From: Thermoproteota archaeon
GTDB lineage: Archaea > Korarchaeota > Korarchaeia > Korarchaeales > Korarchaeaceae
Assembly: GCA_026986575.1 (NCBI GenBank)
Contig: JALSOH010000006.1
Coordinates: forward strand, 224,001-288,000
DNA length: 64,000 nucleotides
Reading direction: 5' to 3'
The stretch's first letter is position 1. Each line of letters begins with the position of its first letter. The position numbers and the translations under genes were made by a program. Shown piece after piece: positions 1-64,000 of the stretch. The notes below the pieces were generated by a model. The model did not search any database. It was not told the origin of the DNA and saw only the letters and a list, made by a program, of their open reading frames with translations.

Positions 1-96
1 CCCTTTTCATGTTATCCCCTACAATTGCTGAGTCCGTGGGACCTCGGTGATGTTTCGATCCGTCATACAAAATCGTTTTATAATGTATTTCACTGT

Positions 97-324
97 GTGA
101 TACTGACGAGTTCGGTAGTCACGGTCCGAGTTCCGAAAGAGCTGAAAGAGAAAATGAAGAAGCTAAAAGTTAACTGGAGCAAAGAAATAAGGAAATGCAT
201 AGAAGAGAAGGTCAAAGACTACGAACTGCTGGAGACCATAGATAGAGTTAGGAAGGAGGCCCGAAAGAGAAAGGTAAAGACGGATTCGGCTCAACTCATT
301 GGAGAGGACAGGGAGAGCAGATGA
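97..324 (+). CDS. VapB-like antitoxin (ribbon-helix-helix)
   Basis: SSVVTVRVPKELKEKMKKLKVNWSKEIRK RHH pattern; ATGA overlap with PIN gene; start moved to GTG 97 (or CTG 103) downstream of TTTATAA at 77-83. Confidence 0.8.
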   Translation: MILTSSVVTVRVPKELKEKMKKLKVNWSKEIRKCIEEKVKDYELLETIDRVRKEARKRKVKTDSAQLIGEDRESR

Positions 325-743
325 AGGTTCTGAATGCATCATTTCTCGTCAAGCTAGTGCTGGATGGGGAAGGATCTGAGGAGGCCGAGAGATCCATCAA
401 GGACTGGATATCAGGCGGTGAAAGGGTATGTACCGTCGATCTCGTGATACCAGAGTCCACTAACGCCATATGGAGGCAAAACGTTCTGGGGGAACTCGAT
501 AGAGTGGAGTGCTAGGAGGCCGCTGAGGATTTGCTAAGCTTAGTGAGTAGGATGGAAGTGCACCAAGTGGGTGAACTGATCATGGAGGCCCAGGATATAG
601 CGATGAGGTACGGGATCGCCGTGTATGATTCTCTTTACTTGGCTCTAGCCATCAGGAGGGGAGCGGATCTTGCTACATTCGATCGAAAGCTGAGGGATGT
701 GGCCTCGAAAATCGGGGTGAAGACGTTCCCCATAACGGACTAG
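321..743 (+). pseudogene. VapC/PIN toxin, interrupted
   Basis: ORFs 321-515 and 531-743 are in the same frame, split by TAG 513-515; PIN motifs (E..NAIW, YDSLYLALA, LATFDRKL) present; first catalytic Asp reads Asn (VLNAS). Confidence 0.85.
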
Positions 744-829
744 ATATGAGACACTAGGGTACCTCCTCTTTCCTTGGATCAGCTGAACAAGGTGTCGGCT
801 TCAATTCTAACCTTGATTTCCTTCCTATG

Positions 830-1459
830 CTAGATGTACTTGAATAGGTTGAGGTAGGCCTCGGTGCTGAGCTCTATCACCCTGCCTTCGTCCACGTAGG
901 TCACAAGGATCCCATTAAGCTTGGCCTTCCTCAGTAGCTCCATGGGTATGGGTGGATTTCGATAATACCTGTCCAGCAACTCCTTCCACTTCCTCAGCTC
1001 TATATCCGACCTTGCATGGGGCGGGGTGAGGAGGAAAGGAGGTATCTCCATTAGGTAGGTGGGGGGTGCCGCTAAATAGAATCTATCCGCGTACTGGCTA
1101 TACCTAGCGATCTTGCTGGCTATCCTCGCCCTGCAGAAACTGTCGGGATCCAAGGCATGGTCCGGAGGCACGAAGCCAGTTTCCACCTCTACTATCACCT
1201 TTCCCCCGTTCGTGCCCATTACATCGCATCTGAGGTCGTCCACTTTAACCTCTACATCCACCTGATATCCCTTTATGATCAGGTGAGCCGCTATCACCAG
1301 CTCCATGGCCGAATGATTTATCTTCACGGCCCCAGCTATGTAAAGCTCCGTCAGCCTGTCGATGAGCGGTCTCAGCCTGCCAGCCGGTGGACCCCCTCTC
1401 CCCTCTATCCTCTTGGCCAGCTCCTCTAGGTCGGACCTGAATCTCCGGGTATCCGGCAC
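830..1459 (-). CDS. Hypothetical protein, PD-(D/E)XK nuclease-like fold
   Basis: H..MEL...GYQVDVE...RCDV...IVEVETG pattern. Confidence 0.6.
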   Translation of the reverse strand: MPDTRRFRSDLEELAKRIEGRGGPPAGRLRPLIDRLTELYIAGAVKINHSAMELVIAAHLIIKGYQVDVEVKVDDLRCDVMGTNGGKVIVEVETGFVPPDHALDPDSFCRARIASKIARYSQYADRFYLAAPPTYLMEIPPFLLTPPHARSDIELRKWKELLDRYYRNPPIPMELLRKAKLNGILVTYVDEGRVIELSTEAYLNLFKYI

Positions 1460-1645
1460 CTGTGATCGACCTCTAAATAGGTATTAAGGCAGCGCGATGA
1501 CACTTTTTAATAAATCAATGACTATCCACTGGCAGGTGATTTCATTGAATGTGATGCAAACCGTTCTCTAAACAAAGAAATTATTTAGGATGCTTCCCAG
1601 AGTGAGGATGAAAATAGAACAAGAAAGCAGGGAGGTCTAAAGGTA

Positions 1646-3634
1646 ATGGCCCATAATGAAGCTCAAGGTGAGGAGAAATGCCTTAGTCTTGTACTGATCA
1701 AAGATATATTGTCGTTGAAAGAAGGCATTTCAAGGGCATTATTTGGAATAGTTGCCATCTATTACGCAAAAGTTTACTTTGAACTCTTAAAGAAAATTGT
1801 TCAAAATGGAATAAGTTTAGATATTATTTCTAAGATAATTATGGAGGTAAGAAATTTAATTTTAATAGTTGTATCAATTATATTTTTAACAGTTTTAATA
1901 AGATGTTTTATGATAAAGATAATAAGAAAGAACTTCATCTACAGAGCGGTAGTAGCAATTTATTTACATTTTTATTATGATTTTAAAATTAAATTATTGA
2001 GTTACCTTATAAACAAAATAAATACTCTAAGTAATGATGTAAGACAGTCTCAGTGGGAATCATTAAGATATTTGAAGATGTTTGTACTAACTTTGCTTGC
2101 GAGATTGATAGGACTTGGCGAATCCGAATTTATTAGAGAAGCTGCTATCTACATAGAAGAAACTAAAAAATTTAAAGAGAAATATTCATCTAATGTAAAA
2201 AAATATCTTCCTACAGTGCCTATGTCGTCAGAAGCCGTGGGAAAACCACTGCTAGTAAAAACTAATCACTTAAAGTATGGCTTCTACTGGAAGCCTTTTG
2301 ATTATACAATTTCACTTCTTTATGATGGGGCTCAACTTTTAAATATGATAAGTAATAAGGATAAGGAGAGAAGAAGAATAATATTAGAAGTGAATTTGTG
2401 TCAAGAAAAGAACGGACTTTTATCAATTTATAATAACGCAGGTAAGGTATTTATTTACGAACATTATGTTAAAAGATGTCTTGAATCGAGGGACTGTAAG
2501 AAAAAATTGGAGAGGCTAGCCAGTGAAATACATAACAGGATCAGAAAACCAATAACGTGGAAAGGAATTTATAAATTCCCTAAGGAATCACTCCCACTTC
2601 CTCTAAGATGGGCTTCAGGAGGAGTACTTCCCATAGCTTATTATAAAGAAAATTTTTGGTTTGTTCTCTTCTACCGGAACTTCTCCCCAATGTGCTGGAA
2701 TTTACCGTTGGGGGCATCAGAGACATTCAGTGAGCAGGAGAAGGTGGATATCATGTCTACCCGTGAAAGTATGGAGGAGATTTTACTAGTAGACAATGAG
2801 CCAGACAGGGGAAGTACACTTACACTAAAACCTATTTTCCCCCGAACGTCTCTGGAATTTAGATACATAAATGAATATATATGGCCAAAAGTTTATTCAT
2901 ATTTAAAAGAATATGCTAAACTCAGGCACCAACAAGACGGTTTTTCTATAAAGATACCTGAGGATCTCGGAGGGATATCAACTCCTGCTGGGGAGATATC
3001 CACTCCATATGATGTCAAAATTAAGTACAGATCCAAAAAAGAATCAATGATCCAAAATGTTTTATTTATAATAAATCCTGAGGAATTAGGAATAGAAATT
3101 ATACGACCCTTTATTTTCCTTATGAACGATGAGGACTATATACTTTGGGGGGAGATATGGAAGGGCGCATCAGCTATACCTAGAACTCCCGTACTACTTC
3201 TATCAGTTGATTATGTGCAAAATATCATCAAAAAGGGGGGAAAGTTTGGTGATAAATTGAAAGGTAACTATAAGAGATGCTCAGGATGTAGGTCGATTAT
3301 TAAAATTCCTAAGGAAAAATATGTATTATTCTACAAGGACATTCTCTTTGCCAAAGAGAGATTAGAGAACCTGAAGAGGCTGCCTAATCCGTCTTACAAA
3401 GAAAAACTTGAGATAAAAAGCCTTCGATGGCATAGTAGTTACTCAAAACAAATAGATTCGCTAATAAATTCAGCTAGAAAAGGCGGAGACCTAACTCTTA
3501 GAGAACATAGTATATTCATGAATTTCTGCCCGACTACTTGGAGATCTTTTGAAATACTTTACACTATCGAACGTTTAGATAAAAACTTTTTAGATAACAT
3601 GCTGAAAATCTGGTTTCTTGAGCGATTTCATTAA
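1646..3634 (+). CDS. AT-rich 662-aa protein: N-terminal TM helices plus divergent Nudix-like domain
   Basis: Hydrophobic N-terminal segments; GVLPI...FVLFYR...WNLPLGASE...RESMEEIL resembles an elongated Nudix box; strongly AT-rich relative to flanks. Confidence 0.6.
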   Translation: MAHNEAQGEEKCLSLVLIKDILSLKEGISRALFGIVAIYYAKVYFELLKKIVQNGISLDIISKIIMEVRNLILIVVSIIFLTVLIRCFMIKIIRKNFIYRAVVAIYLHFYYDFKIKLLSYLINKINTLSNDVRQSQWESLRYLKMFVLTLLARLIGLGESEFIREAAIYIEETKKFKEKYSSNVKKYLPTVPMSSEAVGKPLLVKTNHLKYGFYWKPFDYTISLLYDGAQLLNMISNKDKERRRIILEVNLCQEKNGLLSIYNNAGKVFIYEHYVKRCLESRDCKKKLERLASEIHNRIRKPITWKGIYKFPKESLPLPLRWASGGVLPIAYYKENFWFVLFYRNFSPMCWNLPLGASETFSEQEKVDIMSTRESMEEILLVDNEPDRGSTLTLKPIFPRTSLEFRYINEYIWPKVYSYLKEYAKLRHQQDGFSIKIPEDLGGISTPAGEISTPYDVKIKYRSKKESMIQNVLFIINPEELGIEIIRPFIFLMNDEDYILWGEIWKGASAIPRTPVLLLSVDYVQNIIKKGGKFGDKLKGNYKRCSGCRSIIKIPKEKYVLFYKDILFAKERLENLKRLPNPSYKEKLEIKSLRWHSSYSKQIDSLINSARKGGDLTLREHSIFMNFCPTTWRSFEILYTIERLDKNFLDNMLKIWFLERFH

Positions 3635-3661
3635 AAATTAGACTAGCTAACCAGCAAAGGG

Positions 3662-5098
3662 TTGAATGCGTTGATCCTGACCAAGATAGTAGCGACAATA
3701 GGCCCAGCTTCCTCTACCATGGAAGTGGTAAAGGGGATGATAGCGGAGGGCATGTCCGTTGCTAGAATGAACTTCTCCCACGGCACCCTAACTGAGAAAG
3801 CCAACCATATAGACTTGGTTCGTAGAGCCGCTCACGACCTTGGACTGAGGATAGGACTTATGTCCGACCTTCAAGGACCGGAGGTCAGAACCCACATGGG
3901 GAGGAAGGAACTGAAGGTAGAGGAGGGGGATGTGGTAACGGTCAGCGGGAAGGAGGGCTTGGGAGAGATCAAGATAAAGCCTTCCAGCGTCCTCAGAAAC
4001 TTGGCAGAGGGAGACGAGTTATTCATCGATGAAGGTAGGATCAGGCTCGTAGTGGAGGAAGTCGGAGATGTCCTGAAGTGCCGGGTGGTGCATGGAGGAG
4101 TGATAAGGGACAAGAGGTCGGTACACGCCTCGAAGCCCTTTGACCTCAAGGGGATTACCGAGGAGGACAGGTTAGCCATGAAGCTCTCCGTGGAGAAAGG
4201 AGTGGACTTCATAGCCCTCTCCTTCGTCAAGACGGTGGAGGACATTATAGAAGCTAAAGAGTTCTTGAAATCGCTGACTGACGATCCTCCCTCCCTAATA
4301 GCGAAGATAGAGACAAGAGAGGCAGTTGAGAACGCTAAGGAAATTCTGGAGGAGTCCTATGGGATAATGGTGGCCAGAGGAGATTTAGGCGTTGAGCTCC
4401 CGCTGGAGGAAGTGCCCCAGATCCAGAAGAAGCTGATAAGACTGGCTAACGAGGCCGCCAAGCCCGTGATAACCGCCACCGAGATGCTGGAATCCATGAC
4501 CTCGAGCCCCGTCCCGACTAGGGCGGAGGTAACTGATGTGTACAACGCCATAATGGATGGGAGCGACGCCGTCATGCTGTCAGCGGAGACTGCTGTTGGT
4601 AAGTATCCCGTACTGAGCGTCAGGTGGATGAGGGTCATAGCAGAGAGCGCTGAGCGTTCTCTAACCCCGAGGATGGACTTTCCCCTCACTTCGAAGGCTG
4701 CTTTCATAGGTAAGGCGGCCGTGGAGGCGGCGGAAATGCTGAAGAGCCCCGTCATACTGTGCTTCACCTACACGGGATTCACCGCTAGGCATGTGGTGAG
4801 GCACAGGCCCAAGGCCAGAATACTAGCTCTCCTAAGCAGGGAAAAGACTAGAGGTTTACTGACCCTGAGCTGGGGAGTCGAGAGCCTCCTCGTCTCCCAA
4901 GACTTGGACGAGGCCGTGAGGCAAGCGGTTAACCATTGCTTGGAAAGGGGGGCGTTGAACATTGAGGATACCATAGTTGTGACGTTCGGACATCCTCACG
5001 GAAGGGCCAAGACGAACTCGCTCAGGATACTCGGCGTCGAGGAGGTGCTTCAAGCGGGGGAGCCGAATCCCTCCCCCACCACCGGCCCGCCATCGTAG
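3662..5098 (+). CDS. pyk: Pyruvate kinase
   Basis: TKIVATIGPAS, RMNFSHG, IMVARGDLGVE, PTRAEVTDV, MLSAETAVG. Confidence 0.97.
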   Translation: MNALILTKIVATIGPASSTMEVVKGMIAEGMSVARMNFSHGTLTEKANHIDLVRRAAHDLGLRIGLMSDLQGPEVRTHMGRKELKVEEGDVVTVSGKEGLGEIKIKPSSVLRNLAEGDELFIDEGRIRLVVEEVGDVLKCRVVHGGVIRDKRSVHASKPFDLKGITEEDRLAMKLSVEKGVDFIALSFVKTVEDIIEAKEFLKSLTDDPPSLIAKIETREAVENAKEILEESYGIMVARGDLGVELPLEEVPQIQKKLIRLANEAAKPVITATEMLESMTSSPVPTRAEVTDVYNAIMDGSDAVMLSAETAVGKYPVLSVRWMRVIAESAERSLTPRMDFPLTSKAAFIGKAAVEAAEMLKSPVILCFTYTGFTARHVVRHRPKARILALLSREKTRGLLTLSWGVESLLVSQDLDEAVRQAVNHCLERGALNIEDTIVVTFGHPHGRAKTNSLRILGVEEVLQAGEPNPSPTTGPPS

Positions 5099-6270
5099 GC
5101 GAGCTCTCCCCTCAGGTAGACCCTCTCCACCATCCAGCCCATCTCCCTGAACGGAGTGAACCTCGCCTTGGTGTAGAGGTAGTCCTCCCTCACCGTCCAC
5201 AGTTCTTTCCTAAGGACAACTAGATCAGCAGAGCTGCCCGGCGCTATTTTCCCCCTTCTCAGCCCTAGGTGGGCCGCTGGCCTTGAGCTATACATGTCGA
5301 TCACCTCGGCCGGGAGCACCCCCTCCCCCACTAGGGTCATGAGCAGGGGGGCCATCAAGTCGAGCCAGGGGATCCCGGGAGGCATCTCCTCGTAGGGTCT
5401 TGACTTCTCCTCAGGGCTGTGAGGTGCGTGATCCGTGACTAGGAAGTCCGCCATCCCAGCATGGACCATGCGCCTGAGCTCCTCCATCACGGGCTTGGAC
5501 CTGAGCGGTGGATTGACCTTGGCCAAGGACCTTAGAGCAGGTGAGTCCTCGATGCTGTAGAGGATGTGGTGCGGCGTGACCTCGGCGCTCGCATTCACGC
5601 CCCTCACCTTGGCCTCCTGCACCAGCCTCAGGGTTGTAGGAAGGGTGGAATGGGCTATCCTGACCTTGGTGCCGTGCCTCTCGGCCAGCCAGAGGACCCT
5701 CCTCACCGCCACCTCCTCCGCCAGCTCCGGGTGCGCCCTCCAGTGGTCCTCCACCTTCTTAGGTTTTTCCGCCTCCTCGAGGATGAGGGGATCCTCAGCG
5801 TGGACCACCACAACCTTTCCCAGCTTCGAAGCCCTCGAAAACACCTCATTAAGGTCGTTCATCAGATCAGAGGGGAAGAGCTTCATCCCTACCACGTAGC
5901 TCTCATCTGGGAGGAAGGGGTAAGCGGTGTAAAGCATGAAGTCCACGTAGCTCTCCCTGTCAACCTCTTCTAACTTCCTCCTGAGGACTTCCGGATTGTC
6001 CACCCTCGGGACATTGTTCGGCATGTCCACAACGACGGTCACCCCTCCGTGCAATGCGGCGAGAGATTCGGTCCTCCACTCCCCCTTGTGCCTCTGCTCC
6101 AGACCCCTCATATGGACGTGAAGGTCCACGAAACCTGGGAGTATGACTCCAACGCTTGTGCAGGGACTGTCGACCTTTCTGGAGATCCTGAGAATGGTGG
6201 ACTCGAACTCGACACAGACCTCCTCAAATCCCAAGGAGGGCAGATATGCGAGGCCACACAGACATGTCAT
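5050..6270 (-). CDS. pyrC: Dihydroorotase
   Basis: PGFVDLHVHMR, DMPN, KVNPPLR, TDHAPH; last gene of pyr operon. Confidence 0.92.
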   Translation of the reverse strand: MTCLCGLAYLPSLGFEEVCVEFESTILRISRKVDSPCTSVGVILPGFVDLHVHMRGLEQRHKGEWRTESLAALHGGVTVVVDMPNNVPRVDNPEVLRRKLEEVDRESYVDFMLYTAYPFLPDESYVVGMKLFPSDLMNDLNEVFSRASKLGKVVVVHAEDPLILEEAEKPKKVEDHWRAHPELAEEVAVRRVLWLAERHGTKVRIAHSTLPTTLRLVQEAKVRGVNASAEVTPHHILYSIEDSPALRSLAKVNPPLRSKPVMEELRRMVHAGMADFLVTDHAPHSPEEKSRPYEEMPPGIPWLDLMAPLLMTLVGEGVLPAEVIDMYSSRPAAHLGLRRGKIAPGSSADLVVLRKELWTVREDYLYTKARFTPFREMGWMVERVYLRGELAYDGGPVVGEGFGSPA

Positions 6271-6289
6271 CTCTTAACACCCCACCAAG

Positions 6290-7096
6290 TCATCTGGAGA
6301 GAGCTCCCAGCGGGACCCTCCTGCCGTCGAAATCCCTCCAGTACTTCCCGAAGTCCTCAGAGGCCATCAATATCGAGCCGTCGAAGACGGGACCGTCCCT
6401 GCACACGAGGAGGCCCTGTGGCTCTAGGACACATGCTCCGCAGAGCCCTACAGCGCATCTGATCAGCCTCTCTAGGGACGCCTCCACCCCTATGCCCCTT
6501 TTCACTGCCTCGGACACCATCTTCACCATCATCGCCTCTGGCCCGGCGGTGTAAACGAAATCCAATCCCTCATAGTCGATGTGTTCCGTGATGAACCCGC
6601 TGAGCCCGTAGGATCCATCGTCCGTGCTCACCACGAGCTTGTTCGAGAGCTCCCTCATGAGGTCCTCAAGCATCACCTCCTCCGCGTTCCTGAATCCAGC
6701 GTAGAACTCGATCCTCACTCCCTCCCTGCTCCTGAGCGCGCCAGCCAAGTTTATGAGGGGGGCTATGCCGTAGCCCCCTCCCACGAGAGCGACCTTTCCT
6801 TCAACTTCTGTGGTGAAGCCCCTACCGTAGGGTCCCCTTATCCAGAGCCTGTCCCCAGCTTCGAGGGAGTGGATGGCCGAGCTCACTCTACCCACTCTGG
6901 CCATCAGCAGCCAGGTCTCCCCGCTCCCCTCTCTGGCCACGCTGACTGGTATCTCTCCTACCTTGGGGACCCAGACCATCACGTACTGACCGGGTCTCGC
7001 CCCTACCTCGCCCTCCAGCACGATCTTCCTCACTCTTGGGGTGAGGGGCTCACTCTCAATTATTGTATGGGGCCTATGTCCCGGCGAGCTGCGCAA
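6290..7096 (-). CDS. pyrK: Dihydroorotate dehydrogenase electron transfer subunit
   Basis: [40 protein letters not shown] [2Fe-2S] motif. Confidence 0.92.
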
Positions 7097-7547
7097 TGAC
7101 CTCTTCCTCCGTCAGGTACTCGCCGCAGTACTCGCAAACGAGCTTGAGGGGCTTCCTCGATATCACCCTGAACGATGGATGAACCGCCTCTCTCGGAGCG
7201 TTAGTGACGCACTTGGGGTTGACGCATCTCACTATCCCCTCTATCTTATCGGGGAGCTCCACCTTCCTCTTCTCCACCACCTCGTAATCCCTCACTATGT
7301 TGATCGTGGCAGTAGGTGCTACTAGCGCTATCTTGTTCACCTCCTCACTGCTGAGCTCCCTTCCCTCGACCTTCACGATGTCCTTCTTCCCCAGCTTCTT
7401 GCTGTAAACGTTCATCACCATGGAGACCATGTAGCCCTCCTCTCCCGTGATCCCCAAGATGCGTAGGACCTTGAGGGCCCTCCCGGCGGGGATGTGATCT
7501 ATCACGGTCCCGTTGCTTATCCTCCTGACCACCAACTCCTCACTCAT
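7074..7547 (-). CDS. pyrI: Aspartate carbamoyltransferase regulatory subunit
   Basis: [25 protein letters not shown]...CEYC zinc site. Confidence 0.96.
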
Positions 7548-8434
7548 GGTATCACCTCCCTCAACAGGGCCATCCTGATGGGAACCCCGTAAGCGGCCTG
7601 CTTGAAGTAGCGGGCGTGGGGCGTGGAGTCCACGTCCAGAGCAATCTCATCCACCCTCGGGAGGGGATGCAGGATTATCATATCCTCTTTAGCGTTCTTG
7701 AGCAGGGCGGCATCGATCCTGTAGCTCCCCTTGACCCTCTCGTACTCAGCCGGGTCGGGGAACCTCTCCTTCTGTATCCTAGTCACATAGAGGACATCCA
7801 GTTCCGGTAGCACCTCCTCCAAGTCAGCGAACTCCCAAGGCATCTTCAACGTGTCTAGGAGCTCCTCCTTAGGGCGTAAGCTCTCAGGAGCTATCAGATA
7901 CACCTTCTTAGGTGAGTATAGGTTCAGCACTCTAAGGAAGCTGCCTGAGGCTCTCCCGTACCTAAGATCTCCCAAGATCCCGTACACCAAATTATCTATC
8001 ACCTTTTTCTCCCTCCATACCGTATAAAGGTCTATCATGGCCTGAGTGGGGTGCCTCTTTGACCCGTCCCCAGCGTTTATCACCGGGGCCTCGGCCAGCT
8101 CCGCAGCCAGCTTGGCAGCCCCCTCCAGACTGTGCCTCACGACTATCACATCAGCGTACGCGTCGAGCATCCTTATAGTGTCGGAGAAGGTCTCTCCCTT
8201 AGCTATTGAGGTGCCCTGAACGGCATCGAATCCTATATACCCGCCTCCCAGCCTTAGGGTAGCGGTCTCGAAGCTGAGCCTCGTCCTAGTACTGGGTTCG
8301 AAGAAGGCAAGGGCCACCACCTTCCCCTTCAGCTCGTCCCCCTCGAACTTGGAGGAGGCTATCCTGAACAGCCTCTCCAGCTCATTACGGGTGAAATCTA
8401 GTATGGAAAGAACATCCTTCCCACTAAAACTCAA
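7544..8434 (-). CDS. pyrB: Aspartate carbamoyltransferase catalytic subunit
   Basis: [30 protein letters not shown]. Confidence 0.97.
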
Positions 8435-9012
8435 TATCCCACCTCTTCAAGGTAGATCTCCGCGTATTTCCTCTCCTCGGGGGAGAGATCCGGGAGAACA
8501 GACCTGACTATATCGGGGAGGGTCGCGATACTCCTCAACTCTACATCCAACTCTTTCAAGGACTCCCTCGCACCCTGAAGCCTGTCCACCACGACCCAGG
8601 CCTCTTTGACCGCAGCTCCCGCCTCCCTGACCGCCTCAACGGCCCTCCTAAGTGACCCACCCGTGGTGGCCACATCGTCTATCACCACGTACTCCCGCTC
8701 GCTCACCACCCCTTCCATCCTGCTCATCGTCCCGTGTTCCTTCCTCTCCTTCCTGATGTAGATTAGGGGCCTAGAGGTCAGCATGGCCACTGCTGTAGCT
8801 AGAGGTAGGCCCCCGACCGCGACTCCGCATATCCCACCATCCCCTATCCTCCCTGCCAGCTCCTCTGAGATCGCCTTGAACTCTTTCGGGAATGAGGGAA
8901 GGGGCCTCAGATCTACGTAGATGGTGCTCCTCCGGCCGGAGGTTAGCAGAAAGTCTCCGAACTTGAGCATGCCCCTACTCACTAGGATTAGTCCTAACTC
9001 AGCGCTTTCCAT
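8431..9012 (-). CDS. pyrE: Orotate phosphoribosyltransferase
   Basis: [30 protein letters not shown]. Confidence 0.95.
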
Positions 9013-9667
9013 TAAGGATCACCCTCTGAGCCTCCACCACACTCCTTGCGGCCTTAACAGGATTTTCGCTCCTCAGAATGGATCTGCCCACTATCTCGAA
9101 GCTCGCACCGGCCTCCAAGGCAGATCCCGGCTTGGCACCCTGAAAGCCTATACCTGGGGAGAAGATCTGGACGTCGGGAAGCCGTCTCCTCGCCTCTCTG
9201 ATCATCTCCGGTCTAGTAGCCCCGACGACGATGCCCATGACGTTGAGTAGCCTCGCTTCCTCCAGCAGCTTGATGAAGTTCTCCCTGATGAGTTTAGCTT
9301 GGGGATGGCTCATGCCCGCCACTCCGATTAATTCCAATTCAGTCTCGTACCTCCTGTGCCCTGTGAACAGGTGTATTATAGCGGCGTCCATGCCCATCTC
9401 CCTGAACCTGTCTAGGATGTGCTCGACCACGTCAGGTATATCTGCTAGTTTGAAATCTGCGATCCAGTAGTAGTGCTCGTGCCTGCTTGCTAGCTCCTCT
9501 ATTCCCTCCCATCCGATGGTCAGTGCTAGGGGAAAACCCACCTTCACGCCCACCACGTAGTCCCTCAGCCCATTAAGGAGCCCATCCAAGTCTCCAGATG
9601 GGAAGTCTAACGCGAGAATCAACCGGGAGTCCAGAAAAGAGGATCTCTCGACGAGCTTGTTCCCTAT
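8999..9667 (-). CDS. pyrF: Orotidine 5'-phosphate decarboxylase
   Basis: LILALD, ADFKLADIP, SPGIG.QG, IVGRSI; frame is open to ATA 9667 (track start is TTG 9622). Confidence 0.93.
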   Translation of the reverse strand: MGNKLVERSSFLDSRLILALDFPSGDLDGLLNGLRDYVVGVKVGFPLALTIGWEGIEELASRHEHYYWIADFKLADIPDVVEHILDRFREMGMDAAIIHLFTGHRRYETELELIGVAGMSHPQAKLIRENFIKLLEEARLLNVMGIVVGATRPEMIREARRRLPDVQIFSPGIGFQGAKPGSALEAGASFEIVGRSILRSENPVKAARSVVEAQRVILNGKR

Positions 9668-9729
9668 TGGAACCCTTCCTTAGGTCCTCCTCCTAACTAT
9701 ATAAGTTGATGGGGGTTATGCCATCTCCG

Positions 9730-11028
9730 TCACAGGGAGAGGAGATCCTCCAAAGCTGGCGTGGGAACGGTCATCTCCCTCTCCGGCCCAACCCCAATCA
9801 TGACGGCCTTCGCATTCACCTCTTTCTCCACGAATTCCACGTAGGCCTTCACCTCCTCGGGGAAGGAGTCCCAGCCCTCTCTGACGAGCTCGCTCCAGTC
9901 CTCCACTCTCCAGCCGTCGAGCTCCTCGTACACTGGCTTCGCCCTTTCAAGGGCTTCCACGTACGGGGGAGCTACTTGGTACTCCTCACCATCTATCTCA
10001 TAAGCCACGGCCACTTTCACCTTGTTGAGACCCGAGAGGACATCCACTTTCCTTATGGCTAGGTAGCCTATCCCGTTGATCAGGGCCGAGTACCTCAGCA
10101 TGGGCAAATCTAGCCAGCCTACCCTGCGGGGCCTTCCTGTGGTGGTGCCGTATTCTCCTCCCTTGTCCCTGATGTACTTAGCTAGGTCTCCAGCCAGCTC
10201 CGTGGGAAAGGGCCCCTTTCCCACCCTGGTGGTGTAGGCCTTGCTGACCCCGACCACGGCATCTATGGCGAGAGGACTGACCCCCACCCCCGTGCACGCC
10301 CCACCAGCGATCGCATTGGAGGAGGTCACAAAGGGGTAGGTACCGTGATCTACATCCAGCATTGTGCCCTGCGCTCCCTCGAAGAGGACGAACTTTCCCT
10401 CGGCTATGGCCGCGTTGACCTCTAAGTGGTCGTCGCCCACAAATGGCTCCAATACCTCCCTCCAGCCTTCAGCCCTTTCGATCAGCTGCTCATAATATTC
10501 GTCTAAATCGCCCATGAGCACCCCAGCTCTCCTCAACTCCTCCTCCTTGATCTCGAGGACCTCCCTCAGCCTCTTGGGGAAGTTAGAGCTGAAGAGATCA
10601 CTGACCTTCAGTCCGGAGACCCTAGCCATCTTGTCTTGGTAGGCCGGACCTATCCCCCTCTTGGTCGTGCCAAGTTTACCTCCAGCCAGCGCGGCGTCAA
10701 GCTCCTTGTGATAGGGAAGGAGAAGCGTGGCCTTCAAGGATATTAGCACATCAATCCCCTTCCCCCTAGATCTGAGGTCCTCGAGCTCCCGTATGAATAC
10801 CTCCGGATCGAAGGCCACTCCGGCGCCGAGGACCCCTCTCTTACTCCTTACGACGCTGGAGGGCATCAAGTGAAGTTTGTACTTCTGCCCCTCAGCCACA
10901 ACCGTGTGTCCCGCGTTGCTACCCCCGTTGTACCTGACGACGAGATCGGCCCACTCCGCTAAGTAATCCACCACGGCACCCTTGCTTTCGTCACCGAACT
11001 GCATGCCCACGACAATCACAGCAGGCAT
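9730..11028 (-). CDS. purA: Adenylosuccinate synthetase
   Basis: QFGDESKG, GGSNAGHT, EGAQG..LDVDHGTYPFVTSS, TTTGRPRRVGWLD. Confidence 0.97.
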   Translation of the reverse strand: MPAVIVVGMQFGDESKGAVVDYLAEWADLVVRYNGGSNAGHTVVAEGQKYKLHLMPSSVVRSKRGVLGAGVAFDPEVFIRELEDLRSRGKGIDVLISLKATLLLPYHKELDAALAGGKLGTTKRGIGPAYQDKMARVSGLKVSDLFSSNFPKRLREVLEIKEEELRRAGVLMGDLDEYYEQLIERAEGWREVLEPFVGDDHLEVNAAIAEGKFVLFEGAQGTMLDVDHGTYPFVTSSNAIAGGACTGVGVSPLAIDAVVGVSKAYTTRVGKGPFPTELAGDLAKYIRDKGGEYGTTTGRPRRVGWLDLPMLRYSALINGIGYLAIRKVDVLSGLNKVKVAVAYEIDGEEYQVAPPYVEALERAKPVYEELDGWRVEDWSELVREGWDSFPEEVKAYVEFVEKEVNAKAVMIGVGPEREMTVPTPALEDLLSL

Positions 11029-11209
11029 CTGCCATTACCTATCCGCGGGACCGAGATTAGATATAACTGTAGGGTCGGTTTAACCTCTACATTACCTTAC
11101 GCCTCAGGGAGAATCCTACGGATAGTCCCTCATAATTTCCCTTCAAGCCCACGGAGGGAGGCTATTTGAGATTGAGCGCAAAGAGGGAAGTATTGTGGGG
11201 AAGGGAAAC

Positions 11210-13078
11210 TCACTCCAAGAGCTCGCTGATCTCCAAGACCTCAAAACCCTCTAAGTTCATCCCTTTGGAAGCGTCGTTGAGCATAGCGTAGCAGAACGGG
11301 CACGCCACAACTACAGCCTTTGCCCCGGCTTCTAGAGCTTCCTTCACCCTCTCCTTAGCCATGGTCCCCTCTCCGGTCTGGTACCAATAGTTAGCGCCTC
11401 CCGCACCACAGCAGAAGGTGTTCACGCCGTGTCTGCCCATCTCTCTGAACCCATCGACCCTACTCAGTATTTCCCTAGGCTCCTCTACTACCGAATTGAA
11501 TCTGGAGAGATTGCACGGATCGTGGAATGTCAGTTCTCCGCTGCGACTTACCTTTAACCGTCCCTCTCTCACCAGCTTAGCCAGCAGCTCCACGTGCGAG
11601 ACCACTTCCACATCCCAGTCCTCGACGACTTTGGGATACTCGTGCCTGAACACGGTGAGGCCGTGCGGGCAGAGAACTAGGAGCCTCTTCACTCCTAGTT
11701 CCTTGAAGAGCTCGGCATTGGTGAGGGCGAACTCTTGGAACATGCCCTCCTCTCCTAACCTCCTAGCAGGCTCGCCGCAGCAAGTCTCCATCTCCCCGAA
11801 GATCGCAATCCTGATGCCCGCCTTCCTCAACAAGTCCACGAGCTTAGAAACAACTCTCTTACCCACGGGATCGAAGGAGTACTGGCAGCCCACCCACAAG
11901 TAGTAGTCGGGATCGTCGTCGCTCTCGATCCAGCTCAGCCTCCCTCTCTGCGGAACGGAGAGGGAGTTGTGGTACCTCCTCAGCCCGTTCAGCAGCTCAC
12001 CCATCTTCTTGTCTATCCTGCCCTCCGCCACGAGAGAGCGCCTCCTCTCCATGAGGAAGGTGAACGGGCTTATATAATTCGGGCAGGCCGTCGAGCAGGC
12101 TCCGCAGGAGACACATGACCAGACAGCATCCTCAGCCAGCTCGTAAGTGCCTCCCAGCAGTGAGACCTTTAACCCCTGAACCACATCCTTTGGTGAGAGG
12201 GGCCTGCCCGTCAGGTTAGCGGGGCAAGAGTCAGTACACCTCCCACACTTCACGCAGGCGGCAAGCATATACTTCTCGTACCACGGAAGTTCAGAGGCCT
12301 CCTCGAAACCCAGCTTAATCTCCTCGACATCCTCCAACTCCTGCAGCCTGAACGGTTCCTTTGGAAATCTGACGATCTCCTCCTCCAAGGAGGAGGTGAG
12401 GAGGGCGGTGAGGGAGTGGAGCAGGTTACTGTAGGGCAGATAGGCCACCATCGAGAAAGCTAGGAGGGCGTGACTCCACCACAGGACAGTGTAGAATGGG
12501 AGTATGAGGGGACCGACAGTTCCAGAGAGCAGGTAGCCTACGAGCGAGTAGTGACTGGCAGCGTTGGGTTGAGCATAGATCCTAGTCGATTCTAGGAAGA
12601 AACCCGTCACTCCTATATAGAGGAGCCCCAGCAGGAGGATCTTTCCCTCTCTATCCCTGGTGGGAAAGAATGAAAGGGCTCCAATTAAGAAGAGGACGCC
12701 GAAACTATCCATTATCAGCTCGAAGGCCGAGTAAGTCCCGTCGAAGAGTATTCTGACACCGAGGTGCTCAAGGATGTCCGTCTCGAGAAACACCGTGAGT
12801 GTGCCTAGAAACAGGACGAGGGTCCCAGCGAAGAGAAGCGCGTGAAAAAACCCTCTATCTATCTCCAGCACTCTCTTCTGGGATAAGACCCTTATCAGGC
12901 CCCTTCGAAGCTTTCTGAGGTCAACCTCCTTCAACGCCCTGACCAGCTCGAATTTCCTCGAGATCCTCCAGAGGCCGTACAGGAAGATTAGCGCAAACGG
13001 TATGAGAATCGAATACATGACTATGGGGGTCCAGCTCGGGAGGAGGGGGAAACTCTCCCTCACGACCAAGGGTAACAC
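11210..13078 (-). CDS. Membrane-bound Fe-S oxidoreductase (NarI-like TM + 4Fe-4S + two CCG domains; HdrED/FadF-like)
   Basis: TM N-terminus; CVKCGRCTDSCP, CVSCGACSTACP, ETCCG, HDPC, FCCGAGG, ACPFC. Confidence 0.85.
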   Translation of the reverse strand: MLPLVVRESFPLLPSWTPIVMYSILIPFALIFLYGLWRISRKFELVRALKEVDLRKLRRGLIRVLSQKRVLEIDRGFFHALLFAGTLVLFLGTLTVFLETDILEHLGVRILFDGTYSAFELIMDSFGVLFLIGALSFFPTRDREGKILLLGLLYIGVTGFFLESTRIYAQPNAASHYSLVGYLLSGTVGPLILPFYTVLWWSHALLAFSMVAYLPYSNLLHSLTALLTSSLEEEIVRFPKEPFRLQELEDVEEIKLGFEEASELPWYEKYMLAACVKCGRCTDSCPANLTGRPLSPKDVVQGLKVSLLGGTYELAEDAVWSCVSCGACSTACPNYISPFTFLMERRRSLVAEGRIDKKMGELLNGLRRYHNSLSVPQRGRLSWIESDDDPDYYLWVGCQYSFDPVGKRVVSKLVDLLRKAGIRIAIFGEMETCCGEPARRLGEEGMFQEFALTNAELFKELGVKRLLVLCPHGLTVFRHEYPKVVEDWDVEVVSHVELLAKLVREGRLKVSRSGELTFHDPCNLSRFNSVVEEPREILSRVDGFREMGRHGVNTFCCGAGGANYWYQTGEGTMAKERVKEALEAGAKAVVVACPFCYAMLNDASKGMNLEGFEVLEISELLE

Positions 13079-13139
13079 CGTTTTACCAAATCAGGATAAC
13101 TTTTTCATTTTTTCCTTCGTGAGAACAGGGTGAAGCTCC

Positions 13140-14411
13140 TTGGAGGCTGATGTGCTCGTTGTAGGGGCCGGTATCCTAGGACTGGCTACCGCTTATCACG
13201 TTTTGAGTAGAGATCCAGAAGCTAACGTTTTAGTTGTCGATAGGATGGGAGATGTGGGCCAGGGAGCTACAGCAAAGAGTGCCGCTGGCTTTAGGGCCGG
13301 ACTCTTCACTTCATCAACTAACAGGCTCCTGTCAGACACATCCGTTGACTTCTATCTCCACATACAGAGGGAGGAAGGTTATGACTTAGGGATGGAGCTA
13401 GTGGGCTATCTCATACTGAGGACCAAGGAACAGTTCGAGGAAATAGCTGACGTGGCCCACGCGCTGGAGAAGAGGGGGACTCTGAAGATCTACAGGAAGG
13501 CCGAGCTGAAGAAGATGCTCGAGATGAACTACGAGTTCGACGGGGACGAGGAGGCCGAGATATTGGGGGTGAAGAACGTGGATTATGGGCTGTTCGGTGT
13601 TAAGTGCGGTTACATAGATGCTGACAAGCTGGCCTACTATTACAGGGACAGGATCAAAGAGATGGGAGGGAACTTCCAGTTCAACACGAAAGTAGAGAGG
13701 ATAATAGTGGAACCGGAGATCAAGCTCGGGATCCCTAGAGAGCCCAGAGCTTGGCAGAAGGTAAGGTTTGCAGGCGTGGAGACGAACAAAGGTACTTTGA
13801 AGGCGGAGAAACTCGTGATAGCTGCTGGCGGTTGGACCCACCTCCTGCTCGATCCCTTAGGCATAGACTGCATCTCCAAACCGAAGAAGAGGCAGATATT
13901 CACCTTCAGGCCTAGGACCGAGGCTCAGAAGGCTCTCCTGAACACTAAGGGGTTCAACGATGAGGGCATACTTCCGTTCACATTCCTCCCGACCGGCCAT
14001 TACATAAGGGCCGATAGAAGAGATGGAACCTTCTGGTTCGGGTTCTCGGACGAGATAAGACCCTTCTCTCCAGACGAGGAGCCCGAGGAGAACTACTACT
14101 ACGACAATATCTACCCGATAATGGTCAAGTACTTCCCGCAGCTGGAGGGAGCTAGGGTGGACAACATGTGGGCCGGTCTCTACATGCTGAACTCCGTCGA
14201 TCACAACCCCGTGGTTTTCAGGAGGTCCAACATGGTCGTGGCCACCGGAGCCAGCGGGAGCGGGATCCTCAAGGGGGACGCGATCGGCAGGATCGCTGCC
14301 GCTCTACTCTACGGAGAGACCTACGCCGATCTATACGGTGGGGAGAAGATACCCACCAACAAGCTGGAAGTGGTTGGAAGGTCCTTGGAGACGGAGAGCT
14401 TCGTCTTCTGA
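13140..14411 (+). CDS. FAD-dependent oxidoreductase (DAO / proline dehydrogenase / sarcosine oxidase beta family)
   Basis: VVGAGILG Rossmann motif, AAGGW, WAGLY, GASGSG. Confidence 0.85.
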   Translation: MEADVLVVGAGILGLATAYHVLSRDPEANVLVVDRMGDVGQGATAKSAAGFRAGLFTSSTNRLLSDTSVDFYLHIQREEGYDLGMELVGYLILRTKEQFEEIADVAHALEKRGTLKIYRKAELKKMLEMNYEFDGDEEAEILGVKNVDYGLFGVKCGYIDADKLAYYYRDRIKEMGGNFQFNTKVERIIVEPEIKLGIPREPRAWQKVRFAGVETNKGTLKAEKLVIAAGGWTHLLLDPLGIDCISKPKKRQIFTFRPRTEAQKALLNTKGFNDEGILPFTFLPTGHYIRADRRDGTFWFGFSDEIRPFSPDEEPEENYYYDNIYPIMVKYFPQLEGARVDNMWAGLYMLNSVDHNPVVFRRSNMVVATGASGSGILKGDAIGRIAAALLYGETYADLYGGEKIPTNKLEVVGRSLETESFVF

Positions 14412-14536
14412 TCCTTTATCATCCCTTTTTCATTAGAGAGCTCGCCAAAAACCTTCTATTGGTCGATCGTCCGTTCAACCATCTAAGCGTCCAAACTTTT
14501 AAGCTGAGCCGTCGGGCCCCCACGGAGGTGACCCCC

Positions 14537-15808
14537 TTGGTGGATATACTCGAGAGCCCCCCTGAGTTCAAGAAGCTCAGGCTGCCCGAGGAGGGCGAGA
14601 AGGTAACAGTTAAGGACGGCAAGCTGGTCGTCTCTGATGAACCAATTATCGTATATATAGAGGGCGATGGCATCGGTCCCCAGATCGTGAGTCAGGCCCG
14701 AGCCGTGATGGATGCGGCTATAGAGAAGGCTTACGGGGGTAAGAGGAGGATAGTCTGGTGGGAGGCTTACGCCGGAGAGAAGGCCATGGAGCTCTACGGT
14801 GAATTACTGCCCGAAGATACGGTGCTAGCGATAAGGTACACCGTCCTAGCCCTCAAAGGCCCTCTGACCACTCCTGTGGGCACGGGATTCAGGAGCCTTA
14901 ATGTAGCCCTGAGGAAGAAGCTGGACCTCTACGCCAACATAAGGCCCGTCCAGTACTTTGGTCAGCCCGCCCCTCACTGCCATGCGGATAAAGTGGACTT
15001 CGTAATATTCAGGGAGAACACCGAGGATCTCTACGCGGGGATAGAGTGGACATACGATAGTCCGGAGGCTGAAAAGCTCAGAAAGTTCCTGAGGGAGGAA
15101 CTAGGCGTGGAAATAAGGTCTGACGCTGGCATAGGGATAAAGCCCATCTCCATATTCGGCACCAAAAGGCTCATGAGGAAAGCCATGCGGTACGCGATCG
15201 AGAATAAGAGGAGCCCAGTAACCATCATGCACAAGGGTAATATAATGAAGTACACAGAAGGTGCTTTCAGGAACTGGGCCTATGAGGTCGCGACTGAGGA
15301 GTTCAGGGAGTACGTGGTGACTGAGCAGGAGCTCTGGGAGCAGTACAATGGGGAGATGCCCGAAGGCAAGATATTGGTTAACGACAGGATAGCGGATAAC
15401 ATGCTCCAGCAGATAATAACTAGGCCGTGGGACTACGACATCATAGTGGCCCCGAACGTCAACGGCGATTACATAAGCGACGAGGCAAACGCCCTAGTCG
15501 GCGGGATAGGAATGGCCGCTGGCATGAACGCTGGTGACTACATGGCCCTGGCCGAGCCAGTGCATGGGACCGCTCCCAAATACGCTGGTAAAGATGTAGC
15601 CAATCCGACCGCTGAAATACTCAGCGGCTGCCTCCTGCTCGAGTACATGGGATGGAAAGAAGCTAGTGCTCTCATAAAGGACGCGATAAGGAAGGCGATA
15701 GCGGAGAAGAAGGTCACTCAGGACTTGGCTAGGCACATGCCCGGAGTCCAGCCGTTGAAGGCCAGCGAATACACGCAGGTGCTCATAGATCACATAAAGA
15801 GCGCCTAG
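14537..15808 (+). CDS. icd: Isocitrate dehydrogenase (NADP)
   Basis: IEGDGIGP, KGPLTTPVG.G.RSLN, HKGNIMKYTEG, HGTAPKYAG; start reset to TTG 14537, 5 nt after GGAGGTGA. Confidence 0.96.
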   Translation: MVDILESPPEFKKLRLPEEGEKVTVKDGKLVVSDEPIIVYIEGDGIGPQIVSQARAVMDAAIEKAYGGKRRIVWWEAYAGEKAMELYGELLPEDTVLAIRYTVLALKGPLTTPVGTGFRSLNVALRKKLDLYANIRPVQYFGQPAPHCHADKVDFVIFRENTEDLYAGIEWTYDSPEAEKLRKFLREELGVEIRSDAGIGIKPISIFGTKRLMRKAMRYAIENKRSPVTIMHKGNIMKYTEGAFRNWAYEVATEEFREYVVTEQELWEQYNGEMPEGKILVNDRIADNMLQQIITRPWDYDIIVAPNVNGDYISDEANALVGGIGMAAGMNAGDYMALAEPVHGTAPKYAGKDVANPTAEILSGCLLLEYMGWKEASALIKDAIRKAIAEKKVTQDLARHMPGVQPLKASEYTQVLIDHIKSA

Positions 15809-15870
15809 ACTAACCTCCCCCTACTTTTCAGCTTGAAACGCTTTTTAAGGCCTTCAAGCGATTATTCCAG

Positions 15871-17145
15871 ATGAGGAAATCTCTCGTCACCGTTCTGCTG
15901 GTCACCTCCCTCTTCCTGCCACTCATCCCAGTCGGCGCCTGCATACCCACCGGTGGCGTGGTGGGTGCCATCTACGAGGGCAAACTGAAGCTGGACCGGG
16001 TCTACCACGCCTTCAAAGACATGGGTCTAAAGGTCGTCATCTCCGAGGAGAAGGTCCAAGGTCTCACGCTCAAGAGGGTGGAGGTGAGGCTCGGGGATCT
16101 AACTGGGAGGGGCAGGAAGGTACTCCACGGCTACGTTTATCAGGGATATAAGAAGTCGCTGGTCCTAGCCGAGGCGGATAAGAGTCTCTCCGACTCTCCC
16201 CTAAAATTGATGAAGCTGCTCCTAGCCTCAGCTGGTCTCGTCGACTTGGATAAGTTTTCCAGTCCCATCGAGAGCCACGATAATAAGATACCTCCCACAG
16301 CTCTCGTGAAGTGGTTGAAGGAGGAAAAGGGTCTTGAGGTAAAGCAGGAAATCCTGAGATGCGCGAGTGAAGGCGCGAAGATCTCCGTGGAAGGCAATGA
16401 GGTGGCGGTACTCTCGAACGAGATAGATAGGAACCTCTCCTTCAACTTGATCTCAAAGGCCCTCGAGGAGGTGGGTTTAAGGGCTGTCTGGCTCGATGCT
16501 ACCGACCCCAAGCAGGTTGCTAGGATCCTGAACTATCCAGCGGTCATAGTTCTCGGAGGCCCCCTCAGCCCTGGCTCCGGTTACGTCAGTAAGATCTACA
16601 TGCCGAAGGACGATGTCAGGAAGCTCCTTCTGAGAATGAAGGAGGGAAGAAAGGGAGGTGTGTTAGTAGAGGACGAGCTCCCGCTGGACAGGCCTTTGCT
16701 CGTGATCGCTGGAGTCGATAGGAACGATACGCGTGAGACCGCTAAGGCCTTCGCCTCCTCCGATCTACCCTCTAGGATAAAGGAGACGGTGCTCTCACTT
16801 CAGTCTGAGGGGAAGAAGGGCTTGTTTGAGCTCAGAGTCAGTAGTTCAGCCTCCTGCGGATCGATGGCCGGGAGAGACATCACGGTGGCGGTGGGCTACA
16901 ACGATCTCCTCATCCTTGTCAAGGAGAGTGCGCCCAATCCCTGCTACAGGCATGTAGTGCAGTGGTACGAGCTGGATCTGGACGACAGGGTGCTCAGAAT
17001 CGTGATCGACTTGGAGAGGAGTTCTAAAGCCTGTATACAGTGTCTGGCCGTCGTGGAGACGAGGATAAGTGCTGGCCCACTACCTGAAGGCGAGTGGACC
17101 GTTATAGCTAATGAGTTCACGAGGAGGGTTGTTCTAGGGTCATGA
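15871..17145 (+). CDS. Secreted / cell-surface hypothetical protein
   Basis: Signal peptide; VIVLGGP...IAGVDR.DT motif of S-layer/cell-wall-binding type; Cys-containing beta-rich C-terminus (APNPCY, CIQCL). Confidence 0.6.
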   Translation: MRKSLVTVLLVTSLFLPLIPVGACIPTGGVVGAIYEGKLKLDRVYHAFKDMGLKVVISEEKVQGLTLKRVEVRLGDLTGRGRKVLHGYVYQGYKKSLVLAEADKSLSDSPLKLMKLLLASAGLVDLDKFSSPIESHDNKIPPTALVKWLKEEKGLEVKQEILRCASEGAKISVEGNEVAVLSNEIDRNLSFNLISKALEEVGLRAVWLDATDPKQVARILNYPAVIVLGGPLSPGSGYVSKIYMPKDDVRKLLLRMKEGRKGGVLVEDELPLDRPLLVIAGVDRNDTRETAKAFASSDLPSRIKETVLSLQSEGKKGLFELRVSSSASCGSMAGRDITVAVGYNDLLILVKESAPNPCYRHVVQWYELDLDDRVLRIVIDLERSSKACIQCLAVVETRISAGPLPEGEWTVIANEFTRRVVLGS

Positions 17146-18233
17146 CGAAGTGCGAGCTCTGCGGTAGCGCGAGGGTCAGCCAGTCCCTCTCAGTGTGCCT
17201 CGAGTGCCTCAGGAAGAGGCCGGACTCATTGGAGATCGTGAGGAGAAGGAGGGAGAGGTGGCGAACCTCCATGGACCTCCCGCCACATCCTCCGAGGGGA
17301 GGGGCGATCAAATGCCCGCTATGCGTGAACGGCTGCGAGCTGGATGATGGGGAGAGAGGGTATTGCGGGACCGTAATCAACAGGAACGGGCTAAGACCAC
17401 TGACAGAGAGCTGGAACTTGGCGACGGGCCTCTACTACTTGGATCCACTTCCCACCAACTGCGTCGCCACCCCAGTATGTCCTGCAGCTACTTGCCGCGG
17501 TTATCCGGAATTCACAGATACATGCGGCCCGGAAATCGGAAGATACAATCTAGCAGTCTTTTACGGATCGTGCAACCTCGACTGCTTCTTCTGCCAGAAC
17601 GCTGAACACAAGAGGATGGCTGCCATGGGAAGACCCCTCATGTCACTTAACTCCCTGCTCAGAGGAGCTCTGAGGGATGACGTCACCTGCATATGCGCCT
17701 TCGGAGGGGATCCCAGCCCATGGACGCCCCAACTCTTCTCGCTATACAGGAAGGTCAGGGATATGGCGTCTGGGATCAAGAGAATGTGCTGGGAGACTAA
17801 CGGGCTTCAGGATCAGAGGATGTTCCTGAAGATGGCTGAGGCCTCCCTAGAGAGTGGGGGAATAGTTAAAGTGGACTTCAAGGCTTGGACTCCCTCCGTA
17901 TATGAGGCCCTCACCGGGGTGAGGGGAAGGGACAGGGTGCTGGAGAACCTGAAGACGGCGGCGAGGCTCGCCAAAGAGAGGAAAGATCCGCCCCTGCTGG
18001 TCGTGAGCACGTTGATGGTCCCCTATTACGTGGATCTGGAGGAGATCAGGGGGATAGTCGAGTTCTTAGCCTCTTTGGATGCGAATATTCCATACGTGCT
18101 TCTGGCATTTCACCCAGATCACCTCGCCAGCGATCTACCCCTGACTAGGAGGGAGTTTGCTGAGGAGGCCGTCGAGGTCGCTAAGGAGCAGGGATTGGAG
18201 GTTTACTTGGGCAACGAGTGGCTCCTTTCCTAG
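17142..18233 (+). CDS. Radical SAM protein, PFL-activating-enzyme-like
   Basis: CNLDCFFCQN (CxxxCxxC), GGDP, WETNG, additional N-terminal Cys motifs. Confidence 0.9.
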   Translation: MTKCELCGSARVSQSLSVCLECLRKRPDSLEIVRRRRERWRTSMDLPPHPPRGGAIKCPLCVNGCELDDGERGYCGTVINRNGLRPLTESWNLATGLYYLDPLPTNCVATPVCPAATCRGYPEFTDTCGPEIGRYNLAVFYGSCNLDCFFCQNAEHKRMAAMGRPLMSLNSLLRGALRDDVTCICAFGGDPSPWTPQLFSLYRKVRDMASGIKRMCWETNGLQDQRMFLKMAEASLESGGIVKVDFKAWTPSVYEALTGVRGRDRVLENLKTAARLAKERKDPPLLVVSTLMVPYYVDLEEIRGIVEFLASLDANIPYVLLAFHPDHLASDLPLTRREFAEEAVEVAKEQGLEVYLGNEWLLS

Positions 18234-18278
18234 CCCAATAAGAATATATTGGGATAATCGCCTCCACTACCGATAACA

Positions 18279-18956
18279 ATGAACAAACTTCTAGTATCTG
18301 TAGTGGTGATCTTGGCGGTCCTCTTCGTCGTGGGTCTCTATCTCCTAGCTGAAATGGCGGGAGGGACTTCTTTTGAGGAAAGATACGCCTCCATCAACAA
18401 GCTCACCTTCTCTGTGGGTAAGGGGAGCGTCCTGAAACAGGAACTCAGGATAGTAATGAGCTATGGGAACAAGAGCGTAGAGACCCAGAGGGCAGATAGG
18501 ACCGTCAGGGTGGATGACTTCTCTTGGCCAGCTTATCACCTGTGTCCTATGAACGAGACGGGCCCGACAGCGCAATGCTATGACGTGCCATTCAGCTTGG
18601 TGGCCATGCCCAAGGAGCTAATGGGCGTCGATACAATAGGCCTACCCTTCAACTTGGGGAAGGGGAATCAGATCGTCTTGAAGTACAACGGGATAACCAA
18701 TGTGGACACGCCTTGGGGGTCTCACCCAGTGGTCAACTACACAAACTTCACCGCTAGCTACCCTCAGCCCGATGTTAACATGACCACCAAGTTCTACTTC
18801 GATACGACCGAGGGTTACTTAGTGAGGATCGAGGTGTCCATAACGGACGGGAACCTCACCTCAACCGCGATCTTCCAGCTGACCGAGGTACCTCAGCTCA
18901 ACGGTCCTCTCGAGATCAGCAAGCCCGAGACTTGGGAGTGGGAGGGGAAGGACTGA
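18279..18956 (+). CDS. Membrane-anchored extracellular hypothetical protein
   Basis: N-terminal TM helix; several N-x-S/T sequons. Confidence 0.65.
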   Translation: MNKLLVSVVVILAVLFVVGLYLLAEMAGGTSFEERYASINKLTFSVGKGSVLKQELRIVMSYGNKSVETQRADRTVRVDDFSWPAYHLCPMNETGPTAQCYDVPFSLVAMPKELMGVDTIGLPFNLGKGNQIVLKYNGITNVDTPWGSHPVVNYTNFTASYPQPDVNMTTKFYFDTTEGYLVRIEVSITDGNLTSTAIFQLTEVPQLNGPLEISKPETWEWEGKD

Positions 18957-19053
18957 AGATCAATTTGACCCGTTTCTTCCTCAATTCATAATCAGAATTA
19001 CCCTTACAATGCGATAAACATTTAATTAAAGGCAGAGAGCCTCCGCGTGAGGA

Positions 19054-19638
19054 GTGAACATGATACCAGAGGCCATAGATCTCCTGTGCATCCCCGTGCT
19101 TATGAACGAGGTGCCCCTCAGGCCTCTGAGTGATGAGGAGGCGGTTCGAATAGCCGAGAAGGTACTTAAAGTCCTCCCAACGCTCAAGGATATGAGGGTG
19201 GCGGTGATACCCTCCCTTTACTACGTCAGCGATCTGTTCAGTAGGTCTCTGTTTGACGAGATACCCGTGAACTCGGTCGCCCTAGCGGGACTCTTGGAGA
19301 GGAGGGGAAGGACGAGCAAAATATACGTATTAAATCCCTTCACCTCTAACGGACTTCTCCCGGTTCCCAGCGGGGTTGAAAACGGTAACGGCGGGCTTAC
19401 ATGGGCCACGATTCCTGTCGTTGCCTTCGGTGAGGGTTACGTCGACTTGGATGAGTACTTCCTCGAGAAAGACGATATGGATGGGATGATGAGGGAGCTG
19501 GAAGAGGCACTGGCCGAAGTGTACTCGCTATCCTACGTCAAGGCATTCCCCCCAGTCCTCGTCGAGGAGCTCTTAGAGGAGATAAGCCTGATAGAGGAGG
19601 AGCTGGATCAGGATCTCAAGGGGCTTTCGGCAGGCTAG
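19054..19638 (+). CDS. Hypothetical protein (acidic)
   Basis: Host-like codon usage; TTTAATTAAA promoter and GAGGAG RBS upstream. Confidence 0.65.
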   Translation: MNMIPEAIDLLCIPVLMNEVPLRPLSDEEAVRIAEKVLKVLPTLKDMRVAVIPSLYYVSDLFSRSLFDEIPVNSVALAGLLERRGRTSKIYVLNPFTSNGLLPVPSGVENGNGGLTWATIPVVAFGEGYVDLDEYFLEKDDMDGMMRELEEALAEVYSLSYVKAFPPVLVEELLEEISLIEEELDQDLKGLSAG

Positions 19639-21011
19639 TCCCCCACACCCATGGAAAGGAGGGATCTCTCGGCCTCCACCTTCTCCTCCTCGTAGGATGC
19701 GAGTCTCTCGATATCGTCCCTCAGCAATCTTCTCCTTGACTCTATCTCCTTAGTGAGCAGCTCGGGGTTAGGGGCTCCTCTTCCTCTCTCCCTTAAGACG
19801 TCTTCCACATCTGGGACATCTACCCCCAGCTTATCAGCGGCCTTAAGCAGGTCCCACCCCACCTCCCTAAGGGTCGAGGCCAGCAGCGAGTGGGCCTCCC
19901 TGTAAGTGATCTCTCTTTCCCTAGCGAGCCTTTCGGCGATGTCCTGAGCAAGTGTATCAGGCACGACGATTTCCTTGAACTTTATACCCTTCATCAGGTC
20001 CGCTAATACCCTAGCCGAGGATGTTGCTTCCTCAACCGGTATCAACATATGGAGATTTGCCTCTTGGAGGTCCAGATTGTACCCGCTGGGAATCCCTTTA
20101 GTCACTGTGAGCAGGGAGATTAAGGACCCGATCACTGTTCCGGCCTTCGCCCTTATGAGCTCTAGGGTAACCGCGTTCCTCTTCTGGGGCATGATGCTGC
20201 TGGTCGAGATGTGCTCTTGCGGCAGCTCAACTAGAGAGAACTGGGGTGTCGACCAGATTACCAAGTCCTCCGCGACTCTGCTAAGGACGACCATCAGGCT
20301 CGCCACGGTGCCCACCGAGAGAGACGCAAACGTCCTGCTTCCAGTAGCTAGCAGGGTGTTGCTCTCCACTCCCGAGAATCCCAAAAGTTCCGCAAGCCTA
20401 CCTCTATTAAGTGGGACCGAACTTCCAGCCACTGGGCCGGAGCCCAGCGGACAGAGATCTACCACTTCCCTTAACACGTGCCATATTGTCCTGTAGTGGT
20501 GGAAGACCTCGCCCTCCACGTACAACAGGTAATGTGAGGCTAAGGACGGCTGGGCTGGTTGGAGGTGCGTGAAGAGGGGTATTTTGACGTTGAGGTGTCT
20601 CTCTGCTGAGTCGAGTAGGGATCCCCTCAGCCTGTTGAGCTCCCAGAGCAGACCGATAAGCTTCCACCTGAGAACCAGCCTGAGGGCAGTGGCGACCTGA
20701 TCGTTCCTGCTCTTACCATAGGCCAACCAGCCAGCATTCTTCCCAGCCTTCTCGAGAAGCCAAGCCTCCAAGGCCTCGTGCACATCCTCATACTCCCCCG
20801 AGAGTATCTCCCCCTCCCTCTTAAGGGCCTCCCTCAACCACGTCAGGACGTGATAGGCGTTCTTCGGTACGATCTCCCTTTCCAACAGGTGGAAAAAGTG
20901 AGCGTAGGCAGTGAGCACCACTGCCCTGAATAAGGCCTTATCCGAATCTAGGGATGAAGTGAACTCGGCGAGCCAGTCCGGCTGATCACCCAATCCCGAC
21001 CTTCGATACAC
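19635..21011 (-). CDS. argH: Argininosuccinate lyase
   Basis: GKSRNDQVAT, THLQPAQP, TSSIMPQKRN, GYNLDLQE. Confidence 0.95.
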   Translation of the reverse strand: MYRRSGLGDQPDWLAEFTSSLDSDKALFRAVVLTAYAHFFHLLEREIVPKNAYHVLTWLREALKREGEILSGEYEDVHEALEAWLLEKAGKNAGWLAYGKSRNDQVATALRLVLRWKLIGLLWELNRLRGSLLDSAERHLNVKIPLFTHLQPAQPSLASHYLLYVEGEVFHHYRTIWHVLREVVDLCPLGSGPVAGSSVPLNRGRLAELLGFSGVESNTLLATGSRTFASLSVGTVASLMVVLSRVAEDLVIWSTPQFSLVELPQEHISTSSIMPQKRNAVTLELIRAKAGTVIGSLISLLTVTKGIPSGYNLDLQEANLHMLIPVEEATSSARVLADLMKGIKFKEIVVPDTLAQDIAERLAREREITYREAHSLLASTLREVGWDLLKAADKLGVDVPDVEDVLRERGRGAPNPELLTKEIESRRRLLRDDIERLASYEEEKVEAERSLLSMGVGD

Positions 21012-22203
21012 CCCTCCTCGCCGCCCTCGCCATGAGTGTGTGAAGTCCCCAGGCCTGTATGAAGCCCCTAGCCTCCTCGTCGGTGGGATACCATCCCTCG
21101 TCGTATCCCGCGACCTCCAGGCTGTAGGCAGCGTACTGGGACTTCCTACCCACCACGACCGCGCTTCCCTTATAGAGCTTCAACCTGACCTCCCCTGTGA
21201 CGAACTCGTTCATCCTCCAGATCATCTCTTGGAGGCTTTCCCTCAAGGGGTCGCCCCACAGCCCCTCGTAAACCAGGTTGGTCCATTCCCTATCGGCCAG
21301 CTCCTTGAACTGCAGCTCCCTCCTCGTCAGCACCAGCTTCTCCAAGTCCTTGTGGGCCTTCAGGATGACCACAGCAGCCGGGGCCTCATAGACCTCCCTG
21401 CTCTTGAACCCTATGATCCTACTCTCCATGTGATCTATCCTCCCTATCCCATGCTTTCCGGCTAGGGAGTTCATCTCTACTATAAGTTCGCTCAGACTCA
21501 TCTCCTCCCCGTTGAGGGAACTGGGGAGTCCCTCCTCGAACCCCAGTGTCACGTACTCGGGGGAGTCGGGAGCCTTCTCCAGTGAGACCGTCCACTCGAA
21601 AGCGTCTTCGGGGGGCTCGTTCCAGGGATTCTCAACCGGACCGCCCTCTATGCTCCTGCCCCAGAGGTTCTGATCTATCGAGTACTTGCTGTGGCTTTCC
21701 GGTATCCTTAACCCCCTAGACCTGGCATACTCCATCTCCTGCTGTCTCGTCCAGCGCCATATCCTAGTGGGTGCCACGACCTTAAGATCTGGGTTGAGGG
21801 CCCTTACAGTTATGTCGAACCTCACCTGATCGTTGCCCTTGGAAGTGCAGCCGTGCGCGACCGCATCGGCACCTTCCTTCTCGGCTATCTCGACCAGCTT
21901 GGTAGATATCAGTGGCCTGGAGAGAGCACTGGAGAGGGGATACTCGCCCTCGTACTTGGCGTTGGCCCTTATGGCCGGGGCCACGTAGTCACTGACGAAC
22001 TCATCCACCAAGTTCAAGCCATAGTGCTTGACGGCGCCGGCCTCGTACGCTCTCCTCTCCACATCCTTCAGATCGGTTCCCTGCCCGATCTCAGCTGTAA
22101 ACGTGACTACTTTAATCCCTTGCTCGGTGAACCACTTTATGGCGACAGTGGTATCTAATCCGCCTGAGTAGGCCAAAACTACCTTGGAGATGCTCTCATT
22201 CAA
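20986..22203 (-). CDS. argG: Argininosuccinate synthase
   Basis: VVLAYSGGLDT, HGCTSKGNDQVRF, SIDQNLWGRSIEGG, KSREVYEAP. Confidence 0.97.
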   Translation of the reverse strand: MNESISKVVLAYSGGLDTTVAIKWFTEQGIKVVTFTAEIGQGTDLKDVERRAYEAGAVKHYGLNLVDEFVSDYVAPAIRANAKYEGEYPLSSALSRPLISTKLVEIAEKEGADAVAHGCTSKGNDQVRFDITVRALNPDLKVVAPTRIWRWTRQQEMEYARSRGLRIPESHSKYSIDQNLWGRSIEGGPVENPWNEPPEDAFEWTVSLEKAPDSPEYVTLGFEEGLPSSLNGEEMSLSELIVEMNSLAGKHGIGRIDHMESRIIGFKSREVYEAPAAVVILKAHKDLEKLVLTRRELQFKELADREWTNLVYEGLWGDPLRESLQEMIWRMNEFVTGEVRLKLYKGSAVVVGRKSQYAAYSLEVAGYDEGWYPTDEEARGFIQAWGLHTLMARAARRGVSKVGIG

Positions 22204-22226
22204 AGGAGGAATCTCCGGTAACGCAC
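22200..22226 (-). CDS. Candidate argGH leader peptide MRYRRFLL
   Basis: AGGTGA (22237-22232), 5 nt, then GTG CGT TAC CGG AGA TTC CTC CTT TGA; the stop overlaps the argG TTG (TTGA). Confidence 0.45.
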   Translation of the reverse strand: MRYRRFLL

Positions 22227-22260
22227 ACTACTCACCTTGAGGGCTCGGTTCTCAGTCTGA

Positions 22261-22268
22261 TTATAAAG
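22261..22268 (-). promoter_or_regulatory. TATA box of argGH
   Basis: CTTTATAA on minus strand about 35 nt upstream of the leader GTG. Confidence 0.6.
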
Positions 22269-22475
22269 TTACCTGTCTTCAAGCTGTCCACCACTAGTCC
22301 TCGGTAGAACTCCCCAAGGTTTCGCACTTCTCCTTCTTAAATTGGGGAGTTCCTTCTTGATGAACGCTCGTCAGGCCAACTTCACGACGATCCGATCGGT
22401 AACGTTTCGACCGTTTCCAGCCGTCCCAAACATGGCCCTAATTAGTCTGGCCTGCTAGATAGAAGGGGGATCTGC

Positions 22476-23246
22476 TTGAACTTCGGGGTCTTGTTATCAC
22501 TCGCTGTGATCGTGACACTCATTTTCTCGATAACAGCCTTTCTCTACGTCCAAGGACAGCCTAAGGAGGAGATCAGACGTATGGAACCCGTTATGGACGT
22601 CAAGAATCTTAAAGACATGAGAATAGAGCTGGAAAGAGTGAGAAAGGTCATGTGGATAGGTCCTCATGCCGATGATGAGGTTTACGTGGCTGGTCTCTTG
22701 CATTACGCCAGCTTGAAGGGAAAAGACTGCATTATAGTGGCCTACAGGGCGGGTGGCGAGAGGAGGAAACTGAATCTGATGTCAGCAGAACTTCTGGGGT
22801 GTAATTACACTTACTTGTCCAGTTATCCTGGAAGGAGCGTAAAGGAAAAGATAAGATCGCTCCTTACATCCGAATCTCCAGATCTGATACTGACATTTCA
22901 TCCTGAGACGGGCTTTAGGATGAGCGAAGCTCACGCCAAAGTGGGTGAGCTTGTTACGGGGGTGATTTCAAGCGGGAATTACAGCATTAAGCTGTTTTAC
23001 ATCCTCAACAAGGATCCAACCTTGGAGAAGCTGTTGGGTGGAGCTGATCGCTCGAAACAGACCCATTACCTCGACCTAAATCTGATCGTGGGCAATGAGA
23101 GCTTGTTTGAGGTTAAGATAGCGGACATATGCGTCTACTCGAAGGCAATTCCAGCGGCTAAGGCGATCTGCGAGGACGCAGGAGGAATGCAAGACAGGAT
23201 GTTAAGATACGAGTTTTACGAGGAGTACACTCCTAGCGATTCATGA
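22476..23246 (+). CDS. PIG-L/LmbE-family deacetylase with N-terminal membrane anchor
   Basis: IGPHADDE, PDLILTFHP, HAKVG motifs. Confidence 0.8.
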   Translation: MNFGVLLSLAVIVTLIFSITAFLYVQGQPKEEIRRMEPVMDVKNLKDMRIELERVRKVMWIGPHADDEVYVAGLLHYASLKGKDCIIVAYRAGGERRKLNLMSAELLGCNYTYLSSYPGRSVKEKIRSLLTSESPDLILTFHPETGFRMSEAHAKVGELVTGVISSGNYSIKLFYILNKDPTLEKLLGGADRSKQTHYLDLNLIVGNESLFEVKIADICVYSKAIPAAKAICEDAGGMQDRMLRYEFYEEYTPSDS

Positions 23247-23381
23247 ATGACCTCGGATGAAGAGACTACACTAGGAGGTAATCGTACCGTGTTCTCACCA
23301 AACTCCTCATAGGTGGACGATCTCGATTCTGCAGGAACTCACAAACCGGATGTGACGCGCGAAGCGTGATAGCGCCGTTGA

Positions 23382-23398
23382 CCGATAATCAATATCGG
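23382..23398. promoter_or_regulatory. Palindromic operator candidate upstream of tupABC
   Basis: CCGATA-atcaa-TATCGG just upstream of AATATAAG TATA-like box. Confidence 0.4.
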
Positions 23399-23430
23399 AT
23401 AACGAATATAAGTAACTGAGTCGGCCCAAT

Positions 23431-24327
23431 GTGGTGCTTCCCGTGAACGCCAAGATCATAGCCGCAATAGCTATCGTGTTGGTCTTTGTCGTCGCTTCTC
23501 TCCTCATGTTGGAGAGTGGGCCTGTCAGGGTCAGGATAACTACTACAACCAGCCTCTACGCCACAGGACTCCTCGACTACCTTGGAGACCAGTTCAAGAA
23601 GGATCATCCCAATGTCGAACTCGACTTCATAGCAGTGGGAAGCGGTGAGGCCCTGAGGAGGGCGAAGCAGGGTGATGCCTGCATGGTCCTCGTGCACGCT
23701 CCCAGCTTGGAGAAACGTTACATGGAGGAAGGGGCCATAACTGAGGGGCACATCTTCGCTTACAATTACTTCATCATAGCTGGCCCTCCCTTGGATCCAG
23801 CCAAGGTGAAGGAGGCCAAGTCGCCGGTGGATGCTTTCAAGAGGATATATGAGGCCGGAGAGAGGGGAGAAGCCAGCTTCGCCAGTAGGGGGGATAACTC
23901 CGGCACCCATGTCAGGGAGCTGAGCGTGTGGAGAACTGCTAGATTGGATCCCAAGGGAAGGCCTTGGTACATGGAGACCGGGAGCGGAATGGGCGCGACC
24001 CTGCTGGTAGCGAACGAGAAAGGAGCATATGTGCTCTCGGACATAGGCACGTTCCTCAAGTACAGCAAGGACGGCAAAGTTCCCGACTTAGCCATCCTTT
24101 TCGAGGGTGGTGATGATCTCCTCAACATATACAGCGTTTACCTCGTTCCCTCCTGCACGGGGAAGGAGGCCAGCTACGCTAAAGCCTTTGCTGATTTCGT
24201 CGTGGGAGGCGCTCAAGATATGATCGCCCACTACGGTGTCTCCGAGTACGGACAGCCCCTCTTCTATCCCGCAAGGGATAAGTTGAATTGGCTTAGGGAG
24301 AGGTGGCAGGCGCTGGCTGGAGGGTGA
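23431..24327 (+). CDS. tupA: Tungstate ABC transporter substrate-binding protein
   Basis: TTTS..TGLLD, AVGSGEAL, VHAP, SRGDNSGTH..E, GSGMG. Confidence 0.92.
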   Translation: MVLPVNAKIIAAIAIVLVFVVASLLMLESGPVRVRITTTTSLYATGLLDYLGDQFKKDHPNVELDFIAVGSGEALRRAKQGDACMVLVHAPSLEKRYMEEGAITEGHIFAYNYFIIAGPPLDPAKVKEAKSPVDAFKRIYEAGERGEASFASRGDNSGTHVRELSVWRTARLDPKGRPWYMETGSGMGATLLVANEKGAYVLSDIGTFLKYSKDGKVPDLAILFEGGDDLLNIYSVYLVPSCTGKEASYAKAFADFVVGGAQDMIAHYGVSEYGQPLFYPARDKLNWLRERWQALAGG

Positions 24328-24331
24328 TCCG

Positions 24332-24967
24332 GTGGGGGAGGTCCTAGAGATCGTACTCAGGAGCTTGGTGGTGTCAGGAACGGCGACGCTACTGGCCTCC
24401 ATTTGGAGTATTGCCCTAGCTTACCTGCTCGTGCGATCTCCTAGGGCCTCCCGACCCCTCATTCCCCTATTAGAGGGCATGGTGGGCATACCCACCGTCT
24501 TGATAGGGCTCCTCCTCTACCTGCTTCTCAGCAGGCAGGGTCCTCTTGGTATGCTGAGGTTACTCTATTCCCCCCAAGCCATAGTAATCGGACAGGCCAT
24601 CTTGATAACCCCCCTAATAACTTCTGTTGCCTACAGGGTCCTCTCCCACTCTTGGAACATTTATGGGGAGCTGACTCTCTCCTTGGGCGCTGCCGAGGGT
24701 CAGGCGGCCAAGATAGTGATATCCGAGTCCCTCCCAGGAGTAGCTGCTGCCGTGGTGATGGGCTTCTCTAGGGCTCTTGGGGAGTTAGGCGTCGCTCTGA
24801 TGGTGGGAGGTAACATAAAGGGCTACACGAGGGTCATGACCACTGCCATAGCGCTTGAGGTGTCAAAGGGGGAGTTCGAGCTAGCCATGTCTCTGGGCAT
24901 CATCCTGCTGCTTATGCTGGCCATGATCTCCCTCACCCTCAGGTTCTTGGGGAGGCTCAGGGAATGA
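24332..24967 (+). CDS. tupB: Tungstate ABC transporter permease
   Basis: LLSRQGPLG, MVGGNIKGYTRVMTTAIALE. Confidence 0.92.
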   Translation: MGEVLEIVLRSLVVSGTATLLASIWSIALAYLLVRSPRASRPLIPLLEGMVGIPTVLIGLLLYLLLSRQGPLGMLRLLYSPQAIVIGQAILITPLITSVAYRVLSHSWNIYGELTLSLGAAEGQAAKIVISESLPGVAAAVVMGFSRALGELGVALMVGGNIKGYTRVMTTAIALEVSKGEFELAMSLGIILLLMLAMISLTLRFLGRLRE

Positions 24968-25665
24968 ACGGAATAGAATTGAGAGAAGTCTGGTTCAGGT
25001 ATCCAGGATCTAGGGAGTGGACCCTGAGAGGGGTGAGCTTGGAGATCAGGCGGGGTGAGGTGCTCGCCCTAGTGGGCCCAAATGGCTCCGGGAAGACCAC
25101 CATCCTGAAGTTAGCTGGAGGCCTCTACAGACCCTCTAGGGGAAAGGTCAAGTTCTGGAGATCGAACATATGGGAGGTAAATGGATCTAGGAGGCTTGAG
25201 CTCAGGAGAATGGTGGTTTACGTCCACGAGAGGCCTATCCTCCTGAGAGGAACGGCCTTGGATAATATAGCCTTCGCCCCTCTACTGAGAGGCATGCCTA
25301 GGGAGGAGGCGGTTAGGAGGGCGGAAGAACTGCTCAGTGATACGGAATCGGCCTACTTATCGAGGAAGGATAGGAGAGAGATGTCGGCAGGGGAGGCACA
25401 GGTAGTGTCGATTCTCAGGGCAGTGGCTGCTAGCCCTAGGATACTCCTGCTGGATGAACCTACTGCCCATCTGGATAGGGAGAAGAGGGGGGTCATGACG
25501 GGCCTCATAGGGAAGTTGAGGTCAGAGGGGATGGGGATAGCTATTGCCACTCATGATCACTTGCTGGCTCTGAGGACGGCGGACAGGGTTGCAGTCGTTG
25601 AGAATGGGGTGATTGGGTCCATAGGTAGACCCTCAGAGGTCTTAGACTTTTTTAAGATATATTAA
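24964..25665 (+). CDS. tupC: Tungstate ABC transporter ATPase
   Basis: GPNGSGKTT, LLLDEPT; operon position. Confidence 0.88.
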   Translation: MNGIELREVWFRYPGSREWTLRGVSLEIRRGEVLALVGPNGSGKTTILKLAGGLYRPSRGKVKFWRSNIWEVNGSRRLELRRMVVYVHERPILLRGTALDNIAFAPLLRGMPREEAVRRAEELLSDTESAYLSRKDRREMSAGEAQVVSILRAVAASPRILLLDEPTAHLDREKRGVMTGLIGKLRSEGMGIAIATHDHLLALRTADRVAVVENGVIGSIGRPSEVLDFFKIY

Positions 25666-25793
25666 GCAAGATGGCTCATAATATTTGAGAAACCATTGGA
25701 CCCCACTTCTCAGTAAACCCTCCTCAGATCAAGGTTTGAACGATTTTCGCGGACAGAAATCAATAAATAGTAAATAATTACACAATATTAAGG

Positions 25794-26120
25794 TTGCTAG
25801 ATATGGGGACCCTAACCGTCGTGATACCTGATGACCTGCTCCGGAGACTAAGGGAGCATCTCAAGGAGAGGGGAGCTGGAAGAGGAGCGCTATCAAAGTT
25901 CGTCTCATCGGCTATAGAGAGGGCCCTGTTAGAATCTGAGTTTAGACGGGTGTTTATAGCTGAAGTGGGGGGAAGAGAGGTAGCTAGGGCACCTTCCCTC
26001 AAGGAGCTCGCTGAGGTCCTGAAATCCAAGGGTATTGATCCCAGCACCGTCACGGTAAGGGCCTTGCCTCCTCCCAAGCCCTTAGCTCGGGCAGGTGCTA
26101 GGGTAATTGAGCGTGGTTGA
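25794..26120 (+). CDS. RHH antitoxin-like protein with DUF5678-like C-terminal domain
   Basis: MGTLTVVIPDDL..RGALSKFV RHH; FIAEVGGREVARAPSLKEL. Confidence 0.6.
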   Translation: MLDMGTLTVVIPDDLLRRLREHLKERGAGRGALSKFVSSAIERALLESEFRRVFIAEVGGREVARAPSLKELAEVLKSKGIDPSTVTVRALPPPKPLARAGARVIERG

Positions 26121-26481
26121 TCAAATTCCTTACATTAGAGTCAAGTTTTACAATCCGCTCAGCGGGAAAGTATATCCAGAATTGGGGGAGGAGTGGGGTG
26201 TCCTCGATACAGGATATGAAGGCTTCGCTCTGGTACCAAGCGAAGTTCTCCACAAGCTAAGTATAAGGCCTTCAACCGAGAGGCACTTGGTTCTACCGGA
26301 TGGCAGAGTCATCAAATCTATGGGAGGGTATTCCACACTTATCTCAGGCGACTACGAGGTTGATGGTCTGCTGGAGAGCTATAAGGGGTTAAACGAGATC
26401 ATAATAGGTGGAGAAGCTCTGGAAAGGGCTAGAGTGGAGATAGACTACTGCATTAAGTCCGTAACAGTGATTAGGTGCTGA
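26107..26481 (+). CDS. Clan AA (retropepsin-like) aspartic protease
   Basis: VLDTGYEG catalytic motif, LPDGR flap, IIIG. Confidence 0.8.
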   Translation: MSVVDQIPYIRVKFYNPLSGKVYPELGEEWGVLDTGYEGFALVPSEVLHKLSIRPSTERHLVLPDGRVIKSMGGYSTLISGDYEVDGLLESYKGLNEIIIGGEALERARVEIDYCIKSVTVIRC

Positions 26482-26519
26482 TTCCCCACCTCATCATAGT
26501 TCATTTCAGCGGATAACTA

Positions 26520-27950
26520 TCAGGAAAGTTCAACTCCCCGCTGCACCACCTTCCCTGTCACTTCGGGGGAGCTGTACACGTATCTTATCCCGAAGAGCTT
26601 CGAGAGGTCCCTGTTAAGGGCGCCTACATCCTCCCTAGATAGCCTGTCCATGTAGTACTTTCCTAGGGCGGAGGTGAGCATCTTGACCTCGTTCTCCACG
26701 CTCTTCAGGTAGTTCACCACACCCTTGGTGCAGCTCTCTCCCCTTACCCCCCATCTCAGGGCCATCTTACCTAGTTCCCTCAGCAATGGATTCCTGAAAA
26801 GTTCCCTCCTTATGAAAGTAGGGGCGAAGGGTATGCTTCCCAAACAGGCGTACACCAAGGGCCTGCCGAACGCCACCGCGCTGGCTCCTAACGCTAGGGA
26901 CTTGACCACATGGGAGCCGTCGTACAGCCTGCCCGAAATTATGAGGCTGGTCTTTACCCTCTTGTCCCTCGCCCTCGCGATGGCCCCTAGGCAGGCCACG
27001 GTGGGGAGGCCTAGGTCCCTCATGCCCGCTATGGGGCTCATCCCAGTCCCTCCCTCCTTCCCATCTATCGTTATGGCGTCCACTCCCTCCCTGCTTGCTA
27101 TCTCTATCACTCTGTCCAAGTCCCTGTAGGGCCCGGTCTTCAGGAACACCTTCACTCGGGGGAAGTTGTTCTTTATCAGCCTGATCTGACTGGCCAGTAT
27201 GTCTTCGGTGAATGTTCCAGGTGCTGAATGCCTCTCGTAGTAGTCCTTGACCTCCTTCTCCGGATCCTCCGGTATGTAGTAATGGTCCTTTATCCTCAAA
27301 GCCACCTCCCTGCTGACCAGTACCTCTCCTCCTAAGCCGGGCTTGGCGCCCTGCCCTGCCTTGATCTCGAAGGCTATCAATCCCTTCTCCACGTACTGAT
27401 CGAAGTCCGGATCCGTGTAGACCTTCTCCCAGAGCTTCATGTTCTCGTCCTCAACGCTCTGCTGTATGACGAGCCCTCCATACCCGTCTTTCAGGTTCTC
27501 CAAGTAGGCTAGGGCCCTCTCCTTGAATGATGGCTGGTCAGTGAGCCTCTCATCGTATCCCCTGATGGCGGCTATGTTCTCCCCCAAAGAGTAGACGACG
27601 CCCATCTCGGCGCATCCCCTAGCTATCTTGGGCCCTATCAGGTTGGCGATGTGCGTGCCCCCCATGGCGGCGCAGACGACGGGCATTCTCACCCTGAACC
27701 CGCCCACGGAAGTCTCTGTACTCACATCCGTGTAGAGGGGTTCCCTGAGTAACTCAATGCCCTTCTCGAGCCTCTCAGGCGTGAACTGAGGAGGAAGCAG
27801 AACTATGTCATCCAGAAGGAGGAACCTCCTCGGCTTCGTATAAACGTCAGCTCCAAATACATTGTAACCGAACTCGTCCTTGGGGGGATATACAGCTTGC
27901 TCACCCAGCTTGGCCCTCCTGAATATCTCATCTATCGGGTAGTCCGTCAT
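26520..27950 (-). CDS. FMN-binding glutamate synthase domain-2 family protein
   Basis: EIKAGQGAKPGLGG, IDGKEGGTG, LALGASAVAFGR. Confidence 0.85.
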   Translation of the reverse strand: MTDYPIDEIFRRAKLGEQAVYPPKDEFGYNVFGADVYTKPRRFLLLDDIVLLPPQFTPERLEKGIELLREPLYTDVSTETSVGGFRVRMPVVCAAMGGTHIANLIGPKIARGCAEMGVVYSLGENIAAIRGYDERLTDQPSFKERALAYLENLKDGYGGLVIQQSVEDENMKLWEKVYTDPDFDQYVEKGLIAFEIKAGQGAKPGLGGEVLVSREVALRIKDHYYIPEDPEKEVKDYYERHSAPGTFTEDILASQIRLIKNNFPRVKVFLKTGPYRDLDRVIEIASREGVDAITIDGKEGGTGMSPIAGMRDLGLPTVACLGAIARARDKRVKTSLIISGRLYDGSHVVKSLALGASAVAFGRPLVYACLGSIPFAPTFIRRELFRNPLLRELGKMALRWGVRGESCTKGVVNYLKSVENEVKMLTSALGKYYMDRLSREDVGALNRDLSKLFGIRYVYSSPEVTGKVVQRGVELS

Positions 27951-29032
27951 GGCGAGTGCACCCCCGGTATCTTGGGAGCCGGTCTGGCGAGGTGCACGGA
28001 CGGGAGATCACAGATGTACTTCACCAACCTCTCCATTCCTATGCCGAATCCAGCCGTTGGCTTCCCGTGATCGCGGAGGAACTGGAGGTACCAGCGGTAA
28101 AGCTCGGGGTTCTCGTTGGTCTCCCTCATCCTAGCGAAAACCCTCGACACCTCGTACTCTCTCGCCGCACCCGAAGAGAGCTCCCCGTGACCTTCCGGAG
28201 CGAGCAGGTCAAAGTCCATCAGTATACCTGGCTTGTCAGGGTACTCGCGGTCGTAGAAGCCCCTCGCCCCCCTCGGGTAATCATGAATGAAGAAGGGTCG
28301 CTTATGTATCTTGGACAGGTACCACTCCCACTCCCAGGGAATCTCGGCCTTGAAACTGAGCCTGTCTTGGGGTCTTCTGACGCCGAACCTTCTCTCCAGA
28401 TCTTTGATGACCTTGTCATCCTTAGCATGCTCCATTAAAAGCTCTACCGCTTCCCTATGGGTCATCCTCTTCAAGGGGAGCTTCACATCTGGTAGGCTCT
28501 TCCTCTCAGAGCCGAAGAACTCCCATATCTTTCGGAGACGGTTCTCGTACTTTTTCATCTCATCGATAACGTGCTTGAGCAGCCTCTCCGCTATCTCCAT
28601 CACTTGGAAGTGGTCCGCATCCCTGACCTCCAAGTCTATCTGGACGAACTCCACGAGGTGGCGCCCGGTCTTGGCAGCGTCTATCGGCTCATGCCTCAGG
28701 TTGGGGTAGAAGAAGTAAATCTTACCCTCCTCCATTGCCGCAGCCAGAAGCTGCTTGTACAGGATACCGCTCCTCATTAACCTGTACTCCCTTCCGTAGT
28801 AGGGGATCCGGAACTCGAACGCGCCTCTCGTGCCGGGATCCGTTACTGGACCGACCATTATTGGATCGAACTCCACGAAACCCTCTCCATCCAAGAAGTC
28901 CCTCATGGCCTTGGCTATGAGGTGCCTGAATCGGTAGACTTCCTGCATGACGGGATGGCTCACTATCCTGAATATGTCTTCGGCGAAAGCCTGGGGTTCG
29001 AGGGGGAGCTCGAGCTTCTGGGACATGATCAT
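27947..29032 (-). CDS. Archaeal asparagine synthetase (truncated AsnRS/AspRS paralogue)
   Basis: Class IIb aaRS catalytic core without anticodon domain: PVTDPG, YKQLL, RHLVEFVQIDLE, GELSSGAARE, GFGIGMERL; start reset to ATG 29032. Confidence 0.88.
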   Translation of the reverse strand: MIMSQKLELPLEPQAFAEDIFRIVSHPVMQEVYRFRHLIAKAMRDFLDGEGFVEFDPIMVGPVTDPGTRGAFEFRIPYYGREYRLMRSGILYKQLLAAAMEEGKIYFFYPNLRHEPIDAAKTGRHLVEFVQIDLEVRDADHFQVMEIAERLLKHVIDEMKKYENRLRKIWEFFGSERKSLPDVKLPLKRMTHREAVELLMEHAKDDKVIKDLERRFGVRRPQDRLSFKAEIPWEWEWYLSKIHKRPFFIHDYPRGARGFYDREYPDKPGILMDFDLLAPEGHGELSSGAAREYEVSRVFARMRETNENPELYRWYLQFLRDHGKPTAGFGIGMERLVKYICDLPSVHLARPAPKIPGVHSP

Positions 29033-29190
29033 CTCGCTGTCATCCCAACCGACAATAAAAAAGTTACTATCAGTATGACTTCTACTAATGAAATAATAGG
29101 TATAAAAGACTATAAACTCACAGCTATCAGGTATAATATCCAACTAGATACGATAAATGGGGTCGAACTAACTTTATAAAAGAGAGCTTT

Positions 29191-29220
29191 CGATATATCG
29201 CTATACTAATATAGGTATAG
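29191..29220. promoter_or_regulatory. Operator/promoter palindromes of the VapBC locus
   Basis: CGATATATCG (perfect palindrome) followed by CTATAC-N8-GTATAG. Confidence 0.5.
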
Positions 29221-29235
29221 GGCTATAGAGATCGA

Positions 29236-29469
29236 ATGATGGGTAAAGTAATCTCGGTTAGGGAGGACACTTACAGGAGGCTCAAATCTCTCAAGGAGAG
29301 ATTGAGGGCTAAAAGCCTGGGTGAGACCATAGACAGGCTTATAGACGAATATCTGAAGAGGAAGAGGGAAAGACTGAAGGATCTCGTCAGGAGCTCGAGA
29401 CTGAGTGAGGAAGAGGCCGATAAAGTTGAGGAGATCGTCAAAGAGGTCGAGGCACGTGAGTGGTGGTAA
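29236..29469 (+). CDS. VapB-family antitoxin
   Basis: KVISVREDTYRRLKSLK...SLGETIDRLI; overlaps PIN gene. Confidence 0.85.
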   Translation: MMGKVISVREDTYRRLKSLKERLRAKSLGETIDRLIDEYLKRKRERLKDLVRSSRLSEEEADKVEEIVKEVEAREWW

Positions 29470-29848
29470 CGTCGTTTTGGACACATCCTTCCTGATCGAA
29501 CTGCTGGACAGAGGCCGGGAAGAACTCGTTGATCTGATCGCCGAGTATGAAAGGATAATGATCCCTTGGGTGGTGGCCTACGAATATCTCTTCGGCCACT
29601 ATCTGGCTAGAGGACCTGATGCAGCAATGGGTAGGAAGGATCTACTTCACGAAATTGGGATGATCGTGGAACCAGACCAAGACATCCTGGTCAGGGCCTT
29701 AGAACTTGATACCAAGCTGAGGAGGAAGGGAAGACCGATACCCTTCAGCGACATCTTGGTGGCCGCCACCGCGTCCGTTTCAGGATCGGACCTAGCCACC
29801 ATGGATAGGAAGCACTTCGACGGACTCAGGATCAGGTTGATCCCCTGA
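29456..29848 (+). CDS. VapC/PIN toxin
   Basis: VVLDTSFLIE, E, FSDILVAATA, TMDRKHF; acidic residues intact; start GTG 29456. Confidence 0.9.
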   Translation: MSGGNVVLDTSFLIELLDRGREELVDLIAEYERIMIPWVVAYEYLFGHYLARGPDAAMGRKDLLHEIGMIVEPDQDILVRALELDTKLRRKGRPIPFSDILVAATASVSGSDLATMDRKHFDGLRIRLIP

Positions 29849-29888
29849 CGATCTCCTGAACTGTCTCGAGATCTACTCAAGGATTGTA

Positions 29889-30305
29889 TTAGAGGCCTAG
29901 TTCTCTGAAGGGTCTCATGCCCCATGATTCAGGAGTCACCACGTAGATGGTCAGCAGCTGCAACAGGCTAGCTATCAATATCAGCAGGAAAGCCCTGACC
30001 CAGCTTGTGTCGTACCAGTACTTAGCAACCAGCGTCCACACCAACAGAACTGAGGCTACTCCGAAGAGGGACGGTAGCGGCAGTGGACGCACCGAGACCA
30101 CTCTCACGACGGTGAGGTAGGCGAGGCCGGACAGGAAGTTGCCCGCGACTACGAGGCCCATCAGGGAGAGAAAGCCCTTCCTCTCCCCCATGACGAATAT
30201 CTGAGCAACCCAGAAGTAGAAGGCTTGGGCGGCTATGGATAGGAGAGCAGCTAGGATGAAACCCATTATCCCAAAGAAGGCTCCGCCTACGGCATGAGGA
30301 ACCAT
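29889..30305 (-). CDS. Small 4-TM membrane protein
   Basis: Four hydrophobic segments; GGTGA RBS. Confidence 0.65.
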   Translation of the reverse strand: MVPHAVGGAFFGIMGFILAALLSIAAQAFYFWVAQIFVMGERKGFLSLMGLVVAGNFLSGLAYLTVVRVVSVRPLPLPSLFGVASVLLVWTLVAKYWYDTSWVRAFLLILIASLLQLLTIYVVTPESWGMRPFRELGL

Positions 30306-30437
30306 TTCCGGTCACCATGGTAGAGTCCATACCGTCCATTTAAGGACAGAGGGCGCCCTCACGGCGCCTACCACTCACTCCGAGTGGCGAACCCTCCTGA
30401 GGAAAACTTTAGTAGTCTGACGAAAACACGAATACCT

Positions 30438-30806
30438 ATGGGACATCTGGAACAAATCGAGGAGATACTGAGGGAGGAAGGGATCAACTACAGAAGGGTA
30501 GAGCAGGCCATCATTGCATCTTTCCGGGAGGGCGAGATCTCCTACAACGTCATCGTTCTGGCTGATGAGGACATGACCGTGATCGTGGGGAGGACCGATC
30601 CACCCCTCATCCCCACTGCCGAGATGGCCAAACTGCTGCTGGAGGAGAATTTCAAGATGAACTTCGCTTCCTACCAGCTGAGCGAAGATAATGAGGTCAT
30701 AGTGACATCCTTCCTAAGGAGCGAATGCATAGGGGAGTCCTTTAAGAGGAACTTCTACATAACGCTCACGTTCTTACGAAAATTGGGTGAGAACCTTGCT
30801 TCTTGA
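30438..30806 (+). CDS. YbjN / type III chaperone-fold protein
   Basis: IEEILREEGINY...LLEENFKMNFASYQL.EDNEV pattern. Confidence 0.55.
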   Translation: MGHLEQIEEILREEGINYRRVEQAIIASFREGEISYNVIVLADEDMTVIVGRTDPPLIPTAEMAKLLLEENFKMNFASYQLSEDNEVIVTSFLRSECIGESFKRNFYITLTFLRKLGENLAS

Positions 30807-31206
30807 TGAGATAGAGTCCATGCTCAGGAGCGCCGGGCTGACCCCCCTCAGGGAGGAGGGCATGCTCGTGCTCATGATAGGGGAGGAAGGGAGGGATGTG
30901 GTCATCTACATAGTTGCCGAGGAGGAGAGGGGTGTCGCTTACGTTCTGGCCACTGCCTACCCACCCCTTAAGGCGGAGGGAAGGGAACTGGATCTCATGA
31001 GAGCCTCTTGGGACCTCGTGGACAAGGGAATACCGTGCAAGGTCGCTGTGGACAGGGGCTCCGCAGTAGTGGAGATGGACTTGGACAGGTGCCACCTGAA
31101 GAAGGACTACCTCCTCGAGAGCATATACTACGTGGCGGAGAGCATGCTGACCCTCTTGGAAAGGATGACCCATGTTGGTGAAGGTTCGAGTGATACCGAG
31201 GGCTAA
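30787..31206 (+). CDS. Second YbjN-like protein
   Basis: Similar size and pattern (IESMLRSAGL...LMRASWDL...CKVAVD). Confidence 0.45.
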   Translation: MRTLLLDEIESMLRSAGLTPLREEGMLVLMIGEEGRDVVIYIVAEEERGVAYVLATAYPPLKAEGRELDLMRASWDLVDKGIPCKVAVDRGSAVVEMDLDRCHLKKDYLLESIYYVAESMLTLLERMTHVGEGSSDTEG

Positions 31207-31390
31207 GAGGGAGGAAGTCATCCCCGAGGGCGACTCCCTCGTGGTCAAGGTCAGGGAGCCTCCCGAAGGGGGAAGGGCCAACGGGAGAGTAATAGAACTT
31301 CTGGCCAAGCATTTCGGCGTGCCCAAGTCCCATGTGGAGATTGTGAGGGGTCACAGGTCTAGGGAGAAGCTGGTGAAGGTGGGCGAGTGA
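31172..31390 (+). CDS. DUF167/YggU family protein
   Basis: VKVRVIPRAK, PPEGGRAN, IVRGHRSREK. Confidence 0.9.
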   Translation: MLVKVRVIPRAKREEVIPEGDSLVVKVREPPEGGRANGRVIELLAKHFGVPKSHVEIVRGHRSREKLVKVGE

Positions 31391-32167
31391 ATGAATGCCC
31401 TCGTGGAAGCAGCCTTGGCGGGTTTAGCGCCCTCGAGTAAGAGGAAGTACAGGCCAGTTTTCACCTCCTTCTTAGAGATGGTGCCATTAGAGGAAGCTAA
31501 ACCTATTCATGTGAGGATATGGGCCTCTAAGAGAGAAGAAAAGGTGAGCAGGCGTACCTTGAAGCAGCAGCTCTATATGCTCTCGAGACTCTTCAATGTG
31601 GCAGGGAGAAAGGACTTGAGCGAGGAGGCTAGGGCCCTCGCGAAGGAGATAAGGGTTCCTCCTCCTCTTCCGAAGGTTAACGAGGATCTTCTGAAGACTT
31701 ATGAGGAGATAGATGAAATACTTTTGACGGCTAAACCCCTCCAGAGGGCGGCAATAATGATGCTAGCAGAGACTGGCATGAGGGTGGGCGAACTGGTCTC
31801 GTTAAGATGGGAGGATGTGGACCTAAACGGGAAGAGGGCTAGGGTGAGGGGTAAGGGAGGAAAGTTCAGGTACGTTTACTTCACCGAGCGCACCGCCGAA
31901 CTGTTGAGGGAGCTACCTAGGAATGGGAACGAGAGGATCTTCCCGGTGACGGATCGCACCATAAGGAGGTGGGTCTCCGAGCTGCTGAAGACCCATCCCC
32001 ATGCTGTGAGGCACGCCTTCGCCGTTTGGTTCCTCTCCAAGGGCGGCAATCCACGAGTATTACAGCGCATCTTGGGACACAGCAGCCTTCGAACCACCGA
32101 GATATACTTGGATCTAGCCCAGAGTCTTGTGGAGAGGGAGTACAGGAAGGTGGCTGGGAGGGGATGA
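31391..32167 (+). CDS. xerA: XerA-like tyrosine recombinase
   Basis: ETGMRVGE, GKGGK, HAVRH, LGHSS..TTEIY: complete R-K-H-R-H-Y set; no mobile-element context. Confidence 0.8.
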   Translation: MNALVEAALAGLAPSSKRKYRPVFTSFLEMVPLEEAKPIHVRIWASKREEKVSRRTLKQQLYMLSRLFNVAGRKDLSEEARALAKEIRVPPPLPKVNEDLLKTYEEIDEILLTAKPLQRAAIMMLAETGMRVGELVSLRWEDVDLNGKRARVRGKGGKFRYVYFTERTAELLRELPRNGNERIFPVTDRTIRRWVSELLKTHPHAVRHAFAVWFLSKGGNPRVLQRILGHSSLRTTEIYLDLAQSLVEREYRKVAGRG

Positions 32168-32195
32168 GGATTCCCACGGTTTTTAAGGTCTACTC

Positions 32196-34529
32196 TTGAA
32201 ATGGCATATGAGTAAATCCCCTATACTCGCGCTGGTTCTCGCGCTAGCTCTCCTATTACCAGTTCTACCGATTCACGCTCATCCTGTGGGCAGGTACCGA
32301 TACTACGTGGATGTGAGCGAGCTAGGAAACTACGAGCTAGCCGTGGACACAGTGAATCACGGTTTCCCATCCAACGAGACCCTGAACCCCCTCTCCGTCG
32401 AGGTGTTCTCTCCGGATGGATCTCCCCTACCCGTATCGGCGTCCTTCGAGAGGGAGACCGTGATCGAGTGGGAGCTCGAGCACAAGAATGCCGCCTCCTT
32501 CGTCGTGAACGATGAACTGTGCTTCTTCGCCACGGGGCCCGATCCTTACATCAAGGTCATGGTTGACAGGTCAGCCCTGGACGATGCGATAGGGTTCACC
32601 TTCTCGGCTAAGGGCAGGTTCAGAGCAGCGTTGAGGGACGCCTCCCTCATGAGGGTCATCTCCGAGGCTGAGGTATCCTCAGATGGCTACACCGATGTAT
32701 TCTTGGGATATTCCCGCTCCTCCTTGGAGAGAGACAGGCCCTACGCCTTCTTCATACTGCCCGGTCCTGAGTTAGCTTGCATATCAGATCTCAAGCTGGT
32801 ATCAGGGAACCTCCTGATCAGGTGGAGAGCTGACTCTCCCGGAGAGTACGTGGTCACCTTGGATGCGACCCCCTCCAATTCCGAGAGGATCGAGATAACC
32901 TCCGCGAAGAGGGTAGAGCCCACAAGGGTGGAAGCATTCGTAGTAGTGCCGTCCTTCCCGAGTAACTTGAGCGGAGTGGTCGATCTCTCAGTGGAGGTGT
33001 CGGGCAACCTCTCACCCGTTACCAAGGTACAGGCTAGGCTCGACTACGAGGGGCAGTATAACTGGACCGACGATAAGGGCGTGCTGATAGAGTTCGAGCC
33101 ATCAGGCGGCTCATGGAGGGCCAAATGGGACACCTTAACCACTTGGGACGGGAGACACGTGATGGTGATAAGGGCCTATGACTCCAACGGCGGGTATGCG
33201 GAGTTCAGGAAGTTCATCTGGGTCGAGAACGTCAGGAACGGGACCAAACTCTTCCCAAACAAGGATGCATTCTCATTCATCGTTCTGGGGGATAACAGAC
33301 CGTCAGGAGGTGCGAAACAGCCGGAGGTTTACAAGCAACTTCTAGAATACATTATCAGGGAGAATGCGGATTTCTACGCCAACGTGGGCGATATAGTCTA
33401 CAGCGGAGAGCTCAGGGAGTATGAGGACTTTGTGAGGGTCACCAGCGCTATAAGGATACCCCTCTTCATAGCCGAGGGCAACCACGAGAACCAGATTGGG
33501 AGGACCGCCCAGAGGAACTTCATGTCCTTTTTCGGCAAGCTCTTCTATTCCTTCGATTACGGGAACTCCCACTTCATCTTCCTGAACGCCAATGTGCCTG
33601 GCTTCAGGTACTCGATGAGCGATGAGCAAATAGAGTGGTTCGCGAAGGACTTGGATGCCACGGAGGCGGAGCACATCTTCGTCTTCATACACCAACCCAT
33701 CTACCCGTACGCCCACGGGATCGAGGACAAGTCGGCTCTCGAGAGGCTCAGAGCAGTGGTGAAACTCTACAAAGACAAGATAGATGCTATATTCCAGGGC
33801 CACGAGCACATGTACTACAGCGGTGAGAACGAGAGCATCAGGACCTTCATCTTGGGAGGTGGGGGCGCCGAGCTGGACAACCAGTATCCCAAGAAATACC
33901 TCTTCTTCCACTACATGGTGGTGAGGGTGAACGGAGGCGATGTGAGCTACCAACTGGTCAAGCCTCCTGTGCTGGAGGTCAACGATCTACCCGATGTGGT
34001 AGATACGCCCTCGCTCGAGGTGAGGGGTAGGGCCCAGCCCTTCGCCTTGGTAAAGGTTAATGGCCAGGAGGTCAGGCCATCGAACACTGGGACCTTCTCT
34101 TCAACAATAACCCTTACTCCGGGGGAGAACGATGTCATAGTGGAGGCCCTGTACAACAGCACGAGGTTGGAGAGGAGATTCAAGGTGACCTATCTCCCTC
34201 ACGCCCAGATCCTACTTCCGGATGAACTGGAGGGGAACACTGAGGCATCGATAGGGGTGACATGCCGTGGAGGGCCTGCTACCGGCCTTTTAGTCCTCAA
34301 CGGGACTGCTTATGAACTTGAGAACGGCGAGACTAGACTGAAGATTCCTGACATCGGTGAAGAGACTCAGGTCAAGATAGCCGCCTACGCCGAGGGCTGC
34401 TTCCCGTCAGAGATGTACACCTCCGTTAGACCGAAGCCTCCGTTCATATCAATCGGTGGCGTGGTGGCACTAGCGATTCTGATCGTGGCGATCCTCCTAT
34501 ACAGGAGAAGGCTTTCAGTGCGACGATGA
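32196..34529 (+). CDS. Secreted, C-terminally anchored metallophosphoesterase with Ig-like domains
   Basis: Signal peptide; GDNR, GDIV, GNHE, H.P, GHEH motifs; C-terminal TM plus RRR. Confidence 0.88.
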   Translation: MKWHMSKSPILALVLALALLLPVLPIHAHPVGRYRYYVDVSELGNYELAVDTVNHGFPSNETLNPLSVEVFSPDGSPLPVSASFERETVIEWELEHKNAASFVVNDELCFFATGPDPYIKVMVDRSALDDAIGFTFSAKGRFRAALRDASLMRVISEAEVSSDGYTDVFLGYSRSSLERDRPYAFFILPGPELACISDLKLVSGNLLIRWRADSPGEYVVTLDATPSNSERIEITSAKRVEPTRVEAFVVVPSFPSNLSGVVDLSVEVSGNLSPVTKVQARLDYEGQYNWTDDKGVLIEFEPSGGSWRAKWDTLTTWDGRHVMVIRAYDSNGGYAEFRKFIWVENVRNGTKLFPNKDAFSFIVLGDNRPSGGAKQPEVYKQLLEYIIRENADFYANVGDIVYSGELREYEDFVRVTSAIRIPLFIAEGNHENQIGRTAQRNFMSFFGKLFYSFDYGNSHFIFLNANVPGFRYSMSDEQIEWFAKDLDATEAEHIFVFIHQPIYPYAHGIEDKSALERLRAVVKLYKDKIDAIFQGHEHMYYSGENESIRTFILGGGGAELDNQYPKKYLFFHYMVVRVNGGDVSYQLVKPPVLEVNDLPDVVDTPSLEVRGRAQPFALVKVNGQEVRPSNTGTFSSTITLTPGENDVIVEALYNSTRLERRFKVTYLPHAQILLPDELEGNTEASIGVTCRGGPATGLLVLNGTAYELENGETRLKIPDIGEETQVKIAAYAEGCFPSEMYTSVRPKPPFISIGGVVALAILIVAILLYRRRLSVRR

Positions 34530-34659
34530 ACTTGGATGTCAGTCACCCTCACTTTTTGTACCTTCTAGATACCATCCCATAAGCACAATTAGCTATGGTT
34601 ATCCAGAAGGTCTTTGGCGTATAACGACGAGCTATTATAAATGGAACCCTGAAAGGAGG

Positions 34660-35880
34660 TTGATGATGAATAGAGCGATCATACTACTTCTGCTGTCGAT
34701 GCTTTGTCTGCCCATCTTACCTACCTCCGCTTCCGGTTTCGAGGCCCCAATCTATGGAGGAGGAACCTTCAAGCTCTCTGATTACAGGGGAAAGGTCGTT
34801 GTTCTCATATTCAGTCAGCCCACCTGCTCCCACTGCAAGAAGTTCATACCCCTGCTGGCCGATGCTTGGAGGACTGACCCTGAACTCTCCAGTGGTCGTT
34901 ACATCGTAGCAGTCGCCATGTATTCACCCTCGAATCCCCAAGCTATTCTGCCAGCCTTTAGGAGCTATAATCCTCCGTCCAGCTGGATCCTCCTGACAGT
35001 CTCGTGGTCCCATCTCCTCCACTTCGGTGTCAAGTACACAGCCACGGTGGTGATAATAGACCCATCTGGCAACCTATTCGCCAAGATAGAACCTGAAGAC
35101 GTCCCTTACATTCCCGATATGGTATCAGTCACCGTTGAGAAAGTCAAGGAGGCCTATCACCGGCCGGTAGATCTGGAGGTAGACATCCCCAGTAGGGTGC
35201 AAGTGGGGGAGCCCTTAGTAGTTAGCGGAACCGCCACTGGCGTGAACAGCGTTAGGATAGTCTTGGTTTCCCCCGATGGAGTCAAGGGGGAATACTCAGC
35301 CATGGTCTCCTCAGGACACTTCCAGATATCCCTCACCCTTTCGGAGCCCGGGGAGTGGATCGTGAGGGTGATCGCTGGCTCCACCGTCGAGGAGCGCAGG
35401 GTCAGAGCCGAGATTCCATCTGAAGTACATTTCAGGGTCCTTTACGGAGAGCATGATCGTGAAGCGGCCTCGATCCTAGGTCTGGAGGCGATTAGATCCG
35501 GAGATGAACTACCAGACGGCGACCTCATAATACTTGGCGGCCCCAAGGCCAATGAGCTGGCGGCTCGACTCAACGAGGAGCTAGGGATAGTGGTGAACAT
35601 CAACGGCTCGAGAGGGATCATCAAGGTGGGAGGCCGTGTGTGGAGATTCCAAGTGGAGTACGGTCGCTCGGACTACGCCCTGATCGCATCCCTTGAGAGG
35701 GACGGGAGGAGGATAGTGCTGGGAGAGGGCCTCACTAGGTTCGGCACCCGGGCAGCGGCGATCAAGATAGCAGATGGAGGGATCGATGGAATCACTATAA
35801 TCAGGTGGATGGACGATAACGGGAACGGGGAGGTGGACCCGGAGGAGGTCGAGGTCATCTTCAGAGGATCATGGCCTTGA
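34660..35880 (+). CDS. Secreted TlpA/thioredoxin-fold protein fused to S-layer-like domain
   Basis: LSDYRGKVVVL..CSHC; LIILGGPKAN...GLTRFGTRAA. Confidence 0.75.
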   Translation: MMMNRAIILLLLSMLCLPILPTSASGFEAPIYGGGTFKLSDYRGKVVVLIFSQPTCSHCKKFIPLLADAWRTDPELSSGRYIVAVAMYSPSNPQAILPAFRSYNPPSSWILLTVSWSHLLHFGVKYTATVVIIDPSGNLFAKIEPEDVPYIPDMVSVTVEKVKEAYHRPVDLEVDIPSRVQVGEPLVVSGTATGVNSVRIVLVSPDGVKGEYSAMVSSGHFQISLTLSEPGEWIVRVIAGSTVEERRVRAEIPSEVHFRVLYGEHDREAASILGLEAIRSGDELPDGDLIILGGPKANELAARLNEELGIVVNINGSRGIIKVGGRVWRFQVEYGRSDYALIASLERDGRRIVLGEGLTRFGTRAAAIKIADGGIDGITIIRWMDDNGNGEVDPEEVEVIFRGSWP

Positions 35881-36453
35881 CACGTATCTATTACCCTTCA
35901 AGTAGAATCTAAGGGGTAGGTCCGCATGCCTGCCGGCGTAATCCACCCCCACTCTCTTCGAGGCTACTATCTTCCGCTCGTCCACTCGCCCGTACTCCTC
36001 GAAATAGAGAGGCCCGTCCTCGACGCTCAGGCCGTTCATGTCTAGGGTGATGCCCAGTGCCTTGGTGAGCTTCCCAGGGCCGGAACACAGATTCCTCATA
36101 TCCTCAGTCCCCCTGTTCATCTTCATGAGATCCACGCCTTCCACGGGTTCCAGCGCCCTTATGAGGACGGCTGTGGGTTCGTTGGGTGGCGCGGTCGTCA
36201 CATTCAACATTGCGTATCCGTGGACTGGGTAGATGTAGAATAGGCCACATCCTTCGTAGAGAGGCCACATCCTTGGCGTCCTCTTCCCACCGAAACCGTG
36301 GGAGGCCCTGTCGTTCCTCCCCAGATAGGCTTCGGTCTCCACCACCACTCCTGATATCCTGTTCCCCCCGAACTCCCTGACTAGGAGCTTCCCAAGGAGA
36401 TCCCTAGCCACTACCACTGGATCCCTGCAGAAGAAATCTCTGCTCAGCCTCAT
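35869..36453 (-). CDS. mpg: DNA-3-methyladenine glycosylase (AAG/Mpg family)
   Basis: ARDLLGK, VETEAYLG..DRASH, AVLIRALEP, GPGKLTKALGI. Confidence 0.95.
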   Translation of the reverse strand: MRLSRDFFCRDPVVVARDLLGKLLVREFGGNRISGVVVETEAYLGRNDRASHGFGGKRTPRMWPLYEGCGLFYIYPVHGYAMLNVTTAPPNEPTAVLIRALEPVEGVDLMKMNRGTEDMRNLCSGPGKLTKALGITLDMNGLSVEDGPLYFEEYGRVDERKIVASKRVGVDYAGRHADLPLRFYLKGNRYVSRP

Positions 36454-36455
36454 TA

Positions 36456-37508
36456 TCAGCCCCTAGTGACGAGGTAGCTGAGGTTGAGCGTATAAGTGAG
36501 CACCATATCCCCTATTGTCGGCAGGGATATGTTGGGCCTGTAGACCTTCACGGTCTTTCCCCTGTACCTGTCACTCCCTACGGTAATGAGGAAGCGCTCT
36601 ATCATCCTGGGAAGGACATCCCTCCAAAGGTAGGCCTTATCGATCCCTAGGACATGGGAGATCTCGCTCAATGAAAGGCCTTCCTTGGATTCCCTCTGGG
36701 ACAAGGACCTGACTAGCTTTCTTCTATCGAAGGTCTCCGACCTCAGTCCCAGCAGTTCTGAGAGAAGCGAGACAACCTTCCTCTCATCTAAACCGTACAG
36801 CCTGTCTATGGCCTCCTTGGCGGTGAGAGCGTTCAGGACCTTTATCTCCACCGGAGACAGCTGATCCACGTAGAAGAGATCTCTCTTACTCAGGGGCGGG
36901 GCCACGCCTATCACTGCTAAGGCTTTAAGTGCCCTGATCATCTCCGGCAGGTGATCAAGCTGACTCAGAAAGTGGAGGGCCTTCACGAAGGACCTGTACC
37001 TCTTCTCCAGCTCCAATCCCTCTGAGATCGCTGAGAAGGCTGCAGCCAGCTCTATGCCTGAAATCGCTGGATCAGACCACACACACGGGTTTAGGTAGAA
37101 GATCCCCGTCACTATAAGGTTCTCTCTCAGGCACATTAAGGGATCCCTATAGAGGTAAAGGGCGAGAGCCGCGAGCTCCGAAGCCAACAGCAGCATCTCC
37201 CTGTCCCCTTCCAATCTCACCTTGACCGATCTGCCTAGAGTCCTCACAATAACTTCTTCCCCTCCTAGGAACTTTAGACTAACTACCCAGTCTTCAACAG
37301 GCTCTGACCGTAGGGTAACACCCAGACCGAAGCTGAACTCGGCCTTCTGATCTTGATTGGTAATTAGGATGTTCCACTCCTCACCCAACCTCTCTACCAA
37401 GATTGAGGAGAGTGGCTCTAAAGGCTCAGCTCCATCTTTGATGAATTCTTTTACTATTGTAGCTGTGATGTAAATTGTATTGTCGGCTTTTCCCCCTTTG
37501 TACTCTAT
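36456..37508 (-). CDS. Hypothetical protein with C-terminal winged helix
   Basis: GLSLSEISHVLGIDKAYLWRDVLPRMIERFLI...VKVYR; frame open from ATA 37508 (track start TTG 37400). Confidence 0.65.
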   Translation of the reverse strand: MEYKGGKADNTIYITATIVKEFIKDGAEPLEPLSSILVERLGEEWNILITNQDQKAEFSFGLGVTLRSEPVEDWVVSLKFLGGEEVIVRTLGRSVKVRLEGDREMLLLASELAALALYLYRDPLMCLRENLIVTGIFYLNPCVWSDPAISGIELAAAFSAISEGLELEKRYRSFVKALHFLSQLDHLPEMIRALKALAVIGVAPPLSKRDLFYVDQLSPVEIKVLNALTAKEAIDRLYGLDERKVVSLLSELLGLRSETFDRRKLVRSLSQRESKEGLSLSEISHVLGIDKAYLWRDVLPRMIERFLITVGSDRYRGKTVKVYRPNISLPTIGDMVLTYTLNLSYLVTRG

Positions 37509-37580
37509 GGATCATCCCTTGGAGGAACTGAGCCTTCCCCCATTAAATGTTGTGTTCAGACATTTTTTCAATAAATACTG

Positions 37581-37613
37581 AAAGAGGAGAAAACCGATAG
37601 ATAAGAAAATAAG
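37581..37613 (-). terminator. Oligo-T terminator candidate after the peptide ORF
   Basis: Minus strand CTTATTTTCTTATCTATCGGTTTTCTCCTCTTT follows the stop. Confidence 0.45.
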
Positions 37614-37624
37614 TGATGGAGAAC

Positions 37625-37675
37625 TCACTTTACAGGGGGAGCGGGCGGGTGAATTGGCCCGATCATCATATCCAT
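37625..37675 (-). CDS. Small Pro-rich peptide MDMMIGPIHPPAPPVK
   Basis: Tandem GGAGG-AA-GGAGG RBS (37690-37679); three in-frame ATGs; GC-rich patch in an AT-rich spacer; T-rich tract downstream. Confidence 0.6.
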   Translation of the reverse strand: MDMMIGPIHPPAPPVK

Positions 37676-37703
37676 CAACCTCCTTCCTCCTTTACTACTT
37701 ACG

Positions 37704-37844
37704 TAGACCAAACCTATATGGTCTATACTTGCTCATTTTATTTAGTAGACCGACAAGAGCGTGTATTGCTGGTGTAATAAGTAACATTACAACCGATCTC
37801 ATGTGAAGAAAAACTTTATTAGCCCTAACGACACTAATTAGTGT
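37704..37844. promoter_or_regulatory. Cluster of operator-like inverted repeats
   Basis: TAGACCA-N8-TGGTCTA (37704-25), extra GTAGACC (37745-51), TGTAAT-N7-ATTACA (37773-91), perfect ACACTAATTAGTGT (37831-44). Confidence 0.55.
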
Positions 37845-39420
37845 GCAACAGAAGAGACTTGAAAAAAATGAGGATCTGACTAAACTTTTCCAAGAGGAAA
37901 TCAGGAAGATCCAAAAAGAGCTAGGGATGGATCCCGTGAGGAGGATTCCCAAGAGAGTTTTACTGGCAGACGTTAAGATAGAGAAAAATCTTAGGAGTGG
38001 TGTTAAGGAGGAAGGCAGTGATCTTCTCTTAAGTGGGGACCTTTCGCCCGATAGAATTGGGATAGTCGTCAAAAGGGAAGCTTTCATCCGTTTTTTACCT
38101 CCTCTTGATTTCCCCCACATATATGATCTAGCATGGGCATACTCTAACGCTGATCCCTCGTGGTGGTCCGAGTGCTCACAGAGGGTAGGACTACCTACGG
38201 TCCCTCCTTACTACGCTCCTGAGATATTTCAGGCCTATAATATCAGAGAAAGGATTGGTGTTGTCAAGAGTGTTCTTAAGGCCATAAATTTTCTATATCT
38301 GGAGAGAGGGCGAGATATTAGCTTAGAGGACTATATACTCTTGGTTTCAATAGCTAGGAGATATCCGTCTATCAAGCTATCTAAGAGAGAACTACAGGTC
38401 CTAAGATCACTCGTCTACGTCACTCGTTCTGAAGATGCCAAGCTAGAGAATTTGGCAAAATACACAGGACTTTCTCTTGCTTCTATCTCAAGAGCTCTCA
38501 AGGATTTAATTGGAAGGAACATAGTTCATGGACCTTATACGATATTCCCTTTGAGAATGGGGCTGACCATTTATGTAACTGAATTAAGTGATCCCGCGCC
38601 TCAAGAAATAAAGTTCATAGAGAAATTCCCTTTCACTTACAATGTCTATGTAACTGAAGACAATACTTACTATATTCTATTCTTAGTACCTCTCAAGTAT
38701 GAGAGGGTATTTGCTAAATTATCAGGAGATGGGCTTCGAACAGGAAAGGAGGTTCTTTTCTCGTTTGATCTTCACTCTCTAGACGAAATACAATCCGAAG
38801 AAGTACTGGGCCTCATGGTTGACGGCTACTCCAGAGCATCGGATACCCCTCCTACTTGGAGGGAGGTTTACAGGGGAATCAAGCCCCCGATAAAACTGGA
38901 TAAAAAGGACATCCTTGCGCTCAGTGTGATCAACAGTCAGGGAAAGGCCTCTCGTTCCTACCTCAGAAGGATTGGCGTACCCAATGCAGCGGAGAGGTTC
39001 GCTAGGTACAGGAGAAACGGGCTAGTAGTTAAGGGATACTTCCCCACTGGAGTGGGTCTGGGAGAGGCGGTGCTAGCTAGATTCGATGCTCCCTATAAGG
39101 ACTTCCTGAGGATCGGGGAAGCTCTCTCCAAGGTATCTTCCCCGATAATGTTCTACACCGAAGGCTCCCTTACAGGGATAACCAGCGTCATCCTAGTTAA
39201 CGAGAAGATCTTAGGTACGCTCGTGAAGTCTCTGAGGACGCTCTTCAGCGATCAGCTGATAAAAGTCGAGCACCTATTGGTTGCTGGTCCCTCCAACTGG
39301 CAGATACCCGTTGATCTGTGGAACGAGGAGGAGCAGACATTTGAAATGGACGTGGATTCATTACTTGGAGCCTTCTCAGGCAGGTTAAAAGAAGAGGTCA
39401 GGAGGGAGCTTTTGAGGTGA
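37843..39420 (+). CDS. Large regulator-like protein with tandem Lrp/AsnC-like wHTH modules
   Basis: LSKRELQVLRSL...LENLAKYTGLSLASISRALKDL and KLDKKDILAL...RYRRNGLV, each followed by an alpha/beta domain; about 175-aa N-terminal domain. Confidence 0.7.
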   Translation: MQQKRLEKNEDLTKLFQEEIRKIQKELGMDPVRRIPKRVLLADVKIEKNLRSGVKEEGSDLLLSGDLSPDRIGIVVKREAFIRFLPPLDFPHIYDLAWAYSNADPSWWSECSQRVGLPTVPPYYAPEIFQAYNIRERIGVVKSVLKAINFLYLERGRDISLEDYILLVSIARRYPSIKLSKRELQVLRSLVYVTRSEDAKLENLAKYTGLSLASISRALKDLIGRNIVHGPYTIFPLRMGLTIYVTELSDPAPQEIKFIEKFPFTYNVYVTEDNTYYILFLVPLKYERVFAKLSGDGLRTGKEVLFSFDLHSLDEIQSEEVLGLMVDGYSRASDTPPTWREVYRGIKPPIKLDKKDILALSVINSQGKASRSYLRRIGVPNAAERFARYRRNGLVVKGYFPTGVGLGEAVLARFDAPYKDFLRIGEALSKVSSPIMFYTEGSLTGITSVILVNEKILGTLVKSLRTLFSDQLIKVEHLLVAGPSNWQIPVDLWNEEEQTFEMDVDSLLGAFSGRLKEEVRRELLR

Positions 39421-40480
39421 TCTTATTCAGAATCTCTCCTAACTGGGACAGCAGTAATTGAACGTCTTCCTCCGTGATACTGGCCATTGTAGCAGCTCTA
39501 AGTATCTTCCCCCTCAGGGGACCCTGTCCTCCCGCCACTAATATGCCCCTCTTAGCTAGCTCCCTCCTAACCACCTCTGGATCTGGGACCACGAAGGAGG
39601 TCACGGTATCAGACATCTTACCTAATTCACCGGGATGCGCGAACAGCTCCACTCCAAGTTCCCCCAATCCCTCCCTCAAGAGTTCGGCCGCCCTATGGTG
39701 CCTGAGGAACCTAGCTTCCAGCCTCTCTGAGTGTATCTCCCTGAGTGCGACCCTCAGAGCTGCGAAAAGTGGAAGTGCTGGGGTGAAGGGCGTCTGCCTG
39801 AGTTTACCCATCGCCGAGCTCCTGTACCTCGTCAGGTCGAGGTAGTAAGGGGCTCCCCTGTAGCCCTCCCAGTCCCTCACCATAACGGGTGCTAAGCCCG
39901 GTGGAGCACCTATGCACTTCTGAACTCCCCCCACTAGAGCTTTGGCCCTCCATCTATCTCCCTTCACCTCAATACCCCCTATCGAGCTCACAACGTCCAC
40001 CACGAGATCAACTCCTCTATCCGACGCTAGGTCCGCTATCAGATCCATGTCATGCTCGATACCCGTAGATGTCTCATTGTGGACTACTGCTAAGAGATCA
40101 GCACCTCTCAAGGAAGCCTCCAGCTCTTCCTGAGGGGGTGTCTTGCCCCACTCAGAACGGATCACCCTGACCTCTCTAGCGTAGAGGGATGATATCTCCG
40201 CTAACCTCTCCCCGAACTTGCCGTCGACTATAGCTACCACATTCCTGCCCCTTGAGAACCCCGCTAGGGCCGACTCGAGTCCGGCAGTGGAGGATCCGCT
40301 TATGACGATGACATCTCCCTCAGCACCGAAGAGAGGTTTAGTCCACTCGATTATCTCTTCGTACATCCTCGAGAACTCCTCTCCCCTGTGGTAGGGCATC
40401 GGCTCACTGAGCGCTCTCATAACCTCAGGACTCGGATTGACTGGTCCAGGGATGAAGCTAACCTTGGAACCATTTGCCAA
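39398..40480 (-). CDS. Class V PLP aminotransferase (serine-glyoxylate / archaeal SerC-like)
   Basis: FIPGP, VHNETSTG, VDVVSSIGG, QKCIGAPPG; start reset to TTG 40480. Confidence 0.9.
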   Translation of the reverse strand: MANGSKVSFIPGPVNPSPEVMRALSEPMPYHRGEEFSRMYEEIIEWTKPLFGAEGDVIVISGSSTAGLESALAGFSRGRNVVAIVDGKFGERLAEISSLYAREVRVIRSEWGKTPPQEELEASLRGADLLAVVHNETSTGIEHDMDLIADLASDRGVDLVVDVVSSIGGIEVKGDRWRAKALVGGVQKCIGAPPGLAPVMVRDWEGYRGAPYYLDLTRYRSSAMGKLRQTPFTPALPLFAALRVALREIHSERLEARFLRHHRAAELLREGLGELGVELFAHPGELGKMSDTVTSFVVPDPEVVRRELAKRGILVAGGQGPLRGKILRAATMASITEEDVQLLLSQLGEILNKITSKAPS

Positions 40481-41798
40481 GGATCCCCAGCACCTCCCTA
40501 ACAATTCTCCTGTCAGACTCCCTCGTGTTCCCACCTATGTGAGGCGTGAGGATCACGTTGTCCAGCTGGCTCAGCCTCTCGTAGGCATCCTCCCCAAACG
40601 GTGGCTCCTTGGGGAACACATCGAGAGCAGCTCCCGCGAGTTTACCGCTCTCCAAGGAATCTATGAGGGCCTCCAGATCGACGAGTTCTCCCCTTCCCAC
40701 ATTGACTAGGTAGGCACCGTCTTTCATGAGGGAGAGCTCTCTCCTCCCTATCATCCCCTTTGTCTCCTCCGTCAGGGGTGAGGCTAGGACTATTATGTCG
40801 CTCTCCCTGAGCAGATCATCTAGGGGTTTCCCTCCGTCCTTGTACTTGTCGTAAAAGCTGACCTCCATCCCTACAGCCCTGAGCAGGTTGGCTATCTCGG
40901 ATCCAACTATCCCCATCGATATTATGCCTACCCTCTTCCCAGATACCTCGAATCCCTTCAGCCTCTTCTTGGCCCACTCCCCCTTGCGCATCCTCCTGTC
41001 GCCCAAGCTGATGCCTCTGGCGAGATCGAGGATGAGGCCGAGAGTGAGCTCGGCCACAGCTCTAGCCCTCACGGGAGCCCTCTCAACTATAACAGCCCTC
41101 CTTCTGGCCTCTGAGACATCTATATGATCGAGACCGTGCGTGGCGGTGATCACAAGCTTGAGGCGTCTAGCCGTTTCGAACTCCTCCGGTCCTAGGCTCT
41201 TGCTGGTCCTGACCACGACCACCGTGGCCTCGTCCAACCTATTCCAGTCCCTCGTAACTTCACCCAAGTCCTCTAATCTACTATCCAGCTCTCTGGGGAG
41301 ATTATCTGCCAACAGGAAGAGTTCCTCACTATCGGGACTTATTGAGAAGTCGCCTCCGGGGTCAGCGTGAGTAACGCCCTCCAACCCGGTGTTCACGTCG
41401 CTCATGACGATTAACCTGTCTTTGAGCGTCCTGGTGACCCTCATGGCTGCCGTCAGTGAGGAACCGAAGTCGTCGTGTGGATTCAACAGGTCTTTAAGGT
41501 ACCCGGCCCTGAAGACAGGCTCAGATGCGGCGAGGAAGTCAGGTTCAGTCAGTATAGACGCCGTGGGCGCCAGTCCCCATCCGAGGGAGGCGACCACCCC
41601 CTTCTCCCTTACCTCGGGGAGCCAGTTCAACCTCTCGCGGGGAATTGCCAGTTCGTAGAACTCTTCCTCCCTCACGCCTGACAGGACCTTGGCCAACCTG
41701 TCTACGCAGGGCTTCCAAAAGTAGGAGCAGTCACTCAACTCTCCAAAGGACACCACCTCGGAGGTGCGAAAGGCTGACACCTCCAAGGAAGGCCCCAT
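40458..41798 (-). CDS. serA: D-3-phosphoglycerate dehydrogenase-like protein with N-terminal extra domain
   Basis: GLDHID, AVAELT, NVGRG, LDVF..EP, TPHIGG; about 155-aa N-terminal extension. Confidence 0.75.
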   Translation of the reverse strand: MGPSLEVSAFRTSEVVSFGELSDCSYFWKPCVDRLAKVLSGVREEEFYELAIPRERLNWLPEVREKGVVASLGWGLAPTASILTEPDFLAASEPVFRAGYLKDLLNPHDDFGSSLTAAMRVTRTLKDRLIVMSDVNTGLEGVTHADPGGDFSISPDSEELFLLADNLPRELDSRLEDLGEVTRDWNRLDEATVVVVRTSKSLGPEEFETARRLKLVITATHGLDHIDVSEARRRAVIVERAPVRARAVAELTLGLILDLARGISLGDRRMRKGEWAKKRLKGFEVSGKRVGIISMGIVGSEIANLLRAVGMEVSFYDKYKDGGKPLDDLLRESDIIVLASPLTEETKGMIGRRELSLMKDGAYLVNVGRGELVDLEALIDSLESGKLAGAALDVFPKEPPFGEDAYERLSQLDNVILTPHIGGNTRESDRRIVREVLGILGKWFQG

Positions 41799-41886
41799 CT
41801 AACCTCAGGGCGATGAGACCCCTCATGAGATCACCTCTGCATGCGTCACCCCAGCCACTATATAAAGGTAATCCGCAAATACCCTT

Positions 41887-41955
41887 GGATGCCGTCCCAC
41901 CTCCGTTCCGCGCGCATCCCTAATCTATCCCCCCTCCTCCCTAATGGAGGGGGGA
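41887..41955 (+). promoter_or_regulatory. Structured 5' UTR with RBS-sequestering hairpin
   Basis: TCCCCCCTCC (41928-37) pairs perfectly with GGAGGGGGGA (41946-55); upstream GGATGC/GCATCC stem. Confidence 0.5.
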
Positions 41956-41956
41956 G

Positions 41957-42829
41957 ATGATGTGGAAAAAGTCCATTCTAGTCCTAGCCAGTATCTCGCT
42001 GATAGCTCTGCTGACTCTCCCCGTCTACGCCCAAGCGGGTACCGAGAAGCTGGCTAGAAGGTTGATACAGTCGTACGAGAACGTCAAGTCCTTTCTCCAG
42101 AGCATAATGGGTAATCTTGATGACGAGACGGCCAGCAAGGTCGAAGATGCCATAGCTAGGGCCGATCCACTGATCGAGGAAGCTAATACACTTCTCACCT
42201 CCGGAGATTACGAATCTGCGGTCGAAAAGGCTAGGGAGGCCCTTTCAGTGATAAGAGATGTGCTGAGGGAGATCAAGGATGTCGATGTGATAAGGGAGGG
42301 GGGAAGGCTTAGGATAGCTATTGGGAGGGTAAGCAGGGCGGTAGCTAGGGTTGAGAGAGTGATACAAGCCTTGGAGAACAGGGGAGTGGACACCACGAAC
42401 TTCACTTCCCAATTGGAAGAGGTAAGGTCGCTCTTGGAGGAGGCCAAATCCCTCCTCAAGTCCGGAGACTTAGAGGAGGCCCATGAGAAAATAGAAGAAG
42501 CAGTCAATGATCTGAGATCCCTTTACAGCGATGTGAGGGGAGCTGCTAAGGAGCACCTTAACCTAACTAGGGAGAAGGCCCTCAACAGGGTAAAGAGAAT
42601 CGAGAGGGCCTCTGAGAGATGCGTCGTCAGGCTGGACATGGTCTACAAGAAGCTAGTTAGGGAGAATAGGACGGAAGACGCTGAGAAGGTGCTAAAACTG
42701 AAGAATAGTATCGAAAGAACCCTACTTTCTCTGAAAAGGCATGTCGAGAATGGCCAGAGGTTCCTAGCGCTGGAAGATGTCAGGCAGCTTTTCAGGTACC
42801 TCAGGATCTGTCGCAGGATAGGTACCTGA
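41957..42829 (+). CDS. Secreted all-helical (coiled-coil repeat) protein
   Basis: Signal peptide; repeated LEEA..LL.SGD.E.A.EK..EA unit. Confidence 0.7.
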   Translation: MMWKKSILVLASISLIALLTLPVYAQAGTEKLARRLIQSYENVKSFLQSIMGNLDDETASKVEDAIARADPLIEEANTLLTSGDYESAVEKAREALSVIRDVLREIKDVDVIREGGRLRIAIGRVSRAVARVERVIQALENRGVDTTNFTSQLEEVRSLLEEAKSLLKSGDLEEAHEKIEEAVNDLRSLYSDVRGAAKEHLNLTREKALNRVKRIERASERCVVRLDMVYKKLVRENRTEDAEKVLKLKNSIERTLLSLKRHVENGQRFLALEDVRQLFRYLRICRRIGT

Positions 42830-42861
42830 CCACATATTTTTTCCCCCGGAGGGACATCCCG

Positions 42862-43695
42862 ATGAGACGGGGTCTCCCACTATCACTACTTGCAACGATA
42901 TTGACGATAACGCTGGTTGTAGCAGTGGGAGGCTTGACAAACGCGATAATAGAGGTATACCCGGATGGGTGGTGCACAGTCAGCATCAGAGTGCCTGTTC
43001 AGGATCCTATAGTCGAGATCCCGCTTCTGGGCCATCCCACTCTCCTAACAGTCGTGGACGAGGAGGGCCTCCCCCTCAACTACACGCTGAAGGGTGACAG
43101 GATATTAGTAGATGCTGAGGCAGCCGACGAGATCAATATCTCCTACGAGACCCAGAGCCTGACCTACAAAAGGGGCCTCGTCTGGAGCCTGAACGTATCC
43201 ACCACATCGTATTTGCTCGTGTCGGTCAGGTTAATTGGAGATCCCGATGTGGTAGGGCTCTCCAAGATCCCCATCTCCATAAGGGAGGGATCCTCCTACT
43301 TGGAACTGACGCTAGAACCTCCTTTTACCTTGGATTATGTTTATACATCTCCTCCTAGGGAGGGTAGAGGTGAGGGGAATAACCTCTCTTATTACTTGCT
43401 GGCACTGCTGCCCGCTCTAGCGATAGCTCTCTTCATCCTGAATAAAGGGTCTCGCAGCAAGAAGTTCGAGCTAGATTCAACGGATATGAGGATCCTTGAT
43501 TCACTCGCGGAGGGTGAGAAGAGCCTCTCTACCATAAGAGAAGAGCTGTCCTTACCCAAGACCACTGCTTGGAGAAGGGTAAGGCGATTGGAGGGCAAGG
43601 GACTAGTGGAGGTGGAGCGAACTAGGTCTGGGAGCCTGATACGCCTGTCCAAGTTGGGTAGGGATGTGCTCAAGAATAGGGGGAGTAGTCGCTAG
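42862..43695 (+). CDS. Membrane-anchored wHTH transcriptional regulator
   Basis: Extracellular beta domain, TM helix, then SLSTIREELSLPKTTAWRRVRRLEGKGLV. Confidence 0.8.
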   Translation: MRRGLPLSLLATILTITLVVAVGGLTNAIIEVYPDGWCTVSIRVPVQDPIVEIPLLGHPTLLTVVDEEGLPLNYTLKGDRILVDAEAADEINISYETQSLTYKRGLVWSLNVSTTSYLLVSVRLIGDPDVVGLSKIPISIREGSSYLELTLEPPFTLDYVYTSPPREGRGEGNNLSYYLLALLPALAIALFILNKGSRSKKFELDSTDMRILDSLAEGEKSLSTIREELSLPKTTAWRRVRRLEGKGLVEVERTRSGSLIRLSKLGRDVLKNRGSSR

Positions 43696-43730
43696 GGAAA
43701 GGAGATATTAAATCGGGGACCGCTTCCACG

Positions 43731-44885
43731 GTGAAGTCCATTCCGAAGATCAGGAGGGAACTACTCATAGTCCTGCTCAGCTCCTTCCTAGCAGGGATGA
43801 CGATCTCCCTCTACCAGCCAATATGGCCCTTCTTGGTGGAGGAGGCTGGCGTCGACGCAGCTACCTACGGGATCATAGCCTCTGGGGCCAACCTCATGGA
43901 GTTCGTTTTCAGATGGGCCTTCGCTGCCTTCGCCTCGCCTTCACTAACCTTCCTCATCGGTTCCCTTGGCATATCCCTCTCTTCCGGCCTACTGCTGGCG
44001 GACATATCACCTGTCATGATCTTCGGTTCCCTAGCCCTAGCAAGGATGGGCAGAGCTCTCCACATAATGGGGAGGAATCAGGTCACCAGTCTACTATTCA
44101 AAAAGAAGGTTGGGACCGCCTTTAGCTCAGTGAGGGTCTCGTGGCAGGTGGGAGCAATCCTTGGACCAGCTGCAGGGGCGCTCTTGGTGGCAATGGCGAC
44201 TAGGAACTTGGTCCTCGCGCTGGGCCTGTTCTTGGGACTGATCTCGGCTGCGCTGATCTCCCCTATGATAAGGGAATTCGGAGTCAGGGGCAAGGGGAAG
44301 ATCTCCTTCTGGAAGGGATCCCTCACTCCTGAAATCAAGGGGATAGTGGCTCTCACCATAGTCAACAACTTCGCGAGGAACTCATTCCTGCCGTTCCATC
44401 TAGTCATGGCCCCTGCAATCTTCGGTGCCGGTGTGGAGCACGTGGCCATGGCTGCGATCATCGAGACCCTGACATCCACCTTGGCAGGAGTACCTGTGGG
44501 GTGGCTCTCGGACAGGGTGAAGGATAAGAGGTCAGTCCTTGCCCTCTCGGAACTCTTCATGGTCTCCGGGATAGCGGTTTACATCGTGCCGAACGCTGGC
44601 ATACCTGGCTTTCTTATCTCAGCCTTCCTTTTGGGACTGGGCATGTCAAGCTACGCCCCCATAGCCACCGCCACGGTGTCTGAGATGGCCCCCGAAAATC
44701 CACAGGATGCAGTGGCGTTCCTCTCAACAGCTATATCATTCTCTAGACTGCCAGCACCGCTGGTGACCGGCGCGCTCATATCGGCGTTCAGTTACTCCGC
44801 CGCTTTCGGATTCTCGGCAGCCTGCCTGGCCTTTGTGGGCATATACATGGCCTTTTCATCCATTAGATCCGCAAGAGGATCCTAA
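43731..44885 (+). CDS. MFS transporter
   Basis: About 12 TM segments; GWLSDR motif. Confidence 0.88.
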   Translation: MKSIPKIRRELLIVLLSSFLAGMTISLYQPIWPFLVEEAGVDAATYGIIASGANLMEFVFRWAFAAFASPSLTFLIGSLGISLSSGLLLADISPVMIFGSLALARMGRALHIMGRNQVTSLLFKKKVGTAFSSVRVSWQVGAILGPAAGALLVAMATRNLVLALGLFLGLISAALISPMIREFGVRGKGKISFWKGSLTPEIKGIVALTIVNNFARNSFLPFHLVMAPAIFGAGVEHVAMAAIIETLTSTLAGVPVGWLSDRVKDKRSVLALSELFMVSGIAVYIVPNAGIPGFLISAFLLGLGMSSYAPIATATVSEMAPENPQDAVAFLSTAISFSRLPAPLVTGALISAFSYSAAFGFSAACLAFVGIYMAFSSIRSARGS

Positions 44886-44985
44886 CCGCGATTTAAGACC
44901 ACCTCGTGGGGTTCACAAAAAGCTGAAAAAACGGTCGGTATACGACTGTAAAACATGGTGATCCGGAAAATCTGAGGAGGGGAAG

Positions 44986-45711
44986 TCAGCCGAGGCCGAA
45001 TTCCAGTAACTCTCCTAAGCCTACAACCGGTTCCTTGATTCCGACCTCCTTGAGGACCGCCCATAGGGTTGCGGAGTTGCTAGATATTACTGGTTTACCT
45101 AGATCCACCTCCAAGGCCTCCAGAACCTCGAACGTCCTGAAGTTGGTGCAGCTTATGAAAAGGCCGTCGGCGTCGTGGTGGAAGGCCGCCTTCCCCAACC
45201 TATAGGCGACCTCCGGTGCCTGCCTACCTATCTCTATGTTGTCCTGTATGCCCAGCCCTATCATGGAGACGACCTTGAACCCATTGCCCTCCAAGAACTC
45301 CTCCTCCTTCCTGTTCACCTCATCTATGTAGGGAGTGGCCACGGCCACGCTCTTCACATCCAGATGGCGGAGGGCTTCCAGCACCGCTGTGGCTGTAGCA
45401 ACGGCCTTGACCCCAGTAACCCTCTCTATCTTATCCGCTATCCTCTCGTCGTAGCCCACCCCACCAACCAAGCTCCCGGTGGTGCATCCGTAGGCTATGA
45501 CATCTACGCCAGCATCGGCCAACATGTCAGCAGCAAGCTCAACGAACTCCTCCATCCTCTTGAGTTCCTCGACGTTTACCTTCCTGAGCCTGACCCTAGC
45601 CACGTGGAGGGAGACTCCCTCGGGGAGTACGCTCCTGAACTCCTCCTCCATGGTGGTGTTGGAGGAGGGTACTATGAGACCGACCCGGGCCCTCCAACCG
45701 TACATCCTCAC
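44986..45711 (-). CDS. Asp/Glu/hydantoin racemase - maleate cis-trans isomerase family
   Basis: GLIVPSSNTTME, YGCTTGS, ATPY, ISCTN (both catalytic Cys). Confidence 0.9.
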   Translation of the reverse strand: MRMYGWRARVGLIVPSSNTTMEEEFRSVLPEGVSLHVARVRLRKVNVEELKRMEEFVELAADMLADAGVDVIAYGCTTGSLVGGVGYDERIADKIERVTGVKAVATATAVLEALRHLDVKSVAVATPYIDEVNRKEEEFLEGNGFKVVSMIGLGIQDNIEIGRQAPEVAYRLGKAAFHHDADGLFISCTNFRTFEVLEALEVDLGKPVISSNSATLWAVLKEVGIKEPVVGLGELLEFGLG

Positions 45712-46418
45712 AACCCCAGGTAAGCTCTCTTCACGTCCTCGTCCCTTAATAACTCCTCACCAGTTCCGGATTTAACTATTCTCCCGGTTTCTAGGACGTA
45801 CGCCTTGTCGGAGAGCCTCAATGCCTGGTAGACGTTCTGCTCGACTAGTAGGATGGTATAGCCCTCCTCCTTCAGCTTCCTGACGAGGTTTAGGATCATT
45901 ATGACGAGCTTGGGCGCCAGGCCGAGAGAAGGCTCGTCGAGCATCAGGATCTCGGGTCTGAGTATCAGCCCCCTGGCTATGGCGAGCATCTGCTGCTCCC
46001 CACCGCTGAGCGTGCCAGCCAGCTGATTCCTCCTCTCCCTGAGGATGGGGAACAGGTTAAACACATCTTCCAGCGTGTCCTGAAACTTCTCCCTGGCCCT
46101 CTTGGTGTAGGCAGCTGCCCTCAGGTTCTCCATGACTGTGAGTCTCGGGAAAAGCTGTCTGCCCTCGGGAACATGGGCTATCCCCATTTCCACCCTCTTA
46201 TGGGGCTCCTCCCTAGTGATATCCCGATCCTTGAAGGTTATGATCCCGGACTTGGGGATCAGGAGACCCGAAATGGTCTTCATAATGGTAGTCTTTCCGG
46301 CCCCGTTTGCACCGACTATGGATGTTATGGTCCCCTTATCCACTTGGAAGGAGACGCCCCATAACGCTTGGGCGTCGCCATAAAAAACATCCACATCCCT
46401 GACATCCAAGAGGCTCAT
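45708..46418 (-). CDS. livF: Liv-type ABC ATPase
   Basis: GANGAGKTT, VPEGR, LSGGEQQM, DEPSLGLAP. Confidence 0.9.
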   Translation of the reverse strand: MSLLDVRDVDVFYGDAQALWGVSFQVDKGTITSIVGANGAGKTTIMKTISGLLIPKSGIITFKDRDITREEPHKRVEMGIAHVPEGRQLFPRLTVMENLRAAAYTKRAREKFQDTLEDVFNLFPILRERRNQLAGTLSGGEQQMLAIARGLILRPEILMLDEPSLGLAPKLVIMILNLVRKLKEEGYTILLVEQNVYQALRLSDKAYVLETGRIVKSGTGEELLRDEDVKRAYLGL

Positions 46419-47134
46419 AGTTCCTCCCTCCCTAGGTAGGCCTCTATCACCCTTGGATCGCTCGCTATCTCCTGCGGCGTTCCTTCCGCTATCTTCACCC
46501 CGTAATCCATCACGATTATCCTCTCCGAGATGTTCATCACCGCCCTCATCACGTGCTCCACCATCAGGATCGTCACACCCGACTCGTTTATCTCCCTGAG
46601 CAGCTTCAGCAGCTCATCCACCTCCGAAGGATTGAGCCCAGCCACGACCTCATCCAGCAGGAGCAGTTTTGGTTCGGTCGCCAGCGCTCTAGAAAGCTCG
46701 AGCCTCTTCTTCTCGGGTAGGTTCAGGGAACCGGCCCTCATATTCCTCTTCTCGTAGAGGCCGGTGAGCTTCAGCACCTCTTCTGCACGCTTCCTTGCCT
46801 CATTCACATCTGGATGCCTCAGCAGGGCGCCGATCGCCACATTGTCGAGGACCGTGAGGTTCGACAGCGGCTTCACTATCTGGAAGGTGCGGCCCACTCC
46901 CAGCTTGGTTATCTCGTAAGGCTTCCGCCCCGTGATGTCCCTACCGTCGAAGAATATCCTGCCCTTGTCAGGCCTGTAGTAACCGGAGATCAGGTTAAAT
47001 AGGGTCGTCTTTCCCGCACCGTTGGGACCGATAAGCCCCACCCTCTCCCCCTCATCCATGGAGAAGGAAACGTCATTGACCGCCACCAGCCCGCCGAACC
47101 TCTTCACCACTCCCTTAACTTCCAGCAGGCTCAT
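46415..47134 (-). CDS. livG: Liv-type ABC ATPase
   Basis: FGGLVAV, GPNGAGKTT, RTFQ, EAYLG. Confidence 0.9.
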   Translation of the reverse strand: MSLLEVKGVVKRFGGLVAVNDVSFSMDEGERVGLIGPNGAGKTTLFNLISGYYRPDKGRIFFDGRDITGRKPYEITKLGVGRTFQIVKPLSNLTVLDNVAIGALLRHPDVNEARKRAEEVLKLTGLYEKRNMRAGSLNLPEKKRLELSRALATEPKLLLLDEVVAGLNPSEVDELLKLLREINESGVTILMVEHVMRAVMNISERIIVMDYGVKIAEGTPQEIASDPRVIEAYLGREEL

Positions 47135-48174
47135 TCCTTCCTCACCTCACCAGTCTCCTCCCTCTTCCTCAGGTAGCCCTTCTTCTCGAGCCAGCCCATG
47201 ATACCCTCGGGGGCGAGCAAAGATATGGCCAGCAGGATCACCCCCAGCACGAAGACATGGAGTCCGTAGAACCTTGGGAACCTAGACACTATGTACACCC
47301 TGACGTACTCGCTTATGGGGACAAACACAAAGGAGCCAACTATGGGACCGATGAAGGAGTATATGCCTCCCAAGATGCCGGCTATGGTTATGTAAACCGA
47401 GACGGATATCAGGTCAAAGACAGCGAAGGGGTCGACGAACCTGAACCTGACCGTGTATATTCCCCCTCCTATACCGGTGAAGAGAGCGCTGAAGAACATG
47501 GCTACCATCTTGTACTTGAACGGGTTGATCCCGAGGCTCATGGCCGCATCCTCGTCCTCTCTTATCGCTTGGAGGTAGTAGCCTATCCTGCTCTTTACCA
47601 ACGGATACATGATCAGGAGCTCGAGCCCCAGCAGGCCCAGAGCCAAGTATATGTAGACGTAGGAGCCAGCATACTGCAAGTAGTACAGCTTCTGCTCCTC
47701 CGGAACTATGGGGGACTGCAGGCCAGCCGATCCTCCGACGTAGTCCCAAGAGATGAATATAAGCTTGAATATCTCGCCCACGGCTATCGTAGCTAGAGCG
47801 AACCAGTGGCTCCTCAACCTGAAGAGCGGGACACCCAGAGCCAAGCCTACCAGAGCCGCCACCAGCCCTCCAACGAATATGCCCACCCAAGGCGTCACCC
47901 GGTAGTAGAGCATGAGGATCATGGTCGTGTAAGCGCCGACGCCGAAGAACACCGCGTGCCCGAAGCTGAGTTGCCCGGTGTAGCCCTCGAGCAGGTTCCA
48001 AGCCATTGCCATTATAGAGAACATTAGGCAGAGGAGCATGGCGTTGGCTGCGAATGGAAGGTCCAGCTTCCAGAAGATTAGGGGAGCTACCAGCATAACG
48101 GCAGCCACAATTGCGAAATACTGGCCGTTTCTATCTCTCAATCCCTCCTTTATGAATTGCAACATGCCCATCAC
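47131..48174 (-). CDS. livM: Liv-type ABC permease
   Basis: GYTGQLSFGHA.FFGVGAY, AIREDE.AA. Confidence 0.88.
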   Translation of the reverse strand: MMGMLQFIKEGLRDRNGQYFAIVAAVMLVAPLIFWKLDLPFAANAMLLCLMFSIMAMAWNLLEGYTGQLSFGHAVFFGVGAYTTMILMLYYRVTPWVGIFVGGLVAALVGLALGVPLFRLRSHWFALATIAVGEIFKLIFISWDYVGGSAGLQSPIVPEEQKLYYLQYAGSYVYIYLALGLLGLELLIMYPLVKSRIGYYLQAIREDEDAAMSLGINPFKYKMVAMFFSALFTGIGGGIYTVRFRFVDPFAVFDLISVSVYITIAGILGGIYSFIGPIVGSFVFVPISEYVRVYIVSRFPRFYGLHVFVLGVILLAISLLAPEGIMGWLEKKGYLRKREETGEVRKE

Positions 48175-49046
48175 CTCTGCTCGGTCCCGAATAGTCCGGT
48201 GGGCTTCACCAGAATTATGGCTATGAAGAGGAGGAACGCAACGACGTCTTTCAGCGACGGTGAGATGAAGAGGGCGCTGACTGACTCGGTGACCCCGATT
48301 ATGATCCCACTTATGTAAGCGCCGAAGACGCTCCCGAAGCCGCCAAACACCACCACTATGAATGCTATGAGCGCGTAGAACCCTCCCATCTCCGGGTGTA
48401 TCGGGAGGAACGTGGCGACCAAGGTACCGCCAACGGCAGAGATCCCTACCCCAATGCCGAATGCAATCCAGTACATCTTCCTCACATTTATGCCCATCAG
48501 GTAAGCGGCCATCCTGTTCTGGGATACTGCCCTCAAGGCGACTCCCGTGTACGTGGTCTTCAGAAAAACGTAGAAGGCCACGGCCACTCCTAGGGACACG
48601 AAGAAGGCTATCAGCCTGGGAAGCTGGAGGCTTATCGTCCCGAACCTGTATATCACATCCGCGTAGGTGACGTAGATCCTCTTGGTGTAGGGACCGAACG
48701 CGGCCTCAGCTCCGTACCTGATCATCAAGAGCACCGCGAATGTGGCAGTGATCTGGCTGACCATGGGAGCGTCTAGGACCCTCTCTATCACCACCCTCTG
48801 GGTGAGCACCCCCAGCGCGAAGGTCACTAGGAAAGAGAGGGGAACGCTCAGTAACGGATCCACTCCAGCTAGGGTGAAGGCCCAGTACGTCACGAAGGCT
48901 CCCAGCATCATGTAATCTCCCTGAGCGAAGTTTATCACGTCCATTATGCCCCAGATAAGCGCGAGACCCATTCCAACAAGGGAATAGACGCTCCCTATGA
49001 GGATACCACTGACTACCGCATTGGCGACGTAATCCAGACCTATCAA
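48171..49046 (-). CDS. livH: Liv-type ABC permease
   Basis: GLALIWG...INFAQG, GGFGS, KPTGLFG. Confidence 0.88.
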   Translation of the reverse strand: MIGLDYVANAVVSGILIGSVYSLVGMGLALIWGIMDVINFAQGDYMMLGAFVTYWAFTLAGVDPLLSVPLSFLVTFALGVLTQRVVIERVLDAPMVSQITATFAVLLMIRYGAEAAFGPYTKRIYVTYADVIYRFGTISLQLPRLIAFFVSLGVAVAFYVFLKTTYTGVALRAVSQNRMAAYLMGINVRKMYWIAFGIGVGISAVGGTLVATFLPIHPEMGGFYALIAFIVVVFGGFGSVFGAYISGIIIGVTESVSALFISPSLKDVVAFLLFIAIILVKPTGLFGTEQR

Positions 49047-49079
49047 AGCCGACCCTCCGCAAAAATAGGGATGGGGAAG

Positions 49080-50375
49080 TCAGCCCCTCTCGCTCCACTT
49101 GGGCATGGGGAACACGGGTTCAGCAGTCGCGAACTCCTCAGGGAAGACGGTATGGTACTTCCCGTCATCCATCATCTGGACCACTATACCCTGACCTAGG
49201 GTGTTCTGGCCGTTGGAGTCGAACTTCACTCCCTTCCAAGGCATGATCAGCTTGTCTCCTGGGATGTTCAGACTCGCTAGTGCGTCCCTTATCGCCTTCC
49301 TGAACTCCTCCAAGTTGGCGGGGCTGGCCTTCTTGCCGGCCTCCTCCAGAGCGTAGTAGAGCACCCAGGCGCCGGTGTAGTCTCTAGCGGAGTTACCGTT
49401 GAGGTCCACCCCGTACTTGGCCTTGTACCTGTCGTTCACCTCCTTCAGCTTAGGTATCTTCTGGCCGAGGTCCCAGTTGAAGACCTCTCTGCTGAATATG
49501 TAGAACCCGTCCTTGCCCACCTGCTTGACGTAGCTCGGGTTTATGAAACCAGCGTCCTGAGCCAGTATGGCCTTCGGGTTGAAGTCCCTCTGCTTGGCGG
49601 TCTGGACGAAGAGTATGGCGTCCTGCACGTAGCTGGCCACCAGCACTAAATCGGGGTTGGCTGCTTTCAGCGTGTCTATCTCGCTGTCCATGGAGGTTAT
49701 CGTGGCAGCATGGTAGCTCACCACCTTCACTATCTGGTAGCCAGCCTCGCTGAAGTACTTCTGCCAAGCCTTGGCGGTGGCGGTTCCCCACTCGGTATCC
49801 TCGTGTATTATCGCTATCTTCTTTATCTGGTTACCGTACTTCTTGTTCAGCCAGTTCACGAAGTCTACATGCTGCTTGGCGAACATCTCATCGTGCGGGG
49901 TGGTCCTGAAGAACCACTTGTATCCCCTAGCTGTGAGGGTGGGCGATGTGGACTCGGGGTTGAGCATCGGGACGTGGTATCTCTCGCACACCTCGCTCAC
50001 GGTCTTGGTGACGGCGCTCTGGTAGGAACCGAGCATTGCAACTACCTTCTCCTCAGTTATTAGCCTTTCGGCCTCGGCAGCACCGGTCTCGGGCTTGCCG
50101 GCGCTATCTCCAAACACGAGAACGATCTTAGCCCCTCCTAGGCTCTTTATACCGCCAGCCTTGTTTATCTCCTCGACAGCGAACTCTAACCCTCTCTTCA
50201 AGTCAGCGCCGGTCTCAGCTAGCTTGCCCGACAGAGGGAGCACCACGCCGACCTTGACCTCCTTGACGGCACCCCCTCCTCCCTGCATCATCAGGACAGC
50301 GGCTGCCACAATAATGACAACGATTACAACTATAGCGGCCAGAAGGGACTTACTTAACCCCCTTCTCCTCACCAA
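49080..50375 (-). CDS. Liv-type ABC substrate-binding protein
   Basis: TM anchor; VGVVLPLSG, EINKAGGI, FFRTTP; start reset to TTG 50375. Confidence 0.88.
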   Translation of the reverse strand: MVRRRGLSKSLLAAIVVIVVIIVAAAVLMMQGGGGAVKEVKVGVVLPLSGKLAETGADLKRGLEFAVEEINKAGGIKSLGGAKIVLVFGDSAGKPETGAAEAERLITEEKVVAMLGSYQSAVTKTVSEVCERYHVPMLNPESTSPTLTARGYKWFFRTTPHDEMFAKQHVDFVNWLNKKYGNQIKKIAIIHEDTEWGTATAKAWQKYFSEAGYQIVKVVSYHAATITSMDSEIDTLKAANPDLVLVASYVQDAILFVQTAKQRDFNPKAILAQDAGFINPSYVKQVGKDGFYIFSREVFNWDLGQKIPKLKEVNDRYKAKYGVDLNGNSARDYTGAWVLYYALEEAGKKASPANLEEFRKAIRDALASLNIPGDKLIMPWKGVKFDSNGQNTLGQGIVVQMMDDGKYHTVFPEEFATAEPVFPMPKWSERG

Positions 50376-50534
50376 CGCGACCACCTTTGATCTAATTGTG
50401 TCGGCAGCCTTACATATATACCTTTCCATCGAAAGGTAAAAATCTTTGAAAAATAAACGATTTTGACGACAGTAAAGATTAAAAGTTAGGTAAAGATCTT
50501 TGATGGCAAAGAGTTGACTGGACTGGGATAGGAT

Positions 50535-52574
50535 ATGTGGAGGACGGGAGTCGACATCGGGGGGACCTTCACCGATATCGTCTTCCTAGATGAGGAATCC
50601 GGCAAATTAAAGGTTCTAAAAGTTCTAACAACTCCTAAGAGACCTAGCAAGGCTGTTCTATCTGGATTGGAGGAATCTGAGGTAGGGTTATCTGAAATCT
50701 CAACTCTAGTGCACGCCACGACCTTGGGTACCAATATGTTCTTGGGTCAGGAGGGGCTAATACCACCCAAGGTGGCCCTGATTACCACCAAAGGCTTCAG
50801 AGACGTCTTAGAAATAGGGAGGCAGCGCAGGCCCGAGCTCTATAACCTCTTCTTCGAGAAGCCACCGCCTCTAGTAAGGAGGAGGGACAGGTACGAGGTC
50901 GAAGAGAGAGTTGACGCTTGGGGAAACGTGCTAATCCCTCTCAACGTTGAAGAAGCCGAGAAACTGGCGGATCTCATCTGTGAGAGAGGATATGAGGTGG
51001 TTGCAGTATCTTTCCTCCACAGCTACATGAACCCAATCCATGAGGAGAGGATGCACCAGATACTCAAGGAAAGATGTCCTGATCTTGATATCATACTCTC
51101 ATCCAAGGTGAACCCCGAGCACAAGGAGTACGAGAGGACCAGCACCACAGTGGTCAACGCCTTCCTGAGGAAGCTCCTCTCAACCTACCTGACGAACTTG
51201 GAGAGGGAGCTCCGGGGAAAGGGGTTTAAGGGAAAGCTTTTGGTTATGCAGAGCAGTGGCGGGGTGTCAAAGGTCGAGTACGCTGTAGAGAGGCCTGCGG
51301 CCTTCATAGAATCCGGTCCTGCAGCAGGAGCGGTGGCCGTTGCGCACTACTCTAAACTGGCTGGAGATGAGAGGGTGATAGGCTTCGACATGGGCGGAAC
51401 CACCGCCAAGGCCTCGACGGTGATAGGGGGAGAGCCGACGGTCACCACTGAGTATGAGGTAGGTGGGAAGATCCACGCTGGTAGGCTGGTGAAGGGGTCT
51501 GGCTACCCCGTGCGATTCCCCTTCATAGATCTGGCGGAGGTCAGCGCCGGCGGTGGAACTATAGCTTGGATAGATGAGGGCGGAGCTTTAAGGGTCGGTC
51601 CCATAAGCGCAGGCGCCGAGCCAGGTCCGGCCTGCTACGGGAGAGGAGGGGATAAGGCCACGATAACGGATGCGAACTTCCTCTTGGGCAGGCTAGGGAA
51701 GAAACTCGCGGGAGGAAGCCTGATACTTAGGAAGGAGCTAGCAGAGAAGGCCATTGGCGATCTGGCCGTCGAATTGGGCTTGGAAATGGAGGAAGCCGCT
51801 ATGGGCATAATAAAGCTGGCCAACACCGTCATGGCCAAGGCCCTGAGGATAGTGACGGTGGAGAGGGGTCACGATCCTAGGGATTTCGTGATGTACGTCT
51901 TCGGCGGTGCTGGTCCCTTGCACGGAGTGGAGCTGGCGAGGGAACTGGAGGCGAGGGAGGTGCTAATACCCATCCATCCGGGGGTCTTCTCGGCGTTCGG
52001 CCTCCTCCTGACGGACTACAGGGTGGACACCGTCAGGAGCTTGATGAGGCTAGCTGAGGAGATCGAGGACAGGGAGGTGGAGGAGGCGCTCGCTCAGCTC
52101 GAGATGGAGGCCAGCAAGGAGCTCGAGGGAGTCAGGGAGGTACACGCAATCCCTAGTTTGGACATGAGGTACAGAGGGCAGGCCTACGATCTCAACGTAC
52201 CGTGGAGGGGATCGGTCGATCAGGCCATAAGGGATTTCCATGCCACTCACGGGAGGGTATACGGGTTCTCATCTCCGGATGAGCCTGTAGAGATAGTGAA
52301 TGTGAGATTGGCACTGATAGGATCCCTTAGGAAGCCCCAGTTCCCGAGAATGAGGGCCGAGGAATACAGGCCGGAGCCCGAGGGATCTAGAGAGGTGTAC
52401 TTCGGGGACAGAGGGTGGGTAGATGCGTCAGTTTACTCTAGGGAGAAGCTCAAGCCCGGCGCCACGCTTGAAGGCCCGGCTGTAGTGGAGGAGTACGACT
52501 CGACGACATTAGTCCCACCGGGACACCTGCTGAGGGTGGATGAGTTCAGGAACCTGAGGATAAGGGTGATGTGA
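50535..52574 (+). CDS. Hydantoinase A / 5-oxoprolinase alpha subunit
   Basis: DIGGTFTD, EYERTSTT, SGPAAG, DMGGTT, AGGG. Confidence 0.93.
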   Translation: MWRTGVDIGGTFTDIVFLDEESGKLKVLKVLTTPKRPSKAVLSGLEESEVGLSEISTLVHATTLGTNMFLGQEGLIPPKVALITTKGFRDVLEIGRQRRPELYNLFFEKPPPLVRRRDRYEVEERVDAWGNVLIPLNVEEAEKLADLICERGYEVVAVSFLHSYMNPIHEERMHQILKERCPDLDIILSSKVNPEHKEYERTSTTVVNAFLRKLLSTYLTNLERELRGKGFKGKLLVMQSSGGVSKVEYAVERPAAFIESGPAAGAVAVAHYSKLAGDERVIGFDMGGTTAKASTVIGGEPTVTTEYEVGGKIHAGRLVKGSGYPVRFPFIDLAEVSAGGGTIAWIDEGGALRVGPISAGAEPGPACYGRGGDKATITDANFLLGRLGKKLAGGSLILRKELAEKAIGDLAVELGLEMEEAAMGIIKLANTVMAKALRIVTVERGHDPRDFVMYVFGGAGPLHGVELARELEAREVLIPIHPGVFSAFGLLLTDYRVDTVRSLMRLAEEIEDREVEEALAQLEMEASKELEGVREVHAIPSLDMRYRGQAYDLNVPWRGSVDQAIRDFHATHGRVYGFSSPDEPVEIVNVRLALIGSLRKPQFPRMRAEEYRPEPEGSREVYFGDRGWVDASVYSREKLKPGATLEGPAVVEEYDSTTLVPPGHLLRVDEFRNLRIRVM

Positions 52575-54227
52575 ATGGTAGATCCGGTCACCGTGGAGGT
52601 GATCAGGAGCTCCTCCTCCTACATAGCTGAGGAGATGGGTATCGTGCTGAGGAACGCGGCCTACTCCCCGAACATAAGGGACAGGATGGACCACAGCTGC
52701 GCGATCCTCCTAGAGGACGGTGAGATGATAGCCCAAGCTGAGCACATACCCGTCCACCTGGGGAGCATGGCCGTAGGCGTCAAGAACACCATAGATTACC
52801 TGCAGAGATCCTCTATAGAGCTGGAGGAGGGAGACATAATCGTGCTGAACGACCCGTACATCGCGGGAACTCATCTGAACGATGTGACTATGGTGAAGCC
52901 CCTCTTCCACAGGGGAGAGGTATTCGGATATGTGGCGAATAAGGCCCACCATGTTGATATTGGGGGAATGGTCCCTGGAAGCATAAGCGGCAGCGCGAAG
53001 GAGCTGATTCAGGAGGGGCTGGTCCTCCCCCCGCTGAAGATAGTCAGGAGGGGCCAGCTCGACATAAGCGTGCTCAACCTGATTCTGAGCAACGTGAGGG
53101 TTCCCAGATACACAAGGGGTGACCTGAAGGCACAGATAGCTGCCCTGAATGTGGGTGAGAGGAGGCTGAGGGAGCTGATAGACAAGTACGGGCTAGAGAC
53201 CGTGATAGAGGCTTGGAACAGGACTATAGACTACACTGCCAACTACCTGAGGGAGAAGCTGAAGGAGGTGCCTCCTGGCCTCTACAGCGCTGAGGATTAC
53301 ATGGAGGCCGACGATAGGCTGCTGGCCATCAGGGTGAGGGTGCAGCTCTCTAGAGAGTCCATAAGGGTGGACTTTACTGAAACTGACGAGCAGGTTGACA
53401 TTCCCATAAACGCCGTATACGGCGTGACCGTCGCAGCCACCTCCTACGCGATAAAGGCGGCCTTGGATCCGGACCTGCCTATGAACTACGGGTTCTTCAA
53501 AGTTGTCAGGATAGAAACTAGGGAAGGGACGCTTGTCCACCCTAAGAAGCCCGCTCCCGTCGCTGCGGGCAACGTGGAGACCTCCCAGAGGATAGCTGAG
53601 ACCGTCCTGAAGGCGCTGTCCGAGCCGCTGAAGGGAAGGATACCCGCAGCCTCCCACGGGAGCATGAACAACGTGATGGTGGGAGGGATACATGAAGGAA
53701 GGAGCTGGGCGTTCTACGAGACTATAGGAGGCGGGATGGGGGGCAGGCCGGGTAAGGACGGAGTCGACGGCGTTCACACCCACATGACCAACACCATGAA
53801 CACTCCAATAGAGGTCATAGAGAGGGAGTGTCCGGTCCTCTTCGTAGAGTACAGCCTCAGGGATGACTCAGGAGGTCCTGGTCAGTTCAGGGGAGGGCTG
53901 GGGATAACTAGGGCATTCAAGATACTCTCTGACAGGGCCGTATTATCCATAGCAACTGAGAGGGTAAAGCTCAGACCTTGGGGATTGGAGGGAGGATTGG
54001 AGGGGAAGAGCGGCTTTCACTATGTCGAGAGAAATGGGGAGAGGATCGTGCTCGGGGCCAAGGCCACTATGGAGTTGATGAAGGGAGATGTGGTCTACAT
54101 AAACACCCCCGGTGGCGGAGGTTACGGGGATCCCAAGCTCAGGGACCCATCTCTCGTGAAGGAGGACTTGCTGGATGGAAAGATATCAGGGGAAACCGCT
54201 CGAAAAGTGTACGGACTGACAATCTAA
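52575..54227 (+). CDS. Hydantoinase B / 5-oxoprolinase beta subunit
   Basis: SPNIRDRMD, HIPVHLGSM, NDPY.AGTHLND, TPGGGGYG. Confidence 0.93.
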   Translation: MVDPVTVEVIRSSSSYIAEEMGIVLRNAAYSPNIRDRMDHSCAILLEDGEMIAQAEHIPVHLGSMAVGVKNTIDYLQRSSIELEEGDIIVLNDPYIAGTHLNDVTMVKPLFHRGEVFGYVANKAHHVDIGGMVPGSISGSAKELIQEGLVLPPLKIVRRGQLDISVLNLILSNVRVPRYTRGDLKAQIAALNVGERRLRELIDKYGLETVIEAWNRTIDYTANYLREKLKEVPPGLYSAEDYMEADDRLLAIRVRVQLSRESIRVDFTETDEQVDIPINAVYGVTVAATSYAIKAALDPDLPMNYGFFKVVRIETREGTLVHPKKPAPVAAGNVETSQRIAETVLKALSEPLKGRIPAASHGSMNNVMVGGIHEGRSWAFYETIGGGMGGRPGKDGVDGVHTHMTNTMNTPIEVIERECPVLFVEYSLRDDSGGPGQFRGGLGITRAFKILSDRAVLSIATERVKLRPWGLEGGLEGKSGFHYVERNGERIVLGAKATMELMKGDVVYINTPGGGGYGDPKLRDPSLVKEDLLDGKISGETARKVYGLTI

Positions 54228-54488
54228 CTTTCTTTTTACGTCCAGTCCTTTCTATTGACGATGGACTGGGTGGCATCCAAGTTCAAACTCTCGAACTGAA
54301 GCGAGGCTGCATATGCTTATAGGCATCATTGCCTAGGTTGGGATTGGAGCGGAACACTAAAACAGACCCGTTATATTCGCCTTTATGTTATAAAGCTTTT
54401 CTCGATTTTAGCTGATCTCCTAACTTTAGTATCTAAATTAGACCCAATCTTTATATTATATTGAATCTTGAACGCTCGGTGCTCTCGT

Positions 54489-55508
54489 ATGAACAGGAGA
54501 GTAGCCCTCTTTCTAGCCCTATCGTTCGTACTCGTGTTCGGCGCCACCGTTTTTCCGTTGTCCGCCCAGAAGAAGAAAGTCGTTGGCTTAGACGTAGCCC
54601 CAGGAAGAGTCAAGGACCTAGACGCCGAGATCGGTCAGAAATATCTGAAGAAGCTCAAGGACTACCTGACGTCTTGGGGCTACGAGGTAAAGGAGCTGAC
54701 TCAGCTGACACCCGAGTCCCTGAAGGGCGTCGATGTACTGATAATCGGTAAGATGAAGGACTACAACAGCAAGTTCTCCCCATCCGAGGTGCAGGCTATC
54801 GCCAGCTGGTTCAAACAGGGAGGAAAGCTTCTATGGGTTGGAGCTGACTCCGACTACGTAGAGCCCTATCTCAAGCCCGAAGATGTTGGATTCAAGGCTG
54901 AGGAGCCCAACAAGATACTGTCGGCTGTAGGTTCGTCCATAAGGATAGAGTACGCTAGCCTGGAGGATCCTGAGTCCAACGCCGGTGCGGCCTACAGGGT
55001 CGTGAGCTACAAGGCCAATCATCAGGGATGGGCTGCAGAGATAACCAAGGGAGCCGATAAGGTCCTCTTCCACGGACCCACTCTCTTAGCCGGATACAAG
55101 GATGGAAAGTTCGTCCCGTTCGACCAGGTAGTGAGCGACACGTGTGTCTGGCTCTACAGGAGCAGTGACAAGGGAACGGTTGTGAGCCACGACGGCGTAG
55201 ACCCGAAGGCCTATAGGGTGGGACAGACCGGTAGCTTCGTCGAAGCCGCTGCCGAGAAGATAGCTGTGGGCTCAACCTACAGCAAGCTGATAGTAACTGG
55301 CGAGTCTCTCCTCGGTGACAGGACCATCATAAGCGAGGAGTATCACGGCGTCAAGCTGCAGGGCCCGACCTTCGTGAAGAACGCCCTGGCTTGGGGCACC
55401 ACAGTTGAGAGCGCCGGCCTGCCCATGGAGTGGATAGCTGCCATAATAGTGGTGATAATAATCGTCGTGGTCGGCGCCTACCTGGCCATGAAGAGGAAGA
55501 AGTCTTAA
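54489..55508 (+). CDS. Secreted, C-terminally anchored protein (class I GATase-like / GldG-like fold)
   Basis: Signal peptide; L..VDVLIIG...EVQAIASWFKQGGKLL; C-terminal TM plus KRKK. Confidence 0.65.
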   Translation: MNRRVALFLALSFVLVFGATVFPLSAQKKKVVGLDVAPGRVKDLDAEIGQKYLKKLKDYLTSWGYEVKELTQLTPESLKGVDVLIIGKMKDYNSKFSPSEVQAIASWFKQGGKLLWVGADSDYVEPYLKPEDVGFKAEEPNKILSAVGSSIRIEYASLEDPESNAGAAYRVVSYKANHQGWAAEITKGADKVLFHGPTLLAGYKDGKFVPFDQVVSDTCVWLYRSSDKGTVVSHDGVDPKAYRVGQTGSFVEAAAEKIAVGSTYSKLIVTGESLLGDRTIISEEYHGVKLQGPTFVKNALAWGTTVESAGLPMEWIAAIIVVIIIVVVGAYLAMKRKKS

Positions 55509-55549
55509 GTCTCCTCCTCCCCCCTCTTTTTCCCCGAAGGTGGTGCTCC

Positions 55550-56950
55550 GTGAACGCCAAGTATTTGCTTATAGTGGTCGCGATCTTGGTGATCGGTGTC
55601 GCGGCCCTTTTCCTGCTCAAGCCGAGCGGTGAGACGACAACCACTACTCAACAAACTCAGAAGGGCATAGTCCTGAAGATAATAACGAGGCATGCCAGCG
55701 AGATCCAAGAAGTAACTAGGGAGAGGTTTCTAAAGACGGACATAGCCAAGAAGTACAACATAGTTGATCTACAGTTCTACAGCCCCCATGTTGCCCTATG
55801 GAGAGATACTATACTCAAGCAGGAACCGGACGTGGCTTGGGGTGGGGGGCCTGCGTTATTCAATGAGCTGATCAGGCAGGGGCTCTTGGCACCGATAACA
55901 GACCCAGATGCTGTCAAAGAGATTGAGAGCCTTCCTGACAAGATAGGAGGCTCTGAGATAAAACACTACGAGAATGGTAAGCTCATGTGGGTCGCCGCTG
56001 CCATCTCCTCGTTCGGTTTCAGCGTAAACGAACCTCTACTCAAGAAGTACGGTCTACCGGAGCCTAAATCCTGGAAAGACTTGGCGAGCCCGGAGATGGC
56101 CAAGATCCTGCCCAAACCAGCTATATCCTATGCTAGGGCCCTCACCTCTACATCTCACACTAGGATATACCAGATCATACTCCAGAAGTACGGGTGGGAC
56201 GAGGGATGGGAGATCTTAGCTAGGATGGCCGCCAACGGCAGGCCGTACGGCGGTTCAGTGGAGGCTCTCACTGCTGTGGAGACTGGGGAGACCCCTATAG
56301 GCATAATGATCGATTTCTACGGATACGGGGCCCAGATCGAGTTCCCCGGACTGAAGTACATACTCCCGTACAATGAGTCCATAGTAAACGGTGATCCTAT
56401 CGCCCTCCTGAAAACTTCAAAGCATCCAGACGCCGCGCAGGCATTCATAAAGTGGGTGATTTCGGTGGAGGGCCAGGAGATATGGCTCCACAAGAAGATA
56501 AACAGGATGCCCGTCAGGGCCGATGTGTTCGACACTCCCGAGGGTAAGGAGAGGCCCGACCTCAAGAGGGCCTACGAGCAGACCGTCAACAACATAGGCA
56601 TACCCTTCGACGAGAAGTTAGCCACGGAGATCCTGTTCTCCCTCAAGTACTACTTCGACTCGGTGTACTGCGATCCTCACGACCAGCTCGTGAGGACATG
56701 GGCGAAGCTGGTCAAGGCATACAAGGCAGGCAAGCTGACCGAGGAGCAGTTCAAGGAGTTCTCTAGGGAGCTGGGAAGACCACTCACTTGGACCGAGGAC
56801 GGCAAGCAGGTCACCTTCACACTGGAATACGCCAAACAGATCAATGAGAAATTGAGGGACACAGCCTTCGCCAACAAGATGCAGAAGATCTGGAGACAGG
56901 CCGCGGTAGAAAGGTACGAGAAGCTTTACGAGGAGATACCCAACCCCTGA
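55550..56950 (+). CDS. ABC substrate-binding protein (Fe3+/thiamine-type), no adjacent permease
   Basis: DVAWGGG, PKSWKDLA, IDFYG, AQAFIKWV; start GTG 55550. Confidence 0.82.
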   Translation: MNAKYLLIVVAILVIGVAALFLLKPSGETTTTTQQTQKGIVLKIITRHASEIQEVTRERFLKTDIAKKYNIVDLQFYSPHVALWRDTILKQEPDVAWGGGPALFNELIRQGLLAPITDPDAVKEIESLPDKIGGSEIKHYENGKLMWVAAAISSFGFSVNEPLLKKYGLPEPKSWKDLASPEMAKILPKPAISYARALTSTSHTRIYQIILQKYGWDEGWEILARMAANGRPYGGSVEALTAVETGETPIGIMIDFYGYGAQIEFPGLKYILPYNESIVNGDPIALLKTSKHPDAAQAFIKWVISVEGQEIWLHKKINRMPVRADVFDTPEGKERPDLKRAYEQTVNNIGIPFDEKLATEILFSLKYYFDSVYCDPHDQLVRTWAKLVKAYKAGKLTEEQFKEFSRELGRPLTWTEDGKQVTFTLEYAKQINEKLRDTAFANKMQKIWRQAAVERYEKLYEEIPNP

Positions 56951-57019
56951 CCTCCCATCACTCTAAATTTTTCACAGTCCTCCGTTCGAACCATAACTTT
57001 TTTAGAATTCCCCTCACTG

Positions 57020-57466
57020 GTGAAGGGGGCGAAGAGGATGCCTTATATGAAGGTTGGAGATCTCCTGAAGGGGTATGGATTCATAAGCGTTACCCCCGAC
57101 AAGACTGTGAGAGAAGCGGCTAAGGTGATGGCGAACAAGGGGATCGGCTTCTTGGTGGTCGTGGACTCGAGTGATCCCCGAAGGGTGGTAGGGGTCCTCT
57201 CGGAGAGGGACATTATAAGGGCCTTAGCTAGCAACAAAGAGGACGCCAAGGTCGAGGAGCTCATGACCAAGGATGTCGTCACGGTAAAAGACACGGACAC
57301 CCTTTACAAGGCCGCTAAGCTTATGAGGGAGCACAGCATTAGGCACCTCGTCGTGGTTAATGAGGACGGAATCCCAGTAGGTGTGCTCAGCATAAGAGAT
57401 CTGACCTATGAGGAGGGCGCGCTCAAGGCCCTCGCCGAGGAAATAGAGAGCGAGTTCTCCCCCTGA
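57020..57466 (+). CDS. CBS-pair protein
   Basis: GVLSERDIIR, IRHLVVV..GVLSIRDL. Confidence 0.9.
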   Translation: MKGAKRMPYMKVGDLLKGYGFISVTPDKTVREAAKVMANKGIGFLVVVDSSDPRRVVGVLSERDIIRALASNKEDAKVEELMTKDVVTVKDTDTLYKAAKLMREHSIRHLVVVNEDGIPVGVLSIRDLTYEEGALKALAEEIESEFSP

Positions 57467-57932
57467 AGTAGGTGTAATAGAACCAGACCGCATCATACTG
57501 CTGTTGAGTCTCGATGGAGCATGGCCTCATGGATCTGAGGTGCTCGATGGCTTCATCCGGCCGCATTCCCTTTGAGACGAAGTAGGCGGCTAGGACGGTG
57601 CCAGTCCTCCCGCAACCCGCCAAGCAGTGGACCAACACCTTCCTTCCCTCCTCAACTTTCTGGTTGATCAGGTCGACTATCTGAGCGAGGAGTTCTACGG
57701 GCGGGGCCGAGAAGTTCTCGATGGGAAAGGAGTAATGCTCCATTCCCAACTCCTTTATCCTCTCGATCACCCGCTCGTCATACTCCTCCAGCCTCACGAG
57801 CGATACCACTACCTTTATCCCCTTGTTGGCCAGCCAGTCGATCTCTTCTGATGAGTAAGGAAGAGCGGAGCCAGCTACATGCTCGTCCACGAAGGAGAAG
57901 TTCCCCGGTTTTCTCAATCTCATACCGGCCAA
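57423..57932 (-). CDS. Dual-specificity protein phosphatase
   Basis: VHCLAGCGRTG (CX5R), SIET..Q. Confidence 0.92.
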   Translation of the reverse strand: MAGMRLRKPGNFSFVDEHVAGSALPYSSEEIDWLANKGIKVVVSLVRLEEYDERVIERIKELGMEHYSFPIENFSAPPVELLAQIVDLINQKVEEGRKVLVHCLAGCGRTGTVLAAYFVSKGMRPDEAIEHLRSMRPCSIETQQQYDAVWFYYTYFRGRTRSLFPRRGP

Positions 57933-59737
57933 GCCATGTGCTTGAACGCTATAACCCTTAACACGTCTGACGCGTCTTCAACGGCGTCTATCATGTTCTC
58001 AAAGAGCTCCACAAAGTCCCTCAGGTTCATGAGCTTGACCACATTCATCTCCACGTGGAGCAGCTCCTCCATAGCCTGCTGGTGGAGCTCGTCGAACACC
58101 GACTCAAGCGTGTCGATCTCGCTCACAATCTCTAAGGATGACTCTATGTCCTCTCTCATGATCTCTATGGACCTAAAAAGCCTGTTTGAGATCCATTTGG
58201 AGATCCTAGCCATCTCCTCCATGAGCTTCCTTATTCTCTGGGGTATATCGTCTGGATCTAGAGTCCTTAGCCTCCTAGAGGCGCCTAGAGCGAAAGAGGC
58301 TACCCTGTCCACCCTGCCTACGAGCCTAGCGAAGTCAGCCTTATCTTGGCCCGAGAGGCTGCTGAACCAGAGCTGCCTGTCTATGGCTATCCTGATCTCA
58401 TCGGCCTGCCTCTCATACTCCTTAACCATCTTGAAATTCCTCTCATCTCTTACCCCTTTAGAGTAGCTGCTCACCATATCGGCAAAGCTCTCCACAGCTT
58501 TAACGACCTTGGAAGCGTGATCCACCACCATATCGTAGGCTGGCCAGAAGGGTCTCGTCTCCTTCATAAGGAAGATGAGGAATGATCCAGCAGCCATCAT
58601 CAGGGCAGTGAGCATGAAGGTACCTCCGAACCCATAGACCTCGCCCACGACTCCTAGGGTCAGGGCACCGGTCATATAGCCGAAGTCCCTGAGCGACGTA
58701 TACAGGCCCATTGAACGCCCCCTTACCGTGGGCGGGGCTGCGTCAGCCGAGATGGCGGGAAGGATGGGGTAGTAGAGGCCCACACCCAGCCCCAAGGTGG
58801 CGGAGGCCAGAGCTAGGTAGAGGGGATCTCTCAGGGAGTGGAGGAGATATATGCTGGCGGCCTTGATGGAGAACCCCATGAAGATGGGGATCCTCCTACC
58901 GAAAACATCCGATATCCTCCCGGAGAACGGCATCAGGAGGGCCCAAGAGAGGGTGTTCAGACCCTGTATGAAACCTATTTGGGTGGTCCCTAACCCCAAG
59001 GAACTCAAGTAAAGGGGTAAGAGCCCCCATACGAGCGCATCAGAGAACTGAGCCACGTGGCCTAGGAAGTAGGTGAGCCTCAGGGTCCCGCTTCTCAAAC
59101 ACATGGAATACGCTTGCACCGTGGGTATCTCCTCTATTTCTGCTTCCTCGACCCTTGTTTCGGAGATGCCCACCAAGGAAAGAACAAGGGCTAGGGCCGA
59201 GGCGACCAATGTTATGTAGAAGGCATCAGGTATGTTCCTGACCTCGGACACGTAGCCTCCTAGAAACGATCCCACAGTATATCCGCCGTAAACTGAGGCC
59301 TCCATTATGCCTAGGCTGAGCCCGTGCCTCTCCCTCCCTCCAGCCTCCGATAGAACTATCATCACGCCAGAATCGACCAACCCTTGGCTCCAACCCATCA
59401 TGAGAGAGGCGGCAGCCACCATTAACAGATCCTTGCTGTATATGAGCAGGAGGGTACCGGCGAAGAACACTCCCGCTCCCAAAACGACAGCTACCTTCCT
59501 GCCCAACTTGTCCGCTAGGTATCCGGCCAGCAAGTCAGCCAGACCCTTGAAGGCTCCGAATGAGAGTATGGGGAGGAGCACGATGAAGAGGTAAGAATAG
59601 GCCTCTTGGACGAATCCACCCACGTACAGCGGGAGGACCGCTCTCTGCACACCCATGCCCGCCCCTATGGACAGGGCAGTCATGGCAGCAGAGACCATTA
59701 TCCTTCCGGAGTCTCTCCCGCTCAATCCTCGAATCAC
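57920..59737 (-). CDS. MFS transporter fused to DUF47/PhoU-like domain
   Basis: 12-TM MFS (GYLADKLGRK, GRISDVFGRR) followed by ERQADEIR...ES..DE...DAVEDASD helical repeats. Confidence 0.85.
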   Translation of the reverse strand: MIRGLSGRDSGRIMVSAAMTALSIGAGMGVQRAVLPLYVGGFVQEAYSYLFIVLLPILSFGAFKGLADLLAGYLADKLGRKVAVVLGAGVFFAGTLLLIYSKDLLMVAAASLMMGWSQGLVDSGVMIVLSEAGGRERHGLSLGIMEASVYGGYTVGSFLGGYVSEVRNIPDAFYITLVASALALVLSLVGISETRVEEAEIEEIPTVQAYSMCLRSGTLRLTYFLGHVAQFSDALVWGLLPLYLSSLGLGTTQIGFIQGLNTLSWALLMPFSGRISDVFGRRIPIFMGFSIKAASIYLLHSLRDPLYLALASATLGLGVGLYYPILPAISADAAPPTVRGRSMGLYTSLRDFGYMTGALTLGVVGEVYGFGGTFMLTALMMAAGSFLIFLMKETRPFWPAYDMVVDHASKVVKAVESFADMVSSYSKGVRDERNFKMVKEYERQADEIRIAIDRQLWFSSLSGQDKADFARLVGRVDRVASFALGASRRLRTLDPDDIPQRIRKLMEEMARISKWISNRLFRSIEIMREDIESSLEIVSEIDTLESVFDELHQQAMEELLHVEMNVVKLMNLRDFVELFENMIDAVEDASDVLRVIAFKHMAWPV

Positions 59738-60280
59738 CTGAGGGTCTCAAACTCCTCCTTGAGGAACTCGGGTAGAAGGGCGCACACCTCCCTATAAAAA
59801 TCGACCCGGGAATTGGCCCTCACGCACTCGCAGAACTGGGGCACCCACTGGAGCAGGTGGTCCTCCAAGAAGGATTTAGCCTCATCCAAGGCATCCTCCT
59901 CACCTAATAGATAGAGGTAGCGGAGGAATTCGAGCTCCGCTGATATATGTTCTGGGAGGTCCTTGAATTCGTCGGAAACATCGACGCCGAAGGCCCTCAT
60001 CCTGTCCTGAACGTCAACGGCTAGGTGGGACATGAGCACCTTATCCTCAGTCCTATATACCGATTCGTAGGGGGGAGGGTATATCCTTGCCAAATCTGAA
60101 GAGCCTTACGTACTCTTGATTCATTAAATGGGGATCCTCCACCCTTAAATCAGATTGGGGCCACCTCTCCCTAACTTTCTCCAGTAGAGACTCAATTTCC
60201 TTCACCCACTCTTCCGTGGGCCTCATGAACGCCAAGGTGAAGAACTCGAGCAGCTGGGCGCTCTCCTCTCTCCCACTCAT
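59734..60280 (-). pseudogene. TorD/DmsD-family chaperone with frameshift
   Basis: EYVRLF in one frame; PYESVY...PEHISAELEFL...HLLQW in another; junction at G6 run 60070-75. Confidence 0.8.
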
Positions 60281-60311
60281 AATCTGGGGTGGAAGCCCCC
60301 TCATATTAAGG

Positions 60312-60698
60312 TTATCTAAGACAGCCGAGCGGCAAGTATCTCTCGATGACACCCTTTATCTTCCTCAAGGAGCTCTCAAGCTCAAGGATAATTTGAGAAT
60401 CTCCCTCGACGAAGCTCACGTCCACGCACGCGCCCTTAGTGTGATGGTGCGTTCTTGTGATCACGCAGCTCCCATACCTCTCCAGCACTCTGGAGACCAG
60501 CTCGCTGCTCCTCCCCTCGGATACCACAATAAGCACGCCTCTGCATCTATGGGGGGTTAGGAGGTGAACCCTGTCTTCTATGACCTCCACCAATATGCTC
60601 TGTATTAGGGAGGACCTGCTCATCCCCAGCTTGGACGACAGCTCATCTATCTTCTCTACCAAGTCCTCGGGGAGGGAGATACCAAACCTCCTCTTCAT
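60312..60698 (-). CDS. NikR-like RHH-ACT metal-responsive regulator
   Basis: RFGISLPEDL..SRS RHH; THHH...C metal site. Confidence 0.8.
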   Translation of the reverse strand: MKRRFGISLPEDLVEKIDELSSKLGMSRSSLIQSILVEVIEDRVHLLTPHRCRGVLIVVSEGRSSELVSRVLERYGSCVITRTHHHTKGACVDVSFVEGDSQIILELESSLRKIKGVIERYLPLGCLR

Positions 60699-60704
60699 AC
60701 TACC

Positions 60705-61511
60705 TTACCTTCCCCTCAGTAGGGATATCAGGTAGAATCCCAGCATAACGATACCTATAACCCCCGAAGGTGCCAATCCGGTGGCCACGCTTATCAGCAG
60801 GCCCATCAGGCCGCCAGCCAGCGACAGGAGGAACCCGAGTATCACTGCCACTCTACCGCTCTTGGCCAGAGCGGACGCGGTTATGCCAGGGAGGAGGACC
60901 ATCACGTGCTCGACCACGAATCCAACGGCCTTCAACAGTCCAACGGTGGCTATGGCTAAAGAGGCGACCATCATAGCATCGTAGAGGGAGGCCCTGACAC
61001 CCGACAGCCTGACGAAGTCCCTGTCCACCCCTATGAGTATGTGCTCCCTCAGGAAGGGAACTGTCAGGACGAGAACTATAGCAGAGACGGCGATTGTGAA
61101 CCAGACGTCCTCCCAAGTCACAAGTAGGGGATCCCCGATTATGTAGGACCAGACGCTGGTCTCCATCGGGAAGGCCGTTAATATGTAGTATAGGGATATG
61201 GTGGTAAGGGAGACGCTTACCGAGACGAATATCGCTGTGGCAGAGTCGGGCCTGACTCCCCTAGATATGAGGAGAGAGACCGTGGACACTAAGATGAGGC
61301 TGAAGACTATCGAGCAGATCTCGAAGGGGCACCCCAAGAGGTTCATCGTTATTATAGCCAGTAGAGCCGAGAGGAGGGCGGAGTGGGGAAGAGCTCCAGC
61401 TAGGAAGAGGAGCCTCCTCGCCACCACCACGGGGCTGAGCACCCCGTAGACAATGGAGGCGAGGCCCACCACTATGATCCATCTGGGATCCAGTACGAGC
61501 TCAAATGGCAT
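60705..61511 (-). CDS. Zn/Mn ABC permease (ZnuB-like)
   Basis: ALPHSAL, YIIGDPL, AVGFV, PSGVI. Confidence 0.88.
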   Translation of the reverse strand: MPFELVLDPRWIIVVGLASIVYGVLSPVVVARRLLFLAGALPHSALLSALLAIITMNLLGCPFEICSIVFSLILVSTVSLLISRGVRPDSATAIFVSVSVSLTTISLYYILTAFPMETSVWSYIIGDPLLVTWEDVWFTIAVSAIVLVLTVPFLREHILIGVDRDFVRLSGVRASLYDAMMVASLAIATVGLLKAVGFVVEHVMVLLPGITASALAKSGRVAVILGFLLSLAGGLMGLLISVATGLAPSGVIGIVMLGFYLISLLRGR

Positions 61512-62271
61512 AGCCATCCACCACGTGGACGCACTTTTCAACTATGAAGACGCTCCTACCGTACACCTTGCTTAGCAGCTCCTCCTTTATGACCTGATCG
61601 GGAGGACCCAGCGCGACTATCCCCCTGTTCACGACCATTATCAGCTTGGCCCTGTCGAGGAACATGCTTGGATCGTGGCTGCTCACCATCACCAGCTTGG
61701 ATGAGGACATCTCCTTGATCATCCTGACCAAGTCCACCCTTCCCATAGGGTCCACCGCAGTAAGGGGCTCGTCCATTATCAGGATGGAGGGATCCCAAAC
61801 TAGGGCCCTAGCTATGAAGACCCTCTGTCTCTGGCCCCCGGACAGCTCTGAAAGTGGTTTGCCTGCTATATCATCCACACCCATCCTTCTAAGAGCTGAC
61901 TCTATCCTCTCCCTCTCGTCCTTGGGGAAGGAGAGCCTAGGAGGCCTCCTCCTCAGGGCTATGGCCGACTCGACTATCTCCCTGACGCTAACAGGAAAGC
62001 CGTAATCCTCCCCCTTCCACTGAGGAACGTATCCTATGAGCTTGCCAGCCCTCTCTGGCCTGCCGGTCACATCCTCTCCGTTGATTAGGACTTTCCCCTT
62101 GACGGTTATCAGTCCCAAAAGCGCCTTGAACAGTGTGGTCTTTCCAGCGCCATTGGGACCCATCACCACCACTAGACCGGGCCCCTCGAGTCGAAATTCC
62201 TCGTTAGAGAATATCTCCTCATCACCGTAGCTTACCCGGAGCCCCCTCACCTCTAGGGTCAGCGCGCTCAT
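61501..62271 (-). CDS. Zn/Mn ABC ATPase (ZnuC-like)
   Basis: GPNGAGKTT, GYVPQ, LSGGQRQRV.IARAL; start ATG 62271. Confidence 0.9.
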   Translation of the reverse strand: MSALTLEVRGLRVSYGDEEIFSNEEFRLEGPGLVVVMGPNGAGKTTLFKALLGLITVKGKVLINGEDVTGRPERAGKLIGYVPQWKGEDYGFPVSVREIVESAIALRRRPPRLSFPKDERERIESALRRMGVDDIAGKPLSELSGGQRQRVFIARALVWDPSILIMDEPLTAVDPMGRVDLVRMIKEMSSSKLVMVSSHDPSMFLDRAKLIMVVNRGIVALGPPDQVIKEELLSKVYGRSVFIVEKCVHVVDGYAI

Positions 62272-62300
62272 CGTGCACAAAGATGGCATATCAAATATAA

Positions 62301-62316
62301 AGGAGTGCACACTCCT
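62301..62316. promoter_or_regulatory. Palindrome in the divergent metal-ABC promoter
   Basis: AGGAGTG-ca-CACTCCT adjacent to AATATAAA. Confidence 0.45.
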
Positions 62317-62323
62317 AAGGGCG

Positions 62324-63286
62324 ATGAGGGCGGGCGCTCTCTTACTGCTGCTGGCTCTAACTATGGCAGTGCAATCGACTGAGGGCTCACCTAAGGGCCT
62401 CAACTTAGTCGTGACCTTCTCCAATCTGAAGTACGATGTGGATCTCTTAGCATGCCCCTCCGACAGCGTGGCCTCCCTTGTACCACCCGGAGTCGATCCG
62501 CACGACTACGAGCTCAAACCGGAGGACGTAAACTTGCTAAGAGATGCGGACATCATAGTATCCACGGCTCATGCCCCCTTCGAGAGACTCATCAGGGATA
62601 AGGTTACCTCGGGTGAGATAAGAGCGGAGTTGGTGGAAATCCCCAAGCTGGGGCTCAAGATCCTAACGAATCCAGCAACTAAGCAGCCCAACTACCACAT
62701 GCCCATCTACGATCCCGACAACTACCTCAAGTTCATGGAGCGTCTGAGCGGGATAATGGCTAGGAAGAACCCCGAGTGCGCCTCCCAGTATATGGAGAGA
62801 TATGATCGGGTAAGGGAGAAGATCCTGAAGATAAAAATGGAAGCGCCCCGCTTGAACCTGTCGGCCGTCGCCGCGAGTCCCGTCGCTCAGTACGCGATTG
62901 AATGGACCGGGGTGAAGGTGAGGTACCTGCTCATAAAGGAGAGGGGGGTTCCAGCGACGCCTCCCGAGCTGGCGGAGATCAGGAGGAGGGCTCTCACCGG
63001 AGAGATAGGGGTCATGGTATTGGCAGGTAATGCGAGGACCCCGCTTAACAAGAAGGCTGTGGAAATGGCTGAGGAGATGGGCATACCTTGGATAAACGTC
63101 CCATCACCGCTCGAACCAAGGAGCATCCCTGAAAAGCTTGAGGACGTAGTAAGGTCCCTCTCTAACATTGGAGAAGTTAGATCGGCGGGGATGATATACG
63201 GGTATATCCCGCTGATCATCACAGTGGTTGTGATGATCGCCTCACTATCCGCGGCGTTCTACCTGCTTAGGAGGCAACCTAATTAG
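62324..63286 (+). CDS. Zn/Mn ABC substrate-binding protein (ZnuA-like), C-terminally anchored
   Basis: VPPGVDPHDYELKP, NYH; start ATG 62324. Confidence 0.88.
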   Translation: MRAGALLLLLALTMAVQSTEGSPKGLNLVVTFSNLKYDVDLLACPSDSVASLVPPGVDPHDYELKPEDVNLLRDADIIVSTAHAPFERLIRDKVTSGEIRAELVEIPKLGLKILTNPATKQPNYHMPIYDPDNYLKFMERLSGIMARKNPECASQYMERYDRVREKILKIKMEAPRLNLSAVAASPVAQYAIEWTGVKVRYLLIKERGVPATPPELAEIRRRALTGEIGVMVLAGNARTPLNKKAVEMAEEMGIPWINVPSPLEPRSIPEKLEDVVRSLSNIGEVRSAGMIYGYIPLIITVVVMIASLSAAFYLLRRQPN

Positions 63287-63308
63287 GTATGCCACTTCCC
63301 TTGAAGGG

Positions 63309-63557
63309 ATGAGTGAATGGGCTAGGAAGGCTCATCACTATCTCAATGTGACTGGGAGGTTCAGGGGCTTCAGGAAGCTGAGCGACGGACAGAGATATGA
63401 GGTCGTTAAGGAGGGCCTGCAGGAGTTCCTAAAGCAGAACCCCCTCACTAGAGAGGAGGCTGAGGAGGCCCTTGAGTGGTTTCTCTCTAGGAGGAGAGTT
63501 CACGAGGCCCGGGCCCTAGCGAAGCTGATGAAGCTCAAGCTCGGGAAGAGGAGGTGA
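63309..63557 (+). CDS. Small hypothetical protein
   Basis: 82 aa, host-like codons, GAAGGG RBS. Confidence 0.6.
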   Translation: MSEWARKAHHYLNVTGRFRGFRKLSDGQRYEVVKEGLQEFLKQNPLTREEAEEALEWFLSRRRVHEARALAKLMKLKLGKRR

Positions 63558-64000
63558 TCACATTCAACGCTATCTGGATAGCCCTCCCGATAGTGGGTAG
63601 GGGCAGGCTGGGGACCGGCTTATCCATCCTCGAGGCCATTTCTGAGGAGTAGGGGACGTGAATGAAGCCTGCTGGCGACCTGATGCCCATAACATCCAAT
63701 GTCCTCAGCGTCTTATACATGACGTAATTGCACAGGTAAGTCCCAGCCGAGTAGGACAGGAAGGCGGGTATCCCCCTTCCCTCAAGGCCTCCATTATCTC
63801 CCTAGTCGGGAGCGTGGAGAAGTAGCATGGCGGCCCATCTGGATCTATAGGCAAATCTACTGGCTGTTCCCCATCGTTATCTGGGATCCTTGCATCTATG
63901 AGATTTATTGCGACCCTTTCAATCCTGATAACGGGCCTCTCAGGCGCGAGACCGAGGTTAAGCACAGCATCAGGCCTTATCTCTCTTATGAGCTCCTCCA
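63535..64000 (-). pseudogene. pcp: Pyroglutamyl peptidase I (5' end outside window), frameshifted
   Basis: IERVAIN.IDARIPDNDG...YFSTLP in one frame; SYSAGTYLCN...GFIHVPY in another; junction at C5 run 63772-76. Confidence 0.85.

Follow-up and report, generated by a model that had tools for sequence, protein, structure and literature searches.

Comparison of related loci indicates that a short ORF hidden on the minus strand at 37675–37625 of the window (the whole 64,000-nt stretch of Korarchaeota DNA analysed here) is a real and conserved proline-rich peptide gene of 13–16 codons. Across the family this micro-gene goes with p525, the 525-aa protein encoded divergently from it, and not with the 314-aa gene (p314), and the pairing tracks the clades of p525-like proteins. 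Taken together, the observations point to an undescribed partnership of peptide and protein in archaea. The reading favoured here, to which a probability of about 0.45 is assigned, is that of a stand-alone micro-gene whose peptide would be the cognate partner of p525. The features concerned are listed below by window position.

36456–37400, minus strand: p314, an orphan of 314 aa with a C-terminal winged helix at about residues 178–300.
37561–37571, minus strand: motif TTGAAAAAATG, in the gap separating p314 from the micro-ORF; possibly an operator or promoter element.
37612–37586, minus strand: T-rich tract 3′ of the micro-ORF stop, with T4 runs only in this copy.
37611–37630: 6-bp inverted repeat across the stop codon, preceding the T-rich tract of the micro-ORF.
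37625–37675, minus strand: micro-ORF, 16 codons counted from the first ATG, reading MDMMIGPIHPPAPPVK, with five prolines.
37666–37625, minus strand: conserved core of the micro-ORF, 13 codons, M-x-G-P-x-x-P-P-x-P-P-x-x plus stop.
37679–37690, minus strand: Shine–Dalgarno (SD) tract GGAGGAAGGAGG, read from the sequence and serving the micro-ORF.
37745–37736, minus strand: TATA-like A/T-rich box CTAAATAAAA, approximately 60 nt upstream of the micro-ORF; putative promoter.
37815–37822, plus strand: TATA-like TTTATTAG, approximately 21 nt before the p525 GTG start, from the sequence and the spacer alignment.
37832–37843, no strand: perfect palindrome CACTAATTAGTG, adjoining the GTG of p525; possible operator for autoregulation.
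37843–39420, plus strand: p525, 525 aa, divergent from the micro-ORF, with a GTG start.
37843–38370, plus strand: N-terminal domain of p525 (aa 1–176), resembling zincins in its modelled fold but without HExxH, with a conserved [KR]-E-A helix, a D-L-A-W motif and Trp108.
37859–37870, plus strand: 12-mer TTGAAAAAAATG within the p525 5′ coding region, inverted with respect to the motif at 37561–37571.
38371–39420, plus strand: tandem Lrp/AsnC-type modules of p525, wHTH plus RAM twice (about aa 178–310 and 350–482), and a Trp-rich C-terminal tail.

The micro-ORF begins with three in-frame ATGs, and directly 5′ of these lies the GGAGGAAGGAGG tract, the ribosome-binding site already claimed for it in the preliminary description. 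The ORF itself, proposed there with its five prolines, is confirmed by its retention in all 21 distinct evaluable related loci: it occupies the equivalent position in 14/14 orthologous loci, and is found in three of three further loci from genome contigs and in four of four evaluable loci from metagenomes. These counts follow the removal of 13 duplicates amongst 23 fetched loci (8 of 11 from genome contigs, 5 of 12 from metagenomes) and the exclusion of three additional metagenome loci with less than 200 nt of upstream DNA. Relatives holding both large genes were checked for loss of the short ORF, and it was present every time. A start codon, an SD at 5–12 nt and an in-frame stop are preserved in 21/21 loci, with ORF lengths of 12–17 codons; in the other ortholog group, GAGGTGA lies 5–8 nt 5′ of the ATG, such that the SD is correctly spaced in both. 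As an in-frame stop lies immediately 5′ of the homologous ATG in three loci (L010, L011 and L013), the minimal ORF is of 13 codons.

Substitution patterns across 13 gapless loci (L007 was omitted because of an indel) show, at the level of nucleotide sequence, that the micro-ORF is under coding selection. Column entropy averages 0.54 bits at each of codon positions 1 and 2 and 1.07 bits at position 3, and the glycine codon and five proline codons display 0 bits at positions 1–2 together with 0.89–1.83 bits at position 3, which is a signature of selection at the peptide level. Correspondingly, pN/pS is 0.39 for the micro-ORF vs 1.57 in the sole other open frame. Conservation extends to non-proline residues, namely the glycine and the hydrophobic positions, whilst no peptide type is without a Pro-Pro pair. 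No signal sequence was found in the micro-peptides, and nothing observed here speaks for their secretion or for signalling from cell to cell.

The preliminary description had suggested a short peptide gene beside its regulator, and had proposed that homologues of p525 be scanned for neighbouring RBS-led short ORFs. That layout proved right, and stronger than first thought, as it holds across genera, amongst paralogous clades and in both of two arrangements of the genes. Searches by tblastn gave 59 rows of p525-like genes in Korarchaeota, after removal of 13 duplicate loci and four that re-fetched G000 stretches; both flanks were readable in 40 of these, one in 18 and neither in one. Where a micro-ORF was counted if Pro-rich, SD-led, on the opposite strand and within 450 nt of the p525-like gene, matches were present at 32 of the 40 genes with both flanks readable and at 8 of the 18 with one. 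The resulting 40 micro-ORFs (31 upstream-divergent and 9 downstream-convergent) compare with the 0.95 that the genome-wide rate would give by chance and with two same-strand matches, although this enrichment is somewhat inflated, as the definition was fixed after the first cases had been seen, and the loci are related and hence not independent. Eight of the 40 rows with both flanks readable have no match, and four of these (L044, L049, L053 and L060) are empty even under looser rules. A motif and SD scan of the 1.91-Mb genome G000 returned six distinct ORFs, against one in the reversed-genome control, and four of the six adjoin the four loci with full-length p525-like genes. An initial genome-wide motif that required PP-x-PP missed paralogous peptides and was replaced, and the loosest pattern, with a high background (56 matches vs 34 in the reversed genome), was excluded from the counts.

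Peptides of the family are of 11–24 residues, and their sequence types, approximately 11 in number, track the clades into which 42 p525-like proteins fall on a tree, as would be expected for cognate pairs; the convergent cases all fall within one clade of this tree. Paralogous groups encode the same amino-acid core again, but through different nucleotides. A general tie of the micro-ORF to the second winged-helix gene, as originally envisaged, was by comparison rejected family-wide, since the micro-ORF lies beside p525-like genes also where no p314-like gene is downstream (L017 and the convergent type). The C-terminal winged helix attributed to p314 was itself borne out. Its reading frame is open and conserved at the protein level up to 37511, but has no ATG, GTG or TTG there. 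Nothing was returned for p314 by Pfam, NCBIfam or PADLOC, and no fold match to its N-terminal 165 residues appeared in Foldseek or VIA, where the lists were filled by wHTH proteins such that this region was barely probed.

The structure model of p525 (pLDDT 88, pTM 0.85) comprises a 175-aa N-terminal domain of alpha/beta type followed by two fused Lrp/AsnC-type wHTH plus RAM modules. It thereby bears out two features previously read from the sequence: the pair of Lrp/AsnC-like modules, and a receptor candidate with a fold other than that of RRNPP/TPR proteins. At the level of fold, the wHTH-then-RAM architecture of FFRPs is present twice in the one chain, and the best structural matches are NirDL and FFRPs. 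Sequence profiles are less telling: Pfam, NCBIfam and PADLOC gave sub-threshold HTH, CasR or Csa3-HTH matches only for the window copy (in Pfam, HTH alone), whilst two paralogues pass HTH_24. For the N-terminal domain, ESM Atlas gave no usable match with residues 1–172, a PDB sequence-profile search with the domain alignment gave chance-level rows only (E 0.7–0.9), and Pfam gave nothing meaningful over 36 such domains. No histidine is conserved amongst these 36 aligned domains, the conserved helix reading [KR]-E-A-x-x, and with HExxH likewise missing, catalysis is doubtful. Distant full-length homologues of p525 exist in Asgard archaea.

Several conserved blocks surround the micro-ORF. The TATA-like box that had been proposed at 37745–37736 (minus strand) was recovered as a conserved block across 14 aligned spacers and is a candidate promoter; CTAAATAAAA is identical in seven of the eight closest loci (one base differs in L007) and A-rich in the other six. 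Beyond the stop codon, the supposed terminator-like tract is indeed T-rich, and relatives have T5–T6 runs 11–13 nt after the stop, but the present copy holds T4 runs only and a terminator scan of 37350–37950 gave no sites, the model being of bacterial type and uninformative for an archaeon. A bacterial-type promoter scan was similarly uninformative for an archaeon, with two promoter-like sites vs 1.1 expected. Across the family, a run of at least five T lies within 80 nt of the stop for 28 of the 40 micro-ORFs, as opposed to 2.7 % of random windows, and several are followed by a hairpin with T6–T8; such units look self-contained, in keeping with a stand-alone micro-gene. The TTGAAAAAATG block is strongly conserved in 14/14 spacers, 10 of which have seven A, and a similar motif occurs 3′ of the micro-ORF in one paralogous group. 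On the opposite strand, the position of TTTATTAG approximately 21 nt ahead of the GTG suggests a leaderless p525 mRNA. The palindrome CACTAATTAGTG is exact in five of the eight closest loci, has one change in L004, L006 and L007, and is absent from the more distant group. The 12-mer TTGAAAAAAATG at 37859–37870 is the sole exact copy in the 1.91-Mb genome.

Under the favoured reading, the 13–16-codon ORF would be a translated micro-gene standing alone, with a strong RBS of its own and putative promoter and terminator elements, and would yield a proline-rich peptide with the core G-P-x-x-P-P-x-P-P. Each micro-gene of the family is genetically paired with one p525 family member, whose protein its peptide may bind, the RAM pseudo-dimer and the degenerate peptidase-like groove being plausible sites. 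Binding would then alter the attachment of p525 to DNA at the shared intergenic region, and the output may be control of the micro-gene itself, p525 and p314. Action inside the producing cell or between cells would both be compatible with this proposal. Of the sequencing runs searched for this DNA, none of RNA was listed; four were of DNA type, and three of these contain all or some of it.

When p525 was co-folded with the 16-aa peptide, the score was 0.52 (runs of 0.33, 0.52 and 0.81) vs 0.02 for the best control, which the method classes as weak support; the result lies outside the calibration (a partner of fewer than 30 residues, and a user-supplied alignment). Within that calibration, 58 of 80 solved complexes attained the mark, as did 2 of 110 mismatched pairs, with scores of 0.60 or less accounting for 7 of the 80 solved complexes and for both mismatches that passed. 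In the p525–peptide runs, likewise out of calibration, at least 79 % of contacts agree and partner pLDDT is at least 57, with no interface given. Running counter to a partnership, a fixed opposite-strand position of the micro-ORF is not predicted by pure protein–protein pairing; the independent events are, however, few.

The main rival to a peptide partner is a polyproline leader, or translation-sensing, ORF, which is considered unlikely. By this account ribosomes would rely on aIF5A or prolyl-tRNA to pass the PP-x-PP codons, and those that pause close to the stop codon would govern either how often the T-rich tract is read through into p314 or how stable the short RNA is; the act of translation would matter, and not the peptide. 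The presence of at least one Pro-Pro pair in all peptide types fits this, as does the arrangement in the window's group, where 14/14 loci have the ORF 5′ of p314 and in the same orientation (224 nt ahead of the p314 TTG in the window), a T-rich stretch separating the two. Hairpins that would sequester the SD appear in six copies of the convergent type, with the SD as one arm of a perfect 8–11-bp inverted repeat, which suggests controlled translation. A precedent exists in mgtL of Salmonella mgtA, a very short leader ORF rich in proline codons that responds to EF-P, as described in PMC6460261. Compared with leaders of the kind which that source describes, however, the micro-ORF family has no constant downstream gene, as in L017, where the next gene is convergent, and many members have terminator-like hairpins of their own. 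In the nine convergent-type cases, moreover, the ORF faces the 3′ end of the p525-like gene and is closed by a hairpin and T-run, with no downstream gene on that strand. Conservation beyond proline, and its clade-specific character, likewise speak against a sensor. Single-sequence folds of the 14 spacers showed no conserved alternative RNA structure, and p314 may have a promoter to itself in the A/T-rich element that separates it from the ORF in the closest loci. No archaeal polyproline or aIF5A-sensing ORF was found in the open-access full-text literature.

A further possibility, rather improbable in our estimation, makes the micro-gene a target or its product a substrate: p525 would regulate its transcription, or the zincin-like domain would process the peptide, which would act elsewhere, perhaps exported as a signal, inhibiting some other protein or serving as a precursor for modification. 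The divergent, back-to-back TATA-like boxes and the palindrome at the p525 start fit autoregulated and co-regulated units, and the modelled N-terminal domain has a peptidase-like fold; leaderless communication peptides of eight residues, without export signals, are also described in Firmicutes (PMC10518010). Against this stand the doubtful catalysis of a domain whose conserved helix has neither HExxH nor a conserved histidine, and the clade-specific peptide types, which favour direct recognition by the paired protein. In the six flanking proteins scanned with Pfam, moreover, no transporter, protease or modifying-enzyme family was found. The modified-peptide (RiPP) precursor once entertained for this ORF fails on that last count too, and at 11–24 residues the peptides are too short for a leader and core. 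It is very improbable that the element is no peptide gene at all but a small RNA with structure, or else G-rich DNA in which GGNGG repeats of the p525 strand have a 3-base periodicity that mimics proline codons. In favour of this, CCN-CCN is the complement of GGNGG, such that free third positions would equally be free loop positions, and the SD and ORF regions are able to pair with flanking pyrimidine or purine tracts. Against it, all 21 loci keep the ATG, spaced SD, in-frame stop and steady length, three have a stop immediately before the ATG, the glycine codon and hydrophobic residues are conserved, paralogous groups share the amino-acid core despite different nucleotides, and neither an Rfam match (E-value mode, 36000–40000) nor a compensatory pattern, nor a fold shared amongst single-sequence RNA predictions for the 14 spacers, was found.

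Gene cassettes that pair a peptide with its receptor are characteristic of Gram-positive bacteria and the phages that infect them. The proposed pairing of micro-peptide and p525 most resembles the RRNPP(A) cassettes of Bacillota and phages, and especially the RopB-type leaderless communication peptides as presented in PMC10518010, with which it shares an unannotated ultra-short ORF beside the gene for a cytoplasmic HTH protein, a peptide without secretion or processing signal and peptide types that follow receptor clades. Several paralogous pairs per genome are a further common trait, genomes with many RRNPP-type pairs being described in PMC7425212. An adjacent peptide gene and co-diversifying pairs, which typify RRNPP(A) systems, are likewise seen in the p525 family (40 micro-ORFs beside 59 rows, with types following clades). 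The receptors of RRNPP(A), Rgg–SHP and RopB–LCP systems, however, bind through a TPR-type domain, whereas p525 has no TPR and is built of a zincin-like domain and a fused pair of Lrp/AsnC modules; the organisms here are archaeal (Korarchaeota, with relatives in Asgard archaea), the peptides are proline-rich, and binding is a candidate property.

Identity of p525 to Lrp/AsnC proteins (FFRPs) and to the fused tandem siroheme decarboxylase NirDL (PDB 4ch7/4czc) is only 10–20 %. Unlike these, p525 has an additional 175-aa N-terminal domain and a Trp-rich tail, and the window copy lies below every Pfam threshold; nor is p525 the single-module form of FFRP, which is of approximately 150 aa, forms dimers or octamers and takes a free amino acid as ligand. 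The presumed ligand of p525 is instead a gene-encoded peptide, and its DNA binding is putative, whilst NirDL is itself an enzyme. The HExxH that zincin metallopeptidases (M1 or thermolysin-type) combine with a third ligand is missing from the N-terminal domain, the modelled fold of which may resemble theirs. ImmA/IrrE-type proteins combine a zincin peptidase domain with an HTH regulator and, like p525, thus hold a peptidase-like fold and DNA-binding modules in one regulatory protein. No archaeal peptide–receptor cassette, and no paper on this pair of micro-gene and p525, was found in open-access full text.

The analysis defines a concrete family of unannotated micro-genes, with approximately 40 copies in the examined Korarchaeota genomes, which is tied to one uncharacterised protein family; standard gene calling thus overlooks a conserved component of these genomes. 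Were the leader account to prove true, the micro-ORF would be a candidate archaeal polyproline or aIF5A-sensing ORF. The pairing also allows a direct test of whether Lrp-type regulators can have gene-encoded peptides as ligands. The p525 family extends as far as Asgard archaea, to which eukaryotes are more closely related than to any other prokaryotes. It is conceivable, albeit a long shot, that Korarchaeota and Asgard archaea share an ancient form of peptide-based control, in which dedicated one-component receptors, each a dead peptidase domain joined to a double Lrp unit, would recognise gene-encoded micro-peptides that are proline-rich and unprocessed, with several private channels per genome, some of them wired to CRISPR-Cas loci, and possibly acting from cell to cell.

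The spacer between two divergent genes, encoding a 525-aa protein with a zincin-like N-terminal domain and two fused Lrp/AsnC modules (p525) and a 314-aa protein with a C-terminal winged helix (p314), harbours a short Pro-rich ORF, arranged with its neighbouring elements as follows.

Features of the p314/p525 locus
36456–37400, minus strand: p314, 314-aa ORF
37675–37625, minus strand: micro-ORF, MDMMIGPIHPPAPPVK then stop
37679–37690, minus strand: SD tract GGAGGAAGGAGG
37745–37736, minus strand: A/T-rich box
~21 nt 5′ of the p525 GTG, plus strand: TATA-like TTTATTAG
37832–37843: perfect 12-bp palindrome CACTAATTAGTG, between the TATA-like box and the p525 GTG, abutting the start codon
37843, plus strand: GTG start of p525, 525-aa ORF

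The host genome is a 1.91-Mb archaeal assembly (GC 52.9 %). Using tblastn, the divergent pair is found in 14 loci of the genus, with identities down to ~43 % and spacers of 415–455 nt, and a short ORF occupies the equivalent position in every one. Scanning the p314 alignment against genome_contigs and metagenome_contigs returned 23 loci (13 duplicates, 3 too short upstream and 7 new), and all seven new, judgeable loci possess the micro-ORF. The minus-strand peptide ORF of the preliminary description is thus real, and relatives, rather than lacking it, retain it in 21/21 judgeable loci. Within 13 gapless loci, the codons for Gly and five Pro never vary at their first two positions, with an entropy of 0.89–1.83 bits at position 3, whilst overall pN/pS is 0.39 in the micro-ORF versus 1.57 in the sole other open frame. 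A stop codon lies immediately 5′ of the ATG in three loci, so that the minimal gene is 13 codons, M-x-G-P-x-x-P-P-x-P-P-x-x. From the third-position variation and pN/pS, together with the SD (GGAGG or GAGGTGA) preceding the start in both ortholog groups and the lack of any Rfam family match for the region, we conclude that the micro-ORF is a protein-coding micro-gene under purifying selection.

Several other features of the spacer are apparent. Five of the eight closest loci retain the palindrome exactly, L004, L006 and L007 each carry a single change, and the more distant ortholog group has lost it. An A-run motif, TTGAAAAAAATG, occurs twice in inverted orientation ~290 nt apart (37561–37571, minus strand, one A shorter; 37859–37870, plus strand), bracketing the micro-ORF and both promoter-like regions. 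The minus-strand copy is strongly conserved across the 14 spacers, the plus-strand copy falls within p525 codons 6–9, where the GAA-AAA codons show no synonymous change, and a similar motif lies 3′ of the micro-ORF in a paralogous group. Upstream of its TTG, p314 has a further ~37 codons of open frame (37400–37511, minus strand) whose protein sequence is conserved but which contain no ATG, GTG or TTG. An ATA of the window corresponds here to an ATG in the related locus L003, leaving two options: translation from a non-canonical start, or a shorter protein in the window genome. Positions 37700–38800, comprising the spacer and the 5′ two thirds of p525, are markedly AT-rich (GC 0.35–0.46 versus 0.53–0.60 in flanking genes).

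The decisive point is that the micro-gene accompanies p525. Distant p525 homologues (27–33 % identity, on other contigs and in other genera) with no p314 downstream also have a divergent Pro-rich micro-ORF, and further types include opposite-strand micro-ORFs situated just 3′ of the p525-like gene. A rule, drawn up once the first cases were known, specified 10–30 codons, ≥4 Pro, ≥25 % Pro and a Pro-Pro pair, with an SD-like word between −18 and −3, on the strand opposite the p525-like gene and ≤450 nt from its start or stop. It was run on 59 p525-like tblastn rows, leaving out 13 duplicate loci and four re-fetches of the window's own genome (G000). With both flanks readable, 32 of 40 rows were positive, as were 8 of 18 with one readable flank; one row had neither and gave no value. 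The 40 matches (31 upstream-divergent, 9 downstream-convergent) compare with 0.95 expected from the genome-wide rate (73 such ORFs in 3.82 million strand-nucleotides), the loci being relatives that represent perhaps eleven independent peptide types; same-strand matches number only two. In four of the eight unmatched both-flank rows a candidate misses a single threshold: one is too poor in Pro, two lack an SD, and that at L057 is a stop-to-stop frame unlisted by the rule. The other four rows (L044, L049, L053 and L060) have no candidate. A whole-genome motif and SD scan of G000 yielded six ORFs, versus one in the reversed genome; four adjoin the four loci with full-length p525-like genes, and the other two, one of them inside a 405-aa ORF, are probably chance. 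In a tree of 42 p525-like proteins, peptide types track clades, and all convergent cases identified belong to a single clade. The link of the short ORF to the 525-aa protein therefore stands, whilst its proposed tie to the second winged-helix gene does not hold for the family as a whole, as micro-ORFs also occur where no p314 follows.

When 1.84 billion representatives were searched with a profile, 336 p525 relatives were retrieved at E≤1e-3, of which 71 reached 1e-10 and 28 reached 1e-30, and 29 of the 43 genomes of the phylum examined contain a match at E≤1e-8. One close homologue bears the name 'Candidatus Korarchaeota archaeon', and full-length relatives (E 1e-12 to 1e-19) carry the NCBI names 'Candidatus Asgardarchaeia' and 'Asgardarchaeum californiense', retaining the N-domain and the C-terminal Trp motifs. 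Around the G000 paralogues, a RAMP-superfamily (CRISPR type III-like) gene (G000:C10:9092-10501; L065:6092-7501; Pfam E 8.6e-12) adjoins one, and a short ORF near another (G000:C6:433516-433797) is, by eye, a putative Cas6 C-terminal piece. At G000:C4:875910-877041 lie two pieces of a p525-like gene, one of them interrupted by an internal TAG, which resemble the remains of a decayed paralogue; the one flank that could be read contained no micro-ORF. Orphan proteins of 663 aa (G000:C6:428266-430257), 478 aa (G000:C6:432056-433492; L064) and 574 aa (G000:C10:5356-7080; L065) flank paralogous modules and have no match in Pfam or PADLOC, the 478-aa protein being distantly related to p314 (27 % identity over 199 aa).

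With regard to mechanism, the most likely reading, at a probability of roughly 0.45, is that the peptide is a putative cognate partner of p525. A single co-fold of p525 (with alignment) and the 16-residue peptide was classed as weak support, scoring 0.52 (runs of 0.33, 0.52 and 0.81; best control 0.02), in a calibration containing no partner of <30 residues. Among solved complexes 58 of 80 passed the mark, and among mismatches 2 of 110; scores of ≤0.60 account for only 7 of those 80 and for both passing mismatches. Contact agreement between runs was at least 79 % and partner pLDDT at least 57, with no interface reported. The model raises the odds of binding a little, and no more. The family lacks HExxH, and no His is conserved across 36 N-domains, which instead share a [KR]-E-A helix, the motif D-L-A-W and a pair of Trp residues; sequence-level searches with this domain found nothing. 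A catalytically dead, peptide-binding zincin fold is possible, as a lead only. Although Lrp/AsnC-like in fold, p525 departs from a canonical FFRP in having fused modules and an extra domain. By function, the nearest described systems are RRNPP(A) cassettes, above all the RopB leaderless communication peptides (PMC10518010); the p525 fold does not fit an RRNPP(A) receptor, in agreement with the different receptor fold originally proposed. Literature searches of open-access full text found no description of a Pro-rich micro-gene paired with an archaeal Lrp-type protein.

The main rival, that the micro-ORF is a polyproline translation sensor or leader ORF modelled on proline-codon leaders such as mgtL (PMC6460261), seems unlikely for the family. 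In the window's own group, however, the micro-ORF may act as a leader for p314: p314 does follow on the same strand in 14/14 loci, and the supposed terminator-like tract of the window copy, whilst T-rich, offers only T4 runs and returned nothing in a simple terminator scan; the SD and A/T-rich box are present as described. Against this, no downstream gene is constant across the family, the following gene is convergent at L017, and convergent-type micro-ORFs point towards the p525-like 3′ end. A run of T≥5 lies within 80 nt 3′ of the stop in 28 of 40 micro-ORFs (versus 2.7 % of random windows), and several convergent-type copies close with a GC hairpin, then T6–T8. Given these terminator-like elements and the inconstant downstream gene, the family seemingly behaves as self-contained micro-genes. 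In six convergent-type copies (G000:C10:7150-7330 (L065), L054, L046, L047, L063 and L074) the SD makes up one arm of a perfect 8–11-bp inverted repeat directly 5′ of the start, with the GC hairpin and T6–T8 following the ORF. This may be a switch acting on translation or else a palindromic site for a protein. It is equally doubtful that the micro-gene is a target or substrate acting elsewhere, and a non-coding element is highly improbable.

With the cognate-partner reading still preferred, the original observation is both confirmed and extended: the Korarchaeota harbour a real family of hitherto unannotated micro-genes, tightly tied to uncharacterised zincin-like/double-Lrp proteins that are, judging by sequence, homologous to Asgard proteins.
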